From assembly GCA_963719515.1 (NCBI GenBank), contig CAVRCJ010000003.1, positions 320,001 through 384,000 of the forward strand: a DNA stretch of 64,000 nucleotides. Direction: 5' to 3'. The notes under the pieces were generated by a model. That model did no database searches. It was given only the letters and a program-made list of their open reading frames with translations, and was not told the DNA's origin. A program made the position numbers and the translations under genes. This DNA comes from an uncultured cyanobacterium (GTDB taxonomy: Bacteria > Cyanobacteriota > Cyanobacteriia > CAKZMO01). This document shows, piece after piece, positions 1 through 64,000 of this stretch. How positions within the stretch are numbered: the stretch's first letter is position 1; every line of letters starts with the position of its first letter.

Positions 1-136
1 GTGTTGCTGGCGAGCCACTATTCAGCTCTTTTGTGGAAGTTCCTGCGTCAATCTGTCTCAATCTAGTCAGCTAGTCCGCCCAGCGTTAGCTTGTCTTTAT
101 TAGCTTAGCTTTTTAAACCCCGGAGGTCTCTCAAGC

Positions 137-574
137 ATGTCTGTACGTCTATATGTGGGCAACCTACCCAAAGATCTAGAGCGTCAAGAACTAGAAACCG
201 TTTTCGCAGAATATGGAGATTCAGCCTCTACCAAGCTGATCACCGACCGCAAGACCGGTAAGTGCCGTGGCTTTGCCTTCGTCACCGTTCAAGATGACGA
301 CCAAGCCAATCAAATTATCGAAAAGTTCAACGGCTACGACTTCAACGGGAGCGAGCTCAAAATCGAGAAGGCTCAGCCCCGCGCCAAGGAAAAAGAGGAA
401 GGCGGTACAACTGAAACCCCCAACACCGCGAAGCGCAAGGGCGTCAAGGGAGGTCGGAAAAGCAGCGGCAGCGGCGGCACAACAGCCACCGAAGCCACGC
501 AGCCGGATCCTCGCTGGGCTCAGGAGCTAGAGAAGCTTAAAGAGCTACTTGCGGCCCAAGCGACTAATTCCTAG
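137..574 (+). CDS. RRM (RNP-1) RNA-binding protein, cyanobacterial Rbp family
   Basis: RNP2 LYVGNL and RNP1 RGFAFV motifs; GGAGG RBS upstream; C-terminal QPDPRWA tail. Confidence 0.93.
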   Translation: MSVRLYVGNLPKDLERQELETVFAEYGDSASTKLITDRKTGKCRGFAFVTVQDDDQANQIIEKFNGYDFNGSELKIEKAQPRAKEKEEGGTTETPNTAKRKGVKGGRKSSGSGGTTATEATQPDPRWAQELEKLKELLAAQATNS

Positions 575-580
575 GCTGTA

Positions 581-2860
581 TTATGCCTTGCGCCGGGCCG
601 TATCGAACCGCTGTTCTAGAGCGGTTATGGCCGGGCAGGGCCGCTGCGGCTCAAGGTGCTCAGGCCGCTTCCAGCTGAAGGGTGCTTCTTGGGCTGCGGA
701 TAGCCAAAGCAGTCGCTGAGCCCGGGTCATCGCAACGTAGAGCAGGCGATACTCCTCTGACACCTTTAGATGGTTAGAGTCTTGCCAGGCTTGGGCAACG
801 TTGGGGATAGCCCTTTGGCCATGAACGACTGCCCGCATCTGAGTACGGGCAGCATCTGCCAAGTTGATGCGCCCCAAAAAGTGCAGCGGGGCAGGCACCC
901 AAGACTGGCCGGGCAGCGTTCTTTCGTGTAAAAGCGGCAGGAACACGATGTCCCAATCTAGCCCCTTAGCGCGATGCATCGTCATGATGGTGAGCTGGCG
1001 CGGGCGGCGGTATAAAGCGTCTAAGTCATCCACCTCGACGGGCTCAAAGCTCTCGGAGTCGACTAGAGTTTCCAACTGTTCTAGCAGGCTAGGGGGTCCG
1101 CTTTGGGCGAGGCGCGATGCCAGTTTATCGGCGGTCGCTAGGTCGGTAGGCGAGTAGCGCAGCGCTAGAGCCAAAAAAGAAATTAGCTGGTAGGTCGGTA
1201 GCTCAAGCCTTGCCCTAAGCAAGCTAGTGCAGTAGCGCTGCGCTTGGGTGATGGCGGCTGTAGGCGACGCCGATAGGGGGTTGGGATAGAGGAACTGCTC
1301 TGGAACCGCTGCTAGGGCGTCAAAGGCCTGGGACTGAATGAGTCGGTGATGGGCCAGCAGGCTCAGCGCCGCCTTGAGATAATCTGACGAGTGAGGCCGC
1401 TCCAAAAATCTCAGCAGCGTCAGCATTTCTATCGGCACCACCGACTGCCGCTGGCGATCGCCGGCATCAAAGACGGCGATACCTTCGCTGACCAAATCAA
1501 TGGACAGGCCATAGGTTTGAGGGTCCTGTAGCACCTGAGCCACAAAGCTGGCCTGACGATTTTCCCGCACCAGCACCGCCGCCCGCCAGGTCGGGTTTTG
1601 AGTAAGCTGCTCTAGGGCGATCGCCGCAATGCGCTCTAAGGAGTCGTAGATTGTCTTAGGGCGATAAATCTCTAGACCGCCCAGGACCGCAGGTGGATTG
1701 GCCTCGGGCTGAGGGTCTCCTTTGGGGACGGGCTGAATGTACTGGGGGCGAAACGGCAGCTCCTGGGGGCAGTTGCGGTTGGCCCAGTCCACCAAAAAGT
1801 TGGCCGCCTGCAAAATGATAGGGGTACTACGCCCCGCTTGAGTCATTTCCGTCAGCTGCCCGTCGGCTGCGCACTGCTCGCAAAATCGCCGGAAGAAGAC
1901 GGGGTCTGCGGGAGTAAAGGTGGAGTTGATGGCCTGGTTGGGGTCTCCTACCCGCACCAGGTTGGGGGCAGTGCTAGATGGTCTCCGAGCGAGGACGTCG
2001 AGCAGGGCGGCCTGGAGGGGTGAGGAATCTTGAGCTTCGTCTTCAAAAATGCCGTAGAGCTGAGACTGCCATAGCTCACGGGCTGACCCGTCTTGGAGCA
2101 CCTTGAGGGCCGCTAGAATGATGTCGTCGTAGTCAAACAGCTGACGGCCAAGCCTCAGCTGCTGATACTGCTCGTACAGCCCTGCCGCAATTTCCAAAAG
2201 GCTGTAGGACTCGTCAACGTCAACGCCCTGGGTGGCCACCATGCGCTGTAGGTCCGACGGTGATAGGCCTGAGCTCTTGGCCTCGTGGACTACCACATAG
2301 GTTAGCCGGGGCAGCAAATCGGTTCGCAGCACCGACTGTCGTCGCAGCCGTTCGGTTTCCTCCCCGTCAAACTGCTGCCCTTCAATCAGCTGGCCATAGC
2401 TCACTGGGTTGTCAACAATCCATCGCTCTACCGCGCTACGAATCAGGTAGTGATTTTGGTTGGGAGAACTGAGGCGGGTATGGCTAGGGTCGATGCCCGA
2501 CAGCTCCGGGTGACGCGTGGCGATCGCGTAGGCGAGGCCGTGCAGGGTATAGACCGCAAAGCCTACGGGCGGCACCGACAACATCTGAAGATAGTGGCGA
2601 ACCTTTGCCTTGAGGCTGGCCACTGCGGAGCGGGTGAAGGTGACAAGTACGAGCTGTCCCTGGCGCTGAGATTGAGCTGCACGAGCCACGGCTAGAGCAG
2701 CGGCGATCGCCATCCCTGTAGATTTCCCGGAGCCCGGCACGGCAGATACCGCTAGCGTCCCCCCCTGCCAGTCGGCCATGGGCAGCTGGCCTGCCCGCAG
2801 CTGCGATCGCAGCTGCGCCGCGCCGACGTCTAGAGTTGGGGAAGGGTCCGCTATAGTCAT
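581..2860 (-). CDS. ATP-dependent SF1 helicase, UvrD/Rep family
   Basis: Walker A AVPGSGKS, DEAQD, GDPNQAI, MTMHRAKGLDWD, EEYRLLYVAMTRA. Confidence 0.92.
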   Translation of the reverse strand: MTIADPSPTLDVGAAQLRSQLRAGQLPMADWQGGTLAVSAVPGSGKSTGMAIAAALAVARAAQSQRQGQLVLVTFTRSAVASLKAKVRHYLQMLSVPPVGFAVYTLHGLAYAIATRHPELSGIDPSHTRLSSPNQNHYLIRSAVERWIVDNPVSYGQLIEGQQFDGEETERLRRQSVLRTDLLPRLTYVVVHEAKSSGLSPSDLQRMVATQGVDVDESYSLLEIAAGLYEQYQQLRLGRQLFDYDDIILAALKVLQDGSARELWQSQLYGIFEDEAQDSSPLQAALLDVLARRPSSTAPNLVRVGDPNQAINSTFTPADPVFFRRFCEQCAADGQLTEMTQAGRSTPIILQAANFLVDWANRNCPQELPFRPQYIQPVPKGDPQPEANPPAVLGGLEIYRPKTIYDSLERIAAIALEQLTQNPTWRAAVLVRENRQASFVAQVLQDPQTYGLSIDLVSEGIAVFDAGDRQRQSVVPIEMLTLLRFLERPHSSDYLKAALSLLAHHRLIQSQAFDALAAVPEQFLYPNPLSASPTAAITQAQRYCTSLLRARLELPTYQLISFLALALRYSPTDLATADKLASRLAQSGPPSLLEQLETLVDSESFEPVEVDDLDALYRRPRQLTIMTMHRAKGLDWDIVFLPLLHERTLPGQSWVPAPLHFLGRINLADAARTQMRAVVHGQRAIPNVAQAWQDSNHLKVSEEYRLLYVAMTRAQRLLWLSAAQEAPFSWKRPEHLEPQRPCPAITALEQRFDTARRKA

Positions 2861-3052
2861 GATGCAATTCCAAAAACGGGACGGGCGTAAGGAACGTAGT
2901 CTCTACTATTGTGGCGAATAGTAGCCAATCTCCTGCAATATGAGGGTAGTGTATTGACATCTCAAATAGGACAGCAGATCCAACAGGATTGCGATCGCCC
3001 TGTTGTGGGAACTCAAGCCACCACTTTATCTGTAGGAACAGAATTCAGCGCG

Positions 3053-4330
3053 ATGGGAGTTGGACTAAAAACGATAGGCCTCGTTGGCCCTGCTCTAGCT
3101 GGCTCTGCTGCAGTCGCTTTATTGGCGATCGCTGACGCAGGTCCCGCTAGGGCCGCTGCCCTGACAGTCGAGGCAGGCGACGTTAAAGCTGAATATAGCG
3201 ACACTGAGGGTGACGTCTGCGTCGAATCTCCCAGTTTGACCATCACCCGTGGTGAGGCGATCGCCTTTGACGAGGCGATCGCCAGCGAGCTGGGCATCTG
3301 TCAGCAGGATCAATTTGAGCTGCGAGATTTAGACCAAGACGGCGAACCTGAGATACTGATTGATTTTTACAGCGGTGGAGCGCACTGCTGCTGGTTTACT
3401 CAGGTGTATCGCTACGACGCTGACCAAGGGCAGTATCGGGCGAACGAGCAGTCCTGGGGCAATGGAGGTAGCGCCATCTTGGAGGATTTGGAAGGTGACG
3501 GCCAGCCAGAGTTTGTCAGCCGTGACGATCGCTTCGCCTACCAGTTTTCGTCCTTTGCCGATTCGGCTTTTCCACCCCAGATTTGGCGTTACGGCGACGG
3601 CACCTTCATCGACGTAACGCGCCAGTACCCCGATCAGGTCTACGACGAGGCCTATGGGCTGTGGCAGCTATATGGGCAAGCGCGGGTGAGCGGGCGGGAG
3701 ACTAAGGGCGTCCTAGCGGCTTATCTGGCCACCAAGCATTTGCTTGGCCAAGCCGAGGACGGCTGGCAGCGGGTACAAGCGGCTTATCAAGGCGGCGATC
3801 GCCCCCAGTTTTTTGCCGACCTATCCACGTTTTTACAGCAGACCGGCTACACTGCTGCTTTTCCCGCTTCCGAATTTTCCGGTACGCCTGCGCTTCCTGC
3901 TACAGACGACAGCGGGACCTCACTTTTGCTAGAGCAGCAGGGCAGCCTCGATCCCGGTGACGGTATTTTGCCCACCGATGGCAGCCTTTACGATGAGCAT
4001 CTATTCACGGCGGAGGCCGGAGACGTGGTGCTGATTCGCCTGGAGAGCGATACATTCGACCCCTACCTGTTTTTGGTGGGGCCTCAAGGAGAGCTGATTG
4101 CCCAAAATGATGATGCTAGTGAGTCTGACATCAGCGCGGTACTGGAGGTGAGGTTACCGCAGTCGGGGGCCTACCGGGCGATCGCCAACTCTTACAACAG
4201 CACGGGGCGGGGGGGCTATCAGCTCACCGTTCGCCGCCGCCAAATCGGCACCTCTTCTGAGGAAAGCGCTGTAGAGGCGGAGCTTGAGGGGCGCGATGAG
4301 GCCGGTGAAGAGGAGTTAGGCGACCGCTAG
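3053..4330 (+). CDS. Secreted protein with Ca-binding DxDxDG loops and a C-terminal PPC (pre-peptidase C-terminal) domain
   Basis: Signal-like N-terminus from ATG 3053; DLDQDGEPE and DLEGDGQPE loops; YSGGAHCC; PPC-type FDPYLFL...QNDD...GAYRAIANSY. Confidence 0.75.
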   Translation: MGVGLKTIGLVGPALAGSAAVALLAIADAGPARAAALTVEAGDVKAEYSDTEGDVCVESPSLTITRGEAIAFDEAIASELGICQQDQFELRDLDQDGEPEILIDFYSGGAHCCWFTQVYRYDADQGQYRANEQSWGNGGSAILEDLEGDGQPEFVSRDDRFAYQFSSFADSAFPPQIWRYGDGTFIDVTRQYPDQVYDEAYGLWQLYGQARVSGRETKGVLAAYLATKHLLGQAEDGWQRVQAAYQGGDRPQFFADLSTFLQQTGYTAAFPASEFSGTPALPATDDSGTSLLLEQQGSLDPGDGILPTDGSLYDEHLFTAEAGDVVLIRLESDTFDPYLFLVGPQGELIAQNDDASESDISAVLEVRLPQSGAYRAIANSYNSTGRGGYQLTVRRRQIGTSSEESAVEAELEGRDEAGEEELGDR

Positions 4331-4448
4331 ATTAATTCGCACAGCTTGGTTTACTCGGTGGCTTGACGGCAGCAATCTTGATTTCACCAAACCAAGATGT
4401 CACTATAATCAACAAAAATCAACTGCGGAATGTCGCTACAGGGAGTCT

Positions 4449-4976
4449 ATGTCAGACCTGCATATCTCTTGGCCAGAGTACTACGACAAAGTTGAGCGGC
4501 TCGCCGCCAGCGTTCACCAATCGGGGTGGGAGTTCAATCAGATCGTCTGTATTGCCAAGGGAGGGTTACGCGTTGGCGATACCCTAGCCCGCCTGTTCGA
4601 CGTGCCGCTGGCGGTGATGGCCACGAGCTCTTATCGGGGTGTGGGCAGCCACAGCACTCGAGAGAAAATTGTGTTCTCTCAGCACTTGGCGATGACGACT
4701 CAAAACCTGGGGAGCCGCGTGCTGCTGGTAGATGACTTGGCGGACTCCGGCGTTACCCTGGAGCGCAGCGTGGCCTGGCTACAGTACCACTACGGGTTCT
4801 ATATCGAGACGGTGCGCACGGCAGTGCTGTGGTACAAGAGCTGTTCGGTCGCTAAGCCAGACTATTATGTGGACTACCTGCCAGACGACCCCTGGATTCA
4901 TCAGCCTTTTGAGCGCTATGAAGCGATGAGTCCAGCGGATCTATCGCGATCGCTAGAGGCTGTGCAGAGGTCTTGA
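4449..4976 (+). CDS. Type I phosphoribosyltransferase (purine salvage-like)
   Basis: PRPP-binding loop VLLVDDLADSGVTL; WIHQPFE end. Confidence 0.9.
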   Translation: MSDLHISWPEYYDKVERLAASVHQSGWEFNQIVCIAKGGLRVGDTLARLFDVPLAVMATSSYRGVGSHSTREKIVFSQHLAMTTQNLGSRVLLVDDLADSGVTLERSVAWLQYHYGFYIETVRTAVLWYKSCSVAKPDYYVDYLPDDPWIHQPFERYEAMSPADLSRSLEAVQRS

Positions 4977-5005
4977 GGTAGTGGAGTCATAGCAAGTCCT
5001 AAGCA

Positions 5006-5944
5006 TTAGGACATCTGCTGTAAGTGCCCCTTGATGGCAAACCAACCCTCCCGCAGTTTCCAAAACTTGCTGGTCTTCATCGCCTCCACCTCTCCGGCTA
5101 GCTCTCCGGCCCTCGCCTCTAGGGTCTGCACCCGCTGCTCTAGTGCCTGAATGCGCCGTTCGCGGGCCACCACCGCGCGGTGCCGCTCTTCCAGCCGAGC
5201 GTACTTATCGGTAAACTCTTGCTGCAGGACCGTCATCCGCCGCGACCGCCACTCCGGCTGCTGATAGACCGGCAGCTGGTTTTGAATTTCAAACACTTCC
5301 GCAAACAGGGCGCGAATATCGCTGGAGGCGCCGCCTTGGCTGTAGGAGGCGATCGCTCGGGGTATATGATGCACCATCAGCTCGGGGTGGGCCAGCAGCC
5401 GCACAAACCAGTCGTAGTCGGCGGCAATTTTATAGCGCTCGCAAAATGGCCCCAGCACCTTAAATAGATCAGCGCTGAAGAAGCTGGCGGGCTGAATAAA
5501 GCAGTTGCCCAGATACACCAGCTCCGCGAGCGTCTCCTCCGGCGGGGCCGGTTCATAATGGCGGCCTGCCACATTCCCAAGGTGCCGAGTTTCGTGGTTG
5601 CCGTAAATAAAGTCGCAATCGGGGTGAGCCTGACTGTAGGCCATTACGTCAGCCACAACCTCATCGTCGAGCAGGTAATCGTCGGCGTTGGCAAAATAAA
5701 CCCAATCGCCTGTGGCCCGAGCAACGCCCTTATTCATGGCCTGGTAAATCCCCTCATCCGGTTCTGTAATCAGGGTAGTAATGCGATCGCTGTAGCAACG
5801 GAGCAGATCAAGGGTGCCATCCGTAGAAGCGCCATCTACCACGATGTACTCTAGCGGAGCGTAGGTTTGGGCCAAAACCTGCTGGATGGTTTTTTCTAAG
5901 GTTGCCGCCGCGTTATAGCAGACAGTGATGATTGAAACCTTCAT
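5006..5944 (-). CDS. Glycosyltransferase family 2 with a C-terminal coiled coil
   Basis: VSIITVCYN, VVDGASTDGT, GIYQAMNKG, ANADD; SKFWKLR tail. Confidence 0.92.
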   Translation of the reverse strand: MKVSIITVCYNAAATLEKTIQQVLAQTYAPLEYIVVDGASTDGTLDLLRCYSDRITTLITEPDEGIYQAMNKGVARATGDWVYFANADDYLLDDEVVADVMAYSQAHPDCDFIYGNHETRHLGNVAGRHYEPAPPEETLAELVYLGNCFIQPASFFSADLFKVLGPFCERYKIAADYDWFVRLLAHPELMVHHIPRAIASYSQGGASSDIRALFAEVFEIQNQLPVYQQPEWRSRRMTVLQQEFTDKYARLEERHRAVVARERRIQALEQRVQTLEARAGELAGEVEAMKTSKFWKLREGWFAIKGHLQQMS

Positions 5945-6013
5945 GCGCGACCCGCCTGTGATGGTGCTCAGTCTGTTACTTCGATTTGCCGACCTTATCT
6001 ACCCTGCTGCCGG

Positions 6014-7252
6014 CTACACCTCCCCCTGCATGACTTGCTTCAGAGTCGTCAACATCCCCAGCGTAATAGGACCGCGATAGTGCCCTCGATCGTTGGACAT
6101 CCCCAGAAATAGGGGATAGCCCTGAGACGAAATGCGTCTAAAGCGGGGGGAAGTATTGATATAGACCGTAGCACTGGTGATCGCTGTGGCGAACCGACGA
6201 CTCTCTGAGTAGGAATCTGTGACTAAGCAGTCAGCATGGCCGCTGCTGTGGCTATTAATCCACCGAGCGGCCTGCGTTACGTTCTCCACCGTTTTGAGCG
6301 TCACGGTGCGGTTCAGGCTCGCCTGGGTCCAGGATTCCTCTTCAGCAACGGCGAGCTCCGGAAACTTTGCCACCATGACGGCATCGCCCTTGAGCCTAAA
6401 TCCTTTACTTACCAAATTGTCCAGCAGCTCGCGCGTCTCGCGGTCGTCGCAGCGCTGGTCGATCAAAACTTTTTCGACCGCGTTGACTGGATCGGGCTCG
6501 CTCTTATGGCTGTCTACCACGATGCGATTGACAAGTTCAGCGCTGCCAGAACTACCCCAATAGAGATAGCAGTTGCCGATGGCGGTTTTCAAAACTGGAA
6601 CTGTGGCCTGTGCAACGACCTGATTCACTAAACTTCGACGACCGTAGGGAATGACGAGGTTAACGCCCCGGGTGACGGTCACTAGCTCACGCACTAGGTT
6701 GCCCTGGTCTGACGGCAGCAGCTGTACGCTGTGCTCGGCAAGCCCAGTTTCCTGTAGGGCTTCCTGCAGCACTTTGGCGATGGCGCGGTTTGAATGGCTG
6801 GCTTCGCTTCCGCCTTTGAGAATAAGGGCGTTGCCGGTTCTGAGACTAAATCCCGCCATAATAGCGCTCAGCTCTGGAAATGATTCGTAAATCAGCGCGA
6901 CGACGCCCAGCGGCATAGATTGACCAACGACTAAGCCTTGGTTGGCGGCATAGGGGGTTGCGAAAACCTGATTGAGCGGGTCCGGGCATTGAGCGAGCCG
7001 CTCTAGAATTTGAACTGTCGTCGTCAGCCGCTCTGGCGTCAGCTTCAGCCAGTCGAGAATCAAGGCGGGGACGGCCATCTCCCGACTGGCTTCTAGGTCT
7101 AGCGTGTTCGCTTCTAAGATGTCGTCTCGATGGGTCTCGAGCAACCTGGCCATCAAGGTGATGCAGCGGCTGCGCAGATCTGCTGGTGTCGCTCTCAGTA
7201 GCGGGACAACTTGACGGGATGCGTGAATGGCAGAGTCTATTATTGTAGTCAA
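6014..7252 (-). CDS. proA: Gamma-glutamyl phosphate reductase-like protein (divergent ProA2 type)
   Basis: ILEANTLDL, PLGVVALIYE, LILKGGSEA, IPYGR, VYINTSPRF; TTG start at 7252 inferred. Confidence 0.85.
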   Translation of the reverse strand: MTTIIDSAIHASRQVVPLLRATPADLRSRCITLMARLLETHRDDILEANTLDLEASREMAVPALILDWLKLTPERLTTTVQILERLAQCPDPLNQVFATPYAANQGLVVGQSMPLGVVALIYESFPELSAIMAGFSLRTGNALILKGGSEASHSNRAIAKVLQEALQETGLAEHSVQLLPSDQGNLVRELVTVTRGVNLVIPYGRRSLVNQVVAQATVPVLKTAIGNCYLYWGSSGSAELVNRIVVDSHKSEPDPVNAVEKVLIDQRCDDRETRELLDNLVSKGFRLKGDAVMVAKFPELAVAEEESWTQASLNRTVTLKTVENVTQAARWINSHSSGHADCLVTDSYSESRRFATAITSATVYINTSPRFRRISSQGYPLFLGMSNDRGHYRGPITLGMLTTLKQVMQGEV

Positions 7253-7263
7253 GGCATTAACCT

Positions 7264-7659
7264 TTAGCGCCTGTAGGCAAACCAGAGAACGAATGCCAGC
7301 ATCGCAAATAATACCGCAACAATCCCGACTCGCAAACCAACTTCGGCATTGAGCGTAGCAATCAGGAAGACAATCACCAGTCCTAGACAGGCCATCAGCG
7401 TCAGGGGCAGAAATTCTTGACCCAGGGTCGAACGCGCAACGCTCCACTGCTGTCCCGTCCATCGCCAAACTTTCTTTTGCGGATATACGGCGGAGAGCTG
7501 CTCGATGGTTTCTCCGCTCTCGTGAACGACAAAAATTTGCTGACAGCGATCGCATCCGAAGGCCTCTGTCAGGGTAATCGGAACAAGCCGTCCCTGGCGT
7601 CGGCAGGGACAGGGATAGCTATTGTTGAAGCTGATCTTGTTAGGTCGTTGGATCTGCAC
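7264..7659 (-). CDS. Hypothetical membrane protein with a Zn-ribbon-like N-terminus
   Basis: YPCPC...GCDRC followed by two hydrophobic helices; GTG start at 7659 inferred. Confidence 0.7.
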   Translation of the reverse strand: MQIQRPNKISFNNSYPCPCRRQGRLVPITLTEAFGCDRCQQIFVVHESGETIEQLSAVYPQKKVWRWTGQQWSVARSTLGQEFLPLTLMACLGLVIVFLIATLNAEVGLRVGIVAVLFAMLAFVLWFAYRR

Positions 7660-7795
7660 AGGCGCTGCTAGAACACGTCGAGTCAACAGGATGGCTAAGG
7701 TCTGCTGAGCCCGATGGTAAGTGAGGCCACCGAGTCCCGCTGGAGAAATCTCCACGTGCCATAAGCTATCTTAGCCTATGCCTATTTCTGAGAAA

Positions 7796-7867
7796 AGCGG
7801 GTAACGCGATTCGAACGCGCGACATTCACCTTGGCAAGGTGACGCTCTACCACTGAGCTATACCCGC
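7796..7867 (-). tRNA. trnG: tRNA-Gly (GCC)
   Basis: Reverse complement GCGGGTATAGCTCAGTGGTAGAGCGTCACCTTGCCAAGGTGAATGTCGCGCGTTCGAATCGCGTTACCCGCT folds as a cloverleaf; anticodon GCC; CCA not encoded. Confidence 0.97.
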
Positions 7868-7885
7868 AAAATTAGACTATTTACT

Positions 7886-7914
7886 ATCATGCCGAAGTTT
7901 GGGTATTGTGTCAA
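7886..7914 (-). promoter_or_regulatory. Putative sigma70 promoter of tRNA-Gly
   Basis: TTGACA-N17-CATGAT ending 18 nt upstream of the tRNA. Confidence 0.5.
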
Positions 7915-8046
7915 CCCTTTCAAATTACGATCGCGTCTTGGTTTGTGTCACATCGTTAACTTTCCTTCTTTTTCTTGCAAAAGCCTGACTATATTTGATG
8001 TCGGCTGCCCGACCGCCCAACGCTTGGTTCTACGACGTCCTGCACA

Positions 8047-11000
8047 ATGACTAACCCCTCTGGCTATTACCGATTCCCGACGATTCACGGCGATCGCGTG
8101 GTGTTTGTCTGCGAAGATGACCTCTGGAGCGTGCCGGCCAGTGGCGGCACCGCCGTGCGGCTCACCGCGAATTTAGGAGAGGTCAGTCATCCGGCCCTGT
8201 CTCCCGATGGGCAGCAGCTCGCTTTTGTGGGCCGGGAGGAGGGGCATCTTGAGGTGTACGTCATGCCCGCAGCCGGCGGCAGCGCCAAACGGCTGACCTT
8301 TCTAGGCGCTGCCGTGCAGGTTTCAGGGTGGACCGCCGACGGACGAATTGTCTTTGCCAGCAGCACCGGACAGCCCTTTCGCCGATTGATGACGCTGCAC
8401 AGCGTCAGCCCTGAAGGGGGTCTGCCGCTGCCGCTGCCCTACGGCATGGCCCATACGGTCTCGTTTGGGCCCAACGGGGGCGTGCTGTTGGGGCGAAATA
8501 TCGGCGATCCGGCCCGCTGGAAGCGCTATCGCGGCGGGCTAGCGGGGGTCATGTGGATTGACGCTGACGGCAGCGGCACCTTCGAGCGGCTCGATCTTAA
8601 GGGCAATATTGCCGCCCCGATGTGGATTGGCAATCGCCTCTATTTCATCTCCGACCACGATGGCATCGGCAACCTCTACTCCTGCACCCCCGCAGGTGAA
8701 GACCTGCAGCGCCTGACAAACCATCGGGACTATTACTTGCGCAACGCCACCACCGACGGGCAGCACATCGTTTACCACGCGGGGGCGGATCTATATTGCC
8801 TTGAGGTTGCCTCCGGTACCCAGCGTTCTATTCCGGTTGAATTTTACAGTCCTCGGATTCAGCGGCAGCGCAAGTTTGTCGATACGGGCTACTACCTGGA
8901 AGACTACGGCCTTCACCCCAAAGGCCAAGCTACCCTGATTACCAGCCGGGGACAGAGCTTTAGCTTTGGCCATTGGGAGGGGGCGGTTATGCCGCTGAAG
9001 CCGCACGAAGCAGAGCGATATCGCCTGACGCAGTGGCTCCACGACGGTAGCCGGTTTGTCACGGTGAGCACCGGGGCCAGCGAGGAAGCTACATCAGGCG
9101 CGGAAGTGCTGACGGTGTTGGACAGCGATTTTGAGGCTGCCTCTATGAGCTTGGATGGTCTTGACGTAGGCCGCGTCGTCGCCCTCAAGGCCTCGCCCGC
9201 TGCCAATCAGGTGGTGCTCTCTAATCACCGCCACGAGCTGATTTGGGTTGACCTCGACAGCCGTCAGTTTCGGGTGCTCGACCACAGCCGCTACCAGCGT
9301 ATCCACGGCTTCAGCTGGTCTGCTGACGGCGAGTGGGTGGTCTATGGCTGCAGCGAAACCCAGTACACCTCCTCGATAAAGCTAGGGCGGATTGCAGACG
9401 GTGAGCTCTACCAGCTAACGCCTCCGCGCTTTTTTGACTACGACCCTAGCTTTGACCCCCAAGGCAAGTTCATCTACTTTCTGTCGGTGCGAGAGTTCAA
9501 CCCGGTGTACGACAGCGTCTACTTCGACCTCAACTTTCCCCGCGCGACTCGCCCTTTCCTGATTTCGCTGCAAAAAGACACCCCCTCTCCCTTCGTGCCG
9601 GTTCCTAAACCTCTCTGTGAGGATGATGGTGACGAGGAGAAAAGCGACGATCACAAGAGCGACGAGGGCGCTGCCGAACAGGACGCGGGCAGGACGCCGG
9701 ACGGCGATCGCTCTGAGCCCCACAAGTCTGGAACTATCGCTATCGACTTCGACGGCATCGAGCAGCGGGTCGTGGGCTTCCCGGTGTCTGAAGGGCGCTA
9801 TGCCCAAATCTGGGGCCTTAAGGAGGGGGTTCTCTTCAGCTCAGCGCCTGTTCAGGGCAGCTTGGGCGGCGACTGGGGCAGCGAAGCTCCCGCCACCGAC
9901 GCCAAGATCGAAATTTATGATTTCAAGACCCAGAGCTGTGAGCTGGTAGCAGAAAACGTCACCGACTTTAAGGTAGGCCCAGACCACAGTACGCTGATCT
10001 ATCGATCGGGCGATCGCCTGCGGGTCTGTGCCGCTAAAGCCCAGTCGGAGGGTGAGGATCCTGGCGACGAGGAGCCCGGCCGCAAGACGGGCTGGCTCGA
10101 CCTAGATCGGGTGCGTATCTCGGTGCTGCCCCAGCAGGAGTGGCAGCAAATGTTGGCGGAGATTTGGAGCCTGCAGCGGGATCACTTTTGGACTGAAGAC
10201 CTGTCGGGGGTGGATTGGGAGCAGGTGTATCAGCGGTATTGTCCCCTGCTTGGCCGGGTCTCGACGCGCTCTGAATTTTCTGACCTCGTGTGGGAAATGC
10301 AGGGGGAGCTGGGGACTTCCCACGCTTACGAGATGGGCGGCGACTACCGAGAAGAGCCCGACTACGCCCTGGGATTTTTGGGGGCGGACTTTGCCTATAG
10401 CGCCGAGACTGAGGTCTACCACATCGCCCATATTGTTCAGGGAGACTCCTGGAGTAAGCAGGCTGCGCCGCTGCAGGAAATTGGGGTGAATCTGCAAGAC
10501 GGCGATCGCCTCCTCGCTATCAATGGTCAGCGCCTGACCCGCCAGTGCTCTCCTCACGAGCTGTTGGTGCATCAGGCGGGCTGTCGGGTGCAGCTGACGG
10601 TGACAGACCGCGATGGGCACAATCGCCGGACGGTTACCGTCAAAGCCCTAGAGGGCGATCGCCCTCTGCGCTATCGGGAGTGGGTGGAGCGCAATTACCA
10701 AACCGTGGCCGAGGCTACCGAGGGCCGCGTGGGGTACGTGCATATTCCCAATATGGGTCCAGAGGGATACGCTGAGTTTCACCGCTACTACTTTGCTGAG
10801 GTGCATAAGCAGGGGCTGCTGGTGGACGTTCGCTTCAATGGCGGCGGCCATGTCTCCCAGCTTATTTTAGAAAAGCTCGCTCGCCGGCGCATTGGCTACG
10901 ACGTCCCTCGCTGGGAGCAGCCCGAGCCCTACCCCTCCGACTCGATGGCAGGCCCCATCGTTGCCCTGACCAACGAGCAGGCCGGCTCTGACGGCGATAT

Positions 11001-11331
11001 CTTCAGCCACTGCTTCAAATTGATGAACATTGGCCCTTTAATCGGAACCCGCACCTGGGGCGGGGTCATCGGCATCTGGCCCCGCCATCAGCTGGCGGAC
11101 CACAGCATTGTCACTCAGCCCGAGTACTCGTTCTGGTTTAAAGACGTAGGCTGGGGAGTAGAAAATTATGGCACCGATCCCACCATCCCCGTAGATATTG
11201 CGCCTCAAGACTGGGCCGCAGGGAAAGACCCACAGTTGGAAAAGGGGATTGAGGTAATTCTCCGGCAGCTAGAGGAGCATCCGGTGCAGCTGCCAGACTT
11301 CAGCGATCGCCCCCAGCTGCACCTACCGTAA
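8047..11331 (+). CDS. Tricorn protease (S41 family)
   Basis: Beta-propeller N-terminus, WKRYRGG, ELGTSH, PDZ region, DVRFNGGG, catalytic AGSDGD, RTWGG. Confidence 0.95.
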   Translation: MTNPSGYYRFPTIHGDRVVFVCEDDLWSVPASGGTAVRLTANLGEVSHPALSPDGQQLAFVGREEGHLEVYVMPAAGGSAKRLTFLGAAVQVSGWTADGRIVFASSTGQPFRRLMTLHSVSPEGGLPLPLPYGMAHTVSFGPNGGVLLGRNIGDPARWKRYRGGLAGVMWIDADGSGTFERLDLKGNIAAPMWIGNRLYFISDHDGIGNLYSCTPAGEDLQRLTNHRDYYLRNATTDGQHIVYHAGADLYCLEVASGTQRSIPVEFYSPRIQRQRKFVDTGYYLEDYGLHPKGQATLITSRGQSFSFGHWEGAVMPLKPHEAERYRLTQWLHDGSRFVTVSTGASEEATSGAEVLTVLDSDFEAASMSLDGLDVGRVVALKASPAANQVVLSNHRHELIWVDLDSRQFRVLDHSRYQRIHGFSWSADGEWVVYGCSETQYTSSIKLGRIADGELYQLTPPRFFDYDPSFDPQGKFIYFLSVREFNPVYDSVYFDLNFPRATRPFLISLQKDTPSPFVPVPKPLCEDDGDEEKSDDHKSDEGAAEQDAGRTPDGDRSEPHKSGTIAIDFDGIEQRVVGFPVSEGRYAQIWGLKEGVLFSSAPVQGSLGGDWGSEAPATDAKIEIYDFKTQSCELVAENVTDFKVGPDHSTLIYRSGDRLRVCAAKAQSEGEDPGDEEPGRKTGWLDLDRVRISVLPQQEWQQMLAEIWSLQRDHFWTEDLSGVDWEQVYQRYCPLLGRVSTRSEFSDLVWEMQGELGTSHAYEMGGDYREEPDYALGFLGADFAYSAETEVYHIAHIVQGDSWSKQAAPLQEIGVNLQDGDRLLAINGQRLTRQCSPHELLVHQAGCRVQLTVTDRDGHNRRTVTVKALEGDRPLRYREWVERNYQTVAEATEGRVGYVHIPNMGPEGYAEFHRYYFAEVHKQGLLVDVRFNGGGHVSQLILEKLARRRIGYDVPRWEQPEPYPSDSMAGPIVALTNEQAGSDGDIFSHCFKLMNIGPLIGTRTWGGVIGIWPRHQLADHSIVTQPEYSFWFKDVGWGVENYGTDPTIPVDIAPQDWAAGKDPQLEKGIEVILRQLEEHPVQLPDFSDRPQLHLP

Positions 11332-11337
11332 GCCTCT

Positions 11338-12273
11338 TCAGGAAACCGTCGGGCGCCCTCTGTAAAGTCTGGTGGCAATTCTGATCCCTTCAGAGGCCCC
11401 CATGTCAAACTGCTGAGCTTGGTCGGCACCGTCCTGAGGGTCAACAGCCTGGGTTTTGAGATTCACAGGCTGTCCCCGATATGTCCCCTTCGCTCCGGGG
11501 GCGCGATCGCCGCTAGCCGCCGGAGATGAAGGCCTGTCGGTTGATGCCGTTTTATTCGCAACGACCTGACCGCGATAGAGCAACTTTCCCCTCTTCGGAC
11601 TTTGTGGGGATTCTGAATCTGGGCGTATGGGATCTGGGTTGATAAAATCTGGCGCGACCGAAGCTTCTTCAAGCTGGAAACGGTCTCGTTCTGCAACAGT
11701 CTGCCCGCGTGGAAGAATTGTCTGGTCAAGATAGCAATCATTGTGCAGCTTGAGCTCGTCGACCAAGCTATCTGTCAATACCGCACGGGCAAACTCAGTT
11801 CTCGCAAACTTAGCCTCTGTTAGATCAGCTTCAGTTAGATCTGACCCCTGAAAGCGGGTCAAACTCAGCAGCGTTTGTCGCAAATCAGCTTGAACTAGGC
11901 GCGCATTGTTGGCAACGGCTTCTGATAAGTTTGCCCCGACTAAAATAGCGCCCGATAGGTTTGAGCCGGTCAAGTCTGCTCGAATGAAGCGTGCGCCATC
12001 GCAGCGCGCTTTGGTCAAGTTGGCATTTGTCAAGCTGGCATACTCCAGCTTAGCCATCTTGAGTACCGCACCCGAGAGATTGGCATTGTTTAAATTGGCT
12101 TTCTTCAAATTGGCCCTGGAAAAATCAACGCCGCTCAAGTTGGCATAGTTGAAATTGGCACCTTTTAGCTTAGCGCCCTTAAAGGTAGTTCCTCTAAGAT
12201 CTTGATGAGAAAAATCTTGACCGGAAAGGTCAAGCCCCGTGAAGTCTTGTTGTTGATTTTCAGGATTTGCCAT
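11338..12273 (-). CDS. Pentapeptide repeat protein with a low-complexity YRG-repeat tail
   Basis: Long A(N/D)Lxx repeat run; LLYRGQ, GTYRGQ and RLYRGR in the C-terminus. Confidence 0.9.
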   Translation of the reverse strand: MANPENQQQDFTGLDLSGQDFSHQDLRGTTFKGAKLKGANFNYANLSGVDFSRANLKKANLNNANLSGAVLKMAKLEYASLTNANLTKARCDGARFIRADLTGSNLSGAILVGANLSEAVANNARLVQADLRQTLLSLTRFQGSDLTEADLTEAKFARTEFARAVLTDSLVDELKLHNDCYLDQTILPRGQTVAERDRFQLEEASVAPDFINPDPIRPDSESPQSPKRGKLLYRGQVVANKTASTDRPSSPAASGDRAPGAKGTYRGQPVNLKTQAVDPQDGADQAQQFDMGASEGIRIATRLYRGRPTVS

Positions 12274-13053
12274 AGGGTGGGGTAACTCTATCTAGGTGAG
12301 GACTCTAGGTCAATTGCCGATTAATCCAATGCTAACCTGCATTGAAAAGTTTATTATTTTGGAAATATAATATTACACTCATTCCTTTGAAGATTGTGTA
12401 TATTTCCTAGAAGTGAAGAAACAAAACCGTTAGAGTCAAGCGATCTTGGCGGCTGCCGCAGTCCGCAAAGCTACCGCCGATAATGCCCATCGGTATCGGC
12501 CATCTACTTAAGTACGTCTGAGAGACGACAAAAGATCACTTAATTAATGACTACGCACTGCACAAAATGGGACTTGGGTCACAGGCTATATTGAACGAGC
12601 GGGTCATAATAGTGTTGTCCAAGGGGGGAACGAAACGTGCTGCTTGGACTGAGAGTGATCCCTTAGCTTTTGAGACTGCAGCCTCGGAAATCCGGGGCTG
12701 CGAAATTGATGAGCTGGCTCCTGCGCGATCGCCTTGAGGCAATTTTTAAAAGTCCTGCTTTCCGAAATTGCAGTTTCACCCGCTGTAGTACTTTGTAGCA
12801 AACCGCCCAACAGCAAATCGCTCGGCTCAGCTTACTCAACCTCCAACTGACACCGCGCTCAGGCGGTTCACATTCTACTCCAGCTGAGAGGTCTCCGGGA
12901 AAGAGGCTCTAGGCAAGACGTCTGGCCGTTCCCTCCGTCGCTAAGGCCCCTGTTCCAATCTGGCTAGCCTTGTCTACAGCATTATGATCTTTGCCCACAG
13001 CCCTGTGAGCCTCAATATAGGCCAACCTTTGACGTTGATGGACAGCCCCAAAC

Positions 13054-13452
13054 ATGAACGACTTTATTTCGGCGTATGTTCCTACTCGGACCGCCGCTTC
13101 CAACGCTAAATCCTTTGCTAAACAACCCCGCACCCTACTGCAAGAAGTTGTGGAAGGCTTGCCCGGTGGCTTCTTGATCTTGACGAGAGAGGGAGGCGTT
13201 ATCGGCAGCAACAGCCGTGCGCGCTCAATCTGCCGTCGGTTGAGCGACCCTTCAGCGCCGGTCAACGACGCTCCTCACCCCATTTGGCAGCTCTGTACGC
13301 CCCTGTTTGAGCAATCGCAGATGCTCTCTGGCCATACCATGTCGGTTGAAGGTACCGTAGGCCTCACAAAGTCCACCATCATTCGGGTCCGGGCCCGCTG
13401 GCTGCAGCCGGCTCGATCTGAGCGAATTTTGGTGCTTTTAGATGCCGCGTAG
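13054..13452 (+). CDS. Hypothetical PAS-like protein
   Basis: LLQEVVEGLPGGFLILTREGGVIGSNSRA resembles a PAS N-terminus; IRVRARWL. Confidence 0.6.
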   Translation: MNDFISAYVPTRTAASNAKSFAKQPRTLLQEVVEGLPGGFLILTREGGVIGSNSRARSICRRLSDPSAPVNDAPHPIWQLCTPLFEQSQMLSGHTMSVEGTVGLTKSTIIRVRARWLQPARSERILVLLDAA

Positions 13453-13497
13453 CAGGAGCTTATATAGACTCCTGGCGATCGCCGGTCTTGTGACGGG

Positions 13498-13821
13498 CTA
13501 AAGCCTAACTGCTGTTCCTGTGGCGGTAATCAATAGCAGCACGCCGGTCTCATCTAGCTTGATGGTGCCGGTATTGATTTCAATGCCGATCACCCCAGTT
13601 GCTCCAAGACGGGCCGCTCGCCGCTCAAGCTCCTCAATGACCTCCTGCTGGCCTTTCTCAAAGACGCGTTCGTACCCAGCCGTTCGACCACCGATAATGT
13701 CTCGAATTCCCGCAAAAAAGTCTCTAAGGGCGTTACTGCCGTAGACCACCTCAGCCGTTACAACCCCAAGATACTCGGCGACCGTAGTCCCCTGAATTAC
13801 GTCAGTTGTCGACAAAATCAT
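13498..13821 (-). CDS. YbjQ family (UPF0145, putative heavy-metal-binding) protein
   Basis: MILSTTDVIQG, RDFFAGIRDIIGGR, ATGTAV; start ATG 13821. Confidence 0.92.
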   Translation of the reverse strand: MILSTTDVIQGTTVAEYLGVVTAEVVYGSNALRDFFAGIRDIIGGRTAGYERVFEKGQQEVIEELERRAARLGATGVIGIEINTGTIKLDETGVLLLITATGTAVRL

Positions 13822-13985
13822 AGCCTTGCTCCCCTTACGACAATGCGGCTTCATTCTGTCATAACAGGGGGGCGATCGCTGTAAGACCTCAGGGAGATTT
13901 GTCCCCAATCGTTGGCGAAATAGGGGCAAACCGGCTATGATAATCCCCGATTGATGACGCATTGTAACGATGGGCACTTAGGCAC

Positions 13986-15065
13986 GTGATGCAACGAAGT
14001 CTTTTGGTGATCGGGCTAGCGGGATTGATGGCCTTGTCGAGCGGCACGCCGGTCGTTGCGCAAGCGACATCGACCTCAGAAGAGGCCAGCGAGCGCCTCA
14101 ACGGTCTTCTAGAACAGGCTAGGGAGCAGGTCGATGCCAACAACTATCCGCAGGCGATCGCCCTCTACGAAGAGGCCGCCAGGCTAGATTCGGAAAACCC
14201 CCGCATCTTTTCAGGCATTGGGTATCTAGAAGCCCAGGGAGGCAATTTTGAGGCCGCTGTGACGGCGTATCAGCGGGCCGTTGCCCTCGAGGCTGATAAC
14301 GCCGACTTCCAGTATTCTTTGGGCTATAGCCTCGCTAAACTGCAGGACTACGCCGGAGCTGCCCAGTCCTACCGCCGTGCCGCTCAGATCGACAGCAACA
14401 ATGCCGAAGCCTTGCTGGGGTTGGGGGTTGTGCTGACGCGGCTAGAGGATTACGGCGGAGCGCTCGAGGCCTATCAGCAGGTGGTGGCGCTGCAGCCCAA
14501 CAACGCCAGCGTTTACGAGTTCATGGGGGCCCTGTTTATCGAAGATAGCCGTTACGAAGAGGCCATCACCGTTTTACAGCAGGCCGCCGCCGCTGCCCCA
14601 GGCCGCAGCAGCGTTTATCACAACCTGGGCGTGGCTTGGGTCAACCTCAATAACATAGACGCAGGAATCGACGCCTTTCGGCGGGCCTCCTCTTTGGACC
14701 CTGACGACGCCCAAGTTCACCTGCAGATTGGAGACATTTTGAAGTCTCAAGATCGTATTGATGAAGCGTTTACGGCCTATCGACGGGCATCGCGCATCAA
14801 CCCAGATTCAGCTGAGGCCCATGCGCTGATCGGCGAAATTTATCTTGAGCGGGGCAATTTTCTGCTGGCAATGGTGGAGTACCAGTGGGTGATTGAGCTA
14901 GACCCCAGCTCAGCCGCTGCCCACTACCAGCTTGGAAGGGCATTTTTAGGTAATCAGCAGCCTCGGCGGGCTAGAGAAGCCCTTGAGCAGGCGCTAGCGC
15001 TATATGAGCAGCAGGGCGATGCCGACGGGGTTGCCCAGGTTGAGGCGACTCTGGCAGATCTATAG
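13986..15065 (+). CDS. Secreted tetratricopeptide-repeat protein
   Basis: Signal peptide followed by about 9 TPR repeats (LG...A...Y..A..L.P). Confidence 0.9.
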   Translation: MMQRSLLVIGLAGLMALSSGTPVVAQATSTSEEASERLNGLLEQAREQVDANNYPQAIALYEEAARLDSENPRIFSGIGYLEAQGGNFEAAVTAYQRAVALEADNADFQYSLGYSLAKLQDYAGAAQSYRRAAQIDSNNAEALLGLGVVLTRLEDYGGALEAYQQVVALQPNNASVYEFMGALFIEDSRYEEAITVLQQAAAAAPGRSSVYHNLGVAWVNLNNIDAGIDAFRRASSLDPDDAQVHLQIGDILKSQDRIDEAFTAYRRASRINPDSAEAHALIGEIYLERGNFLLAMVEYQWVIELDPSSAAAHYQLGRAFLGNQQPRRAREALEQALALYEQQGDADGVAQVEATLADL

Positions 15066-15145
15066 TGGCGGAGCTGCAGGGCCGTATTGATCGGCATTGA
15101 CCGGCACAGCTCGGTCGGCACAGCACTGCCCTGCCCCAACCCGCA

Positions 15146-17110
15146 TTACTCGCCCTGACGCAGCTGGTCCAGTACCGAGCGGTCTTCTAAGGTGGAGGTG
15201 TCTCCCGCCACCTCTTCACCCGCCGCTAGCGATCGCAGCAGTCGCCGCATTATTTTGCCGGAGCGGGTTTTGGGCAGGGCATCGCTAAAGCGGATGTCGC
15301 CGGGGCGGGCGATGGGGCCGATCTCCTGGGAGACGTGCTGCCGCAGCGCTTTTTTCAGCTCCTCGCTGGGCTGGGCGCTGCCTTCTAAGGTGATGAAGGC
15401 GAAGATGTCTTCGCCCTTGAGGTCGTCGGGGCGTCCGACAACAGCCGCCTCCGCCACCGCCGGATGGGAGACTAGGGCCGACTCAATTTCCATGGTGCCC
15501 AGCCGGTGACCCGAAACGTTGATCACGTCGTCCACCCGGCCCATCACCCAAAAGTAGCCATCCTCGTCCTTGCGGGCGCCGTCCCCTGCAAAGTAGAAAT
15601 GCTGGCCGTCTTTGGGGGGCACCGGCTCCCAGTAGGTGCGCCGGAAGCGATCGTCGTCGCCGTACACCGTGCGGATCATGCTGGGCCAGGGGTGCTTCAC
15701 CACTAAGTAACCCCCGTCCCCTTCTACCGGGTTGCCCTCCATATCCACCACGTCCGCCAGGATGCCGGGAAAGGGTCGGGTGGCAGAGCCGGGCTTCGTC
15801 GGGATAGCGCCGGGCAGCGGCGTGAGCATGATGCCGCCGGTCTCCGTCTGCCACCAGGTATCGACGATGGGGCAGCGTTCGCCGCCGATTATCCGGTGGT
15901 ACCACATCCAGGCTTCCGGGTTGATAGGTTCGCCTACGGTGCCCAGCAGCCGCAAGGAAGACAGGTCGCGGGCGTTAGGGTGCTCATCCCCCATCTTGAT
16001 AAAGGCCCGAATGGCGGTGGGGGCGGTGTAAAGAATAGTGACCCCGTACTTCTCAATGATGTCCCAGGTGCAGCCTGGCGCTGAGGGGCGGGGGGCGCCT
16101 TCATACATGACTACGGTGGCCCCGTTAGAGAGCGGCCCATAGACAATGTAGCTGTGACCCGTAATCCAGCCCACGTCCGCCGCGCACCAGTAAACATCCT
16201 CGTCCTTGAGGTCGAAAATCCACTTGCTGGTCACGTGGGTGTAAAGGTTGTAGCCGCCGGTGGTGTGCACCACGCCCTTAGGCTTGCCGGTGCTGCCGGA
16301 GGTGTAGAGGATGAACAGCATGTCTTCGCTGTCCATAGTCTCAGCGGGGCAGTCGGCGCTCACCTCGGCCTGCAGCTCGTGCCACCAGCGATCGCGCCCT
16401 TCCACCATTTCGACATTGCTTTGGGTGCGCTGCACCACCACCACATGCTCCACGGTAGGGGCCGCGTTGCCCTCCAGCGCCTTGTCCACCTGTACCTTCA
16501 AGGGCACGGCCTTGTCTTTGCGGAAGCCCCCGTCTGCGGTGACCACCGCCTTAGCTTTACCGTCGTTGAGCCGGTCCCGCAGGGCCTCCGCGCTAAAGCC
16601 GCCGAACACTACCGTATGGGGAGCGCCAATACGGGCGCAGGCCAGCATCGCGATCGCCGCCTCCGGAATCATGGGCATGTAGATGCCCACCACATCGCCT
16701 TTGCCGACGCCGAGCTGCTTGAGGGCATTGGCGAACTGGCACACCTCCCGGTGAAGCTGGGCGTAGGTAAAGGTGCGAGAGTCTCCCGGCTCCCCTTCCC
16801 AAATTAGCGCCGCTTTATTTTTACGCCAGGTCTTTAGATGGCGGTCCAGGCAGTTATCGCTGATGTTGAGCTTGCCCCCCACAAACCACTTCGCGTGAGG
16901 TGGCTGCCAGTCGAGCACCGTATCCCAAGGCTCAAACCAGTGCAGCTCTTCTTTGGCAAGCTTGGCCCAAAATGCAGCGGGGTCGGCTTTGGCCTCTTCG
17001 TACAGCCGCTCGTAGTCTGCCTGACTTTTGATGTGGGCCTGCTGGGAGAAGGCGTCGCTGGGGGGAAAGCGCCGCTTTTCTTGAAGAATGGATTCGATCG
17101 CTTGTGTCAT
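15146..17110 (-). CDS. acs: Acetyl-CoA synthetase
   Basis: [33 protein letters not shown]. Confidence 0.98.
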
Positions 17111-17319
17111 CGTGGGATAGCGCTGCAGTAGGTAGGAGATGTAGCCGAGACTACTGTTGAAAAGGGTACTGCGTTTTCCTCACCGATCTGCCGTTGGTTA
17201 GCTTTTCTTAGGGTTCGGGCCCAGCCCACTCCTAGGGGCTGCATAGCAACCTGCAAGATGCTGGGTCCATTTGACCACGCCGATCGCGCTATCAGGGCTG
17301 GGCACAATTGAGAACGGCG

Positions 17320-17847
17320 CTAAAAGGTCGTTTTGCAGCTAGCCCTCATGTCGTCTTCAAAGCGAACCAACGCCTCATTATCCTTCTGTACGATTCGGGC
17401 TTCTCTATCCTGGGTCGCGTAGGCCTGCTGCGGCAGCTGCCAAAAAGCCTGCGTTTGATCCCAGGAAGGGCCTGCAACACACACCTGGCTGAGAATATCG
17501 GTAACTGAAACAATGCCGAGTAGTCTGTTGCTCTCTATGACCGGCGCATGAGAAACCTCCGCATCCGCAAGAAATTGCGCAGCCTCTTGTACCGTGGCGC
17601 TTAAGGGAATTTGAGCACAGGCTGGCCACATCAAGCTTCCCACCCGGACGTGGCGAGGATCGCGCCCAGGGGCAACCACCTTGTGAACAATATCTTTCTC
17701 AACGAGGAGGCCGTAGCATCCATCTTCGTGACATTTTTCAACGATGAGCGATCGCACTTGATTGGCCTGCATCAATCTAATCGCGTTTTCAATCGTATCT
17801 GAGCTGTGAATTACCACAGGTCTGGACATAATATCTCTAACAGTCAT
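17320..17847 (-). CDS. CBS-pair protein resembling CBS-CP12, with a degenerate CP12-like tail
   Basis: VRDIMS...YGLLVEKDIV...LLGIVSVTDIL; GGAGG RBS. Confidence 0.8.
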   Translation of the reverse strand: MTVRDIMSRPVVIHSSDTIENAIRLMQANQVRSLIVEKCHEDGCYGLLVEKDIVHKVVAPGRDPRHVRVGSLMWPACAQIPLSATVQEAAQFLADAEVSHAPVIESNRLLGIVSVTDILSQVCVAGPSWDQTQAFWQLPQQAYATQDREARIVQKDNEALVRFEDDMRASCKTTF

Positions 17848-17907
17848 TACAATAGACCTCCTAAGTCTGCTCTGGTCTAAGACGGGTGCTTTCGTCGTCT
17901 AAGCTTT

Positions 17908-17941
17908 GTTATAGGTCAAAACTCTGAGGAAGTTATGAGGG
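17908..17941 (-). promoter_or_regulatory. OmpR-type direct-repeat box plus -10 element upstream of the CBS gene
   Basis: Minus strand CCCTCATAACTTCCTCAGAGTTTTGACC-TATAAC; near-identical box at 18433. Confidence 0.55.
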
Positions 17942-17948
17942 AGAGCCA

Positions 17949-18323
17949 CTACTGCCAAGTCAAATATCCTGCAATTTGACTGGCGAGCGTAATGGGATCA
18001 AATGGCTTTGTAATCACGCCTTTTGCCCCGAGACTGTAAAACTTTCGCCTGTCGGCGGCCTGGGCCCTTGCGGTCAGAAAAACAACGGGAATGCTTTGAG
18101 TTTCTGGTATCGAGCGAAGTAGCTCTAAAGTCTCAATTCCATTCCGATGTGGCATTGTCACGTCCAGCAAAATAGCGTCTATCGCCTCGGCCTTAGCGAT
18201 TTCAATGCCGCGGTCGCTGTCCAACGCTGTCAGCAGCTCCCAGTCGCACTGTAAACTCAAGCTCACTTGAATAATTTTGTGAATATCGGCTTCATCGTCG
18301 ATCAATAAGATGCGTTTGCTCAT
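17949..18323 (-). CDS. Single-domain CheY-like response regulator (RcaF-like)
   Basis: ILLIDDE, LLDVTMP, FLTA, ITKPFDP. Confidence 0.92.
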   Translation of the reverse strand: MSKRILLIDDEADIHKIIQVSLSLQCDWELLTALDSDRGIEIAKAEAIDAILLDVTMPHRNGIETLELLRSIPETQSIPVVFLTARAQAADRRKFYSLGAKGVITKPFDPITLASQIAGYLTWQ

Positions 18324-18432
18324 GGGTTTCTGTCCTCCGGTCCCCACCCAGAATACTGCCAGTTCACACCTTCGTCACCGCAACTCTACACAATACGGTT
18401 ATAAATCGTCCGGCTGGGTGCTCTAATTTTTT

Positions 18433-18466
18433 CCTTCATAGGTTCCTCAGATTTCCACCGTAGGCT
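18433..18466 (+). promoter_or_regulatory. OmpR-type direct-repeat box plus -10 element
   Basis: CCTTCATAGGTTCCTCAGATTTCCACCG-TAGGCT; same 11-nt half-site period and 11-nt spacing to -10 as the box at 17908-17941. Confidence 0.55.
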
Positions 18467-18497
18467 TGATGCTAAGCCCCCATAAAAGCCGAGTGTT

Positions 18498-18887
18498 ATG
18501 GAATTTCTCTACTGTTTCGCAACCGCTAGCTTGACCCAATGCGTGCTGGTCTATCTACAGCGGAAGCTGCGATCGCAGCTTCTATGTGCTACGGTGATTT
18601 TTCTAAACGACCGCTGGATCCTGCGGCTAACGCTGAAGCCCTCTATAGAGGCCGAACAGCGCAGCAACTGTCTTGCTGTCCTCAAAGAATACGGCATTCC
18701 CTGTCAACCCCTTCCCCTTTTCGGCCCGGTTTTTGACGATCTTGACGCGGGCGATCGCGCAACCACCGTGATGAATCGCCGCCGAATCGCCATTGTGTCC
18801 CACGGGGTCCCTGACCCGGTAGAGGTTCAATATTTTCAAAAGCACTTCATTTCGGGGCTGGGATACTGTCCGCAAAGCCTGGTTTAG
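18498..18887 (+). CDS. Hypothetical protein (paralog of 26021-26407)
   Basis: Shares ASLT, GIP, AIVSHG.P and GLGYCP motifs with 26021-26407. Confidence 0.8.
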   Translation: MEFLYCFATASLTQCVLVYLQRKLRSQLLCATVIFLNDRWILRLTLKPSIEAEQRSNCLAVLKEYGIPCQPLPLFGPVFDDLDAGDRATTVMNRRRIAIVSHGVPDPVEVQYFQKHFISGLGYCPQSLV

Positions 18888-18937
18888 GGCTGGGATATCA
18901 CCCGCAAAGTCTGGTCTGAGCCAAGAGGCTCTAGGCT

Positions 18938-20860
18938 CTATCGCTTTAACCGGTTGAGAATACGAAGCGGTAATTCCCTGGACATGGCCGATTTGCTGAC
19001 GAAGTCATCTGCCCCGACGCCAAACGCCTGCTGCTGAATACTCGTCTCTTCGTGGACCGTGAGGAACAGAATCGGCAGCTGCCACCAGGTTTCGTCTGCC
19101 CGCAGCACCTGGCAAATTTCTAAGCCATTGGCCTCTGGCATTTCTACGTCCAATACCAGCAAGTCAGGCTGCACTGTTTCCAGCAGGGGCTGCAGCTGAG
19201 CCAGGTTGTCTAGCGTGGTGAGCTGAAAGCCCCATGGCGAGAGCAAGGTGCGCAGTAGATCTAGGACCTGAGCGTCATCGTCAACGATCATCACCTTGGC
19301 CCCGCCCTGATCGACCTGACGCATCTGCTGGACAATTTCGATGATGCCTTGAGGGGAGAGCGAGGGAGAAAGAATGCGGTCGGTCCCCTGCTGGACGAGC
19401 CGCAGCCGCTGGTGAAAATCTTGGATGTCGGTTATCGCAATGATTAACGTCTTGCTGATGGGCGGCGACGGATACAGGTCTAAGCCGTAGTCTGTCGCTT
19501 GGGGTAAGCGCTCTAGCAGCATTGTTGCCTCGTCAAGGGATGTTTCGTCTAGCCATAGCAAAATGACTGCCGGCGGCTGATCTTGCAGCCTATTACAGCC
19601 TTGGCTGGGGTCAGATAACACCGCGCTGCAAAGACCAGTAGCAGAGGCGATCGCCACTAGAGCTTGGTTCACGGAGTCACTCGCTCCCACAATCCAGAGC
19701 TCAGTGAGGGCCTGGAAGTCTTGAGAGCGGCGCGAGGCAATGGCCTCCACTGCAACTGGGACAGCGGCAGTGGCCTCGCTATCCAACTGCTGGCGGAGAC
19801 GACCTACCACCGCCGAAATGTGGGGCGAATGTTGTTCGAGGCGGGTGTTGGGCAGCAGCAGCAGCTCTAGCTCCCGAGCTAGGCGAGACCCCTCTGGAAA
19901 CCCAAAGCAGCCTAGGGCCCCTGCCAGCTTATGGGCTTGGGCACACCCAGACTGCCGCAGCTCTGGGCTTAGCTCCCCGATATTCATCGCCGCTACCAGC
20001 GCTTCCAACACCGCTAGCCGCTCCTGCATTGTGCCTCTGTGGGTTTCCCAGGCGGTGGCGATCGCGGCGGCGATATCTGAGGGGGTAGGAACTGAGGGCG
20101 GTAGGGACCGAGGACTGAGGGCGGGTGCGTCGGGCAGAGCGTCGGTGACGAGCGTCGCGCTTGACGCTACGTTGGCGGGGGCGGTATCGCGGGGGTTGAG
20201 GCGGTACCCCAACCCATATACTGTCTCGATGATGTCCTTGGGCGCTCCCCCTGCCTTTAGCTTCTGGCGTAGTCCTTTGACGTGGGTTCTGACGGCATCT
20301 TCACCAGGCGGATCTTGAAATGACCACAGGTTTTCGATGATAGTATCAAGGCTAAATACTCGGCTAGGGTGACGCAGGAATAGCTCTAGTAGCGCATATT
20401 CCTTGGGCGTGGTGTGAAGCAGATGCTCCCCGTAAAATACTTCAAAGGTGTCCGGCTTCAAGCTCAAGTCTCCCCAACGCAGCGTCGCGGTTAGCCCGGG
20501 GCTCTCTCGGCGCAGCAGCGCTCTAATGCGGGCACAAAGCTCGTCAAAATCGAATGGCTTAATCACGTAGTCGTCTGCCCCGGCGTCTAGAGCTTGGACC
20601 TTAGCCGTGCTGTCGTCATTTGCGCTCAGCATCAAAATTGGACTCTCAGTGCCTTCTGTGCGGAGCTGCCGGCACAGTGACACCCCCTCGACGTCTGGCA
20701 GCCGCATATCCAAGACGAGCAAATCGTAAGAAAAAAGCGCTAGAAACTCCTGTGCGGTTTCGCCATCCACAGCGATGTCTACCGCATAGCGCTGCTTAAT
20801 CAACGCTTCTGCCAATGTCTCCATCAGCAGTTCGTCATCGTCAATCAAGAGTAGACGCAT
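18938..20860 (-). CDS. Multidomain response regulator REC-wHTH-HPt-REC(degenerate)-REC (RcaC-like)
   Basis: LVLDMRLP, IETVYGLGYRL (OmpR wHTH), AHKLAGALGCFG (HPt), C-terminal LLVLDVEMP. Confidence 0.92.
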   Translation of the reverse strand: MRLLLIDDDELLMETLAEALIKQRYAVDIAVDGETAQEFLALFSYDLLVLDMRLPDVEGVSLCRQLRTEGTESPILMLSANDDSTAKVQALDAGADDYVIKPFDFDELCARIRALLRRESPGLTATLRWGDLSLKPDTFEVFYGEHLLHTTPKEYALLELFLRHPSRVFSLDTIIENLWSFQDPPGEDAVRTHVKGLRQKLKAGGAPKDIIETVYGLGYRLNPRDTAPANVASSATLVTDALPDAPALSPRSLPPSVPTPSDIAAAIATAWETHRGTMQERLAVLEALVAAMNIGELSPELRQSGCAQAHKLAGALGCFGFPEGSRLARELELLLLPNTRLEQHSPHISAVVGRLRQQLDSEATAAVPVAVEAIASRRSQDFQALTELWIVGASDSVNQALVAIASATGLCSAVLSDPSQGCNRLQDQPPAVILLWLDETSLDEATMLLERLPQATDYGLDLYPSPPISKTLIIAITDIQDFHQRLRLVQQGTDRILSPSLSPQGIIEIVQQMRQVDQGGAKVMIVDDDAQVLDLLRTLLSPWGFQLTTLDNLAQLQPLLETVQPDLLVLDVEMPEANGLEICQVLRADETWWQLPILFLTVHEETSIQQQAFGVGADDFVSKSAMSRELPLRILNRLKR

Positions 20861-21074
20861 CGTTACAATTTGCTGAATAGTATCTGTATGTTACGACAAC
20901 TTCCTTGAGAGTTGACTTGATAAAAAGTTGAAGTACAGCGATTTTCGATTCCGCGAGGTGTGGACTTGAGATTAGCGGCGTGAGAAACGCTGGAGAATAA
21001 CTTTGTCCTTACCCTTTGGACGCAAGTCGGTTCCCTTCAGTGGACGCGCCCCACGCGGCAAAGGTCAACAGGCC

Positions 21075-21968
21075 TTACCGCGACAGCTCTATGCGCGTAG
21101 AAGTCATCAACGCTTGAACCATGGCTCGACAGAGCGCACCCTCGACGACTTGGTCAAACCGAACAAACATGGGTGAACTGTTGAGTTCTAGAAAGGCGAG
21201 CCGTTGAGTTTTTGGGTCCGTCTTAAAGTCGGCTGCTCCAAAATCCATTCGTAGCGCCGCCATCAAGGCCCGTAGTTTCTCGACTTCAGGCTGCGGCGAG
21301 TCTAGCGGTACGAGATCTACATCCTGCTTGACGCGGTAGTCCAGAGACGGACTCTGAACCTCAAACGCAAAGGTGCGATCGCCCACCACATAAACTCGAA
21401 TTTCTGGCGCAACGAGTCGATTTTGCACAATGGCCGGAGTCGCACTACAGCCGTGGCGCGGCTGTAGCGATCGCAGCAGGTCGTCTAGGGGATAGCAAAA
21501 ATCGCCCCCCGCTACAGGTTTGGCGATCGCCTCCTTGGCGTCGAACTGCGCGAGCTGCGCGGCGTCGTTGGTGATGCAGATGCTAGGAATCGTCAGGCCC
21601 TGCTGCTGAGCCAGCATGAGCAGGGCCGGCTTGTTGCCTACGGCAGTCTGCTGCTGTCGGTTGAATAGCCGGATGTCTGGCTGAGAGAGCAGCCAGCCGT
21701 ACATTGCCTGGTACCAACCCGCCGATCGCTGCGCCGCTTGAGGCTTTTGGTCGTGAACGTCGTAGCGCAGGAAGGCCCCCCTCGGGGCGAGGGGCTGACC
21801 GTTTAGGGTCGCGCCACCGGACAGCCGCCAAGAGAAAGCTGGACTCGTCTCTGGGTGATGGCGGGCGTCCCGTATCGAGATGCCCATGAGGGTGGCAACC
21901 TCTATCAGCCGGGTGAGGTTGGGGTCCGAAGCTCCCCCGGCGATGAGTAGCGAATCTATCTGGGTCAC
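21075..21968 (-). CDS. ATP-grasp ligase (RimK-like), putative graspetide macrocyclase
   Basis: GNKP, AKPVAGG, AIVQNRL, EIRVYVVG, LDYR, FGAADFK, FLELNSSP; starts 15 nt after the precursor gene. Confidence 0.88.
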   Translation of the reverse strand: MTQIDSLLIAGGASDPNLTRLIEVATLMGISIRDARHHPETSPAFSWRLSGGATLNGQPLAPRGAFLRYDVHDQKPQAAQRSAGWYQAMYGWLLSQPDIRLFNRQQQTAVGNKPALLMLAQQQGLTIPSICITNDAAQLAQFDAKEAIAKPVAGGDFCYPLDDLLRSLQPRHGCSATPAIVQNRLVAPEIRVYVVGDRTFAFEVQSPSLDYRVKQDVDLVPLDSPQPEVEKLRALMAALRMDFGAADFKTDPKTQRLAFLELNSSPMFVRFDQVVEGALCRAMVQALMTSTRIELSR

Positions 21969-21983
21969 TGTGAGCGGGTAGCC

Positions 21984-22508
21984 TTAGTAGCGACCGAAGG
22001 GACCGCCGGGCTCTTCTTCGCCCACGGCCAGGGTGGTGACGGGACTCTCTTCCCCCAGCGCTAGGGTCGTGAAGTCCTCTTCTCCCAAGGCACGGGTAGA
22101 GGCCACTGGACCTTCTTCCCCCAGGGCGCGGGTAGAGACTACCGGATCCTCTTCGCCTAGAGCCAGGGTAGTGATCGGCGCTGGGTCAGCGGATGCCGTT
22201 CTAAATTCAGAGGCGTGAACCGTAAGTGAATTGGTCCGTGCGGTGACAATGACGGCGTCTGCGCCGTTATCCGGGGTGATGCTGATGGAGGCAGAAATGG
22301 GGGACAGCACCTGGGGAACGATGTCCGTGGGCCGGTCGGCGTCAAAGCTAAATTCGAGAACGGCATCTCCGGGGGTGGGGTCGGCGGAGTTGTCGAGCCG
22401 AGGGTTGGTCCAGCCGGGGGTGGCGGCGAGCCCAGAGGCCTGGATGCAAAGCATTGGAGGTTCGCCGTGCTTGATGACGGTGACTTGGGTGACCTGGAGA
22501 ATTTTCAT
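21984..22508 (-). CDS. Multi-core graspetide (omega-ester RiPP) precursor with five (T/S)TxxxxEE repeats
   Basis: TTLALGEE, STRALGEE, STRALGEE, TTLALGEE, TTLAVGEE after a ~110-aa N-terminal region. Confidence 0.85.
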   Translation of the reverse strand: MKILQVTQVTVIKHGEPPMLCIQASGLAATPGWTNPRLDNSADPTPGDAVLEFSFDADRPTDIVPQVLSPISASISITPDNGADAVIVTARTNSLTVHASEFRTASADPAPITTLALGEEDPVVSTRALGEEGPVASTRALGEEDFTTLALGEESPVTTLAVGEEEPGGPFGRY

Positions 22509-22654
22509 GGCACTTGCCTTCGTTGATTAAGGGGTGACGTGACAAACCAAAATTGGATTTCCATAATTTAATCCCTAAAAGGTATTTTTGGAGGCATCCT
22601 TAAGAGTGATTTTTGCGCCGTCGGATGCTAAAGATCACCTGGTGTGAAGGCTTG

Positions 22655-22683
22655 GCAGGGGCTTGGCACTGCCAAGCCCCTGC
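22655..22683. repeat. Perfect 14-bp palindrome (REP-like or terminator) between mscS and the RiPP locus
   Basis: GCAGGGGCTTGGCA-C-TGCCAAGCCCCTGC. Confidence 0.7.
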
Positions 22684-22773
22684 TACGATTTGTGTTGATC
22701 TTCGATAAATTTTGGTTATTTGCCGATAGCCGCTTCCTCAATGCGGCGCTTTCGGCAAGCACCGCTAAACCCT

Positions 22774-24672
22774 CTAGCTATCCCCCTCTTCGCCGGGACC
22801 GTCTTCGCCAGGGCCGTCAATGCTGTCAATATCGCCGTCATCCCCTTTGAAAGTAGGCTGTAGCTTGCGGCTAGGCGACCCTTTTTGGCCGTTACCATCG
22901 CTCTCGCCCTCAGAGTCCACTGAACCATTCACCTGCACCGTGGGGCGATCGCCTAGCTGCTCAAACCACCCGTCCAGCGTTTCCCGCAGCTGATCGCCGG
23001 GGTGTAGCCAAACATCGCGCTGCGGGAACGGAATTTCCGTATCATCTAGCCCCTGCATGGCTAGCTTAAACCGACGGCGGTACTCCCGCGCCACGTCCCA
23101 CTGCTTCATGGGCTTCGTCTTAATCCAGACTCGAATGATAATAGAACTGTCGCCAAAATCCTCGACGCCCAAGACTGACGGTTCTTCTAGAATAAGCTCT
23201 TGCCACTCCCCCTCAGCCATCATTTCTTGGCCCACCTCGCGAGTGATATCGAGCAGCTCATCAATGTTGGACTTGTAGCTCACCGGCAGCTTCAGGTCAG
23301 CGCGCGACCAGCGCAGCGAGTAGTTAGCTACCGCTTTGACGTCGCTCATGGGAATGCTGATCAGCCGTCCCTCCGTATCGCGCAGCTGGGTGATGCGTAG
23401 ATTTAGATTCTCTACCAACCCCCCGAATTCGCCAATTTTGACCACATCTCCAATAGCGAACTGGTCTTCCAAAATGATGAAAAAGCCGTTGACCGCTCCG
23501 TGCAGCAGGCCCTTAGCCGCTAGCGACACCGCCAAGCCGGCAATACCGATGCTGGCCAGCAGCACCCCAACATCAACGCCGGTCAGCACCAGAGCGACGA
23601 TGGTGCCAATGATAATCCAGACAAACGTGATCACGTTCTTAACCACGCTGGTAATCGTCGAAACTCGCAGCTGGGCCCGGCGGGGGACGTCGTCGTATAG
23701 CTCGTCTTCCGTGAGCTGCGACACGAAGCGGTCGATGAGGGCATAGCTGATGCGAATGCCGATGTAGGCGACGACGATGGTGATGCCAATCAGCAGGGGA
23801 ATCTTGGTCCAAACCGGTAGCTCCTGCTGCAGGTCGCGGGTTTGGGGAAATAGCCCAGCGACCCAAAATAGTGCCCCCACCAGCAGCATCGCCTGCACCA
23901 GCGGTAGAAGCCGTCTCTGCAGATCCTGCAGATGGTGCAGCTGCTGCTCTCGAAAGTGATCGCTAGGTCGCCCTTCTGTCAGCCCTCTCAGCGTCCAATG
24001 CAGGACGCGATCGCTCCAGCGAGAGATCAGCCAGGCCACCGCCGCCGCGGTGGCCATAATGGCCCCGGCAGTAATGCTTCTACGGCGCATGACCTCAATC
24101 TGCCGCTCGCCCTTGGCACGCTCTAGCACCTCAGGAATCTGCTGCTTTAGCTCTTCAGCGATCGCCCAGGGGCTAGTACCCTGAACGTCAGCATCCTTTT
24201 CGGTCACCGTCATCAGATACGAGCCGTTGACGTAAATGCTGGGCAATCCGTCGGAACTAATTCTTTTCACCTGTATGTCGGCGTCAGGGACCGAATCCTG
24301 CAGGTAGTCGTCGCGGATGCGCTGCAGATTCGTTTCAACGCGGGACTGACGCTGCTTTAGAGATGACTTGGGGGCACTCACCTGGAAAATATCTCGCCCG
24401 TCTAACTTCACCCAGCCCGCAACATGCTCCTGACTGGAGGAGGAAGACTGGGAGCCGAGGGACAGCTGCGCTAAGGTCGGGGCCGCGTAGCTCGAGACTG
24501 TAGGAAGCCGGGCCATTGGCCCTTGGGCAGATCCAGGCAGATCCAGACAGAGGATGAGGGTACTCACAAATAGCGCCGTCAGCAGCAGCCTTTTCACCTG
24601 ACGCTGCCAGCGCGTCCGCTGCGGGCGAAGAGACAGGTCAATGGGGTGACTAGATTGGTCGGCTATAGACAT
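22774..24672 (-). CDS. MscS family mechanosensitive channel with an N-terminal periplasmic domain
   Basis: GFFIILEDQFAIGDVV, GLVENLNLRITQLRD, EIPFPQ. Confidence 0.93.
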   Translation of the reverse strand: MSIADQSSHPIDLSLRPQRTRWQRQVKRLLLTALFVSTLILCLDLPGSAQGPMARLPTVSSYAAPTLAQLSLGSQSSSSSQEHVAGWVKLDGRDIFQVSAPKSSLKQRQSRVETNLQRIRDDYLQDSVPDADIQVKRISSDGLPSIYVNGSYLMTVTEKDADVQGTSPWAIAEELKQQIPEVLERAKGERQIEVMRRRSITAGAIMATAAAVAWLISRWSDRVLHWTLRGLTEGRPSDHFREQQLHHLQDLQRRLLPLVQAMLLVGALFWVAGLFPQTRDLQQELPVWTKIPLLIGITIVVAYIGIRISYALIDRFVSQLTEDELYDDVPRRAQLRVSTITSVVKNVITFVWIIIGTIVALVLTGVDVGVLLASIGIAGLAVSLAAKGLLHGAVNGFFIILEDQFAIGDVVKIGEFGGLVENLNLRITQLRDTEGRLISIPMSDVKAVANYSLRWSRADLKLPVSYKSNIDELLDITREVGQEMMAEGEWQELILEEPSVLGVEDFGDSSIIIRVWIKTKPMKQWDVAREYRRRFKLAMQGLDDTEIPFPQRDVWLHPGDQLRETLDGWFEQLGDRPTVQVNGSVDSEGESDGNGQKGSPSRKLQPTFKGDDGDIDSIDGPGEDGPGEEGDS

Positions 24673-24781
24673 AGGTCTAAGGGAGCAACGGCTTAAGTAA
24701 GTAAGACGTTAAGTAATTGTGCTCATCTAAGCATCGACCAGAAGTTAGATCGCCATCCCTCCGCAAAAGCAAACCGCCGCG

Positions 24782-25867
24782 CTAGGGCTTTGCCTCTGGC
24801 AGAATCAGCATTGCATCTCCAAACGAGTAAAACCGGTACTCCTGCTCAATGGCGGTTTGGTAGAGATCGAGCAGCCGCTGGCGGCCGATTAGGGCACTAA
24901 TCATCATCATCAGGCTGGACTTGGGCAGATGGAAGTTGGTGATCAGGCCGTCCACAACGCGCCAGCGATAGCCCGGATAGATAAAAATATTGGTCTCCCC
25001 GCAGTAAGGCTGCAGCGCTCCCAGGCTGGCAGCCCCCTCTAAGGCCCGAACGCTGGTAGTCCCCACGGCAATGACTCGGCCGCCCCTGGCCCGAGTTTCT
25101 TCCACCGCCGCCGCCACCTCAGGCGTCACCTCGATCCATTCCCCGTGCATTTCGTGAGCTGTAATATCGTCAGTCTCGACAGGGCGAAAGGTGCCAATCC
25201 CCACGTGCAGCGTCAGCGTCGCCAGGCGAACTCCCATCAGCTCTATGGTCCGCAGCAGCTCTGGGGTGAAGTGCAGCCCTGCTGTGGGGGCCGCCACCGC
25301 GCCAGGGCGATCGCTGTATACCGTCTGGTAGCGCTCGGGCTCTACGTCGGTGTGGGTGATATAGGGGGGAAGCGGCACCTGCCCTAATTGAGGCAATAGT
25401 GAGCGTAGCGGCTGCCCATTGGGAACTTTAAACTGGACGAGGCGTCCCCCAGTCGTAGGCTCAGTAGCCAGAATCTCCCCCACTACGGGCGGTCCGTCGG
25501 ATTGGTCAAAGTAAACTTCGATCCCTGGCTTGAGCCGTTTCCCCGGCTTAACTAGCGCGTGCCAGCAGTCAGGAGAATGCTCTTTGAGCAAAAATACCTC
25601 TATGGCCAGGCCACTCGCTTTGCGGCCCAGCAGTCGCGCCGGGATTACCCGCGTGTTGTTGAGCACGAGCAGGTCGCCTGCTCGCAGCCACTGAGGCAAA
25701 TCGCGAAAGCTCTGATGGCGATGACTCGTTGGGCTATCGACCACCAGCAAGCGCGAGCGATCGCGGGGCGATGCGGGCTGTTGGGCGATGCGCGCCTCGG
25801 GCAGCTCGTAGTCATAGGCAGCGAGCTGACGGTCGAGTGGACTATCGGGATCGTAGAGAGCGCCCAT
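24782..25867 (-). CDS. queA: S-adenosylmethionine:tRNA ribosyltransferase-isomerase
   Basis: PLPPYI, YQTVYS, AVAAPTAGLHF, NFHLPKSSL, YRFYSFGDAMLI. Confidence 0.98.
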   Translation of the reverse strand: MGALYDPDSPLDRQLAAYDYELPEARIAQQPASPRDRSRLLVVDSPTSHRHQSFRDLPQWLRAGDLLVLNNTRVIPARLLGRKASGLAIEVFLLKEHSPDCWHALVKPGKRLKPGIEVYFDQSDGPPVVGEILATEPTTGGRLVQFKVPNGQPLRSLLPQLGQVPLPPYITHTDVEPERYQTVYSDRPGAVAAPTAGLHFTPELLRTIELMGVRLATLTLHVGIGTFRPVETDDITAHEMHGEWIEVTPEVAAAVEETRARGGRVIAVGTTSVRALEGAASLGALQPYCGETNIFIYPGYRWRVVDGLITNFHLPKSSLMMMISALIGRQRLLDLYQTAIEQEYRFYSFGDAMLILPEAKP

Positions 25868-26020
25868 GGCTAATTCAAGGTCGAAAAGAGTTACCGTAGC
25901 TACTAAAATTGGGGAGAATTCCCCACCTTATCGACAGGAGAGTTGGGGAGGTCTCCTATATAAATCCTCAGGGATCTTCGTCAGAATAGTACTGTAACAC
26001 CGGCATAGCACCCCCCTCCG

Positions 26021-26407
26021 ATGGACTATACGTACCGCCTCGCGAATGCCAGCCTCACCCTCAGGGTTGTTGAGTCTCTTAACCGAGCCCAGATGACCGT
26101 CAGGTTCATGACCGTCATCCACCAGATCGATGGTTGGGTGATAAAAATTAGGCTTGCCCATCCCCTGTCTGCTCAAGATGACGGCGACTTTCGAGCGTTT
26201 CTCAACGAGGTTGGCATCCCCTATACCCCAGACGTGCGGATGAAAATGACGTTCTGGGGACTAGAGACAGGTCAATCGCCCGTGGATGTGATGCGCCGCT
26301 ACCAGGTGGCGATCGTGTCCCACGGTGCGCCGGACTCTACGGAAATCGAGGCTTTCAGGCTGGAGTTCGTGAAGGGGTTGGGCTACTGCCCAGAGACCCT
26401 GGCCTAG
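26021..26407 (+). CDS. Hypothetical protein (paralog of 18498-18887)
   Basis: LANASLTLRVVE...AIVSHGAP...GLGYCPETLA. Confidence 0.82.
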   Translation: MDYTYRLANASLTLRVVESLNRAQMTVRFMTVIHQIDGWVIKIRLAHPLSAQDDGDFRAFLNEVGIPYTPDVRMKMTFWGLETGQSPVDVMRRYQVAIVSHGAPDSTEIEAFRLEFVKGLGYCPETLA

Positions 26408-27327
26408 TCGCTGTACCAGAACACGTCGGCAGCGCCTTCAGAAGCTTCTGCATCGACGGTACTACTCAGCGCCTCGGTGGGGCTGAGCAGTACCGTTGTC
26501 TGCTGCAAAGACTCTCCCAGTCGGCGGGATACCCGGCTGGGGATACCGTAGCCGTATAGGACATGGCCGCTGCCCGCCAGCACTACCACCCGCGTCTCCG
26601 GTGAGGCCTGCTTAAATTTGGCCACCGTCGCCGCCATCGTTTCGTCCCACACCACCTGCGCCGCGAAGAAATTCTCAAAGTCGAAGTTCCCGTGGCTGCC
26701 ATGTCCCCCAAACGCAGCCTGAACAAACTCTCGGTATTCGAGGCTGCTAGTATCCAGATCCTCTAAAGGGGGAATATAGCGAAAGTCTTGGGCCTCCAGG
26801 CTTTCAAGGCCTTCTCTAGCCACCTGACGCACCACCTCGCTCGGGGCGTTGAGGGCCAGCAGAGGGATTTGGTGGGCCTGGGCAAAGCGGACAATGGGCG
26901 CATAATACTGCCAAGGAAAGCCCCAGCGCTGCCCGTACTCGCTCTGGATCACCAGCTCCTCCTCAGAAATCTCTCCCGCTAGGTAGCGATCGAGTACAGG
27001 CTGGAAGGGGCGCTGAAACATCTCTAGGGCGATCGCCATATCGGGATCTTCGGCGTAGAGCGCCTGGATAATCTCAAGCTGGGCCATGTGGTCAGCGTCG
27101 CTGTCGTGGCGCTCCCCAAGGTAAACCACGTCGGTGAGCAGCGCTTCTAAATCGGCTGCGGGGCTAGAGCGAGCTGTCGGGGCGCTGACCCCCGGCAGTT
27201 CGCCTGCAGCTGAACAGGCCGCTGGACTAGCGAGCATTAGGGTGATGCCCAAAAGGCTGCAGCCGAGTCGCCATCGAGAGGAGGATGTCATGGGCAAGGG
27301 AGATTCAGATAGGGCGATTGAGTCCAC
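26404..27327 (-). CDS. ChaN family heme-binding lipoprotein
   Basis: Lipobox-like SPAAC; VVYLGERHD, ALEMF, AQVVWDETMA, LAGSGH, GIPSR. Confidence 0.88.
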   Translation of the reverse strand: MDSIALSESPLPMTSSSRWRLGCSLLGITLMLASPAACSAAGELPGVSAPTARSSPAADLEALLTDVVYLGERHDSDADHMAQLEIIQALYAEDPDMAIALEMFQRPFQPVLDRYLAGEISEEELVIQSEYGQRWGFPWQYYAPIVRFAQAHQIPLLALNAPSEVVRQVAREGLESLEAQDFRYIPPLEDLDTSSLEYREFVQAAFGGHGSHGNFDFENFFAAQVVWDETMAATVAKFKQASPETRVVVLAGSGHVLYGYGIPSRVSRRLGESLQQTTVLLSPTEALSSTVDAEASEGAADVFWYSD

Positions 27328-27568
27328 AGTGCAGCGTTAGCGCCACGGCGCTAGCCAACACCATCGAGGACAGGCTATCACAACCCGCGAGCAGCAGGCT
27401 CTGGTAGCTGAGCAGGCAAACGGCTAGGGCAACCCCGGCAGGAAAAGTCAACGACTCGGCCATCGTATCAGCGACGTCGGCCACATACTCTAAAAACTCG
27501 AGCAGTCGAAGAAATCTGTGAAGTATTGCCATAAGATCTAGCCATTTGAGAGAAAGGGCAAAGGGTCT

Positions 27569-28027
27569 CTAAAGAAGGTCAGTCATCCGACTCAGCAAGA
27601 TTTGCTGGGGAACTCGACCCACAAAGCTGTCGGCAACGGTGTGGTTTGAATCTAGCAGCGTCAGGTGAGGAACGCCGCTCACCTTGAACTGCGCAATCTG
27701 CTGCCGCCACTGCGGATCATCGATGTCGAGCATGACAAAGTTGACCTGATTTTCCACCTGATGGTGAATATCCTGCAGCGCTGGTGCTATGGCCTGACAG
27801 GTGGTGCACCAGTCAGCGTAGAACTCGATTAGGGTCGGTTTTGGGCTAGCCATGGCCAGCTCGTAGGGCATGGCCGCTGCGGCAGTTTCCCTGAGCGCTA
27901 TTAGCCCTGACACCGAGGACAGGCTTTGGGCGGAAGTGCCGGGGCGCGTCAGCAACAGGGTGGCGATCGCAAAGAGGCCTACCAAGGCAGCTGAGATTAG
28001 GCCGGCTTTGTTTGTATTAAGTGCCAT
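27569..28027 (-). CDS. Membrane-anchored thioredoxin (HCF164/TxlA/ResA-like)
   Basis: N-terminal TM helix, EFYADWCTTC, SGVPH; start ATG 28027 avoids overlap with the globin. Confidence 0.88.
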   Translation of the reverse strand: MALNTNKAGLISAALVGLFAIATLLLTRPGTSAQSLSSVSGLIALRETAAAAMPYELAMASPKPTLIEFYADWCTTCQAIAPALQDIHHQVENQVNFVMLDIDDPQWRQQIAQFKVSGVPHLTLLDSNHTVADSFVGRVPQQILLSRMTDLL

Positions 28028-28031
28028 GGGT

Positions 28032-28559
28032 TCAATGGACGCCGTACTTAAAATGGGTCGTTGAGTCAATCAGCTCGCGAAACGAGGGACTGACCTCTCC
28101 GTAGAGATCTAGCCATTCGTAAAAGGTCAGCTCTCCTTTGAGGTGGGCTTCGGGGTTATGCGCTCCTTCTATCATGATGCTGCTGATTAGCTGGTAGGCC
28201 TGCAGCCAGGCCTCCGCCAATTCTGGGGTCCATCCCTCGCCCAAATAATCCTTTAGCGCCTGCAGCAATGCTTGACCCACCATGGGATAGTGATCCTTTT
28301 CGGTTCCTTTAGTGACGTGATGGGCTCCTAGCCCCTGCAGTGCCTGAGATAGGGCGTGGGTGTTGTGTAGGTTCTCGACGATTAGGGCGAGAGAGGCCAC
28401 GAGCTTTTTTTGCTGTAGCTCAGGGCTAACATCGGCAAACATCGGCTTCAGCTCAGGGTTGTTCTCAAACAGATGACCGTAAAAGCTGCCAGAGAAGGCG
28501 ATCGCGTTGGGTTTAACTTTCTCGAAGCTGTTTTCAATCAGCGCTAGGGTATCAGGCAT
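28032..28559 (-). CDS. Single-domain globin (flavohemoglobin/Vgb-like) with a C-terminal extension
   Basis: SFYGHLF (B10 Tyr), PMF (CD1), QQKKL (E7 Gln), LGAHH (F8 His), HYPMVG; start ATG 28559. Confidence 0.92.
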   Translation of the reverse strand: MPDTLALIENSFEKVKPNAIAFSGSFYGHLFENNPELKPMFADVSPELQQKKLVASLALIVENLHNTHALSQALQGLGAHHVTKGTEKDHYPMVGQALLQALKDYLGEGWTPELAEAWLQAYQLISSIMIEGAHNPEAHLKGELTFYEWLDLYGEVSPSFRELIDSTTHFKYGVH

Positions 28560-28699
28560 GGAGGATGATTTAAAGTTTGTTGAGCGACCGCAGTAGGTCC
28601 AAGGGTGAATTTTAGAGGAGTCGTAGGGACACCGCATGCGGTGTCTCCATATCGTATAGATGCCCATCCAAGGATTGGATACAGGCCCCGATGGAAAGA

Positions 28700-29419
28700 T
28701 TACTGATAGTAATAAGCCAAAGCAATGTGGAATATCAGCATCACGGCGAACATGCAGACGAAAAAAATATGGCTCACCAGCCAAAGCGATCGCAGCCTCC
28801 GAATCAGAGGGCCTTTGGTGAGCGGTACCGGGCTCCAGGGCAGCTTGCCAAAGTAGCTGCGGGTGGACTCTAAAATGCCGGTTTCAGCGACCACCCCTAC
28901 CAGCGCAGTCAAGGTCACGGCAAAGAACACCCACAGCAGCGCTGCATTAAAGTTAAGGCCGTTGGAGCCCAGGGTGTGGACCAGCACCATGGCCACCAGC
29001 GCTACGCCCAGGAAGATATGGACGCTGCGCCACAGCTGCATTGATCCCGGCAGCTTGAGGCGGCCAATCCAGCTGCGGCTGCGCTTGCGGATGCTGAGCA
29101 TGACCTCCAGCAGCACAAAGCCCAGCGCTGCGTAGCCGGTGCTCTGCTTGTATAGCTCTCCGCGAACAAACTGGTGCAAATCTACGGACTTTTCCCGTAG
29201 CCAGTCGAGGTAGAGGGTACTAAAGGCGAAGGGCAACAGCAGCAGCGCCGTCAACAGGGTTAGGCCAATAAGTATCTTGAGGCTGGGCTGAATACCCCTA
29301 CGGGCTGCTTTTGCCTTTAGCTGTGGATTAATTTCAGCCCCCACAGCGCTACCGGGAGCGGACGGTTCTAGCGCCGAGGTCTGGGGATTGAACGGAGAGG
29401 GGGAGTGAGGAGTGCTCAT
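28700..29419 (-). CDS. Integral membrane protein, putative di-heme cytochrome b (ferric-reductase-like TM)
   Basis: About 5 TM helices with paired His: WRSVHIFLG...LVHT and VSHIFF...IFHIALAYYY. Confidence 0.72.
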   Translation of the reverse strand: MSTPHSPSPFNPQTSALEPSAPGSAVGAEINPQLKAKAARRGIQPSLKILIGLTLLTALLLLPFAFSTLYLDWLREKSVDLHQFVRGELYKQSTGYAALGFVLLEVMLSIRKRSRSWIGRLKLPGSMQLWRSVHIFLGVALVAMVLVHTLGSNGLNFNAALLWVFFAVTLTALVGVVAETGILESTRSYFGKLPWSPVPLTKGPLIRRLRSLWLVSHIFFVCMFAVMLIFHIALAYYYQ

Positions 29420-29538
29420 GAAAATTAAGAAGGGGTCGGCTGAACGCGTAGCCTGCGCGAGAGTTTCTAGCTGAGCTGCCGAGAGGGCGATCGGACATGT
29501 TTAGCGGCTTTGGAGAAGAGGCAATATGTCTTGGTCTT

Positions 29539-29612
29539 ACCCCCCTCAGTCCCCCCTTGGTAAGGGGGGAAGCGTAATTCTCCCCCTTACCAAGGGGGAG
29601 TTAGAGGGGGTC
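29539..29612. repeat. Cyanobacterial poly-C/poly-G double-hairpin intergenic repeat
   Basis: CCCCCCTTGGTAAGGGGGGA...TCCCCCTTACCAAGGGGGAG inside outer ACCCCC...GGGGGT; related element at 61129-61165. Confidence 0.75.
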
Positions 29613-29684
29613 TTCCGAGGTGCTAAGCACATGCGGGCGATCGCCCTCCCGGCAGGAACTACCGATGGCCTGTGATTTCGGCCA

Positions 29685-30368
29685 TTAAGCGCCCTCTAGG
29701 GGAATATTGATCACAACGCCGCCCATCACTTCATCCATCTCGAACATCTTGTCGGGGTAGCGCTCTAGGTGGACGGGGTGGGTATTGTGGCAGGTCACGC
29801 AGGCCTCAGCGACGGCCTTGTCGGGATACATGGCGGAGAAGTAGGTCTGGCCGCCGATTTCCTGGTATTCCTTAACGGATTCGCCCGTGTCGATCATCGT
29901 TTGGACGGCAGCTTCCTCAAACTCGCCTTTGGGGGCGTGGCTGTCGTTGAGGTACCAAGGGGAAATCAGGTTGTAGGTGAAGTAGCCCGACTCATTGGCA
30001 ATCTCAGAGCCGAGGCGGAACATCTGCGCCGGGAGGGGAATGCCGTCGGCCTGCTGCCAGGTCTCGGTGGACTCAACCTCAAGCACGCCCGCATCTTTGG
30101 CCTTGCCCTCTAGGGTCTTAACTCGGTTGACTACGTGCTTAGTGTAGGCGGTGCGGTCAGCCGCCAAGACGGTGTGGATGTAGTCGGCCACTAGCTCAGG
30201 GGCGACGCCAGCGGAGGCCTCAGTGGTAGCGGTGCCGCCGCCGCCGCCGCTACAGGAGATCGCCGTGACGGCAACGGCCAAGATGATGGCAATGAACGCC
30301 ACCGTTCGGGTGCGGATAGCACTGATCCAGTTCTCTAGCATTGTCATGGTTGTGTCCTTAGGGTTCAA
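29685..30368 (-). CDS. DUF3365/Tll0287-like monoheme c-type cytochrome lipoprotein
   Basis: Lipobox AISC; PLPAQMFR; AVAEACVTCHN; DEVMGGVVINIP. Confidence 0.85.
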   Translation of the reverse strand: MNPKDTTMTMLENWISAIRTRTVAFIAIILAVAVTAISCSGGGGGTATTEASAGVAPELVADYIHTVLAADRTAYTKHVVNRVKTLEGKAKDAGVLEVESTETWQQADGIPLPAQMFRLGSEIANESGYFTYNLISPWYLNDSHAPKGEFEEAAVQTMIDTGESVKEYQEIGGQTYFSAMYPDKAVAEACVTCHNTHPVHLERYPDKMFEMDEVMGGVVINIPLEGA

Positions 30369-30476
30369 TACGTGCGTTAGATGCGCTGCGAGAGCGTTTA
30401 ACGAGGCTTCCAGAATACAAAACGGAGAAGCCCCGAGAGCGAAAAGTTCGTCTGAGCGAACGCGGGATTTGACGGT

Positions 30477-31286
30477 CTAGTCGCTGCTCCCTTCGTCACC
30501 TTGTCCGACCCGCCGCTCTTCCAGGGCACGCACTAGGTCAAAGGTTTCTAGGGAGAGGGTAGGCGGCTCATCGAAGTTGGCCTCCACCAGGTCGTCGTCA
30601 AAAATACTGTTGTAGCTATACTCCACGCCGTGGCAGTTCATGCACACCTCTCCCACCATGCGATCGCGGGGCAGCAGGGTATAGGTATTGTTGTGGTTCA
30701 CCAGGGTCACAGTCTCGCCACCTTCCACCTCATGGCGCGGCAGGTGGCAGGTAGCGCAGCTTACCGCACTGCCGGAGGGACGCGGTAGCGCTAGGTCGGC
30801 GGCGAACAGCTGGGCGTGCTGGGAGTTTTCGTAGTTGAGGGAGTGGGTGTCGTTGTGACAGGTGAGGCAGGAGTCGACGGCGGCCTGAACGGTGTTGACT
30901 GAGTGGGCGTCGTGGCAAGTGCTGCAGGTCATCTGCATGTCGTGGGCGACGGTCTTCATCGGCAGCCGCGCCATGGCGGGCCTTAGGGGCGACTCATCTT
31001 CCAGCAAGCGAATGCCGTGCTTCCCCAGCAGGAAGGTATCCACCGCCTGCTCGTGGCAGGACTGGCAGCTTTCGTAGGTGGGGTTGGCGACAAACGCCTG
31101 GGTTTCTTCGTCTTGGTGGCAGCTAGAGCAGTTGATGTCGTTGAGGGCGTGGGCGCTGGTTTCCCAGAGCTGGGTGGTTTCCTTGACCAGAGCCTGGTCG
31201 ACATCGCCCCAGGCTGGCGCGGCCCAGCCAAGCAGCAGCGCCAGGGCCAGTAGCCAAGACATCACAGACTTCCTATTCAGCGTCAT
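30477..31286 (-). CDS. Hexaheme c-type cytochrome, exported
   Basis: Signal peptide (AAPAWG); CSSCH, CQSCH, CSTCH, CLTCH, CATCH, CMNCH. Confidence 0.93.
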   Translation of the reverse strand: MTLNRKSVMSWLLALALLLGWAAPAWGDVDQALVKETTQLWETSAHALNDINCSSCHQDEETQAFVANPTYESCQSCHEQAVDTFLLGKHGIRLLEDESPLRPAMARLPMKTVAHDMQMTCSTCHDAHSVNTVQAAVDSCLTCHNDTHSLNYENSQHAQLFAADLALPRPSGSAVSCATCHLPRHEVEGGETVTLVNHNNTYTLLPRDRMVGEVCMNCHGVEYSYNSIFDDDLVEANFDEPPTLSLETFDLVRALEERRVGQGDEGSSD

Positions 31287-31960
31287 GACTTACCCCCCAG
31301 AAACGCCTTACCCAAGTCCGCTGCTGGGGCCGATTTCAGCTCTGTCGTCACCACTCGTTCTGGCACGACCTGCACCGGCAGCATGGGGGGCTGGTCGAGG
31401 TTTTTCCTCAGGAACCCTGTAGAAATTGTGCGGTGGTCGTGGTAGTTGTGGCACCCGGCGGTCCAGCAGCCGTCTGGCGTAAACCCGTCGTGGCTTTTGA
31501 GGTCGCCCGCGGCGATGCCTTCGTGACAGGCCATGCAGAGGTCAGGCTGCAGGTGAACGCCGCGACCAAACATATGCACGTGCTCGTTGTGGCAAGTGGT
31601 GCAGGTGAGGGCCTCAATCTTGGCCAGCTCCCCTGCCCAGCGCGGGTCTCGAAACTTTTGAGCCCCGTGAACATCCTCGGCTAGCTCGGCCTCGTGGCAG
31701 CGCATGCAGGTGTCGTTGCTGACGGGCTTAAACCCTTCGTGGCAAGAGGCGCAGGAGCCTTCAATAAGGTAGTGGCCTACGGAGGTCTCCCCGGGCAGAA
31801 ACGCCTGCTTGTTGTCTAGGGCAAATGCCGCCGAAAACCAGCCCACCAGAAGAATGCAGGCGATCGCGATCGCCGTCCTCAGGCTGATAAGCCGACTTAT
31901 ACCGCTAGCTTGCGATCGCTGCCGCTTGGGTGGCCTATTAGGTCTACCTCGAGATGCCAT
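31283..31960 (-). CDS. Pentaheme c-type cytochrome (c3-like) with one CX4CH motif
   Basis: N-terminal hydrophobic helix; CASCH, CMRCH, CTTCH, CMACH, CWTAGCH; ATGA overlap with the hexaheme gene. Confidence 0.92.
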   Translation of the reverse strand: MASRGRPNRPPKRQRSQASGISRLISLRTAIAIACILLVGWFSAAFALDNKQAFLPGETSVGHYLIEGSCASCHEGFKPVSNDTCMRCHEAELAEDVHGAQKFRDPRWAGELAKIEALTCTTCHNEHVHMFGRGVHLQPDLCMACHEGIAAGDLKSHDGFTPDGCWTAGCHNYHDHRTISTGFLRKNLDQPPMLPVQVVPERVVTTELKSAPAADLGKAFLGGKS

Positions 31961-32000
31961 GACTCTAGGACGTTCCTCCCAATGAAATTAAAGCGGTGGG

Positions 32001-33076
32001 CTAAAGCAGCAGCAGAATGATGAGTAAAACTGCGCCACCACCAATTACCCCCCCCAGCAGCGGACCAGGCTTGAGGCCGTCTTCAGCGGTTGGGGCTGGT
32101 GCTTCAGAAGCAACGGGCTGGGCGACGGGCTCCGCCACTGGCTCCAGCTGCACAGACTCAGGAGAATAGTCAGCGCCCTCTAGCATCACCTCAGTGATCA
32201 ACCCGTAGGCGTCAACCCAAGCCTGCTTGACCTCCGGCGTCCAGTCTTCCTTGAGGTATTGCTCAAAGGTTTTGAGGAGGCTGTTGCCCACCAGGGGATA
32301 ATGATCCGGCAGCGCGCCATACTTGACGTGGCGAGCCCCCAAGCCTTTGAGGGCACCGGTCAATTCGCCGGGTTGACGCAGGTTCTCGACCACAAGACCA
32401 AAGAAGCCAAAAGCATCTCGCTCTGCTTGGCCATGTTGGTATGCGCAAATAGCGGCTTGGCTGCCGGATAGTCCGTAAACAGATTGTCGTAGAAGCTTGT
32501 CGCAAATTCATCGGCGTGGGACTTTACTTTCTCAAAGCTCTGCTCCAGCATGGCGACTTTTAGGCCGGTCGCCTTATCCACCTCGTTGACATCCACGGCG
32601 AGGTCAGATTCTGGCGGCTCAAGCGTCACCTCTTCTGCGGCTGTAGTCGGCCCCTTCTAGCATCATCTCGGTAATTACACCGTAGGCGTCCATCCAGGCC
32701 TGCTTTGTCTCAGGGGTCCAATCAGTCCAAGGTATTGGTCAAAGGTTTTAAGGAGGAGTTACCGACCAAAGGATAGTGGGCTGGTAGCGCGCCGTACTTA
32801 ACGTGGCGAGCCCCTAGCCCCTCAAGGGCGCCAGTCAGCTCGCCAGGGTGGCGTAGGTTCTCGACCACAAGACCGAAAGACGCCAAAAGCTTTTTGCTCT
32901 GCTTATCACATCGGTTGCGCAAACAGCGGTTGTGCCGCTGGATAGTCTGCGAACAAGTTCTCGTAGAAGCTTTCGCAAAGTCATTGGCATGGGGCTTTAC
33001 TTTTTCGAAGCTTCTCTCCAGCAGCTCGACCTTTAGCGCCGAATCTTTGTTAATGATTTCAACGTTATGAAGCCAT
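32001..33076 (-). pseudogene. Tandem di-globin with a C-terminal membrane anchor; multiply frameshifted as assembled, possibly intact in vivo
   Basis: Joining frames gives two near-identical globins (SFEKVK..SFY.NLF..VVENLR.PGELTGAL.GLGARHVKYGALP.HYPLVG..W.DAYG..MLEGADYS), then a Pro/Ala linker and a GGVIGGGAVLLIILLLL tail. Confidence 0.85.
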
Positions 33077-33659
33077 TGGTATGCCTGTCCTGCAGTAGTG
33101 CAAGTTGAATTTTATAGTGAGTGAAGGCGCAAAGGGGCATCTTCTCGATTCAATACATCGGTTGGCCAATCGCATCAGCTACTCGTAATGATTTCCTGAT
33201 ATCGACGCGCTTGAAGAGACCTTAGGAAATCAGTTAGTCCTCGACTGCCAATCTTGACTACCAAATGCCTGGTAAGACGACATCTATGAAGACAGCCAAG
33301 CAAGCTCGATCCAGTATTGCTTCAGCGGGGCACTCGAAAGCTTTTAGCTCGTCGTTACATGGCAGCAAAAGCTGCGCGACGCAAACCTGACGCATAGAGA
33401 ACCGATAACCTGCACGATTTTGTCAAACAAAGCACATTTCGAGAATTTAAATTTCCGAATTTTGCATCGCTTTATGCGTTTTTCGCATTGCAAGTCCGCC
33501 AGCGCGATCGCGTGAAACTGTTATGCAAATTGCGTACTGAATTAAAACCACATTTTGCATAAGAATGTGCTTGGCTTTGTATCAAATACTGCAAATATTT
33601 CTAAGCGAAAACCCATAAAAGTTGAATAGATGAACTCTGACCACTCTGTAGAAATATCC

Positions 33660-35492
33660 ATGCCGTCTAAGGCCGTTCGTTTTTTAGGCTCAATTCGCTT
33701 AGCGGTGCCGCTGATTGGCGGCGATCGCACTCATATTAATTGGAGCCACGTTTTACGAGTCCAGCGTCGGCTCTGCCACCGTTCAGCGCGAAATCTACAA
33801 AAGCGCCTGGTTTGGCGGGCTGATGTTTTTGCTGGCGGTCAACTTAGGGGTCTCTACCCTCAGCCGCTATCCCTGGCGAGGCGCGCGCAAAGTTGGATTT
33901 GCGATCACCCACTGTGGCCTAATCATCATCATTGCCGGGTCTGCCGCCGTCATTCACCTCAGCACCGAGGGCATGCTGCTGGTGCGTACCGACAGCGGCC
34001 CCGGGAACCAAATCCGCGTGGAGGGTGACCTATTGGAGGTGGTATCGCCAGACCAAAAGCGCCAGCAAACCGATATTTTTGTCAAGCCGGACGGCTCAGT
34101 CTACCCCGCTCAGTTTGCCGGACTCTCGATGCTGGGCTACAGCGACAGCGCCATCAAAACCGTGAGCTTCGTTGAGGGGGATAGCGATAAAGACCCAGCC
34201 GCGAAAATTTGGCGGTCAAGCTGCAGCTGCGCAGCGATCGCATGGGTCAGACCCTAGAGCGGTGGCTGGCGACGGCTCCCATGGGCTATGGCCAAATGGA
34301 CATCGGTCCGGCGCATTTGGAGCTACGGCAGGCGATGGATGAGGGCGTACTCGCGCAGTTTCTCAGCCCCCCGTCGTCTCAGTCCGCCTACGGAACGCTG
34401 ACGCTGGGCGATCGCACCGTCGATATCGAAAAAGTGCTGGGCCGCTCGGTTTCCCTGAAAAAAGGGGTGAGCGCTGAAATCGTCGACGTCTGGCCCGACT
34501 TTCGGCTGACGGCGGGCAAACCGACCTCGGCCTCCAAAGCCTTCCGTAACCCAGCGGTGCAGGTGAATGTGGCCCAAGGTGATATCCAAGAGCGCTGGTT
34601 TGTGTTCGCAAAGCCGGGCTTGCCTCCGGTACGCTCCGGAAATTCCATCGCCCTAGAGGCCACCTACACCGCGCCGGAGACCACGGCGTCCGATTACTTC
34701 CGCGTTGTGGCCGCTCCTGGGGGGCAGCTGTTTTACGCGGCGCTCTCGTCCAAAGGCTTCAAGTCGGGTGAGCTGCACTCTGGTGAAGCGATCGCTCCTG
34801 GCTGGGCCGACTTTCGAATCTCGCTGGCCGAGCGTCTAGATCACGCTCAGGTGCAGCGGCAGGTAGTGCCCATGGCCCCAGTTGCCCCCGGCGCAGCCAG
34901 TAGCGAGGGATTTCCGGCCCTGCAGGTGGCTGCTGAGGGACGGAAGGCCTGGCTCCCCTGGGGCGAGCCCATGGCCCTCGATACGCCCGGCGGCGAATAC
35001 TTCGCGGCCTTTACGCCCAAGCTGCTACAGCTTCCTTTCTACGTGAAGCTCGATGACTTTATCGTGGAGCGCAACGAAGGTAGCGAATCGGTGGCCATGT
35101 GGACCAGCAACATCACCCTGTTTGACCCCACGACCGACACCGCCGCCCACCGCTCGGTGTGGATGAACCACCCCACCTGGTTTCGCGGCTGGAAGCTGGC
35201 CCAGGCATCCTGGAATCCTGGCGACCTGAAGCAGTCTACCCTGCAGCTGAAGCGGGAGCCCTGGTGGGTAACGGCGCTAACCTGGATCGGGTCGCTGATG
35301 GTGGTGACTGGCGTGGGCACCATGTTCTACGGTCCGGCGCTGGTGAAGCGATCGCGGGGCCGCAAACCCGCACCCCAGCCCGGAACCCCGTCGCCCGAAA
35401 CACCTTCGCCCGAAACACCTTCGGGACAGGCCACGGAGGACGCGATCGCCGAACCGGCACCACAATTGGTTGGGGCGCAAACCCATCCGTGA
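33660..35492 (+). pseudogene. ccsB: ResB/CcsB-type cytochrome c biogenesis protein; two single-base frameshifts (~33717, ~34205), likely assembly errors
   Basis: FLGSIRLAV..IGATFYES, IYKSAWF, GFAITHCGLIIIIAG, MNHPTWFRGWKLAQAS across three ORFs. Confidence 0.82.
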
Positions 35493-35527
35493 ACCGCCCC
35501 GCCGTAAACGAACAATTTTGGACAACT

Positions 35528-37261
35528 ATGAACGGCTCTAACATCATTAAATTCTTGGTCGGTCTGTGTTTGGGCTGCGTCCTCCTACTGCTGCCCCTCA
35601 GCCAGTTCCAGCCCGACGGCCTTGAAAGCCTGCGCACCCTGGCCGTGCAGCTTGACGGGCGCAAAAAGCCCCTCGACACCGTTGCCAAAGAAACGATCGC
35701 TAAGATACATGGCTCGACGACCTATCGTCACGCGGACGGTGAAGCGATCGCCAAAGAGGGCTACCTCACCGCCTACCTCGGCATGTGGTTCAACACCCGC
35801 AACTGGAACGAAGAGCCCGTGGTGCTGGTCAGCTATCGACCCCTCAAAGAGGTGGCTGGCCTAGATTTAGAGCGTAAGCACTTCACCTTCCAGGAGCTGA
35901 TGACCAACCGGGAGCTAGGAGCGATCGTCGGGCAGGCTCACCAAAAGGAAGCCGAAGAGATAGACCTCAGCCGCGATGAGCGGGAGGCACTCTCCATCGA
36001 AGGTCGCCTGAACCTGCTGTACCAGGCCGTGGGAGATAAAAGCCTGCCCATTGTCCCGCATCCCAGCGAAATTAAGGGCAAATGGGCCGGTCTCAGCAGC
36101 TCGCCGCAGCTCTACGCACCAGAGGCGATCGCCCCGGTGATGGCCCAGTTTGCCGTGATGCAGCGGACCTTACTGAGCGGTGGCCTCACCCACCTGCCCA
36201 TGGTGGGGCCGCTGGCGGATAACCTCAAGGAAAGCCTGCAGCAGCTCAGCCCTGCGATTTATCCCACCGACGTGACGCTGGCGCGAGAGGTGCATTTCAA
36301 CCACTTTCACCCCTTTGCCAAGACCTGGTGGCTATACGGCCTGGCATTCATCGCCATGCTCGCCGCCCTATGGATAAAGCCCTGGAATCTCTACTGGAGC
36401 GCCATCGGCCTGTTCACGGCGGGCATTGCGGTACAGAGCTACGGCTTCTTTCTGCGCATGCAGATTGCCGGTCGGCCCCCGGTCACCAACATGTATGAAT
36501 CTGTAGTGTGGGTGGGCTTTGGCATCGCGGCGATCGCCCTGGCGTTTGAGCTCACCTCCCGCAGTCGCTACTACCTGCTGGCGGCGGCTCCCCTGGCCAT
36601 GGTCTGCCTCATCTTGGCCGACAGCCTGCCCGCCGTCCTCGATCCCAGCATCTCGCCCCTGGTGCCGGTGCTGCGGGACAATTTTTGGCTCAGCATCCAC
36701 GTGCCCACCATCGCCCTCAGCTACGCCAGCTTTGCCCTAGCCCTGGGGTTGGGACATGTCGCCCTGGGCAACTATCTATTTGCCCCGCAAGAGAAAAAGC
36801 GCATCAAAACCCTGTCTCAGCTCAACTACCGGGTGCTGCAGGTGGGGGTGCTGCTGCTGACGGCGGGCATTATCCTAGGCGGCATCTGGGCTCACTTCTC
36901 CTGGGGCCGCTTCTGGGGCTGGGATCCGAAGGAGACCTGGGCACTGATTGCCCTGCTCTGCTACCTGGCTCCGCTCCACAGCCGGCTGACGGGCTGGATG
37001 GGGGACTTTGGCATCAACGTGGCTAGCGTGGTGTCGTTTAACGCGGTGCTGATGGCTTGGTACGGGGTGAATTTTGTCCTGGGTACGGGATTGCACAGCT
37101 ACGGCTTTGGCACCGGAGGGTCGGCGCTGGTGATTGCCGGGGTGGTGGGTCTGGACCTGCTGTTTGTGGCGATCGCGGCGGTGCGGCATTACGGCTGGTT
37201 CAAGGGTCTGGGTGAATCCACGTCTGCGGTGCCTCCCGATGGCATCATTGTGGGAGATTAG
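35528..37261 (+). CDS. ccsA: CcsA/ResC cytochrome c synthase (System II), long form with a periplasmic domain
   Basis: GRKKPLDT, GRPPVTNMYES, LVPVLRDNFWLSIHV, WWD motif SWGRFWGWDPKETWA, GLHSYG. Confidence 0.94.
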   Translation: MNGSNIIKFLVGLCLGCVLLLLPLSQFQPDGLESLRTLAVQLDGRKKPLDTVAKETIAKIHGSTTYRHADGEAIAKEGYLTAYLGMWFNTRNWNEEPVVLVSYRPLKEVAGLDLERKHFTFQELMTNRELGAIVGQAHQKEAEEIDLSRDEREALSIEGRLNLLYQAVGDKSLPIVPHPSEIKGKWAGLSSSPQLYAPEAIAPVMAQFAVMQRTLLSGGLTHLPMVGPLADNLKESLQQLSPAIYPTDVTLAREVHFNHFHPFAKTWWLYGLAFIAMLAALWIKPWNLYWSAIGLFTAGIAVQSYGFFLRMQIAGRPPVTNMYESVVWVGFGIAAIALAFELTSRSRYYLLAAAPLAMVCLILADSLPAVLDPSISPLVPVLRDNFWLSIHVPTIALSYASFALALGLGHVALGNYLFAPQEKKRIKTLSQLNYRVLQVGVLLLTAGIILGGIWAHFSWGRFWGWDPKETWALIALLCYLAPLHSRLTGWMGDFGINVASVVSFNAVLMAWYGVNFVLGTGLHSYGFGTGGSALVIAGVVGLDLLFVAIAAVRHYGWFKGLGESTSAVPPDGIIVGD

Positions 37262-37277
37262 GCTGTATCGGCATACT

Positions 37278-37381
37278 GTAGGTTGGGTTGAATTTATGAA
37301 ACCCAACGTCACCATTGATATTGTTGGGTTACGCTAGCGCTTTTTAGCGAAGCCATGCCCGAAGGGCTATACCCAACCTAC
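37278..37381. repeat. GTAG-type REP doublet (REPIN-like) with a nested SDR-like insert
   Basis: Terminal IR GTAGGTTGGGT...ACCCAACCTAC; internal AACCCAAC/GTTGGGTT; insert AGCGAAGCCATGCCCGAAGGGCTATA. Confidence 0.75.
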
Positions 37382-37401
37382 GATTTTTGAGGAATGAACC
37401 T

Positions 37402-37875
37402 ATGAAACGACGCGAATTTATGAACTGGGTGGGCTTTGGGGCCCTGGCCGCCTCCCTCCCCGTGGCGATCGCCGCCTGTCAGCCTGATACCGCCTCGACC
37501 GACAGTGCCCCAACCGACAGCGCCCCTGCTGAAGATGAGACTGCATCCGCAGAACTGGACAGCACCCCTGACGCTGAGGGCTTCTCCGCCATCGGCACGG
37601 TTGCCGAGCTAGACGAGGGCAGCATTTCCAGCAAGAACTTCCAGGGCGAGCAGGTCGCCGTCGTTCGCGCAGCCGAAGGCGTTGTGGCGGTCAATACCCT
37701 CTGCACCCACCAAGGCTGTACCGTCAAATGGGACGGTGAAGCGTTTGCCTGCCCCTGCCACGGCTCCAACTTCTTCCCTGACGGCAGCGTTGCCACCGGC
37801 CCAGCATCAGAGCCGCTGCCGACCTATGAGGCTAAGATTGACGGCGATCGCGTCTTGGTCAAGGTGGCGGCGTAG
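37402..37875 (+). CDS. Rieske [2Fe-2S] lipoprotein (PetC3-like), Tat-exported
   Basis: MKRREF Tat signal, IAAC lipobox, CTHQGC and CPCHGS. Confidence 0.93.
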   Translation: MKRREFMNWVGFGALAASLPVAIAACQPDTASTDSAPTDSAPAEDETASAELDSTPDAEGFSAIGTVAELDEGSISSKNFQGEQVAVVRAAEGVVAVNTLCTHQGCTVKWDGEAFACPCHGSNFFPDGSVATGPASEPLPTYEAKIDGDRVLVKVAA

Positions 37876-37896
37876 TCCAAGACTACCCTCAGCTTG

Positions 37897-39627
37897 TTAA
37901 ATTCCGTGGCTTTTGCCGATCACCCAGTGACGGCGAAAGAATCGCGACAGCTGCGACTCGGCCAGAGGCAGGTAGATTGGGCGACCGTGGGGGCAGGTCT
38001 GGGGCTGGCGGGTCTGCTGCCACTGGGTCACCAGCGACTGCATCTCCGGCAGCGCTAGCGGCGTCCCGTTGCGGATGGCGGTGCGGCAAGCGGTGGCGAC
38101 AATGGCAGCCTCAGCGTCTTCCTGGCTGAGCTCCCGCAGCGCCTCGACGCAGTCCTCCCGCCCCATCAGCGCCTCCGGCAGCGTCCGTACGGCCCAGACG
38201 TTATCTCCAAAGGGCTCAATGTCAACGTCAATCTGCTGCAGTCGCTCCACCTGAGCCGCGGTTAGGCCCGTCAAAACCAGCGGCGACGCCACGGGCACCG
38301 TGCGCCAGCGATCGCACAGCTGCTCATAGATCACCCGCTCGTGGGCGATGTGCTGCTCAATCAGCCAAACGCCGCTGGGGTGCTCCGCCAGGATGTAGGT
38401 GTTGTGGACCTGGGCCAGCACCGTCAGCGACAGCAGCGGCAGCGCTGGGCTAGCTTGGTCTTCAACAGCCCCGTTGATTTTAGCCTTGTCGTCAGCGTCA
38501 CCCCCATCGGCGATCGCTCCATTCATCCGTGCGCCATAGGTTCCCCCCGTCTCCGCCACCGTTAGCAGCGACGACGTCCGGGGGACGGGGCTATCGGACG
38601 CCGCGACGAGGCCCTGACGCAGAGCTGTGGCGATCGCCCCCTTAATCTGCTCTCGCCACAGGTCCATATTCTGCAGGTGAATTTCACTTTTGGCCGGGTG
38701 ACGGTTCCAGTCAATCTGGGTTGGCGAAACCCTTAAATGCACGGCGCAAATAGGGTAGCGCCCTCGGGGGAGGCTGCGGTGAAAGACCCCTAAAATCGAC
38801 TGCGTCAGCGCCGGACATTGAACCACGCGACCGTTGATCGCCACCGTGACCCAGTCGGGTCGGTGACGGTGGCGGCGATCGGGCAGCGCCAGCACCAGGC
38901 GGCAGGGTGGGGCGTCTTCTTCTGCATCGCACAGATCGCTGGGCCAAACATGCTCCACCAGGTCCGCAGCAGGCAGCCGCAGAATTTGGGCCATTACCTG
39001 CCGCATGGTGTCGGGGTAGAGCTTAAACCAGGGGCGATCGCCCTGGTTGACCTGCCAGGTGAGGTGGGGATGGCACAGCGCTAGGGCATGGATGACCTGC
39101 TGCACCTGACGCAGCTGCTGAGACTTGGCGGGCAGGGCCAGCCGCCGTAGGGCCAGCCGCTGAAACAGATCCTCGACCGTCACCACAGTGCCGGGGGCGA
39201 TCGCCATAGGCTCTATCGCTGCTGGCTGGCCCTGTCCGTCGTACCGGACGCGCCAGCCCTGATCGGCGCCCCGCTGATAGCTACAGATTTCTAGGGAGGA
39301 GAGCTGCGCCAGGCTGTGCAGCGCCTCGCCGCGAAAGCCGAGGCTGCTAATACTGCGCAGATCTACGGCCTGGGAGATTTTGCTGGTGCTGTTGGCGGTC
39401 GCCGCCTGACGCAGATCTTCTGGGGAGAACCCAACGCCGTCATCCACCACTTGAGCCGCCCAGCGCTCGACGTCCACCGTCACCGTCAGGCGCTGGGCCC
39501 TAGCATCAATGGCGTTCTCCGCCAGCTCTCGCACCACAGCGGCCATGCAGTCGATCACCTCCCCCGCCGCAATCAGATGGACGACGTCTTGGGGAAGGGA
39601 CCGAATCAGGGATGGGGGCATAGGCAT
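37897..39627 (-). CDS. mutL: DNA mismatch repair endonuclease MutL
   Basis: IAAGEVI, ELAENAIDA, LGFRGEAL, EQHIAHERVIYE, ACR, CPHGRP. Confidence 0.96.
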   Translation of the reverse strand: MPMPPSLIRSLPQDVVHLIAAGEVIDCMAAVVRELAENAIDARAQRLTVTVDVERWAAQVVDDGVGFSPEDLRQAATANSTSKISQAVDLRSISSLGFRGEALHSLAQLSSLEICSYQRGADQGWRVRYDGQGQPAAIEPMAIAPGTVVTVEDLFQRLALRRLALPAKSQQLRQVQQVIHALALCHPHLTWQVNQGDRPWFKLYPDTMRQVMAQILRLPAADLVEHVWPSDLCDAEEDAPPCRLVLALPDRRHRHRPDWVTVAINGRVVQCPALTQSILGVFHRSLPRGRYPICAVHLRVSPTQIDWNRHPAKSEIHLQNMDLWREQIKGAIATALRQGLVAASDSPVPRTSSLLTVAETGGTYGARMNGAIADGGDADDKAKINGAVEDQASPALPLLSLTVLAQVHNTYILAEHPSGVWLIEQHIAHERVIYEQLCDRWRTVPVASPLVLTGLTAAQVERLQQIDVDIEPFGDNVWAVRTLPEALMGREDCVEALRELSQEDAEAAIVATACRTAIRNGTPLALPEMQSLVTQWQQTRQPQTCPHGRPIYLPLAESQLSRFFRRHWVIGKSHGI

Positions 39628-39726
39628 GGGGGGGGATGCACAGAAGAGGACTGTCGACCGAGGTGATGCCTTCTGTACTATCCTATCGAGGATGCCGCAG
39701 CAATCGAGCCCAGGAGGGCGCAGACG

Positions 39727-40116
39727 ATGTCGAGCTATGACGCGATCTACCAAATCGTGCGACAGATTCCTCAGGGGAAAGTCGCGACCTATGGTCAAGT
39801 GGCTAATCTGGCGGGGCTGCCGGGACGAGCGCGCCTTGTGGGCTATGCTCTTCACCGCGTCGATACCCCAGATTCAGAAATTCCCTGGCACCGCGTGATC
39901 AACGCCAAAGGGGAGATCTCTTACTCGGCACTGCGGCGCGGCGGCGACTACCTGCAGCGATCGCTGCTAGAAGATGAGGGCATTGAATTTACGTCGGCGG
40001 GAAAAGTCAGCTTTGCCCGGTGTCTGTGGCATCCCTCGGATCTTCTAGAGGAAGCTCACCTCGGTAACCCCGTTCTCGATAGCCCCATGCTTGATGGACC
40101 TATACCCGATGGCTAA
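39727..40116 (+). CDS. Alkyltransferase-like protein (MGMT family, ATL type)
   Basis: IPQGKVATYGQVA, ARLVG; PWHRV in place of catalytic PCHRV. Confidence 0.92.
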   Translation: MSSYDAIYQIVRQIPQGKVATYGQVANLAGLPGRARLVGYALHRVDTPDSEIPWHRVINAKGEISYSALRRGGDYLQRSLLEDEGIEFTSAGKVSFARCLWHPSDLLEEAHLGNPVLDSPMLDGPIPDG

Positions 40117-40696
40117 CCAAGGGCGCGACAAAGACTTGATTGCGCCCCTGGTTTTTGGCCAGGCGTAGAGCAGATTCTGCCGCCTCAACTAAGACTGACT
40201 GCTCTTCATGCTGCTGCGGAACTTGACTGGCAACGCCTACCGAGATGGAAACGCTAATCAGGTTCGAGCGAATCCGCATTGTCTCGGCCAATCCCGCTGC
40301 TCCCTCAACGTCGGTCGCGGACAAAATGCAGGCAAATTCGTCTCCACTACAGCGGGCCAGGCTGTCCCCGGCGCGTTTGGAAATAGAGATGAAGGCCTGG
40401 GCGAGGTGACGCAGCAGCATGTCTCCCCCGGCGCGGCCCTTACTTTCGTTGTAGTCTTTGAAGCAGTCGATCCCGGCCAAGATTAAGCTCAGCGGCTCCT
40501 CTCGCCGGGCGCAGCGCCGCCATTCTCGAGCCAGCATGAGATTGAAGCCACGGCGATTATAGAGGCCCGTCAGCTCATCGGTCACCGCCTGATGCTGCAG
40601 TCGCTGGTTTTCAGCCTCAAGCGCCGCTATGCGGCCCAACAGCTCTTGAATCTCGCCTGAGCTAGAGGGCTCGTGATCATTGGAGCGCGTCGACAT
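40100..40696 (-). CDS. Coiled-coil plus degenerate GGDEF domain protein
   Basis: TDELTGLYNRR, RAGD I-site, SGDEF, AKNQGRN. Confidence 0.88.
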   Translation of the reverse strand: MSTRSNDHEPSSSGEIQELLGRIAALEAENQRLQHQAVTDELTGLYNRRGFNLMLAREWRRCARREEPLSLILAGIDCFKDYNESKGRAGGDMLLRHLAQAFISISKRAGDSLARCSGDEFACILSATDVEGAAGLAETMRIRSNLISVSISVGVASQVPQQHEEQSVLVEAAESALRLAKNQGRNQVFVAPLVSHRV

Positions 40697-40728
40697 GGAA
40701 GTTTACCTCAACAAAGGTTGCACTGAAT

Positions 40729-42060
40729 CTAACTGAATGTGAATACTCCCGACGTTCTTCCTGCAGAAGCGCTTTGCGAACATCCTACGGATAGAGCGCG
40801 GGCTTCATCGGTCACCCGATGAGCGTCCTGCTTCTGGGCCAGTTGGCTAGATATGGTTTCCCACATCCCCGCTACCTCGACTCCACAGGCAATTTGAATA
40901 CCCGAAATTCCACGGGCATTGATGACTTGAGCAGCGGCAATATCCCTCGGCTTGAGCGACCCACACTCAGGGCACCGATGAACGCGATCGCCCCACGACT
41001 TTTTGACCGCAGCGCCGCAATTAGGACACTCCTGAGAGGTGCCGTAGGGGTCAACCTTGCCGTAGTAGACACCGCGCTTGAAGCATACCCACGGCAAGAC
41101 CTGGTTCACGAACTGCCCAAGGCCAGCGTCCAGGGTGTGCTTACCTAGCATCCCTTTCGCCATGACGCGAAAGTCAAGGTCTATGTCCTTCGGACAGGCT
41201 GCGCCAACGGCAAAGATGATTTGGGCCTGGTCACAAAGCTTGTGGGCCAGCTTGAACTGCCAGTCAAGTCGACAGGCCGCTATCTGCTCATGCACCCGTC
41301 CAATTCTTCCGATGAGCTTGGCGCGGTTCTTCGAGCGCCGCTGCTTATTCTTCAGTCTGCGTTGCAGCAATTTAAGCTTGCGCTGCAGCTTACCGAAAAA
41401 GCGCGGGCGCTCTACCTGCAAGCCGTTGGAAGTGGACAGGAAGTACTCAATCCCTACGTCAATGCCAATGCTGTCCCCAGCAGGGATGACATCAGGCACG
41501 TTGACATCGGCTTGAATGCAAAGGGTAGCGTACCACCCCGAATGCTTTTTGATTATGCGCACCGTCTTGACCTTGAATCCGTCAGGAATAGGGCGGTGCA
41601 GAACGATGCGCATCGTGCCCAGCTTAGGCAACTTGATTTGGCTACCCGTCACCGGGTTTTCCTTGAACTGCGGAAAGAGAAACGAGCGGTATTGCCCAAA
41701 CTTTTTGAAGCGCGGGAAACCATGACCTCGCTCTTTTCTCGCAGCAAACGCCGCCTCTATCCGTCCTATAACGTCTTGAAGAACCTGCGACTGCACTTCT
41801 TTCAGGTGAGGAAACACTTTTTTAGCGGCAGTCAGCGATCGCTTCTGAGCGTAGTAATTGGGGTAGGGTACATCTGCTGGCATGATGTACTCCGACTGAA
41901 GCGAGCAGGCATTAGCTACGCAGCTTCTCGACTTTACCCAGTCCTTGCGTTCGCGCAGTGCATAGTTGTAGACGCCGCGACAGGTCTCAAGCCAACAGAC
42001 CATACGGGCTTCCTGCTCAAGAGACGGATAAATTCTGTAGGAGTAGTTCAAGGTCAACAT
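40729..42060 (-). CDS. tnpB: RNA-guided endonuclease TnpB; RuvC-II Glu position disrupted
   Basis: YSYRIYPS HTH, GFPRFKK, IGIDVG (RuvC-I), TSQECPNCG/CPECG Zn finger, RDIAAA (RuvC-III). Confidence 0.93.
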   Translation of the reverse strand: MLTLNYSYRIYPSLEQEARMVCWLETCRGVYNYALRERKDWVKSRSCVANACSLQSEYIMPADVPYPNYYAQKRSLTAAKKVFPHLKEVQSQVLQDVIGRIEAAFAARKERGHGFPRFKKFGQYRSFLFPQFKENPVTGSQIKLPKLGTMRIVLHRPIPDGFKVKTVRIIKKHSGWYATLCIQADVNVPDVIPAGDSIGIDVGIEYFLSTSNGLQVERPRFFGKLQRKLKLLQRRLKNKQRRSKNRAKLIGRIGRVHEQIAACRLDWQFKLAHKLCDQAQIIFAVGAACPKDIDLDFRVMAKGMLGKHTLDAGLGQFVNQVLPWVCFKRGVYYGKVDPYGTSQECPNCGAAVKKSWGDRVHRCPECGSLKPRDIAAAQVINARGISGIQIACGVEVAGMWETISSQLAQKQDAHRVTDEARALSVGCSQSASAGRTSGVFTFS

Positions 42061-42181
42061 GCCTCGATCATAGCATTTCTAGGAAGGGCAGCGCTACTCC
42101 TTAGAAATGCTTGCCACCGCCTCGCTCGCTTACATCCCGACGCTGCTGCTGCGCATACAGCGCGGGGCTTTCACGAACTAT
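40739..42181 (-). mobile_element. IS200/IS605-family (IS1341-like, tnpB-only) insertion sequence
   Basis: Subterminal hairpins CCCGACG...GCGCGGG at both ends; right end ...TTCAC; TTTAG just 5' of the left end; no tnpA. Confidence 0.82.
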
Positions 42182-42217
42182 CTAAACGTACGGATGCGCT
42201 TGACACAGTCAGTCAGA

Positions 42218-43798
42218 TCACCCCTGTACAGTGAGCGTGCTTAGATCCGAGATGCTGCCAGCGATTGTGACGCCGCGATCGTTCGCCGCTAGGTGTCTCA
42301 CTATTTTGTAGATGATTTCGATTTTATCGCCTGCACTGACCTTTGTGGCCAAATCAGACAGAGAGAGCGAACCGGGCGTAGATTCAAGCAACTCAACCAC
42401 TTGAGTCTGTAGCTCAAGAATAGAGGCCGCCGCTTTTTTACCGGCTTCCACACCCGGCTGATGGTAGGCATTGATGTTGACCAAGGAGGCGTAAAAGCCG
42501 ACAGCGCGGTCGTACAGCGCAATCAGCGCTCCGACGGTGTAGGGAGTGACGCGCGGCATTGTGACGGTTATTGAGTCTCGGTCGTTTTCGTATAGCGCCT
42601 GGCGGGTGCCCTGTAGCAGCCCTGACAGGTAATCTCCGCTGGTGACCCCTGGCTCTACCTCAATGGGATCGGTGGCCCCATCTTCAAGCACTTCGATCAG
42701 CGTGACGAAGAAGTTGTTCACCCCTTCTCGCAGCTGCTGGACGTAGGCATGCTGGTCTGTCGAGCCTTTGTTGCCGTAGACGGCGATGCCCTGATGCACT
42801 ACGTTGCCTGCTAAATCGGTCTCTTTCCCCAAAGATTCCATCACTAGCTGCTGCAGGTAGCGGCTAAACAGCAGCAGGCTGTCTTTGTAGGGCAGAACCA
42901 CCATATCTTTTTCCCCCTTCCCATTCCCTGAAACATGCCAGGCCAGGGCTAGGAGCGCCGCTGGGTTGCCCTTGATAGAGCGATCGCGGGTCTCCTCATC
43001 CATCGCGCGAGCGCCGTCGAGCATCGCCTGGATATCGATGCCCTGTAGCGCTGCGGGCAGCAGCCCCACTGCCGACAGCTCAGAGGTGCGCCCCCCCACC
43101 CAATCGTGCATGGGGAAGCGAGCTAGCCATCCCTCTTGCTGGGCCTGCCGGTCGAGCTTACTGCCCTCACCGGTAACGGCGATCGCATATTGGGCAAAGT
43201 TGAGGCCGCGCACCTCATAGGCGTTTTTGGTTTCCAGCATGCCGTTGCGCGTCTCAGGTGTGCCGCCTGACTTGGAGATTGTAATCACCAGCGTGCTGGT
43301 CAGCCGATCTTTGAGGGTGGTCAACGTGCGGCCCACGCCGGCAGGATCGGTATTGTCTATAAAGTGAATATCCATGGGCGGATCGATACCCGCTAGCGCT
43401 GAAGAGACAAACTCTGGCCCCAAGGCCGACCCCCCAATACCGATGGAGAGGATATCTGTGAACTTCTGGGCCTGTGGCGGACAGATTTCTCCGGCGTGAA
43501 CTTTGGCGACAAATGTTTTAATGTGCTCTAGGGTTTCGACAATTTCCCGCTTGAGTTCGGCGTTGGGGGCCAATTCAGGGTTGCGTAGCCAGTAATGACC
43601 CACCATGCGACCCTCATCTGGGTTGGCGATCGCCCCCGCTTCTAGGGCGGCCATATCGTCGAAAGCTTTGTCGAAAGAAGGCGCTAAGGCCTCTACCTGC
43701 TCATCCGTGAACCGCATACGGCTGATATCGACGTAGAAATTTAAGCTATCGGAGTAGTACAACCAGTCTTGATACCGCTGCCACAGTTCAGAGTTCAT
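42218..43798 (-). CDS. pgi: Glucose-6-phosphate isomerase
   Basis: [46 protein letters not shown]. Confidence 0.98.
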
Positions 43799-44182
43799 CT
43801 ATAGCGTCTCCTGCTTTTCCTGTAACGATGTCTAATAACTAAAAAAATAGAGGGACTGGATTAGAGATTGATTAACCCATCCCTTTGCCGGTCACTTAAT
43901 TATGCGGGATAGAGGTCTGCAGCACTCAACATTTGAATGCATCCGGGGGACTGTTCGACTACAGTTTACTCAATTCGCACCCTCTCCTCCGAAGGGTTTA
44001 GGCAATCGCAAAGTTTGTGAAGCCTGCAAGATGAATTACGAGAGCAGCGGTTTGATGAGGGCTGCTAGATCAACGCAGCGCCTTGTCATTTCTGTTTAAT
44101 TCTTGACCTGGAGAAGGTTTATAACGGTATCGCAGCCGAAACGGGTACGATTTGGATTAAGCTTTGATAAGTTCTGGGCTAA

Positions 44183-45304
44183 GTGACGACTGAGGAGTGG
44201 GGAAACGTGGGTGCAACAGCCAAGCCTGCTACAGGTGTAGGTCTACTCTCGGGAACGGTATTACTCTGGGCTCTTGCCGCTGGGGCGATCGCCACGGTTA
44301 TGGGGTTGGGGTGGGAGTACCCCGCCCTGCGGTTCAGCCTGCTCGCAGCGCTGCTGCTGTCGGCAGGGCTGTCAGCAGCGGCAGGCCACCGCGCCGTGCC
44401 CTTGCTGCAGGCGCTCAAGGCGGGGCAGTTCATCCGCGAAGATGGTCCCCAGTCCCATTTGACCAAGGCCGGAACGCCCACGATGGGCGGAATTTTCTTT
44501 ATCCCCGCCGGGCTCGTGGTGGCTATAGCGCTGACGGTTACGCTGCCTGGAGGTGCGCCAGCCGTGCTGGTGGCTAGCGGAGTGACCCTGGCGTTTGCGG
44601 CAATCGGCTGGGCTGATGACTGGCAGGTAATTCGGCGGCGGTCAAATAAAGGTATTTCTCCTACCTTGAAGCTTGGGCTGCAGCTCGTGGTCAGCGTCGC
44701 GTTTTGCCTATGGCTGTTCTTTACCCAGTCTAGTGAGATAACAACGTTGATCTTGCCCGGTATAGCGCTGCCCCTGGGCTGGCTGTTTTGGCTGGTGGCA
44801 GGGTTTGTGCCCGTGGCGCAAAGCAATGCCACCAACCTCACTGATGGGGTAGACGGGTTGATGGGGGGTACAGGGGCGATCGCCTTTCTGGGCTTAGCGG
44901 GGCTGATGGCCCAGGCCCACCCAGATCTGGCGATCTTCAGCGTCTGCATGGCGGGAGCCTGCTTGGGATTTTTGGTCTACAACCGCCACCCGGCCCGCGT
45001 GTTCATGGGCGACACTGGCTCGCTAGCGCTGGGGGGGGCGATGGCGGCGGTCGGGCTGCTGGGTCACAGCCTCTTTGGTCTGCTGGTGGTCAGCGGCATT
45101 TTCTTGGCCGAGACGCTGTCGGTGCTGCTGCAGGTGGGCTATTACAAAGCGACTAAGGATGAAAATGGGGTGGGTAAACGTCTATTCAAGATGGCACCGC
45201 TGCACCACCACCTCGAACTGACCGGCTGGAGTGAGCTACGCGTCGTTACGTTTCTTTATGGCGTCGGGAGCCTTTTGGCGCTGTCAAGCGCTCTGCTGAT
45301 GTAG
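44183..45304 (+). CDS. mraY: Phospho-N-acetylmuramoyl-pentapeptide transferase
   Basis: KAGTPTMGG, NLTDGVDGL, FMGDTGS, MAPLHHHLE. Confidence 0.97.
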   Translation: MTTEEWGNVGATAKPATGVGLLSGTVLLWALAAGAIATVMGLGWEYPALRFSLLAALLLSAGLSAAAGHRAVPLLQALKAGQFIREDGPQSHLTKAGTPTMGGIFFIPAGLVVAIALTVTLPGGAPAVLVASGVTLAFAAIGWADDWQVIRRRSNKGISPTLKLGLQLVVSVAFCLWLFFTQSSEITTLILPGIALPLGWLFWLVAGFVPVAQSNATNLTDGVDGLMGGTGAIAFLGLAGLMAQAHPDLAIFSVCMAGACLGFLVYNRHPARVFMGDTGSLALGGAMAAVGLLGHSLFGLLVVSGIFLAETLSVLLQVGYYKATKDENGVGKRLFKMAPLHHHLELTGWSELRVVTFLYGVGSLLALSSALLM

Positions 45305-45478
45305 CGCCAAAAGGCAACATTGGTCCGGCTTAGGCACAACATATTGGGTAGATAGGCTCTGTATTATCCCCAAACTCTACAGAATTACGCCAGCTTGACC
45401 CTATCGCTCTTTGTGCCCGTAACCGCCAAATTGGCTTTGTACCTCGCTTTTCTGCGCAGAACCAACTAGCATGAGGGA

Positions 45479-46609
45479 GTGACTAATGTGCATTATCCCT
45501 TACGCTCGCTTCAGCGGAAGTGCTGGTTTAAGCTCATTTGTGGCGCTAGTTTTCAGCACCTTCCAGTTGTTAGAAGTTTAGCTCTCGCCTACGGGTTGGC
45601 GGGCAGCGATTGTGTAGACGTCGCCGCCGACCCCGCTGTGATTGCCGCCGTTCGTGACGCCTACAGGGCGATCGCCTCCTGCTCCTCGGATGCGCGGCTG
45701 CGGGGCTATCAGCCCCGGTCTCCCTGGCTCATGGTCAGCCTTAACGATGGGGACGATCCTCATTTTCGCAAAGCGGCTTTTGACCCTGCCCGCTGTCCCC
45801 CCCAATGCCCTCGCCCCTGCGAGGCGGTTTGTCCTGCGGCAGCCATTTCCCCCGAGCGCGATCGCGGCGTGCTGAGCGAGCGGTGCTACGGCTGCGGGCG
45901 CTGTCTGCCCGTCTGCCCAGAGGGCTATATTTCAGCCCAATCGTATCGCGTTTCGCCTGAGGTAGTGGCCCCGCTGGTGATGTCGGGGGTAGATGCGGTG
46001 GAAATTCACACGCAGGTAGGACACACCGACCGCTTTCGCAGCCTGTGGCGTCGGGCTATTCAGCCTCAGCTCGGACAGCTGAAGCTGGTGGCGGTCAGCT
46101 GCCCCGATGGCGATGATGTTGTGGACTATCTCTGGTCGCTATACACCATGATGACGCCCTTGCCCTGTCCCTTGGTGTGGCAGGTTGACGGACGTCCCAT
46201 GAGCGGCGACTTGGGCAGAGGCACCACCCACGCCACCCTGCGGCTGGCCCAGAAGGTGGCGGCGGCGGGGTTGCCCGGCTACATTCAGCTGGCGGGCGGG
46301 ACCAACCACCATACGGTTCCAGCTCTGCGGCAGCGGGGGAGGCTAGGTCAGAACGTCTGCGCGGATGCGCCGCTGCCGGTGGCCGGGATTGCCTACGGCA
46401 GCTATGCCCGTACCCAGCTGATGCCGCTGCTTGACCGCCTTGAGACCGCTTCGCCGTTGTCTTGTCTCGAAGATCACCCCGACCTGCTGTGGCAGGCCGT
46501 CGCGATCGCCCACAAGCTTGTCTCTCAGGTGAAGCAGGCCAGCCTGCCGCTGGCAGCACCTATCGAGCCCTTACTCCCGGAGGTTATCCCCGCTCGCGTT
46601 CTACCCTGA
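45479..46609 (+). CDS. ldpA: Circadian input protein LdpA (4Fe-4S)
   Basis: WFKLICGAS, DVAADPAV, DPHFRKA, CPPQCPRPCEAVCP, CYGCGRCLPVCP, DGRPMSGD, QLAGGTN. Confidence 0.93.
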   Translation: MTNVHYPLRSLQRKCWFKLICGASFQHLPVVRSLALAYGLAGSDCVDVAADPAVIAAVRDAYRAIASCSSDARLRGYQPRSPWLMVSLNDGDDPHFRKAAFDPARCPPQCPRPCEAVCPAAAISPERDRGVLSERCYGCGRCLPVCPEGYISAQSYRVSPEVVAPLVMSGVDAVEIHTQVGHTDRFRSLWRRAIQPQLGQLKLVAVSCPDGDDVVDYLWSLYTMMTPLPCPLVWQVDGRPMSGDLGRGTTHATLRLAQKVAAAGLPGYIQLAGGTNHHTVPALRQRGRLGQNVCADAPLPVAGIAYGSYARTQLMPLLDRLETASPLSCLEDHPDLLWQAVAIAHKLVSQVKQASLPLAAPIEPLLPEVIPARVLP

Positions 46610-46681
46610 TGCAGCACCGCCCGCTTTATTGGGCCGTGCTGTCCGCGTCGTATTCGTTATTCAACCCTGTAGTTTTTATCT

Positions 46682-48535
46682 ATGGCGTTCACTAGTAATT
46701 TCCTTCCTCAAAACTCTGGCGCTGAGCCGGCTCAGCCCGAAGCGTTACAGCTAGAGATGATTGAGCGGGTCGCCGCTGATGATCTCGATCAGCTGATCGA
46801 AGTTTTGCCTCAGTCTATTCGGCAAGCAATAGAGCAGCACGACCAGCGCGATCGCCTCATTGAGGTGGTGCTAGACCTGGGCCGCCGCCCCGAAGTCCGC
46901 TTTGCCGATCACGTGGAGTACCTGTCGGAAACCCCCATTTCCACGGACGACTTGCTCTACTGCACCGACCGCATTGGGTCTTTTAGTGGCGACAACCGGG
47001 CGGGCATTGAGCGTACTCTGCACCGGATCAGCGCCATGCGCAACCGGGCGGGCGACGTCGTCGGACTCACCTGCCGCGTGGGCCGGGCCGTCTTTGGCAC
47101 CATCGGCATGATTCGCGACTTGGTGAGTACTGGGCAGTCGATGCTGCTACTAGGGCGACCTGGCGTGGGTAAAACGACGGCGCTGCGGGAGATTGCCCGC
47201 GTGCTGGCGGACGACTTTGATAAGCGCGTGGTGATTATCGACACCTCCAACGAGATTGCCGGGGATGGCGACATTCCCCACCCGGCCATTGGACGGGCGA
47301 GGCGGATGCAGGTTGCTCGCCCTGAGCTGCAGCACCAGGTCATGATTGAGGCCGTGGAGAACCACATGCCGGAGGTCATCGTCATCGATGAGATTGGCAC
47401 AGAGCTAGAGGCGCTGGCGGCTCGCACCATCGCCGAGCGCGGCGTGCAGCTGGTGGGAACGGCCCACGGCAACCAAATCGAGAATTTGGTCAAGAACCCC
47501 ACCCTGTCTGACCTAGTGGGGGGGATCCAGTCGGTGACCCTGGGGGACGATGAGGCCCGGCGACGGGGCAGCCAGAAAAGCGTGCTGGAGCGCAAAGCGC
47601 CACCCACCTTCGACATCGCCATTGAAATGCTGGAGCGCTACCGCTGGGTGGTTCACGAGTCGGTGTCAGATACCATCGATCTGCTGCTGCGAGACCGGCT
47701 GCCTAACCCTCAGGTGCGGACGGTGCAGGAGTCGGGCAAGGTGCTAATCACCCGAGAGCTGGCCGAGGCCAAACCCGGAAAGACGCGATCGCTGCGGTCC
47801 CATGCCGGCGGCAGGCGCAGCGCCAGTCAGTCTTCGGGCTCTTCCTTAGGTCAGCCGCTGGGGCAGGGCATAGGCTGGCGCGCTTCGGGTCAAATGACGC
47901 CCCTGCCCGTCAGCGACCCGCGTCAGCCTACGGCCATCGGCCATCGGCAGGAGTTTGACCAACTGCTCAGCGATTCGCTTGAGCAGTCAGGGCTGGGAAC
48001 CTCGGTTCAGTCTGTGGGACCGGATGGTGAGGATTTGCCGCTGCACGTCTATCCCTACGGCGTCAGCCGGCAAAACCTAGAGCAGGTGATCTACACCACA
48101 AATATGCCCATGGTGCTCACCAAGGATCTAGATCATGCCGACGTGGTGCTGGCGCTGCGATCGCATATCAAAAATCACTCTAAGCTGCGCCACCTGGCTA
48201 AGGTGCGGCAAATTCCCATCTACACCGTCAAGTCCAACAGCGTGCCGCAGATTATCCGGGCGGCAAGGCGGATGCTGCGGCTGGACGACAGTCCGGCGGA
48301 GCCCATCAACATCAACCTATTTTCCCGCAGCGGCGGTGAAGACGAGATTGAGGCGCTCGAAGAGACTCGCCTAGCGGTAGAGCAGGTGGTCCTTCCCAAC
48401 GGACAGCCCGTCGAGCTGCTGCCCCGCTCCGCTGAAATCCGCAAGATGCAGCACGAGCTAGTGGAGCACTACCGCCTCAAGTCGTCGAGCTTTGGGGAGG
48501 AGCCCAACCGCCGTCTGCGGATCTATCCTGCCTAA
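46682..48535 (+). CDS. ycf45: Ycf45/SpoIIIAA-like AAA ATPase with a C-terminal R3H domain
   Basis: GRPGVGKTT, IDEIG, GTAHG, RKMQHELVE...GEEPNRRL. Confidence 0.9.
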   Translation: MAFTSNFLPQNSGAEPAQPEALQLEMIERVAADDLDQLIEVLPQSIRQAIEQHDQRDRLIEVVLDLGRRPEVRFADHVEYLSETPISTDDLLYCTDRIGSFSGDNRAGIERTLHRISAMRNRAGDVVGLTCRVGRAVFGTIGMIRDLVSTGQSMLLLGRPGVGKTTALREIARVLADDFDKRVVIIDTSNEIAGDGDIPHPAIGRARRMQVARPELQHQVMIEAVENHMPEVIVIDEIGTELEALAARTIAERGVQLVGTAHGNQIENLVKNPTLSDLVGGIQSVTLGDDEARRRGSQKSVLERKAPPTFDIAIEMLERYRWVVHESVSDTIDLLLRDRLPNPQVRTVQESGKVLITRELAEAKPGKTRSLRSHAGGRRSASQSSGSSLGQPLGQGIGWRASGQMTPLPVSDPRQPTAIGHRQEFDQLLSDSLEQSGLGTSVQSVGPDGEDLPLHVYPYGVSRQNLEQVIYTTNMPMVLTKDLDHADVVLALRSHIKNHSKLRHLAKVRQIPIYTVKSNSVPQIIRAARRMLRLDDSPAEPININLFSRSGGEDEIEALEETRLAVEQVVLPNGQPVELLPRSAEIRKMQHELVEHYRLKSSSFGEEPNRRLRIYPA

Positions 48536-48552
48536 GGCGGCTGGGCCTAAAT

Positions 48553-48593
48553 CTATCTGTAGCGATCGCCTTGTGGCCGGACGCTACAGATAG
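48553..48593. terminator. 12-bp hairpin after ycf45 (terminator or REP-like)
   Basis: CTATCTGTAGCG-N17-CGCTACAGATAG. Confidence 0.55.
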
Positions 48594-48642
48594 CAAAAAC
48601 TTGTGCTTAAATAAGGGGCAGCTCCTTTAGCGGCCAGCCGCC

Positions 48643-49224
48643 ATGCCCCCCAAGCCACCCCACCAACCGTCGCTGTTTACCGCCGCCGAGCAGCGAGCCT
48701 GTATCGCCGCCCCCCAGGCCTTCGACGCTGGCATTACGGCGGAGGCGCTGCAGCAGTGGAAAGCCCGTGTGGTGGCTTATCAAGCCAGCGTCGAGCCCGC
48801 TGTCCGTCAGCCTTCACTGTTTGGCGAGCAGAGTCAGCCCCCAACCCCTGAACCAGCGGCGATCGCTCCCTTTTCGCTGGCGCAGCAAAACTTCTTTTTC
48901 TTTAACTGGCCCGCCGATCGCCACCCCGACAGCGCCTGCCTCTACTTCGTCATCGATAGCACCTCATCTCTATTGCTGTATATCGGCGAGACCTGCCGCG
49001 CCAATCAGCGGTGGAAGGGGGTGCATGACTGCAAGCAGTACGTCCTCAACTATCAGACGCTTCACTTCCGCCATCAGCTCCCGACCGCCATCAACACGGC
49101 CTTTTATTGGGAGGCTCCTATACAAACTCGTCCCAGGCAACAGCTAGAGTCGGCGCTGATTACGCGGTGGCGATCGCCTTTCAACAAAGAAAACTGGCGC
49201 TTTTGGAGTACGCCTTTTATCTAG
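48643..49224 (+). CDS. GIY-YIG nuclease family protein
   Basis: CLYFV...LLYIGET, RWKGVH, LESALI..W.SPFNKE. Confidence 0.85.
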   Translation: MPPKPPHQPSLFTAAEQRACIAAPQAFDAGITAEALQQWKARVVAYQASVEPAVRQPSLFGEQSQPPTPEPAAIAPFSLAQQNFFFFNWPADRHPDSACLYFVIDSTSSLLLYIGETCRANQRWKGVHDCKQYVLNYQTLHFRHQLPTAINTAFYWEAPIQTRPRQQLESALITRWRSPFNKENWRFWSTPFI

Positions 49225-49496
49225 GTTCGACCCTTCAAAAGTGTGGCCTCGAAGCTATCTTTTCAATTCCCTATAATTTCCCCGTAGGTGACTGGCTCTT
49301 GGACAAGGGGGCGTTGCCAGAGCCAGTGCAAACCTTAAGTGAATCGGGGAGCGTGCGATTCAGAACTCCATCTTTAATTAGTATGACGCTCTATATTGCG
49401 ATCGCCTGTGACGCCTAGTGGCCGGCTAGCGTGATTGTTGACGCTGAACGCGGTGACAGTGCTGGCGCGAATTTTGTGACTGCTTCTCCTAAACCT

Positions 49497-49512
49497 TGTG
49501 ATGTGTCTCACA
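49497..49512. promoter_or_regulatory. Perfect CRP-family binding site
   Basis: TGTGA-TGTGTC-TCACA in the intergenic region ~150 bp upstream of dxr. Confidence 0.65.
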
Positions 49513-49664
49513 AAAGTAAAACCCGTGTGGGCTATTCCCCCCGCAAACACTGGGTTGAGCTAGCGAAAACTTAGGGCAGTACCGCGCAGCGTCTTATAGT
49601 AAGGGTGGCGGCGCAGCCCGACCACTGGTTCCCACCCTCTATTCCACATTTAGGTCATATCGTT

Positions 49665-50846
49665 GTGAAACCGATCACGATTCTCGGCTCTACGGGTTCA
49701 ATTGGCACACAAACCTTAGATATCGTTACGCAATACCCCGAAGAATTTCGCGTCGTGGGGTTAGCCGCTCGGCGCAACGTTGAGCAGCTGGCGCAGCAGG
49801 TGCGGCAGTTTCACCCTGAGATCGTGGCCATCTGTGACGCCGCGCTAGAATCGGCGCTGAAAGAGGCGATCGCCGATGTGACGCCCCAGCCCATTATCGT
49901 AGCGGGAGAAACGGGGGTAGTGGAGGTGGCTCGCTACGGCGACGCCCAGGCCGTGGTGACGGGCATTGTGGGCTGCGCGGGACTGCTGCCGACCCTGGCC
50001 GCCATTGAGGCGGGTAAGGACATTGCCCTGGCCAACAAAGAAACCCTGATTGCCGGGGGGCCAGTGGTCCTGCCCCTGCTAGAGAAGCACGGCAGTCGGC
50101 TATTGCCCGCCGACTCTGAGCATTCGGCTATTTTTCAGTGCCTCCAAGGGGTGCCCGAAGGGGGCTTGCGGCGCATCATTCTCACGGCGTCGGGGGGCTC
50201 CTTCCGCGACTGGCCCGTGGAGCGGCTGCAGGACGTGACCGTAGCGGACGCGCTGAAGCACCCCAACTGGTCTATGGGGCAAAAAATCACCATCGACTCC
50301 GCCACGCTAATGAACAAAGGCCTAGAGGTGATCGAAGCCCACTACCTGTTCGACACCGACTACGACCACATCGACATCGTCATCCATCCCCAGAGCATCA
50401 TTCACTCGCTCATTGAGCTGCAGGATACCTCGGTGCTGGCGCAGCTGGGCTGGCCCGACATGCGGCTGCCTCTGCTCTACGCGCTGTCCTGGCCCGAGCG
50501 CCTGCCCACCAACTGGGAACCCCTAGACCTGGTAAAAGCCGGCGACCTGACCTTCCGAGAGCCGGACCACGACAAGTATCCCTGCATGCAGCTGGCCTAC
50601 AGCGCGGGGCGGGCGGGGGGCACCATGCCCGCGGTGCTCAACGCCGCCAACGAGCAGGCCGTGGCGCTGTTTCTGGAGGAGAAAATTCGCTTCTTAGATA
50701 TCCCAGTGCTGATTGAGTCGGTGTGCGATCGCCACCAGCAAGACCACCACCGCCAGCCCAGCCTGGACGACATTTTGGCGGTAGACCAGTGGGCGCGCGA
50801 GGCCGTGAGGGAAGCCCACAGCGCTCAAAAATCTGTGGTGGTTTAG
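49665..50846 (+). CDS. dxr: 1-deoxy-D-xylulose-5-phosphate reductoisomerase
   Basis: [46 protein letters not shown] start 49665. Confidence 0.98.
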
Positions 50847-50853
50847 GAGCGCG

Positions 50854-52109
50854 ATGTACGCTGTTGGCTTAATGAGCGGTACCTCCGCAGACGGCATCGA
50901 TGCCGCCCTCATCGAAATATCGGGACCACCCGCACAGCCCTCGGTACGCCTGCTGGCAGGCCAGACCTACCCCTACGCCCCGACCTACAGCAGACCATCT
51001 GGGCGGTGTGCGCTGGCCAATCCCTCACCTTGGCGTCTCTAGCCGCTCTAGATGACGCGATCGCCCGCGCCTTTGCCCAGGCTGCCCAAGATATCCAGGC
51101 CCACCATCCCCCTGCGCAGCTTGTGGGCTCTCATGGCCAAACCGTCTACCACCGTCCCCGTCAGCCGCTGGATCCCTTGGCCGCTAGTGCCACTGAGGCT
51201 CGGCCTACCCTAGAGCAAACCGACCACAGCTTGGCCTACAGCCTGCAGCTAGGGCGCGGCGATGAGATTGCCCGACTGACAGGGCTGCCTGTGGTGGCCA
51301 ACTTTCGGCAGGCCGACGTGGCTCTGGGCGGCGAAGGGGCTCCCCTCGTGCCCGCCATCGACGCGGTGCTGCTGCGCCACCCCACCCTATGGCGCTGCGT
51401 GCAAAACATCGGCGGCATTGGCAATGTCGCCTATCTGCCGCCGATCTCCAGCTCGGAGCCCGTCCGCGGTTGGGACACAGGGCCTGGGAACTCGCTATTG
51501 GACTTGGCCGTCCAGGCTCTATCAGAGGGGCAGCAGCTCTACGATGCGAACGGAGCCTGGGCAGCAACCGGCAGGGTGTGCGAGCCGCTGCGGCACCGCT
51601 GGCTCAGCCATCCCTTTTTTGCCCAGCCGCCGCCTAAGTCTACGGGCCGCGAGCTATTTGGCGCTGAATTTTTGCAGCAGTGCCTCGCCGATGCCGAGCC
51701 CTACGACCTGAGTCCGGCGGATCTGCTGGCCACTTTGGGTGACCTCACCGCCCTCTCTATTGCTCAAAGCTACCGGCATCTCCCGCGCCAACCTGACCAG
51801 GTGCTGCTCTGCGGCGGCGGACGGCACAATCAGTACCTGGTTAGTCGTCTGCAGCATCACCTAGGTGCGGTGCCGCTGCTGACCACCGACGCCGCTGGTC
51901 TCGACGTTGCCGATCTTGACCCCGATTACAAAGAGGCGATCGCGTTTGGCCTATTGGGCTACTGGCGCTGGCACGGCGTTCCCAGTAATCTTCCTAGCGC
52001 CACGGGGGCTTCTCGCGCTGTTTCCCTGGGCGAGGTCTATCTCCCCCCTCAGTGGTCCTATGATAGAATTAGAGCCACTGTGCCCCCCGTACTGACAACC
52101 CCGCATTAG
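50854..52109 (+). pseudogene. anmK: Anhydro-N-acetylmuramic acid kinase; one frameshift in the CCCC run at ~50980, likely an assembly error
   Basis: [12 protein letters not shown] in the first ORF; GSHGQT, GGEGAPLVP, NIGGI, DTGPGN, PKSTGRE in the second. Confidence 0.9.
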
Positions 52110-52123
52110 AGTGATACGTACCC

Positions 52124-52570
52124 GTGGCACATACGTTTCTTATAGAGGATGGTCGCTGGTTTTTGAGCGGCAGCTGGCTCGACCGAGACGGCCCATCGGT
52201 AACGGTAAACGGCAAGCTTTTGGTCGTCTGGAATCGAGATAACTGGTATACCTTAGTCACTAAGCTCAGCTTTCCCAGCGGCGATCGCGATGAGATTTCG
52301 CTCCAGTACCGAGGGCGGTTTATCAGTGATAACCGGCGCTATACCTTCGTCCTTCAGCACAGCCACCTTGGGCGGGTTGAAGGAGAGGGCTGGGTCGCCC
52401 CTGAGTCGATTATTCAGCGCTATTGGGTGCTGGGGGACCGCGATCGCCGCGCTGGGTTCGAGAGCCTCCACCGAATCACCAGCGATCGCTATCACCTATC
52501 GAGCAGCATCATGTCGGGCCACTACCTGACCAGCATGATGGAGGGTACCCTGAGCCGCCGGGCGGGCTAA
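52124..52570 (+). CDS. Hypothetical protein (beta-rich)
   Basis: Clean ORF following anmK; AHTFL..GRW, GRVEGEGWVAPESIIQRYWVLGD. Confidence 0.75.
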   Translation: MAHTFLIEDGRWFLSGSWLDRDGPSVTVNGKLLVVWNRDNWYTLVTKLSFPSGDRDEISLQYRGRFISDNRRYTFVLQHSHLGRVEGEGWVAPESIIQRYWVLGDRDRRAGFESLHRITSDRYHLSSSIMSGHYLTSMMEGTLSRRAG

Positions 52571-52614
52571 CGCCCTCTCCCAATCCGCTACGAGGCTAAC
52601 TCGACCCAATTGAC

Positions 52615-54027
52615 CTAAGGCCAATCGTTTGTCCCGCTAATCGCTAGGTCTTCCTCAAAGCTAAACAACTTGAGGTGCTCTGGGTTCTCCAGCAGCATTT
52701 TGGACAGAATTAGAGCGGCGATCGTCCAGGTTTGATATTTACGCGAGGCTTTACCCACCAAGCGTCCATTGCGACCGTCGTAATACTCTGGCCACTCGTC
52801 TCGGCTCAGCCGCTTCTCCGCTAGCGCAACGGCGCGCTCCCCAATTTCAGGCCGCCCGAGCTTGACGGAAGCCGCCACCAGCATCCACATGAGCAGCGGC
52901 CAGTTGCCGCCGTTGTGGTAAGACCAGGGCACGTTCTTGGGGTCGCAGCCGGTCAAAATTCGCCATTCGTCTCCCTCTATGGCCGGAAAGCAGATCTTCA
53001 TGGGCATGTAGCCCACTAGGTCGTCCCAGCGCTGCTCGATTAGATCGACAATAGAGCGGGACTCTCGCTCGCTCGCCAATGAGCAAATCACGGCCATCAG
53101 GTTCCCCAAGGCATAGAAGCGGAAGTCAATCTGGGCAGGGCCGAGGTTACCCGCCAAATAGCCGCCCTCTTCCGGCATCCATTCCGTCAGCCAGACGGGG
53201 ATAGAGTCGGGATAAATATTGAACTTGTTGACGGCCTGGGTTCCAAATTCTTCTCCCCGATAGCGGTAGATATCATTCAGCCGCCGCAGGTCTAGCCAGT
53301 AATACTCGCGGATAAAGTGGTTGAGGGTAATCAACCGCTGGCTGATCACCTGCATATAGACCTCGCGCCGCTTGTTGCCCGGAATAAGGAGGTCCTGAGC
53401 GGCCCTCAGCGCCGCGTAGAATAGCGCCTGAATTTCTAGAGGATGGCCTGCGACCCCCATGCGCCGGTCGATCATGAAGGAGGCGTCGGGCACCAGCAGC
53501 GTGGGGTACATATCGAAGCGGTCGGCCAGGCAGAGCTTTAAAATGAGAATAATGCCGTCCTGAAACTCAGGCCGCTCCGCCAGCTCGCGATCGCCTGTGG
53601 CACGGGTGTAGGCCCGCAGCAAAATCAGCCACCAAAAGCTAGAGTCTACCGGCGTGACGCGGCCAATGGCGTGCTCGCCAAAGTCGGCCACCAGGTGCTG
53701 CTGTTCGCCCCAGTGCTCTACCTTAAAGCTAGCGGGCATGAGCCCTTGACCCGCGTTGAAGCGGTCCATCTGCTTGTCGCTGCTCTGCAGCATCAGCGTC
53801 TCTATCAAAAAGTGGCGCACGATGTCCGTTTGGCCGTTCATCAGAAAGACGAGGGCCGACGGCACAAAGTCTCGCACAAAACACTGGTCGTAGTTGAGCG
53901 CTTCCACCTCTGGATCACGAGCCGCAACGGTCCCCACGGCGTTCTCGTTGTAGTAGAGAACGGAGGCTTCCAGAAGCTTCCAGGCTTCCGGCAAAAGGCT
54001 ATTTTTGAGGCGAATCACAGATGTCAT
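52615..54027 (-). CDS. Alkaline/neutral invertase (GH100)
   Basis: [50 protein letters not shown]. Confidence 0.96.
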
Positions 54028-54749
54028 AGAAACGGACCAAGATTTAAAGGGTAAACAATAGCAAAGTGGACTGCAGAGGGCTAACGACAAGCAGCGATGG
54101 GCTGACGCCTACAGCAATAGGATTAGCCTTTCCCCAAAACTAGAGACTGCTTTGAGATCTGTCTCTGCAGCGCTGTTGTGCAGGTTGGCCGCATAGCTCA
54201 ACTGCACAAATCGAACGTATAGATTTAGAGGCGCAGGCCGGATTCATAACTTGAAAGCTTAGTCGCGGTCTTCGGGCGAGTGGCAGGTGATCAAGTGAAA
54301 CGTTATCAATAGTAAAGAAACGTAGTTGGATTTCAATTTGCAATTAGCCCAAACGAGACGAGAGGCGATCGCCAACTGGAGTCAATAGTAGAAGACGCGC
54401 TAGCGCTAGCGCTATCCCGGGGGAGGCCTGTAAGCGTCTTATCTACTGTTTGAAACCAAACCTGGTCTAGGTTGGAAAGCGGGGCGCTCTCTGCGGGGCT
54501 CCACCTCTCAATAAGGGGTTTACTTACGAGTTTCTATAAGCTGCTTTACCGGTAGTGAATGGTCTTACCGGCGTAACTGATAGTCAAACTGTTGCACTCC
54601 CACCTAAGAAATTCCACTGTTTGACGTCGCCTTTATTGAAAATTTATCGAATTGCCTCGGATTGCGAATTCCTCCCCAACTCAATTTGGTTCTGGGGTTG
54701 GGCCATAGCGGTAGAATAGCTGAGCTTACCCTGAAGGGGCTCGTTTGGT

Positions 54750-55622
54750 GTGGCTATGCTGGTTTGGGAACTAGACTTCTACTCTCGTCCGCTGCTGGAC
54801 GAAAAGGGTAAAAAACGGTGGGAGCTGCTGCTGTGCGAAAGTCCGATGACGGTGACGCGGGATGTCTCATCCCTATATCGCTACTCGGCCTTTTGTAGCA
54901 GCACTGAGGTCAACTCGGTATGGCTCAGACGGACGCTGGAAGCGGCGATCGCCCAAGCCCCTGCCCCCCCCGACCGCATTCGCTTTTTCCGTAGGCAAAT
55001 GACCAACATGATCACCAAAGCCTGCGACGATGCCGGACTATCGGTTTTTCCCAGTCGCCGGACGCTGGCGCTGCACAGCTGGCTACAGGAGCGGCTGGCC
55101 TCCGTCTACCCCACCATGGAAGGTTACAGCCCCGGCGTGTCTTCCTCTGTCAGCTATCCGCCTACTGAGCCCCAGCCGCTTCCCGACGCGCTGCTAGGCG
55201 ATCGCTGGGCGGTGGTGAGCCTAGAGGCCGATGCCTTGAGGGAGATGCCGGATTGGGAGGTTCAGTTTGGAGAAGCTTTCCCGCTGGAGTTTGTGGCCTT
55301 GGCCCCCGATACCCCGGTCCCTGGCCTCATGGTTTTCTCCCCTCGCGCCGACGCTATCGGAGCCTGGATGTCAGGCTTAGAGCTGGCGTTTTTGTCGGTT
55401 GAACCCACGCAGGTGGGAACAGTGGGCTTACTGCTGCATACAGGTGCTGACGACGCCTGGATTTTGGCCAGCCTGGCCTCAGAGTCGGTGCGGCAAGAGG
55501 CTGAGGCGTTTGAGATGATGAAGCAGGCGGCCAAGGGCCTGCACTTCTTAGGAATTCAGACGACTCCGGATTCGCAGGCCTTTGCCGGATTTTGGCTATT
55601 ACAGGAGCGCGATTTAGCGTAA
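54750..55622 (+). CDS. Tab2/Atab2 family RNA-binding protein (DUF1092)
   Basis: WELDFYSRP..DEKGKKRWELL, IRFFRRQM, GLHFLGIQ..FAGFWLL. Confidence 0.92.
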   Translation: MAMLVWELDFYSRPLLDEKGKKRWELLLCESPMTVTRDVSSLYRYSAFCSSTEVNSVWLRRTLEAAIAQAPAPPDRIRFFRRQMTNMITKACDDAGLSVFPSRRTLALHSWLQERLASVYPTMEGYSPGVSSSVSYPPTEPQPLPDALLGDRWAVVSLEADALREMPDWEVQFGEAFPLEFVALAPDTPVPGLMVFSPRADAIGAWMSGLELAFLSVEPTQVGTVGLLLHTGADDAWILASLASESVRQEAEAFEMMKQAAKGLHFLGIQTTPDSQAFAGFWLLQERDLA

Positions 55623-55686
55623 GATCGCAAAGCGACTTAGCTTTAGTCTTCCTTGCCGCAGCGACGCCGTTTAGCGAGGCCGCGCT

Positions 55687-57027
55687 ATGGCGTCTTTGGG
55701 TCAAGCTGTTACCTCTCAACCTATGGTGTTCGATAGTCGAAAGCCAGATGTTTTGTCTGAGCAGGTGCTTGAGCTTGCCCGCAGTGCAGGAGCAGAAGCC
55801 GCCGAGGTGTACCAGGCACTCTCGGACACGAATCCTGTCTTTTTTGAAGCCAATCGGCTTAAGCGCATTGAGCGATCTCAAACTGAAGGACTCGCCCTAC
55901 GGCTGTGGCGCAATGGACAGCCCGGTTTGGCGATCGCCCATGGGCCTATTGAGCCCCAAAATTTGGTCGATCGCGCCATTGCGGTTAGCCGGCTCACTCG
56001 TCCTGAAGCCGCCGACTTGGCTTCTCCTAAAGCCTTACGCTACGCCGATGTGGGGCATGGGGTTTCGGCTCAACAGCTGATCGATTGGGGCGAAGCGGCG
56101 ATCGCCCAGGTGCGCGATCGTCATCCCGAGGTGCTGTGCTACGCCGAGTGGAGCTGTGAGGCGGAAACCACGCGACTGCTCAACTCCGAGGGTTTAGACT
56201 ACCGCTACACCGACACCACCCTCAGCAGCTATATGAGCGTTGAGCGCGTTCGCGAGGGCGACTTCCTCAACGTGTCGGACGGCGAAACCCGGCGAGATCA
56301 GCTTTCGACAGAAGACTTAGTCGATCAGATTCTGCAGCGCATTGACTGGGCCCAGGGCACCGTCGATGCGCCTCAAGGCCGGGTTCCCGTCTTGTTTACC
56401 TCAAAGGCGGCAGACCTGCTGTGGGATACCGTGCAGGCGGCGTTGGACGGCAAGCGGGTGATTGAGCGAGCCTCTCCCTGGAGCGACTTACTGGGGGAGC
56501 AGGTGCTCAGCCCTCAGCTCACCCTATCGCAGCAGCCCCAGGTAGGCCCCTTTAGCTGTCCCTTCGATGATGAGGGCATTCCCACTAAAGAGATTATGTT
56601 TGTTGAAGAGGGCATTCTGCAGCTGTTCTACACCGACCGTACCATTGGCGATCGCTTGGGCAGCGGCAGCACGGGCAATGGGTTTCGTCCGCAGCTGGGC
56701 AGCTATCCTACCCCAGGGCTGTTTAACTTTCTTGTAGAGCCCGGTGAGCGATCGCTGCTCGATTTGATCAAGCACCTCGACAACGGCATTGTGGTGGACC
56801 AAATGCTGGGGGGGGATGGCGGCATCTCGGGTGACTTCTCCATCAATGTGGACCTGGGCTACCGCGTGGAGCGTGGACGCATCGTGGGCCGGGTGAAGAA
56901 CACCATGGTCTCCGGCAACGTCTACGCTGCGCTTAAGCAGGTCACTCTAGGCAACGACCCCCAGTGGAATGGCCCTTGCTATACCCCCTCCGTCGCGGTG
57001 CAGGATCTCTCTGTGGTGAGCCGTTAG
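55687..57027 (+). CDS. pmbA: TldD/PmbA family protein (PmbA/TldE type)
   Basis: PFDDEG, STGNG, SGDFS, GRVKNTMVSGN; no HExxxH. Confidence 0.88.
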   Translation: MASLGQAVTSQPMVFDSRKPDVLSEQVLELARSAGAEAAEVYQALSDTNPVFFEANRLKRIERSQTEGLALRLWRNGQPGLAIAHGPIEPQNLVDRAIAVSRLTRPEAADLASPKALRYADVGHGVSAQQLIDWGEAAIAQVRDRHPEVLCYAEWSCEAETTRLLNSEGLDYRYTDTTLSSYMSVERVREGDFLNVSDGETRRDQLSTEDLVDQILQRIDWAQGTVDAPQGRVPVLFTSKAADLLWDTVQAALDGKRVIERASPWSDLLGEQVLSPQLTLSQQPQVGPFSCPFDDEGIPTKEIMFVEEGILQLFYTDRTIGDRLGSGSTGNGFRPQLGSYPTPGLFNFLVEPGERSLLDLIKHLDNGIVVDQMLGGDGGISGDFSINVDLGYRVERGRIVGRVKNTMVSGNVYAALKQVTLGNDPQWNGPCYTPSVAVQDLSVVSR

Positions 57028-58280
57028 TCAAACCAGCCAATATCCGCGTCGGAGATCTTCGGCGGGGGAAGCTTGGGCTGAGCTTTTTGGGTCTCGGCGT
57101 CAGCGGAGGCCGCATCACCAGAACCCGCATTGCTGGACGCCAGCGTGCTGCGCTTCACCCGCTGCAGCCCAGAAGTTTTCTTTGGGGTTCCCTCAGGGCG
57201 CTGGAGAGGGGCGACCCCAGGAGGCGGGGTCAGTGTTGTTTGCCCTGAGGGCATCTGCTCTGTTGACATGGGGGGTAGGGACGGCGAAGCAGCCGATGGA
57301 CTGGGGCGACGTGAGGCGGGGGCTGCCGAGATGGGAAAAGGTCGGGAAGCAGGGCGAGCTGCAGGTCTCCCTTTAGAAGGCACGACCGGCGGGGCTGCCG
57401 GCGCTGCAGACCGCATCTCTGAGCGCTGGGACGGCGCTTGATTAGAGGAGCCCTGGGTTAAGTTGCGGATATAGTCCTTGGCTTCGGCAAGCTCTCGCTG
57501 CAGGGTGGCTATTTTCTCGACCGATGCGCGAAGCTGGGCGATATGCTGCCGCTGCTCTTCGATGGTGGCCTGCTGCTCTTTTGCCTTGGTTTGCAGCGCC
57601 TGTTCTCGCTGTTGGGATTGAGCGAGCTGCCTCTCTAGGGCTGCGATCGCGGCGCTATCCGCCTCTGCGCCGTTCACCGTTGGCGGGTCTACGCTAGGCG
57701 GCGTCGCTTCAGGAGCGGCAGTGTCAGCAGGAGCAGGAGAAGGGATCTCAGCAGCGGCGACATCGTCATCGCCCTCTTGGTCCATAACGACGTCCATAAC
57801 GACGGTGGCAACAACGGCTCTAGCTGCGTCTGCTGCAGTCGTATCGTCTGGAGCCGCTACCCGTACTTCAGCCGCTGCTTTTATAGGGACGTCTGTGTTA
57901 TCCGCTTTGGCCACGGCACCTGATGCGTCCTCCGCTTTAGAAAAGTCAGCGCCAGCGGGCTCGTCACTAGGGCGATCGCCCTTCGGGAGTTTAGCGTCAC
58001 TTTTATCAGTGCCCTCAGCCGCTTTAGCACCGTCAGGAGCAACAGGCTCGACAGCAGCAGGCTCGACGACAGGTTGGGGCTCTGGGCTCTTCAGGTCGGC
58101 CTCAGCGCCCGTCCCTTCAACCTCAGCATCAACAGGCTGTACGTCTTCTACCGCTGCCTCATCTTCATCGACGGCGGCAGACTTTAGGTCTATTGGATCA
58201 GCCGTTAACGCATCGACAACCTCAGCTTCAATGGGCAGCGGCTCGACCCGCTGACTCCTTGCTTTACTCTTTGCCATCAT
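57024..58280 (-). CDS. Hypothetical acidic low-complexity coiled-coil protein
   Basis: Ala/Asp/Glu/Pro-rich with a central coiled coil; C-terminal SDADIGWFD; start uncertain. Confidence 0.7.
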   Translation of the reverse strand: MMAKSKARSQRVEPLPIEAEVVDALTADPIDLKSAAVDEDEAAVEDVQPVDAEVEGTGAEADLKSPEPQPVVEPAAVEPVAPDGAKAAEGTDKSDAKLPKGDRPSDEPAGADFSKAEDASGAVAKADNTDVPIKAAAEVRVAAPDDTTAADAARAVVATVVMDVVMDQEGDDDVAAAEIPSPAPADTAAPEATPPSVDPPTVNGAEADSAAIAALERQLAQSQQREQALQTKAKEQQATIEEQRQHIAQLRASVEKIATLQRELAEAKDYIRNLTQGSSNQAPSQRSEMRSAAPAAPPVVPSKGRPAARPASRPFPISAAPASRRPSPSAASPSLPPMSTEQMPSGQTTLTPPPGVAPLQRPEGTPKKTSGLQRVKRSTLASSNAGSGDAASADAETQKAQPKLPPPKISDADIGWFD

Positions 58281-58462
58281 TGCCTCCTTGACGTAATCCA
58301 AAGGAGCATTGGATTAGATATTTCTGTAACCCGTCAGCCGCGATGACAATCATCAGCACAAATCCCGCTGCAGGTGACTAGAGCGATCGCTCCTAAATCC
58401 ATTCTAGGGTGATGGTCGCCATAATTAGGACTACACTAAGAATTGAGCGTTACCGAACTCCC

Positions 58463-59242
58463 ATGGCACAAGAATCTATTACGTTACTCTCTGGCCGAGA
58501 AATTGAGCAAATGCGAAAAGCGGGGCAGATGGCTGCTGAGCTTTTGGCTTACCTGGAGCCGCTGGTAAAGCCCGGTACGACGACGCTAGAGATCAACGAC
58601 GCCGCCGAGGAGTGGACCCAAAAGCGAGGGGCGAAGAGCGCACCGCTGGGGTACCACGGTTTCCCCAAGTCTCTCTGCACCAGCGTCAACGAGGTTGTCT
58701 GCCACGGCATTCCCAACGCTAAGCAAGTCTTGAAAGATGGAGACATCATCAATATAGATGTGACGCCTATTCTAGACGGCTTCCACGGCGATACTTCCCG
58801 CACCTACTTTGTCGGCACTCCGTCTCCTGTTGCTAAGCGATTGGTAGAGGTCACGGAGGAATGCTTGATGCGGGGCATCGCTCAGGTGAGGCCGGGAGCC
58901 CGCATCGGCGACATTGGCGCTGCTATTCAAGAGTATGCCGAGGCTGAGGGCTTTTCGGTGGTTCGAGATTTTGTCGGCCACGGCGTGGGCCGTATATTCC
59001 ACACCGCTCCTCAGGTGCCTCACTACGGCAAGGCCGGTAAGGGCCGAAAGCTGCGGCGCGGAATGGTGTTTACCATTGAGCCAATGCTCAACGAGGGAGC
59101 CCATGACGTCGAGGTCTTGGACGATGGCTGGACCGCTATCACCAAAGACCACAAGCTCTCAGCCCAGTTTGAGCACACCCTTGTGGTCTCAGAGGACGGC
59201 GCGGATATTCTGACGCTGCTGCCTGAGCGCGTTGTGGCGTGA
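58463..59242 (+). CDS. map: Methionine aminopeptidase type I
   Basis: CTSVNEVVCHGIP, DIINIDV, GHGVG, FTIEPM, SAQFEHT. Confidence 0.98.
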   Translation: MAQESITLLSGREIEQMRKAGQMAAELLAYLEPLVKPGTTTLEINDAAEEWTQKRGAKSAPLGYHGFPKSLCTSVNEVVCHGIPNAKQVLKDGDIINIDVTPILDGFHGDTSRTYFVGTPSPVAKRLVEVTEECLMRGIAQVRPGARIGDIGAAIQEYAEAEGFSVVRDFVGHGVGRIFHTAPQVPHYGKAGKGRKLRRGMVFTIEPMLNEGAHDVEVLDDGWTAITKDHKLSAQFEHTLVVSEDGADILTLLPERVVA

Positions 59243-59272
59243 ACGAGGAGCCTGCTTAAAAGCAGATTGCAC

Positions 59273-60433
59273 CTAAAACCGGTCGGGCATCCAGGGGGAA
59301 GGGCCGGCAAATAGGGCCGCTGCGATCGCCACTGCCTCGTCCGGTCCCGCCAACCAGCCCATCTGCCGCATTTGGTAGGGGGAAAGTAGCCCCGAGTAAA
59401 GTGACGCCAGAGCGCTAGCTGACAGTGACAGCGCCCCCACACTACCCGAGGTTACCTGCCCGCGTCCCTCGCTGACTGACAGCGTCCAGCAGCCCTGGTT
59501 AACGGGCAGCGCCGAGTCCGCAACCTCAAGGCTGAGTTCTGCCGTCACGCCTGTAGGGTAACCCCTCGCCGCTAGGGCCAGGGGAACGTCGACCAGCCGC
59601 AACATCCAATAGCTTAGGTTCTGGAGGTTTGCCGTTTGGTCCGGCAGCAGCAGGGCCATGGGGTCAGCTGCACCACCTCGCCACTGCACGACATTAAACT
59701 GGGAGCTGTGCTGGGCTATGAAAGCCCACAGAGTATGGCCTGCAGCAGGGGTTGCGATCGCCCAATCAACGACGCTGAGGGTAGATTGGGCCTTGAAGCT
59801 GAGGTCATACAAGATGTAGCCCTCAGGGGCATCGCGGCCCATAAGGTAACCGTAAAGGGGACGATCTTCAGACCCCAGGATTTGGGCCCAGAGTCCCGCA
59901 TGGCGATCGAGGTGTCCAGAATGGTGGCATGCATAGCGCTGCTGAATCGGCTGCAGTACCTCACTATCGAACGCCGCTGGCTGCACCGGAAGCGGCATTT
60001 TGCTTACCCCAATTTGATGCGCCGAAACCTGCCAGTCACAGGAGGTTCCGCCCGCGCCATATCCCATTTGCCGATACAGCGGGTCAGCGGCGGAGTAGAG
60101 GGCCGACAGCGGTATCTTTGCGTCGTGCAGCTCGCGCAGCATCCCTTGAAGCAGCGCCCTCGCGTTGCCCTGTCGCCGCGCCTCGGGCAAGATGCTCACC
60201 GCAGCAATGCCCGCCATGGGAATTTTTTGACCGAGCCACCACTGGGCGCTGGGCAACACAACCAGCTGGCCAACGGGATGCGAGTCGCGCTCCACAATGC
60301 GGAATCTTTCGAGGCCGGTCTGCTTTATAGCGCGATCGACGTCGGCTGCTGAGCAGGCAAACCCCTGCTGCTCGGCGCGTCTGATAAAGTCTATGTCTTG
60401 AGCCGTTGCAATTCGGTAATTGTGCGATGTCAC
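59273..60433 (-). CDS. Eis-type GNAT acetyltransferase with a C-terminal SCP2-like domain
   Basis: AGIAAVSILPEARRQG, LYRQMGY, MLRLVDVPLALAARGY, LASLYSG, PWMPDRF. Confidence 0.9.
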   Translation of the reverse strand: MTSHNYRIATAQDIDFIRRAEQQGFACSAADVDRAIKQTGLERFRIVERDSHPVGQLVVLPSAQWWLGQKIPMAGIAAVSILPEARRQGNARALLQGMLRELHDAKIPLSALYSAADPLYRQMGYGAGGTSCDWQVSAHQIGVSKMPLPVQPAAFDSEVLQPIQQRYACHHSGHLDRHAGLWAQILGSEDRPLYGYLMGRDAPEGYILYDLSFKAQSTLSVVDWAIATPAAGHTLWAFIAQHSSQFNVVQWRGGAADPMALLLPDQTANLQNLSYWMLRLVDVPLALAARGYPTGVTAELSLEVADSALPVNQGCWTLSVSEGRGQVTSGSVGALSLSASALASLYSGLLSPYQMRQMGWLAGPDEAVAIAAALFAGPSPWMPDRF

Positions 60434-60595
60434 GCTGTCAGCCCTCGTCTAAGCTGAGACATGGCCATTGGGCACGCTGCCACGAAGCTGCTCGCCTCAA
60501 CTATAGCAGTCAGGGGCAAAAGCAGTTGGGCAGCACAAACAGAGAGGACTGTCTATAAGCTCTCTCTGCATAGCAATATTTGGGTGAAACAGACC

Positions 60596-60775
60596 TTAGT
60601 CGTCGTCGTCCTCGTCTTCCTCGCCTGCCGGATAGACAAAGCTCCGGGAGCGACCGGTGAGCACGGATTTACCGAGAGACAGAGCCTTCTGGGCTTCTAG
60701 CGCAGCCTGGCGCTTCCAGGTAGCCCGGCGCATGCTGCGCTTCGATTTAGATGTTTTCTTCTTGGGGACAGCCAT
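60596..60775 (-). CDS. rpmF: 50S ribosomal protein L32
   Basis: [13 protein letters not shown]...ALSLGKS. Confidence 0.97.
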
Positions 60776-61128
60776 GACCGAACCGTGATTCCACAACCTT
60801 TCAAATATAGGCTAAAGCTGCGGTAAGAGCAAGCCCAGAAGTCTCAAAGAGCAATGACAGGATGTTGGGGGTTAGCTAGCAGGGCAGCTAGATGTCTCTG
60901 GCCATAGCCGAAGTCGTACTTCAGGTTGTCAGCCCTTAGTCTTCAGGGTGCTGTTGTTCTCGTTCTCTACCCTCCAGCGAGTACGTCCGGCACGAACGAT
61001 GTCAGCTACCGTCTCATCTATGATGCGGAAATTGGTGGCAAAGGCATTCTTGTAGGTTACTTAGCCATCAGGGCAAGTTATCGTCACCTCGTACCAGTTG
61101 GCCAGTAGCGTATTTCTCCCCGGGATAG

Positions 61129-61165
61129 ATCCCCCCTGCTTCACATAAGGGGGCTGGGGGGATCT
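61129..61165. repeat. Degenerate poly-C/poly-G hairpin repeat
   Basis: GATCCCCCCTGCTTCACATAAGGGGGGCTGGGGGGATC; related to the 29539 element. Confidence 0.5.
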
Positions 61166-61269
61166 CCGATATACACCTAGCAGCCAGAGTTTTTTTACGT
61201 CAGTTCTACCCTTGCCGTGTCGCGGCTGACCCTTCGCGCCTGAGCCATGTCACGGCAAGAATGGTCAGC

Positions 61270-61504
61270 TTACACCGGGGGGGCAATCCGCTTAGTGAGG
61301 ATACGCATAACGTCGCCGGGGTCTGCGGTGCGGAGAACCTCGGTGCTGTGGATGATGGGTAGGGGGATGGACCAGTCATTGATTTCCGCGTAGTCTAGCT
61401 TGTGGGGCCGCTTGCGACAGTGGTCTACGGCGTAGGGATGGCCGAGGGCAATGAGCCGTAGGCGAGTCGGTGCGGCCCTGGAGGCCGTTGATGATGTAGA
61501 TCAT
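61270..61504 (-). pseudogene. Frameshifted small hypothetical protein
   Basis: ATG 61504 is out of frame with RLRLIALGHPYAVDHCRKRPHKLDYAEINDWSIPLP...PGDVMRILTKR*; resembles a small cyanobacterial family (from recall, unverified). Confidence 0.5.
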
Positions 61505-61537
61505 GTTCCTGTGGTTTGGAGGAAAGACGCCCAGGAC

Positions 61538-61658
61538 TAGCCATCCATACGATGAAGAACGGGATGGCTACCACAGGATAAAATCGGCGGTAGCCATTGC
61601 GTTGCTCGTACCAACGTAATGGTGATGCTCCCTGGTCGGTGTTGGCTCACTGCCAGGG
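61538..61658. ncRNA. Candidate structured leader RNA (three hairpins)
   Basis: TAGCCATCC/GGATGGCTA; CCATTGCGTTG/CAACGTAATGG; CCCTGG..GTGTTGGCTCAC..CCAGGG. Confidence 0.45.
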
Positions 61659-62148
61659 GGCGCGCTAAAGTATTGGGCGTCTGATTGATGGGCACGGGTT
61701 AGGTGCCCATGGGTAGAAACTGTAGCGGCTGTTGGGGGCGCTGACAAGTGTACTAAGGAAATTTTTTGGTGGGGGCGATCGCGTTGCTAGCGCTTTCGGA
61801 CTGCTGAGTAGCAAGGAGGGGTTTTGCGATCTTTGCTGTAGGTATGTGGGCGATCGCTGCTGGAGTGCGATCGCTGGGTGAGTGTTATTTAGCGACTGAT
61901 GATTGGGGCTTTGCTCTTTAGCGAGAGCCATCTGCGCTCACTAAGCTTTGATTGTCAGAACTGCATAACTTAGTAGGCCGAATACCGAGATTTTCTGCGT
62001 CCCTGACTGAAATAGCTTCTATCCCCTATCATTTCTGGCTTGCAGCGATTTCCGAACCCGTTAATTTCTCACCAATAGTTAGTGAGATTATAGAGAAGAA
62101 GTCTCGGAGGGCACACAGCACAGCGCTTCACCACAGCTTTCATAAGTC

Positions 62149-62336
62149 ACGTTCAACCCCTAAGAGATTGAACCTCAAGCTTCATCCTCCGAGTTCAGTA
62201 CTAATGCTTCCGAGAAAGTAAGGCGATCGCCGAGTTCAAAGCACCAATTGTCAAGCTCAGAGCCTCACCATTCGAGTTCAGAACCCCAACCGTTAAGCTC
62301 AAACCCTCAACCGCCGAGCTCAGACGCTCGTCAAAA
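62149..62336. repeat. Degenerate 21-nt periodic array
   Basis: RAGYTCA at 62232, 62253, 62274, 62295, 62316 (exact 21-nt period) and at 62191; weaker ACGTTCA at 62149. Confidence 0.7.
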
Positions 62337-62409
62337 AACGACAGGCCCGAGATGTTCATAAACAGGCTCCATAGGGTATTCAACCTATATCGCTTTATTC
62401 AAAAGCTTA

Positions 62410-62754
62410 ATGATTTACATTATCCGCAGCCGCGCCGCTCCCGAGCAAATGCGCCAGATGCTAGAGATATTGGGAATATACATTAAGCTGGCTGTAGATC
62501 TCGAACGCGAAATCTTTGCTGGAGGCGGAGAGCTACACGCCGACTGTGAACTGATTCTGTTGAAAGATGGTAGTCAGCAAGCCGACATTTGGGGAGCCGA
62601 CTGGTATCCACTCAAACAAGCCGTCGGATACGAATCAATCATCAACATCCGCCCCAAAGCCAACAACCGCTCAATGGAAATCCAAGACCCTGCCCTCCGA
62701 GAAAACATTGACCCAATCGTACAATCGCTCTTAGGTGGTGTTCAATGGCAATAA
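62410..62754 (+). CDS. DUF5674 family protein
   Basis: IKLAVDLER..AGGGELHADCE..LL.DGS.Q.DIWGADW..SIINIRP..NRSMEIQD. Confidence 0.85.
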   Translation: MIYIIRSRAAPEQMRQMLEILGIYIKLAVDLEREIFAGGGELHADCELILLKDGSQQADIWGADWYPLKQAVGYESIINIRPKANNRSMEIQDPALRENIDPIVQSLLGGVQWQ

Positions 62755-63020
62755 ACTGGGACATCCTCAAAAGACAATACCTGCAAGCCGACCGAGCAAC
62801 CCAGCTTGACAGCCTTGCGCTGAACCTTACACGCATCCAACTGCTGACCCACAGCGGCACAGACGAGCCCGTCGCCCAGCATCTCATCAGAGAAAGCCAG
62901 TTCTTTATCGAATGGGCTGTCTCCAACATGGACCTGACAACAAATATGACCTTTGCCGCTGAACTAGTCGATCTACAGCGGTTACTCAGTCAGTGGAAAG
63001 TGACATCCTCCCGACGCTGA
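62745..63020 (+). pseudogene. Helical partner of DUF5674, apparently 3'-truncated by an IS remnant
   Basis: Overlaps the DUF5674 stop; frame runs into the IS right end at 63000 (QWK|VTSSRR*). Confidence 0.65.
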
Positions 63021-63391
63021 CAGCAAGCTGTACAGCGCGGGCTTCCTCAGTGACTCCCAGCTATTGCCGAGACATATCCTGAGATAGGTTTATACTCCGC
63101 CTGATGCCCCACGGCAGAGTTTTGAATTTTCATCTCCGCGAGGGAGGATACGCACTATGTGTCGCAGATACATTTGCAAACTGAGGAACGGGTGACTTGC
63201 AGCTTTCGCCTACGGGCCCGTCACACTCTTTGCGGGGTGTATCACCTTGCTATCTCTATCATACCAACTGCTAGCCTCAGCGCTGAGCGCACTATCGGCT
63301 GTGCATCATTTTGCGGGCGCACTTCGGCTAGCGCGACTCTCATCCCGACGCACACCCTGACGGGTAGAGCGCGGGGCTTCCTGTCTAGTAG
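63000..63391 (-). mobile_element. Non-autonomous IS200/IS605 derivative (internally deleted, MITE/PATE-like)
   Basis: Both subterminal hairpins CCCGACGC...AGCGCGGG, right end ...GTCAC, TTTAG flanking the left end, short tnpB-tail-like remnant (NSAVGH). Confidence 0.75.
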
Positions 63392-64000
63392 CTAAATCCT
63401 CTCGCTCTGATTCGCTTAGAAACGATTGGCACTGCTGCTTGTTGTGGCACTAGCCTAGCTCCACCACCTGCTCTTAAACAGTAGCTCTATTTTCGTCAAG
63501 CAATACTAGCGATCGCCCGCAATAATCTACGCTCGGCTTCAAATACTATCTCTATTTGGGCTTATACCTACGGAAAGATGGCTGCTTCAGCGCTTTGCCG
63601 CTATTTTGACGGTATAGCAGGTTAGTAGAACAAAAGACCTCTTTTGAGCTTGAATACCTCCGATCAAATAGCCACGCAGTACTGCGGCATGCCCAACTAA
63701 CCTTGTGCAAAGAGTTTCTCTGTGAAAATAGCAATTATTTCTCATTCTCACTACCCTATCAAACAGCCTTTTGCGGGGGGCTTAGAAGCTCACACCGACA
63801 GCCTCACAAGGCAACTGCAGCGAGCAGGTCACGAGGTTACATTGTTCTCGGCTCTCGGCTCTGACAAAAGCCTGCCTTTCGTCCCTTTCTTCAGACCAAC
63901 AGCGATTGAGATCTTTAGATCCGACGGAGAAATCGTTTCGTATCGAGAGAGACGGTATGTCTCGCTGATGCGCTTTTTGAAGCGCGGCGACTATGATTTG

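Follow-up and report, generated by a model that had tools for sequence, protein, structure and literature searches.

Two genes on the minus strand of the analysed window (a stretch of 64,000 nucleotides from a contig of an uncultured cyanobacterium) make up a graspetide cassette, in which a 174-aa precursor is followed by a 297-aa ATP-grasp ligase, as read from the ORF list and the sequence. In the reading that we favour, and which we hold with slightly more confidence than doubt, this is a self-contained two-gene Group 2 cassette whose ligase is recruited by the C-terminal tail of the precursor, and the N-terminal domain of the precursor is a separate module that is probably retained.

Organization of the locus

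The cassette comprises the following features:

21984..22508, minus strand: precursor gene, 174 aa (ORF list and sequence; stop codon at 21984-21986)
21969..21983, minus strand: spacer of 15 nt between the precursor stop codon and the GTG start of the ligase (sequence)
21075..21968, minus strand: ATP-grasp graspetide synthetase gene, 297 aa, GTG start (NCBIfam and PDB matches)

Homologues were found for both the precursor (183 at E<=0.01) and the ligase (403 at E<=1e-5), and the two genes are adjacent, with the precursor first, in most of the 69 related loci that were collected using the ligase alignment as query; thus, the cassette is more than a chance arrangement. The source genome holds a single copy of each gene, and both are presumably co-transcribed. 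The flanking genes encode an MscS-type channel, QueA, a response-regulator/Hpt hybrid, a CBS protein, an acetyl-CoA synthetase and a ChaN-like protein. None of the genes that adjoin the cassette in the window codes for a protease, a transporter or an acetyltransferase, in agreement with what had been noted from the sequence alone. Likewise, a scan of 90 flanking proteins from 22 loci revealed no conserved neighbouring protease, transporter, exporter or sorting enzyme. As a separate observation, tyrosinase genes adjoin the cassette in two distant loci (L001 and L041).

Core repeats of the precursor

Five repeats, three of the TTxxxxEE and two of the STxxxxEE form, were identified in the precursor, with Leu and Arg in the order L-R-R-L-L:

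22149..22172, minus strand: core 1, TTLALGEE, residues 113-120 (sequence and conservation)
22113..22136, minus strand: core 2, STRALGEE, residues 125-132, Arg type (sequence)
22077..22100, minus strand: core 3, STRALGEE, residues 137-144, Arg type (sequence)
22047..22070, minus strand: core 4, TTLALGEE, residues 147-154 (sequence)
22014..22037, minus strand: core 5, TTLAVGEE, residues 158-165 (sequence)

The sequence-only reading had listed these same cores (TTLALGEE, STRALGEE twice, TTLALGEE and TTLAVGEE) together with a GGPFGRY end, all of which were read in the ORF. T113, T114, G118, E119 and E120 are conserved at 90% or more both in 42 and in 87 aligned sequences. Among 120 relatives, the first pair of the core reads TT in 715 cases and ST in 76, and 42 cores of the ST-R type were counted in this set. 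The mixture of Leu and Arg cores is not a special trait of this locus but the norm in the family, both types being present in 61 of the 115 proteins that have at least two cores.

In plesiocin, the TTxxxxEE motif carries two Thr-Glu lactones per repeat, and the product inhibits elastase and chymotrypsin but not trypsin. In the scheme proposed here, the ligase would use ATP to phosphorylate both Glu side chains of each [T/S]TxAxGEE repeat, and attack by the two preceding hydroxyl residues would generate two nested omega-ester rings per repeat. Up to 10 esters per precursor (-180 Da) would thus be formed, with each STRALGEE repeat using Ser for one of its rings. Chymotrypsin/elastase-like serine proteases would be the expected targets of the three Leu hairpins, and trypsin-like ones those of the two Arg hairpins. 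The idea of an inhibitor of two types of protease, already put forward from the sequence, is consistent by analogy with the engineered plesiocin Psn-LLLR, which inhibits chymotrypsin and trypsin with Ki values of 5.4 and 130 nM. Psn-LLLR similarly combines Leu and Arg hairpins in one chain, with the same variable position, but whereas it is man-made, the mixture in the present precursor is natural and common in its family, and its dual activity is a prediction.

The ATP-grasp ligase and assignment to Group 2

An ATP-grasp gene with a DYR motif had been noticed 15 nt downstream of the precursor, and it corresponds to the 297-aa ORF, in which D210-Y211-R212 is present. Two positions were located by alignment with the graspetide synthetase PsnB:

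21396..21398, minus strand: codon of Arg191, aligned with PsnB Arg213 (alignment to 7drm_A; invariant in 35 ligases)
21333..21341, minus strand: codons of D210-Y211-R212, aligned with the D-F-R loop of PsnB (alignment; invariant in 35 ligases)

In PsnB, Arg213 recognises the ring-forming Glu and the D(F/W)R loop binds ATP. The chain numbering of 7drm_A equals the native numbering plus 20, as deduced from the residues named in the literature, and the alignment covers the ligase beyond its N-terminal 100 residues, so that the equivalent of PsnB Arg72 falls outside it. None of the seven PsnB leader-contact residues (Y171, R181, R192, I193, L196, V201 and F203) is identical in the aligned ligase.

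Comparison with NCBIfam gave as best matches the graspetide maturase models TIGR04187 (1.7e-21), MvdD (7.5e-12) and MvdC (8.3e-10), with RimK at 0.0036, all of them below the curated cut-offs. The NCBIfam score of the ligase, 76.7 bits, lies far under its curated cut-off of 350, indicating a divergent subfamily. With the MvdD and MvdC models, whose cut-offs are 475 and 425 bits, the ligase scores only 45 and 38, and with the RimK model (TIGR00768) 16.7 bits against 143.4. At E<=0.001, the ligase profile has six PDB matches, every one a graspetide synthetase (PsnB, CdnC, AMdnB, 5ig8, 9bou and 5ig9), and no RimK or GshB chain appears among them. The top match is PsnB (7drm_A), both with the single ligase sequence (5.1e-12) and with the profile (1.9e-19). 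Thus, on the question of whether the enzyme groups with RimK/glutathione synthetase or with graspetide synthetases, the result is the latter, with PsnB as the closest. The Group 2 HMM matches tail-type ligases at 1e-29 to 1e-38, compared with 1e-62 to 1e-79 for the Plesiocystis and Rheinheimera ligases (2.9e-79 for that of Plesiocystis).

The assignment to the plesiocin type (Group 2) made in the sequence-only reading is borne out by the ligase matches and by catalogued relatives of the precursor. Carter et al. (2026), in their supplementary file 2, list under Group 2 precursor relatives from eight taxa, including Leptothoe, Okeania, Moorena, Symploca, Bryobacteraceae and 'Cyanobacteria bacterium P01_F01_bin.13'. 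The precursor of the last is 70% identical to the one described here, and the placement in the Group 2 network rests on such listed relatives and not on an entry of this protein itself. Since close precursor homologues are listed as Graspetide Group 2, the locus is an uncharacterised member of a catalogued group. Group 2 features found in the cassette are a ligase of graspetide lineage, the Arg213 equivalent with the D(F/W)R loop, and an adjacent precursor with TTxxxxEE repeats. By contrast, neither the Phe15/Asp18 leader of the PsnA kind nor the leader pocket residues that mark Group 2a (the PsnA/PsnB subtype) are present, and features of microviridins (Group 1) are likewise missing, there being no TxKYPSD-type core, no N-terminal PFFARFL and a single ligase in the genome. 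Within the catalogued type, the precursor is set apart by its folded front domain and its conserved C-terminal tail.

A conserved C-terminal tail

The precursor ends in EPGGPFGRY, within which the following element was delimited:

21987..22001, minus strand: PFGRY, residues 170-174, proposed ligase-recognition follower motif (conservation; function conditional on the reading given below)

P170 is invariant and F171 and G172 are at least 90% conserved in 42 sequences, and each of the three is at least 90% conserved in 87 sequences, so that in both alignments the tail is among the most conserved non-core positions of the precursor. Of 69 loci, 58 have an ORF with the ending [PA][FLWMY]Gxx no more than 2.5 kb from the ligase; the same ending occurs in 11 of 5444 background ORFs located further away. 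Judging from these sequences, the C-terminal PFGx[YF] is an element common to nearly all partner precursors. It is kept whether the N-terminus is another domain, a short peptide or, in Aquabacterium, a leader of the double-glycine type, and also with differing cores, such as the KTLACGEE type of Longimicrobium. No tail-bearing ORF is present in five loci whose upstream sequence spans at least 4.9 kb (L024, L057, L059, L064 and L068); in L059 and L064, a 736-774-aa ORF with GEE repeats and no tail lies upstream of the ligase. It had been remarked that the PFFARFL motif of microviridins is missing, and this holds for the N-terminus, where no such motif occurs; nevertheless, a related P-F-G-x-aromatic motif is found at the extreme C-terminus.

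We propose for the tail the role of a natural follower motif that the ligase recognises; the enzyme would be recruited by it and not by the N-terminal part of the precursor. Complex prediction of the ligase with precursor residues 143-174 gave a score of 0.50, compared with 0.00 for the best of three controls, with runs agreeing in at least 32% of contacts and a partner pLDDT of at least 40. The mark used for such predictions is reached by 116 of 157 solved complexes and by 2 of 215 mismatched pairs, and scores of 0.60 or less come from only 18 of those 157 complexes plus both mismatched pairs that passed. The predicted score lends weak support to a pairing of the ligase with this segment, gives no contacts and does not separate binding of the tail from binding of the cores. 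Moreover, it may reflect memory, because a like complex (PsnB with its precursor) has already been solved. Alternatively, conservation of the tail could serve export, processing or activity. As far as the searched literature extends, the only follower in graspetides is an engineered one, and no characterised member of the tail-type subfamily was found there.

The N-terminal domain

Upstream of the cores, the precursor contains two further regions:

22194..22508, minus strand: N-terminal domain, residues 1-105, seven-strand all-beta (AF2; no Pfam or NCBIfam model covers it)
22173..22193, minus strand: linker SADPAPI, residues 106-112, from the domain to core 1 (pLDDT drop from about residue 105; sequence)

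The strings GLAATPGWTNPRL, LEFSFDADRP and PQVLSPISA, quoted earlier from this part of the precursor, are all present. The suspicion that it is folded agrees with the AF2 model, which predicts a confident fold with pLDDT values of 90-97 across residues 1-100. A Foldseek search of the PDB with the precursor model gave no match at E<=0.001. The best VIA match was the C-terminal sandwich of NigD-like proteins (Z = 6.7), followed by Ig-like and GH2 sandwich domains; this Z value is within the range of common arrangements, and no kinship to any of the three is claimed. No family match for the domain was found in Pfam or NCBIfam, and none of 87 family members matches PrcB_C (PF14343) at E<=1. A distant repeat-bearing protein (P0081) carries a true PrcB_C domain at the position of the N-terminal domain (2.8e-8).

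In the ESM Atlas, the nearest clusters are unnamed hypothetical proteins of 106-133 aa without a Pfam family. Matches to the domain comprise 331 clusters at E<=0.001, many of them without graspetide cores. When the best 150 of these 331 were sorted by regular expressions, 99 were found to have neither cores nor tail, including 36 single-domain proteins of up to 135 aa, 47 with another region and 16 tandem arrays, and some tandem arrays carry lipoprotein-like signal sequences. Fusion to a C-terminal Inhibitor_I78 domain was found above the Pfam cut-off in one protein (P0296), with two weaker matches. In the ligase tree, precursors with the N-terminal domain occur in at least two separate places among clades with short precursors, although every intact precursor of the cyanobacterial ligase clade bears the domain.

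The description of this region as a domain-sized leader probably does not hold, since ligases of the same clade adjoin precursors of 47-130 aa that lack the domain, and the domain is also found in proteins without graspetide cores. Instead, residues 1-105 would form an independently folding beta-sandwich module, probably not serving as recognition leader, that may still dock on the ligase in those clades that have it. As no linked protease or exporter is present, the domain probably stays attached to the final product, which would therefore be a modified protein of roughly 18 kDa and not a short peptide. The missing linked protease is not proof of retention: according to Carter et al. (2026), Group 2 often co-occurs with an NHLM-type transporter, and an unlinked transporter of this type could act on the precursor. 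A broader version of the proposal, in which a follower-directed system is joined to a widespread carrier domain that is combined with varied inhibitor modules (hairpins, I78) to give a modified multi-class protease inhibitor, is offered tentatively, and we are more inclined to doubt than to accept it.

Alternative readings

The N-terminal domain could instead be a true large leader, docking on the ligase, directing the modification of the cores and being removed afterwards by a protease that is not linked to the locus; PFGRY would then be incidental or serve the product. The domain does occupy the usual leader position of RiPPs, long leaders are known (e.g., the 67-aa leader of ThfA), domain and repeats occur together in many phyla, and the constancy of the domain in the cyanobacterial clade points the same way. 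However, the same-clade ligases whose precursors lack the domain are 47-52% identical, the domain clusters free of cores and tail include tandem arrays and I78 fusions, the tail stands out among non-core positions, and no linked protease was seen, all of which makes this reading rather unlikely. An explanation that we judge improbable as well is that esters are formed but recognition is driven mainly by the cores, and PFGx[Y/F] directs sorting or export, marks a site of processing or belongs to the active product. It would fit with the marked affinity that PsnB gains from the conserved Glu residues of the core, with the location of the motif at the very C-terminus, as in many sorting signals, and with the tyrosinase genes of L001 and L041, given that the tail often ends in Tyr. 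Against this, the 22 loci show no conserved exporter or sorting enzyme nearby, the tail tracks the ligase subfamily, being missing from the Plesiocystis and Rheinheimera precursors that go with another ligase subtype, and experiments on another graspetide leader have defined PFG as its recognition core.

That the ligase is a RimK/glutathione-synthetase type enzyme, unrelated to the repeat protein and adjacent to it by chance, would be in line with database records naming relatives 'RimK family' or 'glutathione synthase/RimK-type ligase', and with the marginal RimK match. This is hardly credible, as graspetide maturase models are better by 18 orders of magnitude, every PDB match is a graspetide synthetase, and the ligase is paired with a repeat-bearing precursor in 58 of 69 loci from several phyla.

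Comparison with known graspetides

Like the present cassette, plesiocin (PsnA2/PsnB, Plesiocystis pacifica) combines tandem TTxxxxEE repeats with a single ATP-grasp ligase, and one catalogued Plesiocystis precursor carries TTLALGEE. PsnB is the closest solved relative of the ligase, with the Arg213 equivalent and the D(F/W)R loop conserved, and a serine-protease inhibitor would by analogy be expected as product in both cases. Nevertheless, the N-terminal leader of PsnA is short (about 25 aa, ...LFIEDLGQVTGG) and a PFG tail is missing from it, whereas the precursor described here has a folded 105-aa domain and a conserved C-terminal motif, and its ligase has none of the seven leader-pocket residues of PsnB, with a far weaker Group 2 HMM match among its relatives. 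RcpA/RcpB of Rheinheimera, whose esters were demonstrated by MS and methanolysis, is also a Group 2 system with the TTxxxxEE motif and a single ligase; however, the N-terminal leader of RcpA is of the double-glycine type and is cleaved by a peptidase-containing transporter, whereas no transporter adjoins the cassette here, and RcpA ends in ...GGDLPPLF and not in PFGxY.

A parallel to the tail is found in fuscimiditide. Its precursor ThfA has a leader in which RPFG is the key sequence for recognition, compared with GPFGRY located C-terminal to the cores in the present precursor, and ThfB still modifies the cores when the leader is moved to the C-terminus. This follower layout is man-made with ThfA and would be natural here if our reading holds. 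ThfA differs in that its natural leader is N-terminal and unstructured, and it belongs to group 13 (graspimiditides), with other cores and a need for a methyltransferase. Microviridins (Group 1) share with this cassette the cyanobacterial origin, the synthesis by ATP-grasp enzymes and the protease inhibition, which is predicted here, and their leader motif PFFARFL resembles PFGRF/PFGRY; in contrast, their core is of the TxKYPSD type, they are made by two ligases, often accompanied by an acetyltransferase and a transporter, and PFFARFL belongs to an N-terminal leader, none of which was found for the cassette here.

There is demand for graspetides as protease inhibitors that are stable and programmable. 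Should the tail prove to be a recognition handle, the subfamily would provide a natural, minimal five-residue follower tag that leaves the N-terminus free, a layout that had to be engineered in a 2026 study. If the N-terminal domain is retained, the product blurs the distinction between RiPP peptides and post-translationally cross-linked proteins, and an unnamed domain family (the 331 clusters at E<=0.001) would have been repeatedly joined to protease inhibitors. Apart from the tail and the N-terminal domain, the locus is an ordinary one of an already catalogued type.

Candidate regulatory elements

A promoter and terminator scan of the minus strand gave no match, and overall counts were not above those in shuffled sequences. 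One stem-loop was located between the upstream MscS-type gene and the precursor:

22653..22685, no strand assigned: 15-bp stem-loop (pattern scan, consensus match only)

One such element was found against 2.6 expected in shuffles, and it is a possible boundary of the transcription unit.

Cassette and ligase

The cassette is a two-gene unit in which the precursor gene is followed, after a 15-nt spacer, by the ligase gene on the same strand, as established from the ORF list and the sequence.

Features of the cassette (ORF list and sequence)
21984-22508, minus strand: precursor ORF, 174 aa
Precursor residues 113-120: core 1, TTLALGEE
Precursor residues 125-132: core 2, STRALGEE
Precursor residues 137-144: core 3, STRALGEE
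Precursor residues 147-154: core 4, TTLALGEE
Precursor residues 158-165: core 5, TTLAVGEE
21075-21968, minus strand: ligase ORF, 297 aa, GTG start

The precursor ends in EPGGPFGRY and has no signal sequence visible by inspection, and the ligase ORF contains D210-Y211-R212; all the strings quoted in the sequence-only reading (cores, tail, DYR and pieces of the leader) were found in the window. Both genes are single-copy in the 5.28-Mb genome.

No Pfam match was obtained for the ligase. Its NCBIfam matches all fell under the curated cut-offs, which indicates a divergent subfamily, and were led by graspetide maturase models (TIGR04187, 1.7e-21; MvdD, 7.5e-12; MvdC, 8.3e-10; grasp-with-spasm, 9.5e-06), with the RimK model behind them at only 0.0036. 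The best solved-structure match was 7drm_A (5.1e-12 with the single sequence and 1.9e-19 with a profile of 35 ligases), corresponding to PsnB, the plesiocin macrocyclase (7DRM), and the remaining five profile matches (CdnC, AMdnB, 5ig8, 5ig9, and 9bou) were all graspetide synthetases. Grouping with RimK had been proposed earlier as a test of the assignment; both the NCBIfam ranking and the PsnB-led structure matches favour a graspetide synthetase. The chain numbering of 7drm_A was deduced to run 20 ahead of the native one, since this places each of the seven leader-contact residues given in the paper on the right letter. With this offset, R191 of the ligase aligns with PsnB Arg213, which recognises the ring-forming Glu, and D210-Y211-R212 aligns with the D-F-R loop of PsnB, all of these ligase residues being invariant among 35 aligned ligases. 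At the seven leader-contact positions, the ligase shares no identical residue with PsnB.

Among 1480 candidates, 183 precursor homologues were found at E≤0.01, all annotated as “hypothetical” and none with a Pfam domain. The “Graspetide Group 2” rows of supplementary file 2 in Carter et al. (2026, ACS Chem Biol) include precursors of Leptothoe spongobia, Okeania, Moorena, and Symploca, as well as of a Bryobacteraceae bacterium, Aquabacterium, Angelobacter, and Longimicrobium, and one row (“Cyanobacteria bacterium P01_F01_bin.13”) is 70% identical to the window’s precursor. Since these relatives are catalogued as Group 2, the locus, itself uncharacterised, belongs to a bioinformatic group already published, and its type is in the catalogue; the cassette is very probably of the Group 2 graspetide type. 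No experimental work on the tail-type subtype was found in the literature searched and, as far as our searches reach, the readings of the tail as a follower (a recognition sequence C-terminal to the cores) and of the N-terminal part as a carrier domain are new.

A conserved C-terminal tail as predicted recognition element

In alignments of 42 and 87 relatives, P170, F171, and G172 were invariant or at least 90% conserved, this PFG triplet ending two residues before the C-terminus. Out of 69 related loci fetched from reference genomes via the ligase alignment, 58 had an ORF ending in [PA][FLWMY]Gxx at most 2.5 kb from the ligase, nearly always directly upstream and on the same strand, against a background of 11 out of 5444 ORFs of at least 20 aa located farther off in the same loci. 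Of the 11 loci lacking such an ORF, five (L030, L037, L039, L043, and L052) have at most 91 nt upstream of the ligase, and at L046 the locus is degenerate and the ligase partial; in L024, L057, L059, L064, and L068, a tail-bearing ORF was absent despite ample upstream sequence. In L059 (4621-6831) and L064 (4527-6851), from two Gemmatimonadota genomes, an ORF of 736-774 aa directly upstream of a ligase of a deep-branching clade ends in xTxxYGEE-like repeats without the PFG tail, and may encode a very large graspetide substrate.

The tail is present in precursors with the 105-aa domain in cyanobacteria, Bryobacteraceae, and one Pirellulaceae genome, and is also kept in precursors with other front domains, behind a double-glycine-like leader (MKELxxxQAExVTGA) in Aquabacterium, with only a few residues before the cores in Angelobacter and Longimicrobium, and where the cores differ (KTLACGEE of Longimicrobium). 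In contrast, the characterised Group 2 precursors have an N-terminal leader and lack the tail, that of Plesiocystis ending in ...TTLSLSAED and RcpA of Rheinheimera in ...GGDLPPLF. The Group 2 HMM matches the Plesiocystis ligase at 2.9e-79, the Rheinheimera ligase at about 1e-62 to 1e-69, and tail-type ligases at 1e-29 to 1e-38. A precedent is offered by fuscimiditide, for which the key leader recognition sequence is described as narrowed to RPFG and the leader as functional also when placed behind the core; a general leader motif, “P-h-h-x-h”, with PFFARFL as its microviridin form, was reported by Makarova et al. From the conservation of the tail, its pairing with the ligase, and the RPFG precedent, we infer that PFGx[Y/F] is the recognition element of this ligase subfamily, naturally placed as a follower. 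The earlier view of the N-terminal part as a domain-sized leader is thus probably wrong as to mechanism, the conserved handle being C-terminal and the front domain a separate module. The full mechanism, including the follower role of the tail, is modestly favoured.

A complex prediction for the ligase with precursor residues 143-174 gave a score of 0.50, the best of 3 controls giving 0.00; the mark used was reached by 116 of 157 solved complexes and 2 of 215 mismatched pairs, and scores of 0.60 or below comprised only 18 of those 157 together with both mismatches that passed. Contact agreement between the runs was at least 32%, and the pLDDT of the partner at least 40. The prediction lends weak support to this pairing, tail and core not being distinguished, and adds little because no contacts are given and the PsnB-precursor complex is already solved.

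In many relatives (P0002, P0007, P0027, and others), a T[DN]PR[LV]D[DN]P stretch lies after the last core and ahead of the PFG tail, echoing GWTNPRLDN inside the N-terminal domain; the window’s precursor has no second copy.

The N-terminal domain

The suggestion that the N-terminal part is folded was borne out by the AF2 model (87 sequences), in which residues 1-105 are confidently predicted as seven strands (block pLDDT 90-97 to residue 100), residues 109-163 having pLDDT below 50. Foldseek searches of the PDB with this model gave no match at E≤0.001, and the domain falls outside every Pfam and NCBIfam model. The best VIA match was the C-terminal sandwich of a NigD-like protein (Z 6.7, rmsd 2.8 over 93 residues), followed by Ig-like and GH2 sandwich domains; such a Z reflects a common arrangement with no demonstrated kinship, and these folds were not retained as relatives.

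When the domain by itself was searched against 1.84 billion representatives, 331 clusters matched at E≤0.001; stricter limits of 1e-10 and 1e-30 left 45 and 5. The best 150 were sorted heuristically by simple patterns; the short entries include fragments, and P0273 is an artefact of low complexity.

Classes among the best 150 of 331 clusters
Cores and tail: 38
Cores only (some cut or with variant tails): 11
Tail without cores: 2
Single domain, at most 135 aa: 36
One copy of the domain with a further region: 47
2-5 copies in tandem, a lipoprotein-like signal sequence being present in several: 16

Three to five copies occur in proteins of 340-710 aa (P0243, P0251, P0256, P0254, and P0269); tandem forms with lipoprotein-like signal sequences would be located outside the cell. 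Among 48 domain-bearing proteins scanned, P0296 has a C-terminal Inhibitor_I78 match (30.7 bits, against a Pfam cut-off of 23.6), P0307 and P0334 have weaker ones, and P0308 and P0342 end in a look-alike sequence recognised by eye; these are small proteins joining the domain to an I78/potato-inhibitor-I-like module, without graspetide cores. A Cys-containing module (..GGCTxKExF..P.D.C..ELG..) stands behind the domain in P0288, P0293, and P0303 and, by eye, before TTLAxGEE cores and a PFG tail in rows 2138 and 2468 of the Carter et al. file, as if these modules had been shuffled. In one repeat-bearing protein, the front position is taken by a PrcB_C domain. Taken together, the N-terminal domain is a mobile module in its own right, which recurs in fusion with parts of protease inhibitors. 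A sample of 401 genomes of the phylum yielded it in 6, among them the window’s own.

Cores and expected protease targets

Plesiocin has four TTxxxxEE repeats with two Thr-Glu lactones in each; its reported Ki values are 16 nM for elastase and 7.5 nM for chymotrypsin, trypsin being reported as not inhibited, and the engineered Psn-LLLR is reported to inhibit both chymotrypsin and trypsin. The third core positions of the window’s precursor are L, R, R, L, and L. Given this precedent and the mixed positions, the earlier proposal of a two-protease inhibitor is reasonable. Among the 120 best relatives, the position is occupied by L (396), M (105), R (99), F (68), Q (45), K (23), and Y (22), and 61 of 115 proteins with at least two cores combine hydrophobic and basic residues, so that the predicted dual inhibition, judged from these cores, is a family trait and not peculiar to this locus. 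The family consensus, [T/S]T-x-A-[LVIF]-G-E-E, is stricter than that of plesiocin; position 4 is Ala in 633 of 828 cores.

Genomic context and ligase phylogeny

The cassette neighbours encode an MscS-type channel, QueA, a response-regulator/Hpt hybrid, a single-domain response regulator, a CBS protein, an acetyl-CoA synthetase, and a ChaN-like protein; as the sequence-only reading had stated, none is a transporter, protease, or acetyltransferase. As no protease or exporter is linked, retention of the N-terminal domain, with a product that is intracellular or released by lysis, seems the likelier outcome, although confidence in it is lower than in the full mechanism.

In a scan of 90 flanking proteins from 22 related loci, no neighbour was conserved across phyla; flanking genes include a prolyl oligopeptidase (L002) and an S49 peptidase (L008), and a hybrid kinase and an AdeT-type binding protein in the Aquabacterium group. 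Tyrosinase-domain genes adjoin the cassette in two distant genomes, a cyanobacterial MAG (L001, 5194-6168) and a Pirellulaceae MAG (L041, 8530-10002); a link to the tails, many of which end in Tyr, is pure speculation. In the window, the 640-aa hybrid regulator (18938-20860, minus strand; receiver, Trans_reg_C DNA-binding, Hpt, and second receiver domains) lies directly downstream of the ligase, 214 nt off on the same strand. The region is flanked by two paralogous small genes (18498-18887, plus strand, 129 aa; 26021-26407, plus strand, 128 aa) with 38% identity (E 2e-28), a shared end (...IVSHG.PD..E...F...F..GLGYCP..L), and no Pfam family in either.

In a quick maximum-likelihood tree of 63 ligases, domain-bearing precursors occupy two places. 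One is a cyanobacterial clade that also takes in one Pirellulaceae row; the other, apart from it, is a Bryobacteraceae pair lying among clades with short precursors. The domain label changes 4 times, at least 2 changes being forced by well-supported branches and two being broken-gene artefacts (L015 and L016). In L016 (Crocosphaera watsonii WH 8501, 4800-6977), the precursor gene is apparently split by an insertion sequence: a 196-aa ORF with the N-terminal domain and cores (4800-5390) is followed by HTH_32 (5433-6014), a DDE_3 transposase (6079-6720), and, immediately before the ligase, an 80-aa ORF (6735-6977) with six cores and a PFGRY tail.

Follow-up and report, generated by a model that had tools for sequence, protein, structure and literature searches.

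A conserved multiheme cytochrome gene module in cyanobacteria and other bacteria, with a candidate role in nitrogen-oxide chemistry

A gene cluster of an uncultured cyanobacterium encodes what we read, with a probability of roughly one half, as a nitrogen-oxide module co-regulated with nitrate assimilation, in which an outward electron wire serves a periplasmic reductase and membrane-tethered globins act as NO dioxygenases. The cluster lies in a 64,000-nucleotide stretch of contig CAVRCJ010000003.1, referred to here as the window. As judged from conserved sequences, its core consists of an 11-heme protein, a Tll0287-like heme lipoprotein, and a membrane protein with four conserved His; the ChaN-family lipoprotein, the Rieske protein, and the globins are accessory and stand outside it. 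The gene set is conserved and apparently unstudied: no description of it was found in the literature searched, which left most subscription literature uncovered, and the sCache_heme datasets S1 and S2 may list these proteins.

Read leftward, the cluster runs from a di-globin region through the pentaheme, hexaheme, Tll0287-like, membrane protein, globin, and thioredoxin genes to ChaN. In the opposite direction lie ccsB (ResB), ccsA, and a twin-arginine/lipobox Rieske gene.

26404..27291, minus strand: ChaN-family lipoprotein, accessory; in 7 of 39 cyanobacterial-type loci
27569..28027, minus strand: membrane-anchored WCxxC thioredoxin with a putative CcsX/ResA-like role; in 28 of 39 cyanobacterial-type loci
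28032..28559, minus strand: second soluble globin, accessory, with a C-terminal extension
28700..29419, minus strand: five-helix membrane protein with His pairs H134/H148 and H217/H231, each 14 residues apart; probable di-heme cytochrome b
29685..30347, minus strand: Tll0287-like (sCache_heme, PF11845) monoheme lipoprotein with a lipobox, one CxxCH, numerous invariant polar residues, and no distal Cys
30477..31286, minus strand: hexaheme cytochrome c with six CxxCH and a signal peptide; putative C-terminal half of the 11-heme protein, HAO/octaheme-like without the catalytic heme
31283..31960, minus strand: pentaheme cytochrome c with four CxxCH, one CX4CH, and an N-terminal membrane anchor; putative N-terminal half of the 11-heme protein
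32001..33076 (start approximate), minus strand: tandem di-globin of the flavohemoglobin/Vgb type with a C-terminal membrane anchor; seven single-base indels here
33660..35492, plus strand: CcsB (ResB family), second genome copy; two single-base indels in this assembly
35528..37261, plus strand: long CcsA cytochrome c synthase with a WWD domain, second genome copy
37402..37875, plus strand: exported Rieske [2Fe-2S] lipoprotein, in cyanobacterial-type loci only (17 of 39 versus 0 of 41)

This order and content agree with an earlier note on the same DNA, and its tally of 12 c-heme motifs and three globin domains holds on recount; the di-globin and ccsB genes, which it had also listed, are not open frames. 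Throughout the 5.28 Mb genome, open reading frames with at least four CxxCH motifs are confined to this cluster. The cluster has a GC content of 52–62%, like its flanks, and positions 26404–37875 hold 21 HIP1 sites where 16.8 are expected from the genome average. Thus, the DNA looks ordinary and native, and the "island" of the earlier description does not exist in the compositional sense. A recent horizontal island is rejected on the same two measures and because a long branch (99% SH-aLRT) sets the 41 cyanobacterial-type rows apart in a quick, midpoint-rooted tree.

The same gene order recurs across many cyanobacteria, so that the cluster is not due to chance, and the core is kept across phyla; the synteny check suggested in the earlier note thus came out in favor of co-conservation. 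Of 401 genomes sampled from the class, 51 carry the marker gene. Beyond Cyanobacteria, the module reaches Verrucomicrobia, Proteobacteria, Acidobacteria, Planctomycetota, Myxococcota, and Poribacteria, and its cultured carriers, which make direct testing possible, include Cerasicoccus maritimus, Neptuniibacter sp. CAU 1671, Vasconcelosia minhoensis, and Moorena bouillonii. Among the 80 loci compared (39 cyanobacterial-type and 41 non-cyanobacterial), 77 carry the Tll0287-like gene and 73 the membrane domain; in two of ten extra loci the lipoprotein stands without the module. A fixed, self-contained set, as once proposed, is not what these loci display, given the patchy occurrence of ChaN and the Rieske gene and three Acidobacteria loci with no globin nearby, whose genomes also lack a NirB-arm match at E 1e-25.

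The pentaheme and hexaheme genes overlap by 4 nt, and their units are fused as a single protein in all 41 non-cyanobacterial loci fetched. Both reading frames were confirmed, but the two separate cytochromes c that they had been taken for are better described, from these sequences, as the halves of one split 11-heme protein. The hexaheme half resembles the HAO/octaheme/NrfA superfamily (PDB 6H5L, 4N4J, 1FGJ, 2OT4) in sequence and fold: it aligns with 6H5L at E 2e-6 and with the 4N4J fold at Z 7.3 (rmsd 3.5, 184 aligned), a value that is middling on the tool's own scale. HAO or octaheme proteins were the top rows in all three sequence and fold searches with the multiheme protein; Foldseek with the 11-heme model returned no match at E ≤0.001. 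In contrast to that superfamily, the hexaheme chain is about half as long, has a pentaheme unit joined in front, and lacks the motif of the catalytic heme, which we take to be heme 4 in HAO and the CxxCK heme in NrfA. Neither CxxCK nor a heme-4 motif occurs in the multiheme protein; the CDMCH of 6H5L, its catalytic heme motif, aligns with a Cys-free stretch of the hexaheme half, where the His at the catalytic-heme position is kept in just 6 of 45 rows. With the HAO/NrfA catalytic heme position missing, catalysis by the multiheme protein itself, as earlier suggested, finds no support. Eleven near-invariant His outside the motifs match the eleven hemes in number, and the eleven c hemes are probably bis-His coordinated. 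The pentaheme, tested against the NapC/NrfH tetraheme type, shows five motifs and no NapC/NrfH family match. Complex prediction for the pentaheme, hexaheme, and Tll0287-like proteins gave a median of 0.11 (runs 0.35, 0.11, and 0.01) against a mark of 0.32, and counts neither way.

The lipoprotein at 29685–30347 matches PF11845 with 70.4 bits (cut-off 24.1), and 21 positions are invariant in all 71 aligned rows, including D71, R72, Y75, R82, E102, and H197. At E 0.1, no solved structure matched a profile built from these rows. With Tll0287 and other sCache_heme proteins it shares the Pfam match above cut-off, the CxxCH, and the form of a stand-alone exported protein, as far as that family is set out in the available text of a 2026 preprint (10.64898/2026.02.01.703092). 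It differs in having no distal Cys (an extra Cys is absent from 71 of 72 cores, so that Tll0287-type His/Cys ligation is not seen), in its own invariants CxxCHNxH and PLPAQMFR, and in its fixed place by the 11-heme protein. The available text of the same preprint calls the function of stand-alone sCache_heme proteins open, and its main text contains none of the words "operon," "multiheme," and "nitrite." The one stand-alone member assayed there bound NO weakly, being a Cys-bearing protein of a different subfamily, and Cys-free signaling members bound NO tightly (10.64898/2026.02.01.703092). That the module lipoprotein is the catalytic subunit is a proposition on which the sequences leave us about evenly divided. 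No sulfide:quinone reductase cluster recurs among the module neighbors, and a role in sulfide handling was rejected. Such a role has reportedly been proposed for Tll0287.

The four His of the membrane protein are kept in 75 of 75 rows and make it a probable di-heme cytochrome b, with predicted heme b binding. Ferric-reductase-like domains (NOX, FRE, MsrQ) and b561 likewise carry two His pairs on two helices and usually export electrons; another likeness is the NAD(P)H/FAD module fused in homologues. Pfam and NCBIfam gave no ferric-reductase-like or b561 match, only DUF4405 below cut-off, fold searches returned generic helix bundles, with cytochrome b561, STEAP, and superoxide oxidase at non-significant ranks, and atlas searches added no named family. 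In 35 of the 41 non-cyanobacterial loci, the membrane domain is fused behind positions 1 to ~467 of NirB, that is, behind Pyr_redox_2 and Fer2_BFD domains (NADH/FAD/[2Fe-2S]). These matches stop near model position 467 of 794 (TIGR02374) and score below the family cut-off; where NirB/NasB would continue into its siroheme/[4Fe-4S] catalytic half, the module proteins have the four-His membrane domain instead. The arm is found in 0 of 39 cyanobacterial-type loci and is likewise absent from the window. The homologues thus wire the membrane protein to an NADH flavoprotein rather than to the quinone pool, as had been envisaged, while the broader idea of a transmembrane heme conduit is supported, with heme b binding and localization predicted.

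Dedicated maturation of these hemes, another claim of the earlier note, stands: a second System II is present, with CcsB (frameshifted here), CcsA bearing the WWD domain, and the thioredoxin, apart from a ccsA and a ResB gene on two other contigs (C17 and C6).

In the proposed mechanism, electrons would exit the cytoplasm through the di-heme cytochrome b and pass along eleven c hemes in the periplasm to the Tll0287-like lipoprotein, whose Cys-free heme site would reduce a nitrogen oxide, most likely NO. The donor in heterotrophs would be NADH via the fused NirB-type FAD/[2Fe-2S] arm; in cyanobacteria, this arm being absent, it would likely be ferredoxin. Tethered globins would act alongside as cytoplasmic NO dioxygenases, converting NO to nitrate, and the CcsB/CcsA/thioredoxin set would mature the hemes. 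The outward direction of electrons we consider likely and a nitrogen-oxide role slightly more so, with NO as the most likely substrate; the localization of the parts and ferredoxin as the donor are predictions.

The link to nitrogen oxides, proposed in the earlier note, now draws on operon context and putative promoter boxes. Nitrate-assimilation or NsrR-like genes lie beside 20 of the 41 non-cyanobacterial loci, and neither nitrate genes nor Rrf2 genes beside the other 21. Nitrate genes are within 10 kb in 16 of the 41; an Rrf2 regulator occurs in five, with NsrR as the best model in four, although these proteins score 115–126 bits against the NsrR cut-off of 182 and RirA scores close. Within 10 kb of cyanobacterial-type loci, nirA is found in just 1 of 39. 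Between the di-globin and ccsB, the window holds three putative regulatory sites.

33453..33488, minus strand: NtcB-type box ATGC-N7-GCAT-N6-ATGC, its spacer one base short in this assembly
33422..33435, minus strand: degenerate NtcA-box position GTG-N8-GAC, aligned with a perfect site in the same-genus locus L049
33579..33592, plus strand: NtcA-like site GTA-N8-TGC ahead of ccsB, conserved in L049

The degenerate site has two mismatches and no canonical −10 box; its L049 counterpart matches GTA-N8-TAC perfectly and is followed, 22 bases further on, by a −10 box. A near-strain contig carries an extra base at 33473, inside the NtcB-type box. In 38 cyanobacterial-type upstream regions, compared with 100 shuffles, an exact NtcA box occurs in 22 (shuffles mean 1.9, max 6), the box with a −10 at 21–24 bases in 18 (mean 0.2, max 1), and a LysR dyad upstream of it in 15 (mean 0.02, max 1), the dyad having first been found in the same promoter set and all counts overstating independence because the loci are related, four Moorena among them. 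The strict composite pattern appeared again in three of eight further module loci. The consensus, ATG(C)-N7-GCAT-N7-ATGC with GCAT 41–43 bases ahead of the NtcA box, matches the NtcB box of Anabaena nirA, and the module promoters share box sequence and spacing with the cyanobacterial nirA operon as given in the available text of 10.1101/2022.10.10.511513. Unlike that operon, as described there, the module genes are neither transporter nor reductases, and their boxes are predictions. The genome encodes ntcB (E 1.5e-120 to PDB 8H3V) and has the same composite upstream of its nirA–transporter–nitrate reductase cluster (transporter and reductase named from sequence). A genome-wide NtcA and NtcB profile scan did not discriminate: neither the module promoter nor that of nirA ranked among its first 25. 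At the ccsB promoter, 12 of 26 regions were anchored and three of the 12 have an exact NtcA box, a count that is only suggestive since shuffles reach 3 (mean 0.75). Boxes conserved across species thus make the module a candidate member of the NtcA/NtcB regulon. Also in favor of the preferred reading, neither Hcp nor a truncated globin was found in this genome, nor qNor, both heme-copper oxidase matches having CtaD-sized frames by ORF length alone. A link to nitrogen fixation was rejected, no nifH in this genome lying above cut-off.

The globins are best read as accessory, and the membrane-tethered ones as candidate NO dioxygenases. At the positions that we take to be B10, E7, and F8, the aligned domains carry Tyr in 87 of 87 (with Phe as the sole alternative that the anchor pattern admitted), Gln in 87 of 87, and His in 85 of 87. 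The upstream globin has a C-terminal membrane anchor in 33 of 40 cyanobacterial-type loci versus 0 of 22 non-cyanobacterial globin rows. According to the available text of PMC4724949, the Bradyrhizobium narK-bjgb-flp-nasC operon places the single-domain globin Bjgb and the NAD(P)H flavoprotein Flp within nitrate assimilation, handling pathway-made NO. The module is like it, by sequence only, in having a flavohemoglobin/Vgb-type globin that shares its location or its control with nitrate assimilation. The operon, as described there, has no cytochrome b, 11-heme protein, sCache_heme lipoprotein, or dedicated heme maturation, and, unlike in the operon, the globin is optional in the module, whose core is the membrane and heme parts. 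The module does not show the Bjgb/Flp arrangement of a soluble NAD(P)H flavoprotein partner without a transmembrane chain.

Tethered globins could also be the site of the main chemistry in cyanobacteria, re-reduced by periplasmic electrons that run inward, from the Rieske protein or from oxidation of hydroxylamine or another substrate, through the multiheme protein and cytochrome b. The anchoring of the upstream globin, the restriction of the Rieske protein to cyanobacterial-type loci, the lack there of a flavoprotein arm, and acidic globin domains (median −5.5) together with basic membrane loops 2 and 4 (+7 and +3) speak for such a wire. It is nevertheless unlikely: the NADH-arm fusion in the other loci argues for a build suited to export, 13 of those 41 have no globin within the fetched DNA, the Rieske gene is limited to 17 of 39, and the fused forms conserve the basic loops just as well. 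We regard as distinctly unlikely a new periplasmic reductase that forms ammonium from nitrite (or hydroxylamine) and recovers nitrite leaked from nitrate assimilation. The HAO/NrfA-superfamily fold, the NirB-derived arm, and the NtcB-type promoter as at nirA would suit it, as might an eleven-heme store for multi-electron chemistry; against it stand the missing CxxCK/heme-4 motif and a canonical nitrite reductase, which this genome has (nirA) and which at least 21 of the 39 tested module genomes have as well (14 as full NirB, 7 more as NirA in the locus). Given this co-occurrence, replacement of the assimilatory nitrite reductase is also less likely.

An improbable reading is a ferric-reductase-like or extracellular outlet, whether for metal reduction or as an electron sink, expressed alongside iron-rich nitrate enzymes. 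It could appeal to the helix-3 and helix-5 His pairs of the membrane protein, which resemble those of ferric-reductase/NOX/MsrQ domains, to ChaN in some loci, and to weak Pfam similarity to MtrC-type domains within the cluster, but it leaves the globins and NsrR-like regulators unexplained, ChaN is in just 7 of 39 loci, and no mapped locus has an outer-membrane cytochrome, a result that also tells against the extracellular electron transfer formerly proposed. Very improbable, finally, is a device for sensing NO or redox state through the sCache_heme lipoprotein, with a wire whose sole task is to set the oxidation state of that protein. The Cache fold, the tight NO binding of Cys-free signaling members, and an orphan lipoprotein copy among chemotaxis-type genes (named from sequence only) in locus L122 fit this role; however, no conserved kinase, chemoreceptor, or cyclase cluster lies beside the module in 80 loci, and a wire of eleven hemes fed by an NADH arm would far exceed the needs of a sensor.

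For this strain alone, it must also be asked whether the module is decaying, with di-globin and ccsB as true pseudogenes. Relative to L049, where the di-globin is intact (344 aa), seven single-base indels fall in di-globin and two in ccsB; a frame change was seen in just 1 of 60 other genes compared with the same-genus genome, and the NtcA site of the window is degenerate. Decay is still rather unlikely, because all nine indels are single-base and lie inside 32393–34202, a 1.8 kb stretch that also spans intergenic DNA, and the eight other genes remain open, with no uncompensated indel inside the stretches aligned to L049 (ccsA has one 1-base gap at 37201, 10 bases from the alignment end). At 32725, 32755, and 33473, an extra base is seen in contigs of related DNA, each time in a single contig of depth ~2 that may itself err. 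Four DNA runs from one study leave most of 32160–33695 uncovered, so that only two of the nine coding indels could be compared with reads. The frameshifts are probably assembly errors.

Within the preferred reading of an outward wire to a periplasmic nitrogen-oxide reductase, a more specific picture can be drawn tentatively: an undescribed complex in which a NirB arm, rerouted through the membrane, feeds an 11-heme wire of HAO descent whose catalytic heme has been lost, with a Cache-fold heme lipoprotein as the active site. It might reduce periplasmic NO, nitrite, or hydroxylamine, possibly to ammonium for assimilation, and in cyanobacteria might draw on photosynthetic ferredoxin under NtcA/NtcB control. 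The c cytochromes of oxygenic phototrophs are usually taken as mainly monoheme; the module adds a predicted multiheme electron wire to these organisms and a candidate member to the NtcA/NtcB regulon of cyanobacteria. It also gives stand-alone sCache_heme proteins a setting in which their role can be tested. If NO or nitrite is turned over, the module would represent an uncounted step in nitrogen cycling.

The module is real and conserved, and its architecture is unlike that of any described system that we found; the literature searched held no description of the gene set. ORF and Pfam analysis of the window bore out the gene positions proposed in the earlier note, with Pfam matches to ChaN, thioredoxin, globins, a Tll0287-like domain, two multiheme cytochromes, ResB, a cytochrome c assembly protein and a Rieske domain, and confirmed its twelve c-heme motifs (5 + 6 + 1, one of them CX4CH). 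Across the 5.28 Mb genome, no ORF outside the cluster carries four or more CxxCH motifs, the cluster globins are the sole globin matches, and neither Hcp nor a truncated globin was found. Because a separate ccsA and ResB gene exist elsewhere in the genome, the cluster's ccsA/ResB pair is a second set. GC is ordinary, as is HIP1 density (21 sites vs 16.8 expected). Further features of the window are as follows.

21075-21968, minus strand: ATP-grasp maturase-like gene directly downstream of the repeat-protein gene (TIGR04187, E 2e-21, below cut-off)
21984-22508, minus strand: 174-aa protein with five C-terminal TxA(L/V)GEE repeats, the sole such ORF in the genome
26021-26407, plus strand: 128-aa protein without Pfam or NCBIfam match, also adjoining the module in locus L023 and in the same-genus locus L049
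29495-29630: short dispersed repeat, partly palindromic, lying between the genes for the lipoprotein and the membrane protein; blastn gives 27 matches genome-wide
40729-42060, minus strand: gene for an RNA-guided nuclease of the TnpB family (NF040570, score above cut-off)

The 174-aa repeat protein looks like a plesiocin-type graspetide precursor, with an unusually long N-terminal part.

The hexaheme protein has close homologues across many cyanobacteria: a phylum-wide sample of 401 genomes includes 4 with strong matches, and the order 9 of 17. The Tll0287-like profile matches 51 of 401 genomes of the class (completeness ≥90%); ten profile-positive loci were fetched, eight with the whole module and two with the lipoprotein alone. 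The lone copies, at L121:8148-8867 and L122:7958-8587, are close orthologues with no other part of the module nearby, the latter lying among chemotaxis-type genes. A scan of GTDB genomes gave 421 related stretches, of which the best 80 were retained and classed as 39 cyanobacterial-type and 41 other, five of the 39 being labelled only "uncultured bacterium" and assigned from their split layout; these five fall inside the cyanobacterial clade. Locus counts out of 39 or 41 refer to these best 80 of 421, and they are lower bounds because many contigs are short. The cyanobacterial-type loci hold the lipoprotein in 38, a globin in 37, the membrane protein in 35, thioredoxin in 28, and ccsA and ccsB in 22 each; the others hold the lipoprotein in 39, the membrane domain in 38, any globin in 28, a small cytochrome c in 14 and ccsA in 2. 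The core of what had been called a self-contained gene set is co-conserved across loci, but ChaN (7/39) and Rieske (17/39 in cyanobacterial-type loci, 0/41 elsewhere) are not constant members. A pentapeptide-repeat gene of ~308 aa, missing from the window's copy, accompanies the module in 20/39 cyanobacterial-type loci (e.g., L057:17007-17987), and L028:2693-12050 carries the whole module in two tandem copies adjoining nitrate transporter genes.

The pentaheme and hexaheme proteins are, on sequence evidence, the halves of a single protein: each of the 41 non-cyanobacterial loci encodes one 11-motif chain, and 38/39 cyanobacterial-type loci encode a 5 + 6 pair, the remaining one being cut by a contig end. 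Among 64 full-length homologues, 40 have ten CxxCH and one CX4CH, 13 have eleven CxxCH and 11 have fewer. Eleven non-motif histidines are invariant or nearly so, which would suffice for bis-His ligation of every heme. The C-half matches the HAO-family protein 6H5L in sequence and 4N4J in fold (Z 7.3, rmsd 3.5 over 184 residues; model pLDDT 85.8), and has no cysteines where it aligns with the motif preceding HAO heme 5, which is that of the catalytic heme. The 11-heme protein looks like a wire, not a catalyst.

The membrane protein, to which profile and fold searches assigned no family or fold, has five predicted helices and four histidines invariant in 75/75 rows; helices 3 and 5 bear one pair each, at a spacing of 14 residues. 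Its loops 2 and 4 are basic, so these and the N-terminus are probably cytoplasmic. In 35/41 non-cyanobacterial loci it forms the C-terminus of a fusion whose front covers positions 1 to about 467 of NirB; the FAD/NADH and BFD [2Fe-2S] domains are present there, and the siroheme half is absent. Myxococcota (L070:6068-9982 and L073) have a NirB-arm fusion of at least 1300 aa, with additional domains, upstream of the 11-heme gene. As in cyanobacteria, the membrane protein of three Acidobacteria loci is free of this arm, and no globin lies nearby. Cyanobacterial NarB and NirA use ferredoxin instead of NADH as donor, and loss of the arm from the cyanobacterial module would parallel this.

The Tll0287-like lipoprotein is the most constant partner. 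Across phyla, 21 positions, many polar and including a histidine two residues past the heme motif, are invariant in 71/71 rows, and the distal cysteine of Tll0287 is missing in 71/72 cores; the lipoprotein may be the catalyst, with a candidate active site. In a 2026 preprint (10.64898/2026.02.01.703092), the family comprises heme-bearing Cache domains; NO binds weakly to one stand-alone member and tightly to a signalling member, and the role of stand-alone members is left open.

The globins keep B10 Tyr and E7 Gln in 87/87 aligned domains. A hydrophobic C-terminal tail, often preceded by two or three domains, marks the upstream globin in 33/40 cyanobacterial-type loci vs 0/22 non-cyanobacterial rows (L037, L048 and L072 have three tandem domains plus a membrane anchor). 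Substitution by a truncated globin in eight other loci suggests that activity matters more than fold. In the window assembly, di-globin and ccsB lack an open frame; relative to L049 they carry seven and two single-base indels, all inside 32393-34202, with eight neighbouring genes in frame. The damage is local, since only 1/60 genes compared elsewhere has a frame change. At 32725, 32755 and 33473, low-depth contigs of related DNA contain one base more. Poor polishing of this stretch is very probable, and true decay of the two genes unlikely.

A tie to nitrate/nitrite control is well supported by neighbourhood and promoter patterns. Nitrate transport, reductase or NasT genes lie within 10 kb in 16/41 non-cyanobacterial loci, an Rrf2 regulator (NsrR-like, score under cut-off) in 5/41, and either in 20/41; nirA proximity in cyanobacterial-type loci is rare (1/39). 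The nitrate-assimilation layout at L021:16030-17607 and in similar Verrucomicrobia loci is unusual, in that nirA and the molybdopterin nitrate reductase are accompanied by a CysJ-like flavoprotein and by a 4Fe-4S/DmsC-anchor fusion. An unbiased dyad count on the cyanobacterial-type promoters, which preceded the box tests, found GCA/ATG dyads and GTA-N8-TAC enriched. Exact NtcA boxes occur in 22/38 upstream regions (shuffle mean 1.9); a -10 follows the box at the proper distance in 18 (0.2), and a LysR dyad precedes it in 15 (0.02). The consensus of 20 regions, which four fit poorly, is ATG(C)-N7-GCAT-N7-ATGC, with GCAT 41-43 bases ahead of the NtcA box. Box sequence and spacing are shared with the Anabaena nirA promoter, in which, according to 10.1101/2022.10.10.511513, ATGC-N7-GCAT-N7-ATGC-N7-GCAT spans -100 to -64 and the NtcA box lies at -48 (distance 41). 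The strict composite pattern recurs in 3/8 further module loci. The window genome has ntcB, and its nirA upstream region has the same layout. What speaks against the tie is that the window's own promoter has a degenerate NtcA site and that, in a profile scan of the whole genome, neither it nor the nirA promoter reached the top 25.

We favor, at a probability of about 0.52, an outward wire to a lipoprotein that would reduce periplasmic NO or a related nitrogen oxide as its putative substrate, with globins dioxygenating NO inside. An inward wire serving the globins is fairly unlikely, NADH as donor implying that electrons are exported. A new periplasmic nitrite reductase is quite unlikely, as at least 21/39 module genomes tested (39 of 41 loci given) have the canonical enzyme. 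Metal reduction or extracellular electron transfer is improbable, and sensing, despite the signalling relative that binds NO, highly improbable given the multiheme partner. The module works partly like electron-exporting membrane reductases and partly like the Bradyrhizobium Bjgb/Flp system (PMC4724949), but on the tested features it belongs neither to that system nor to HAO/NrfA or NirB.

Under the favored outward-wire reading, a cytoplasmic donor would reduce the membrane-protein hemes, the eleven c hemes would pass electrons on to the lipoprotein, and this would reduce NO or a related nitrogen oxide on the periplasmic side, with the globins dioxygenating NO within the cell. Together, the lipoprotein and globin activities would guard, and perhaps feed, nitrate assimilation.
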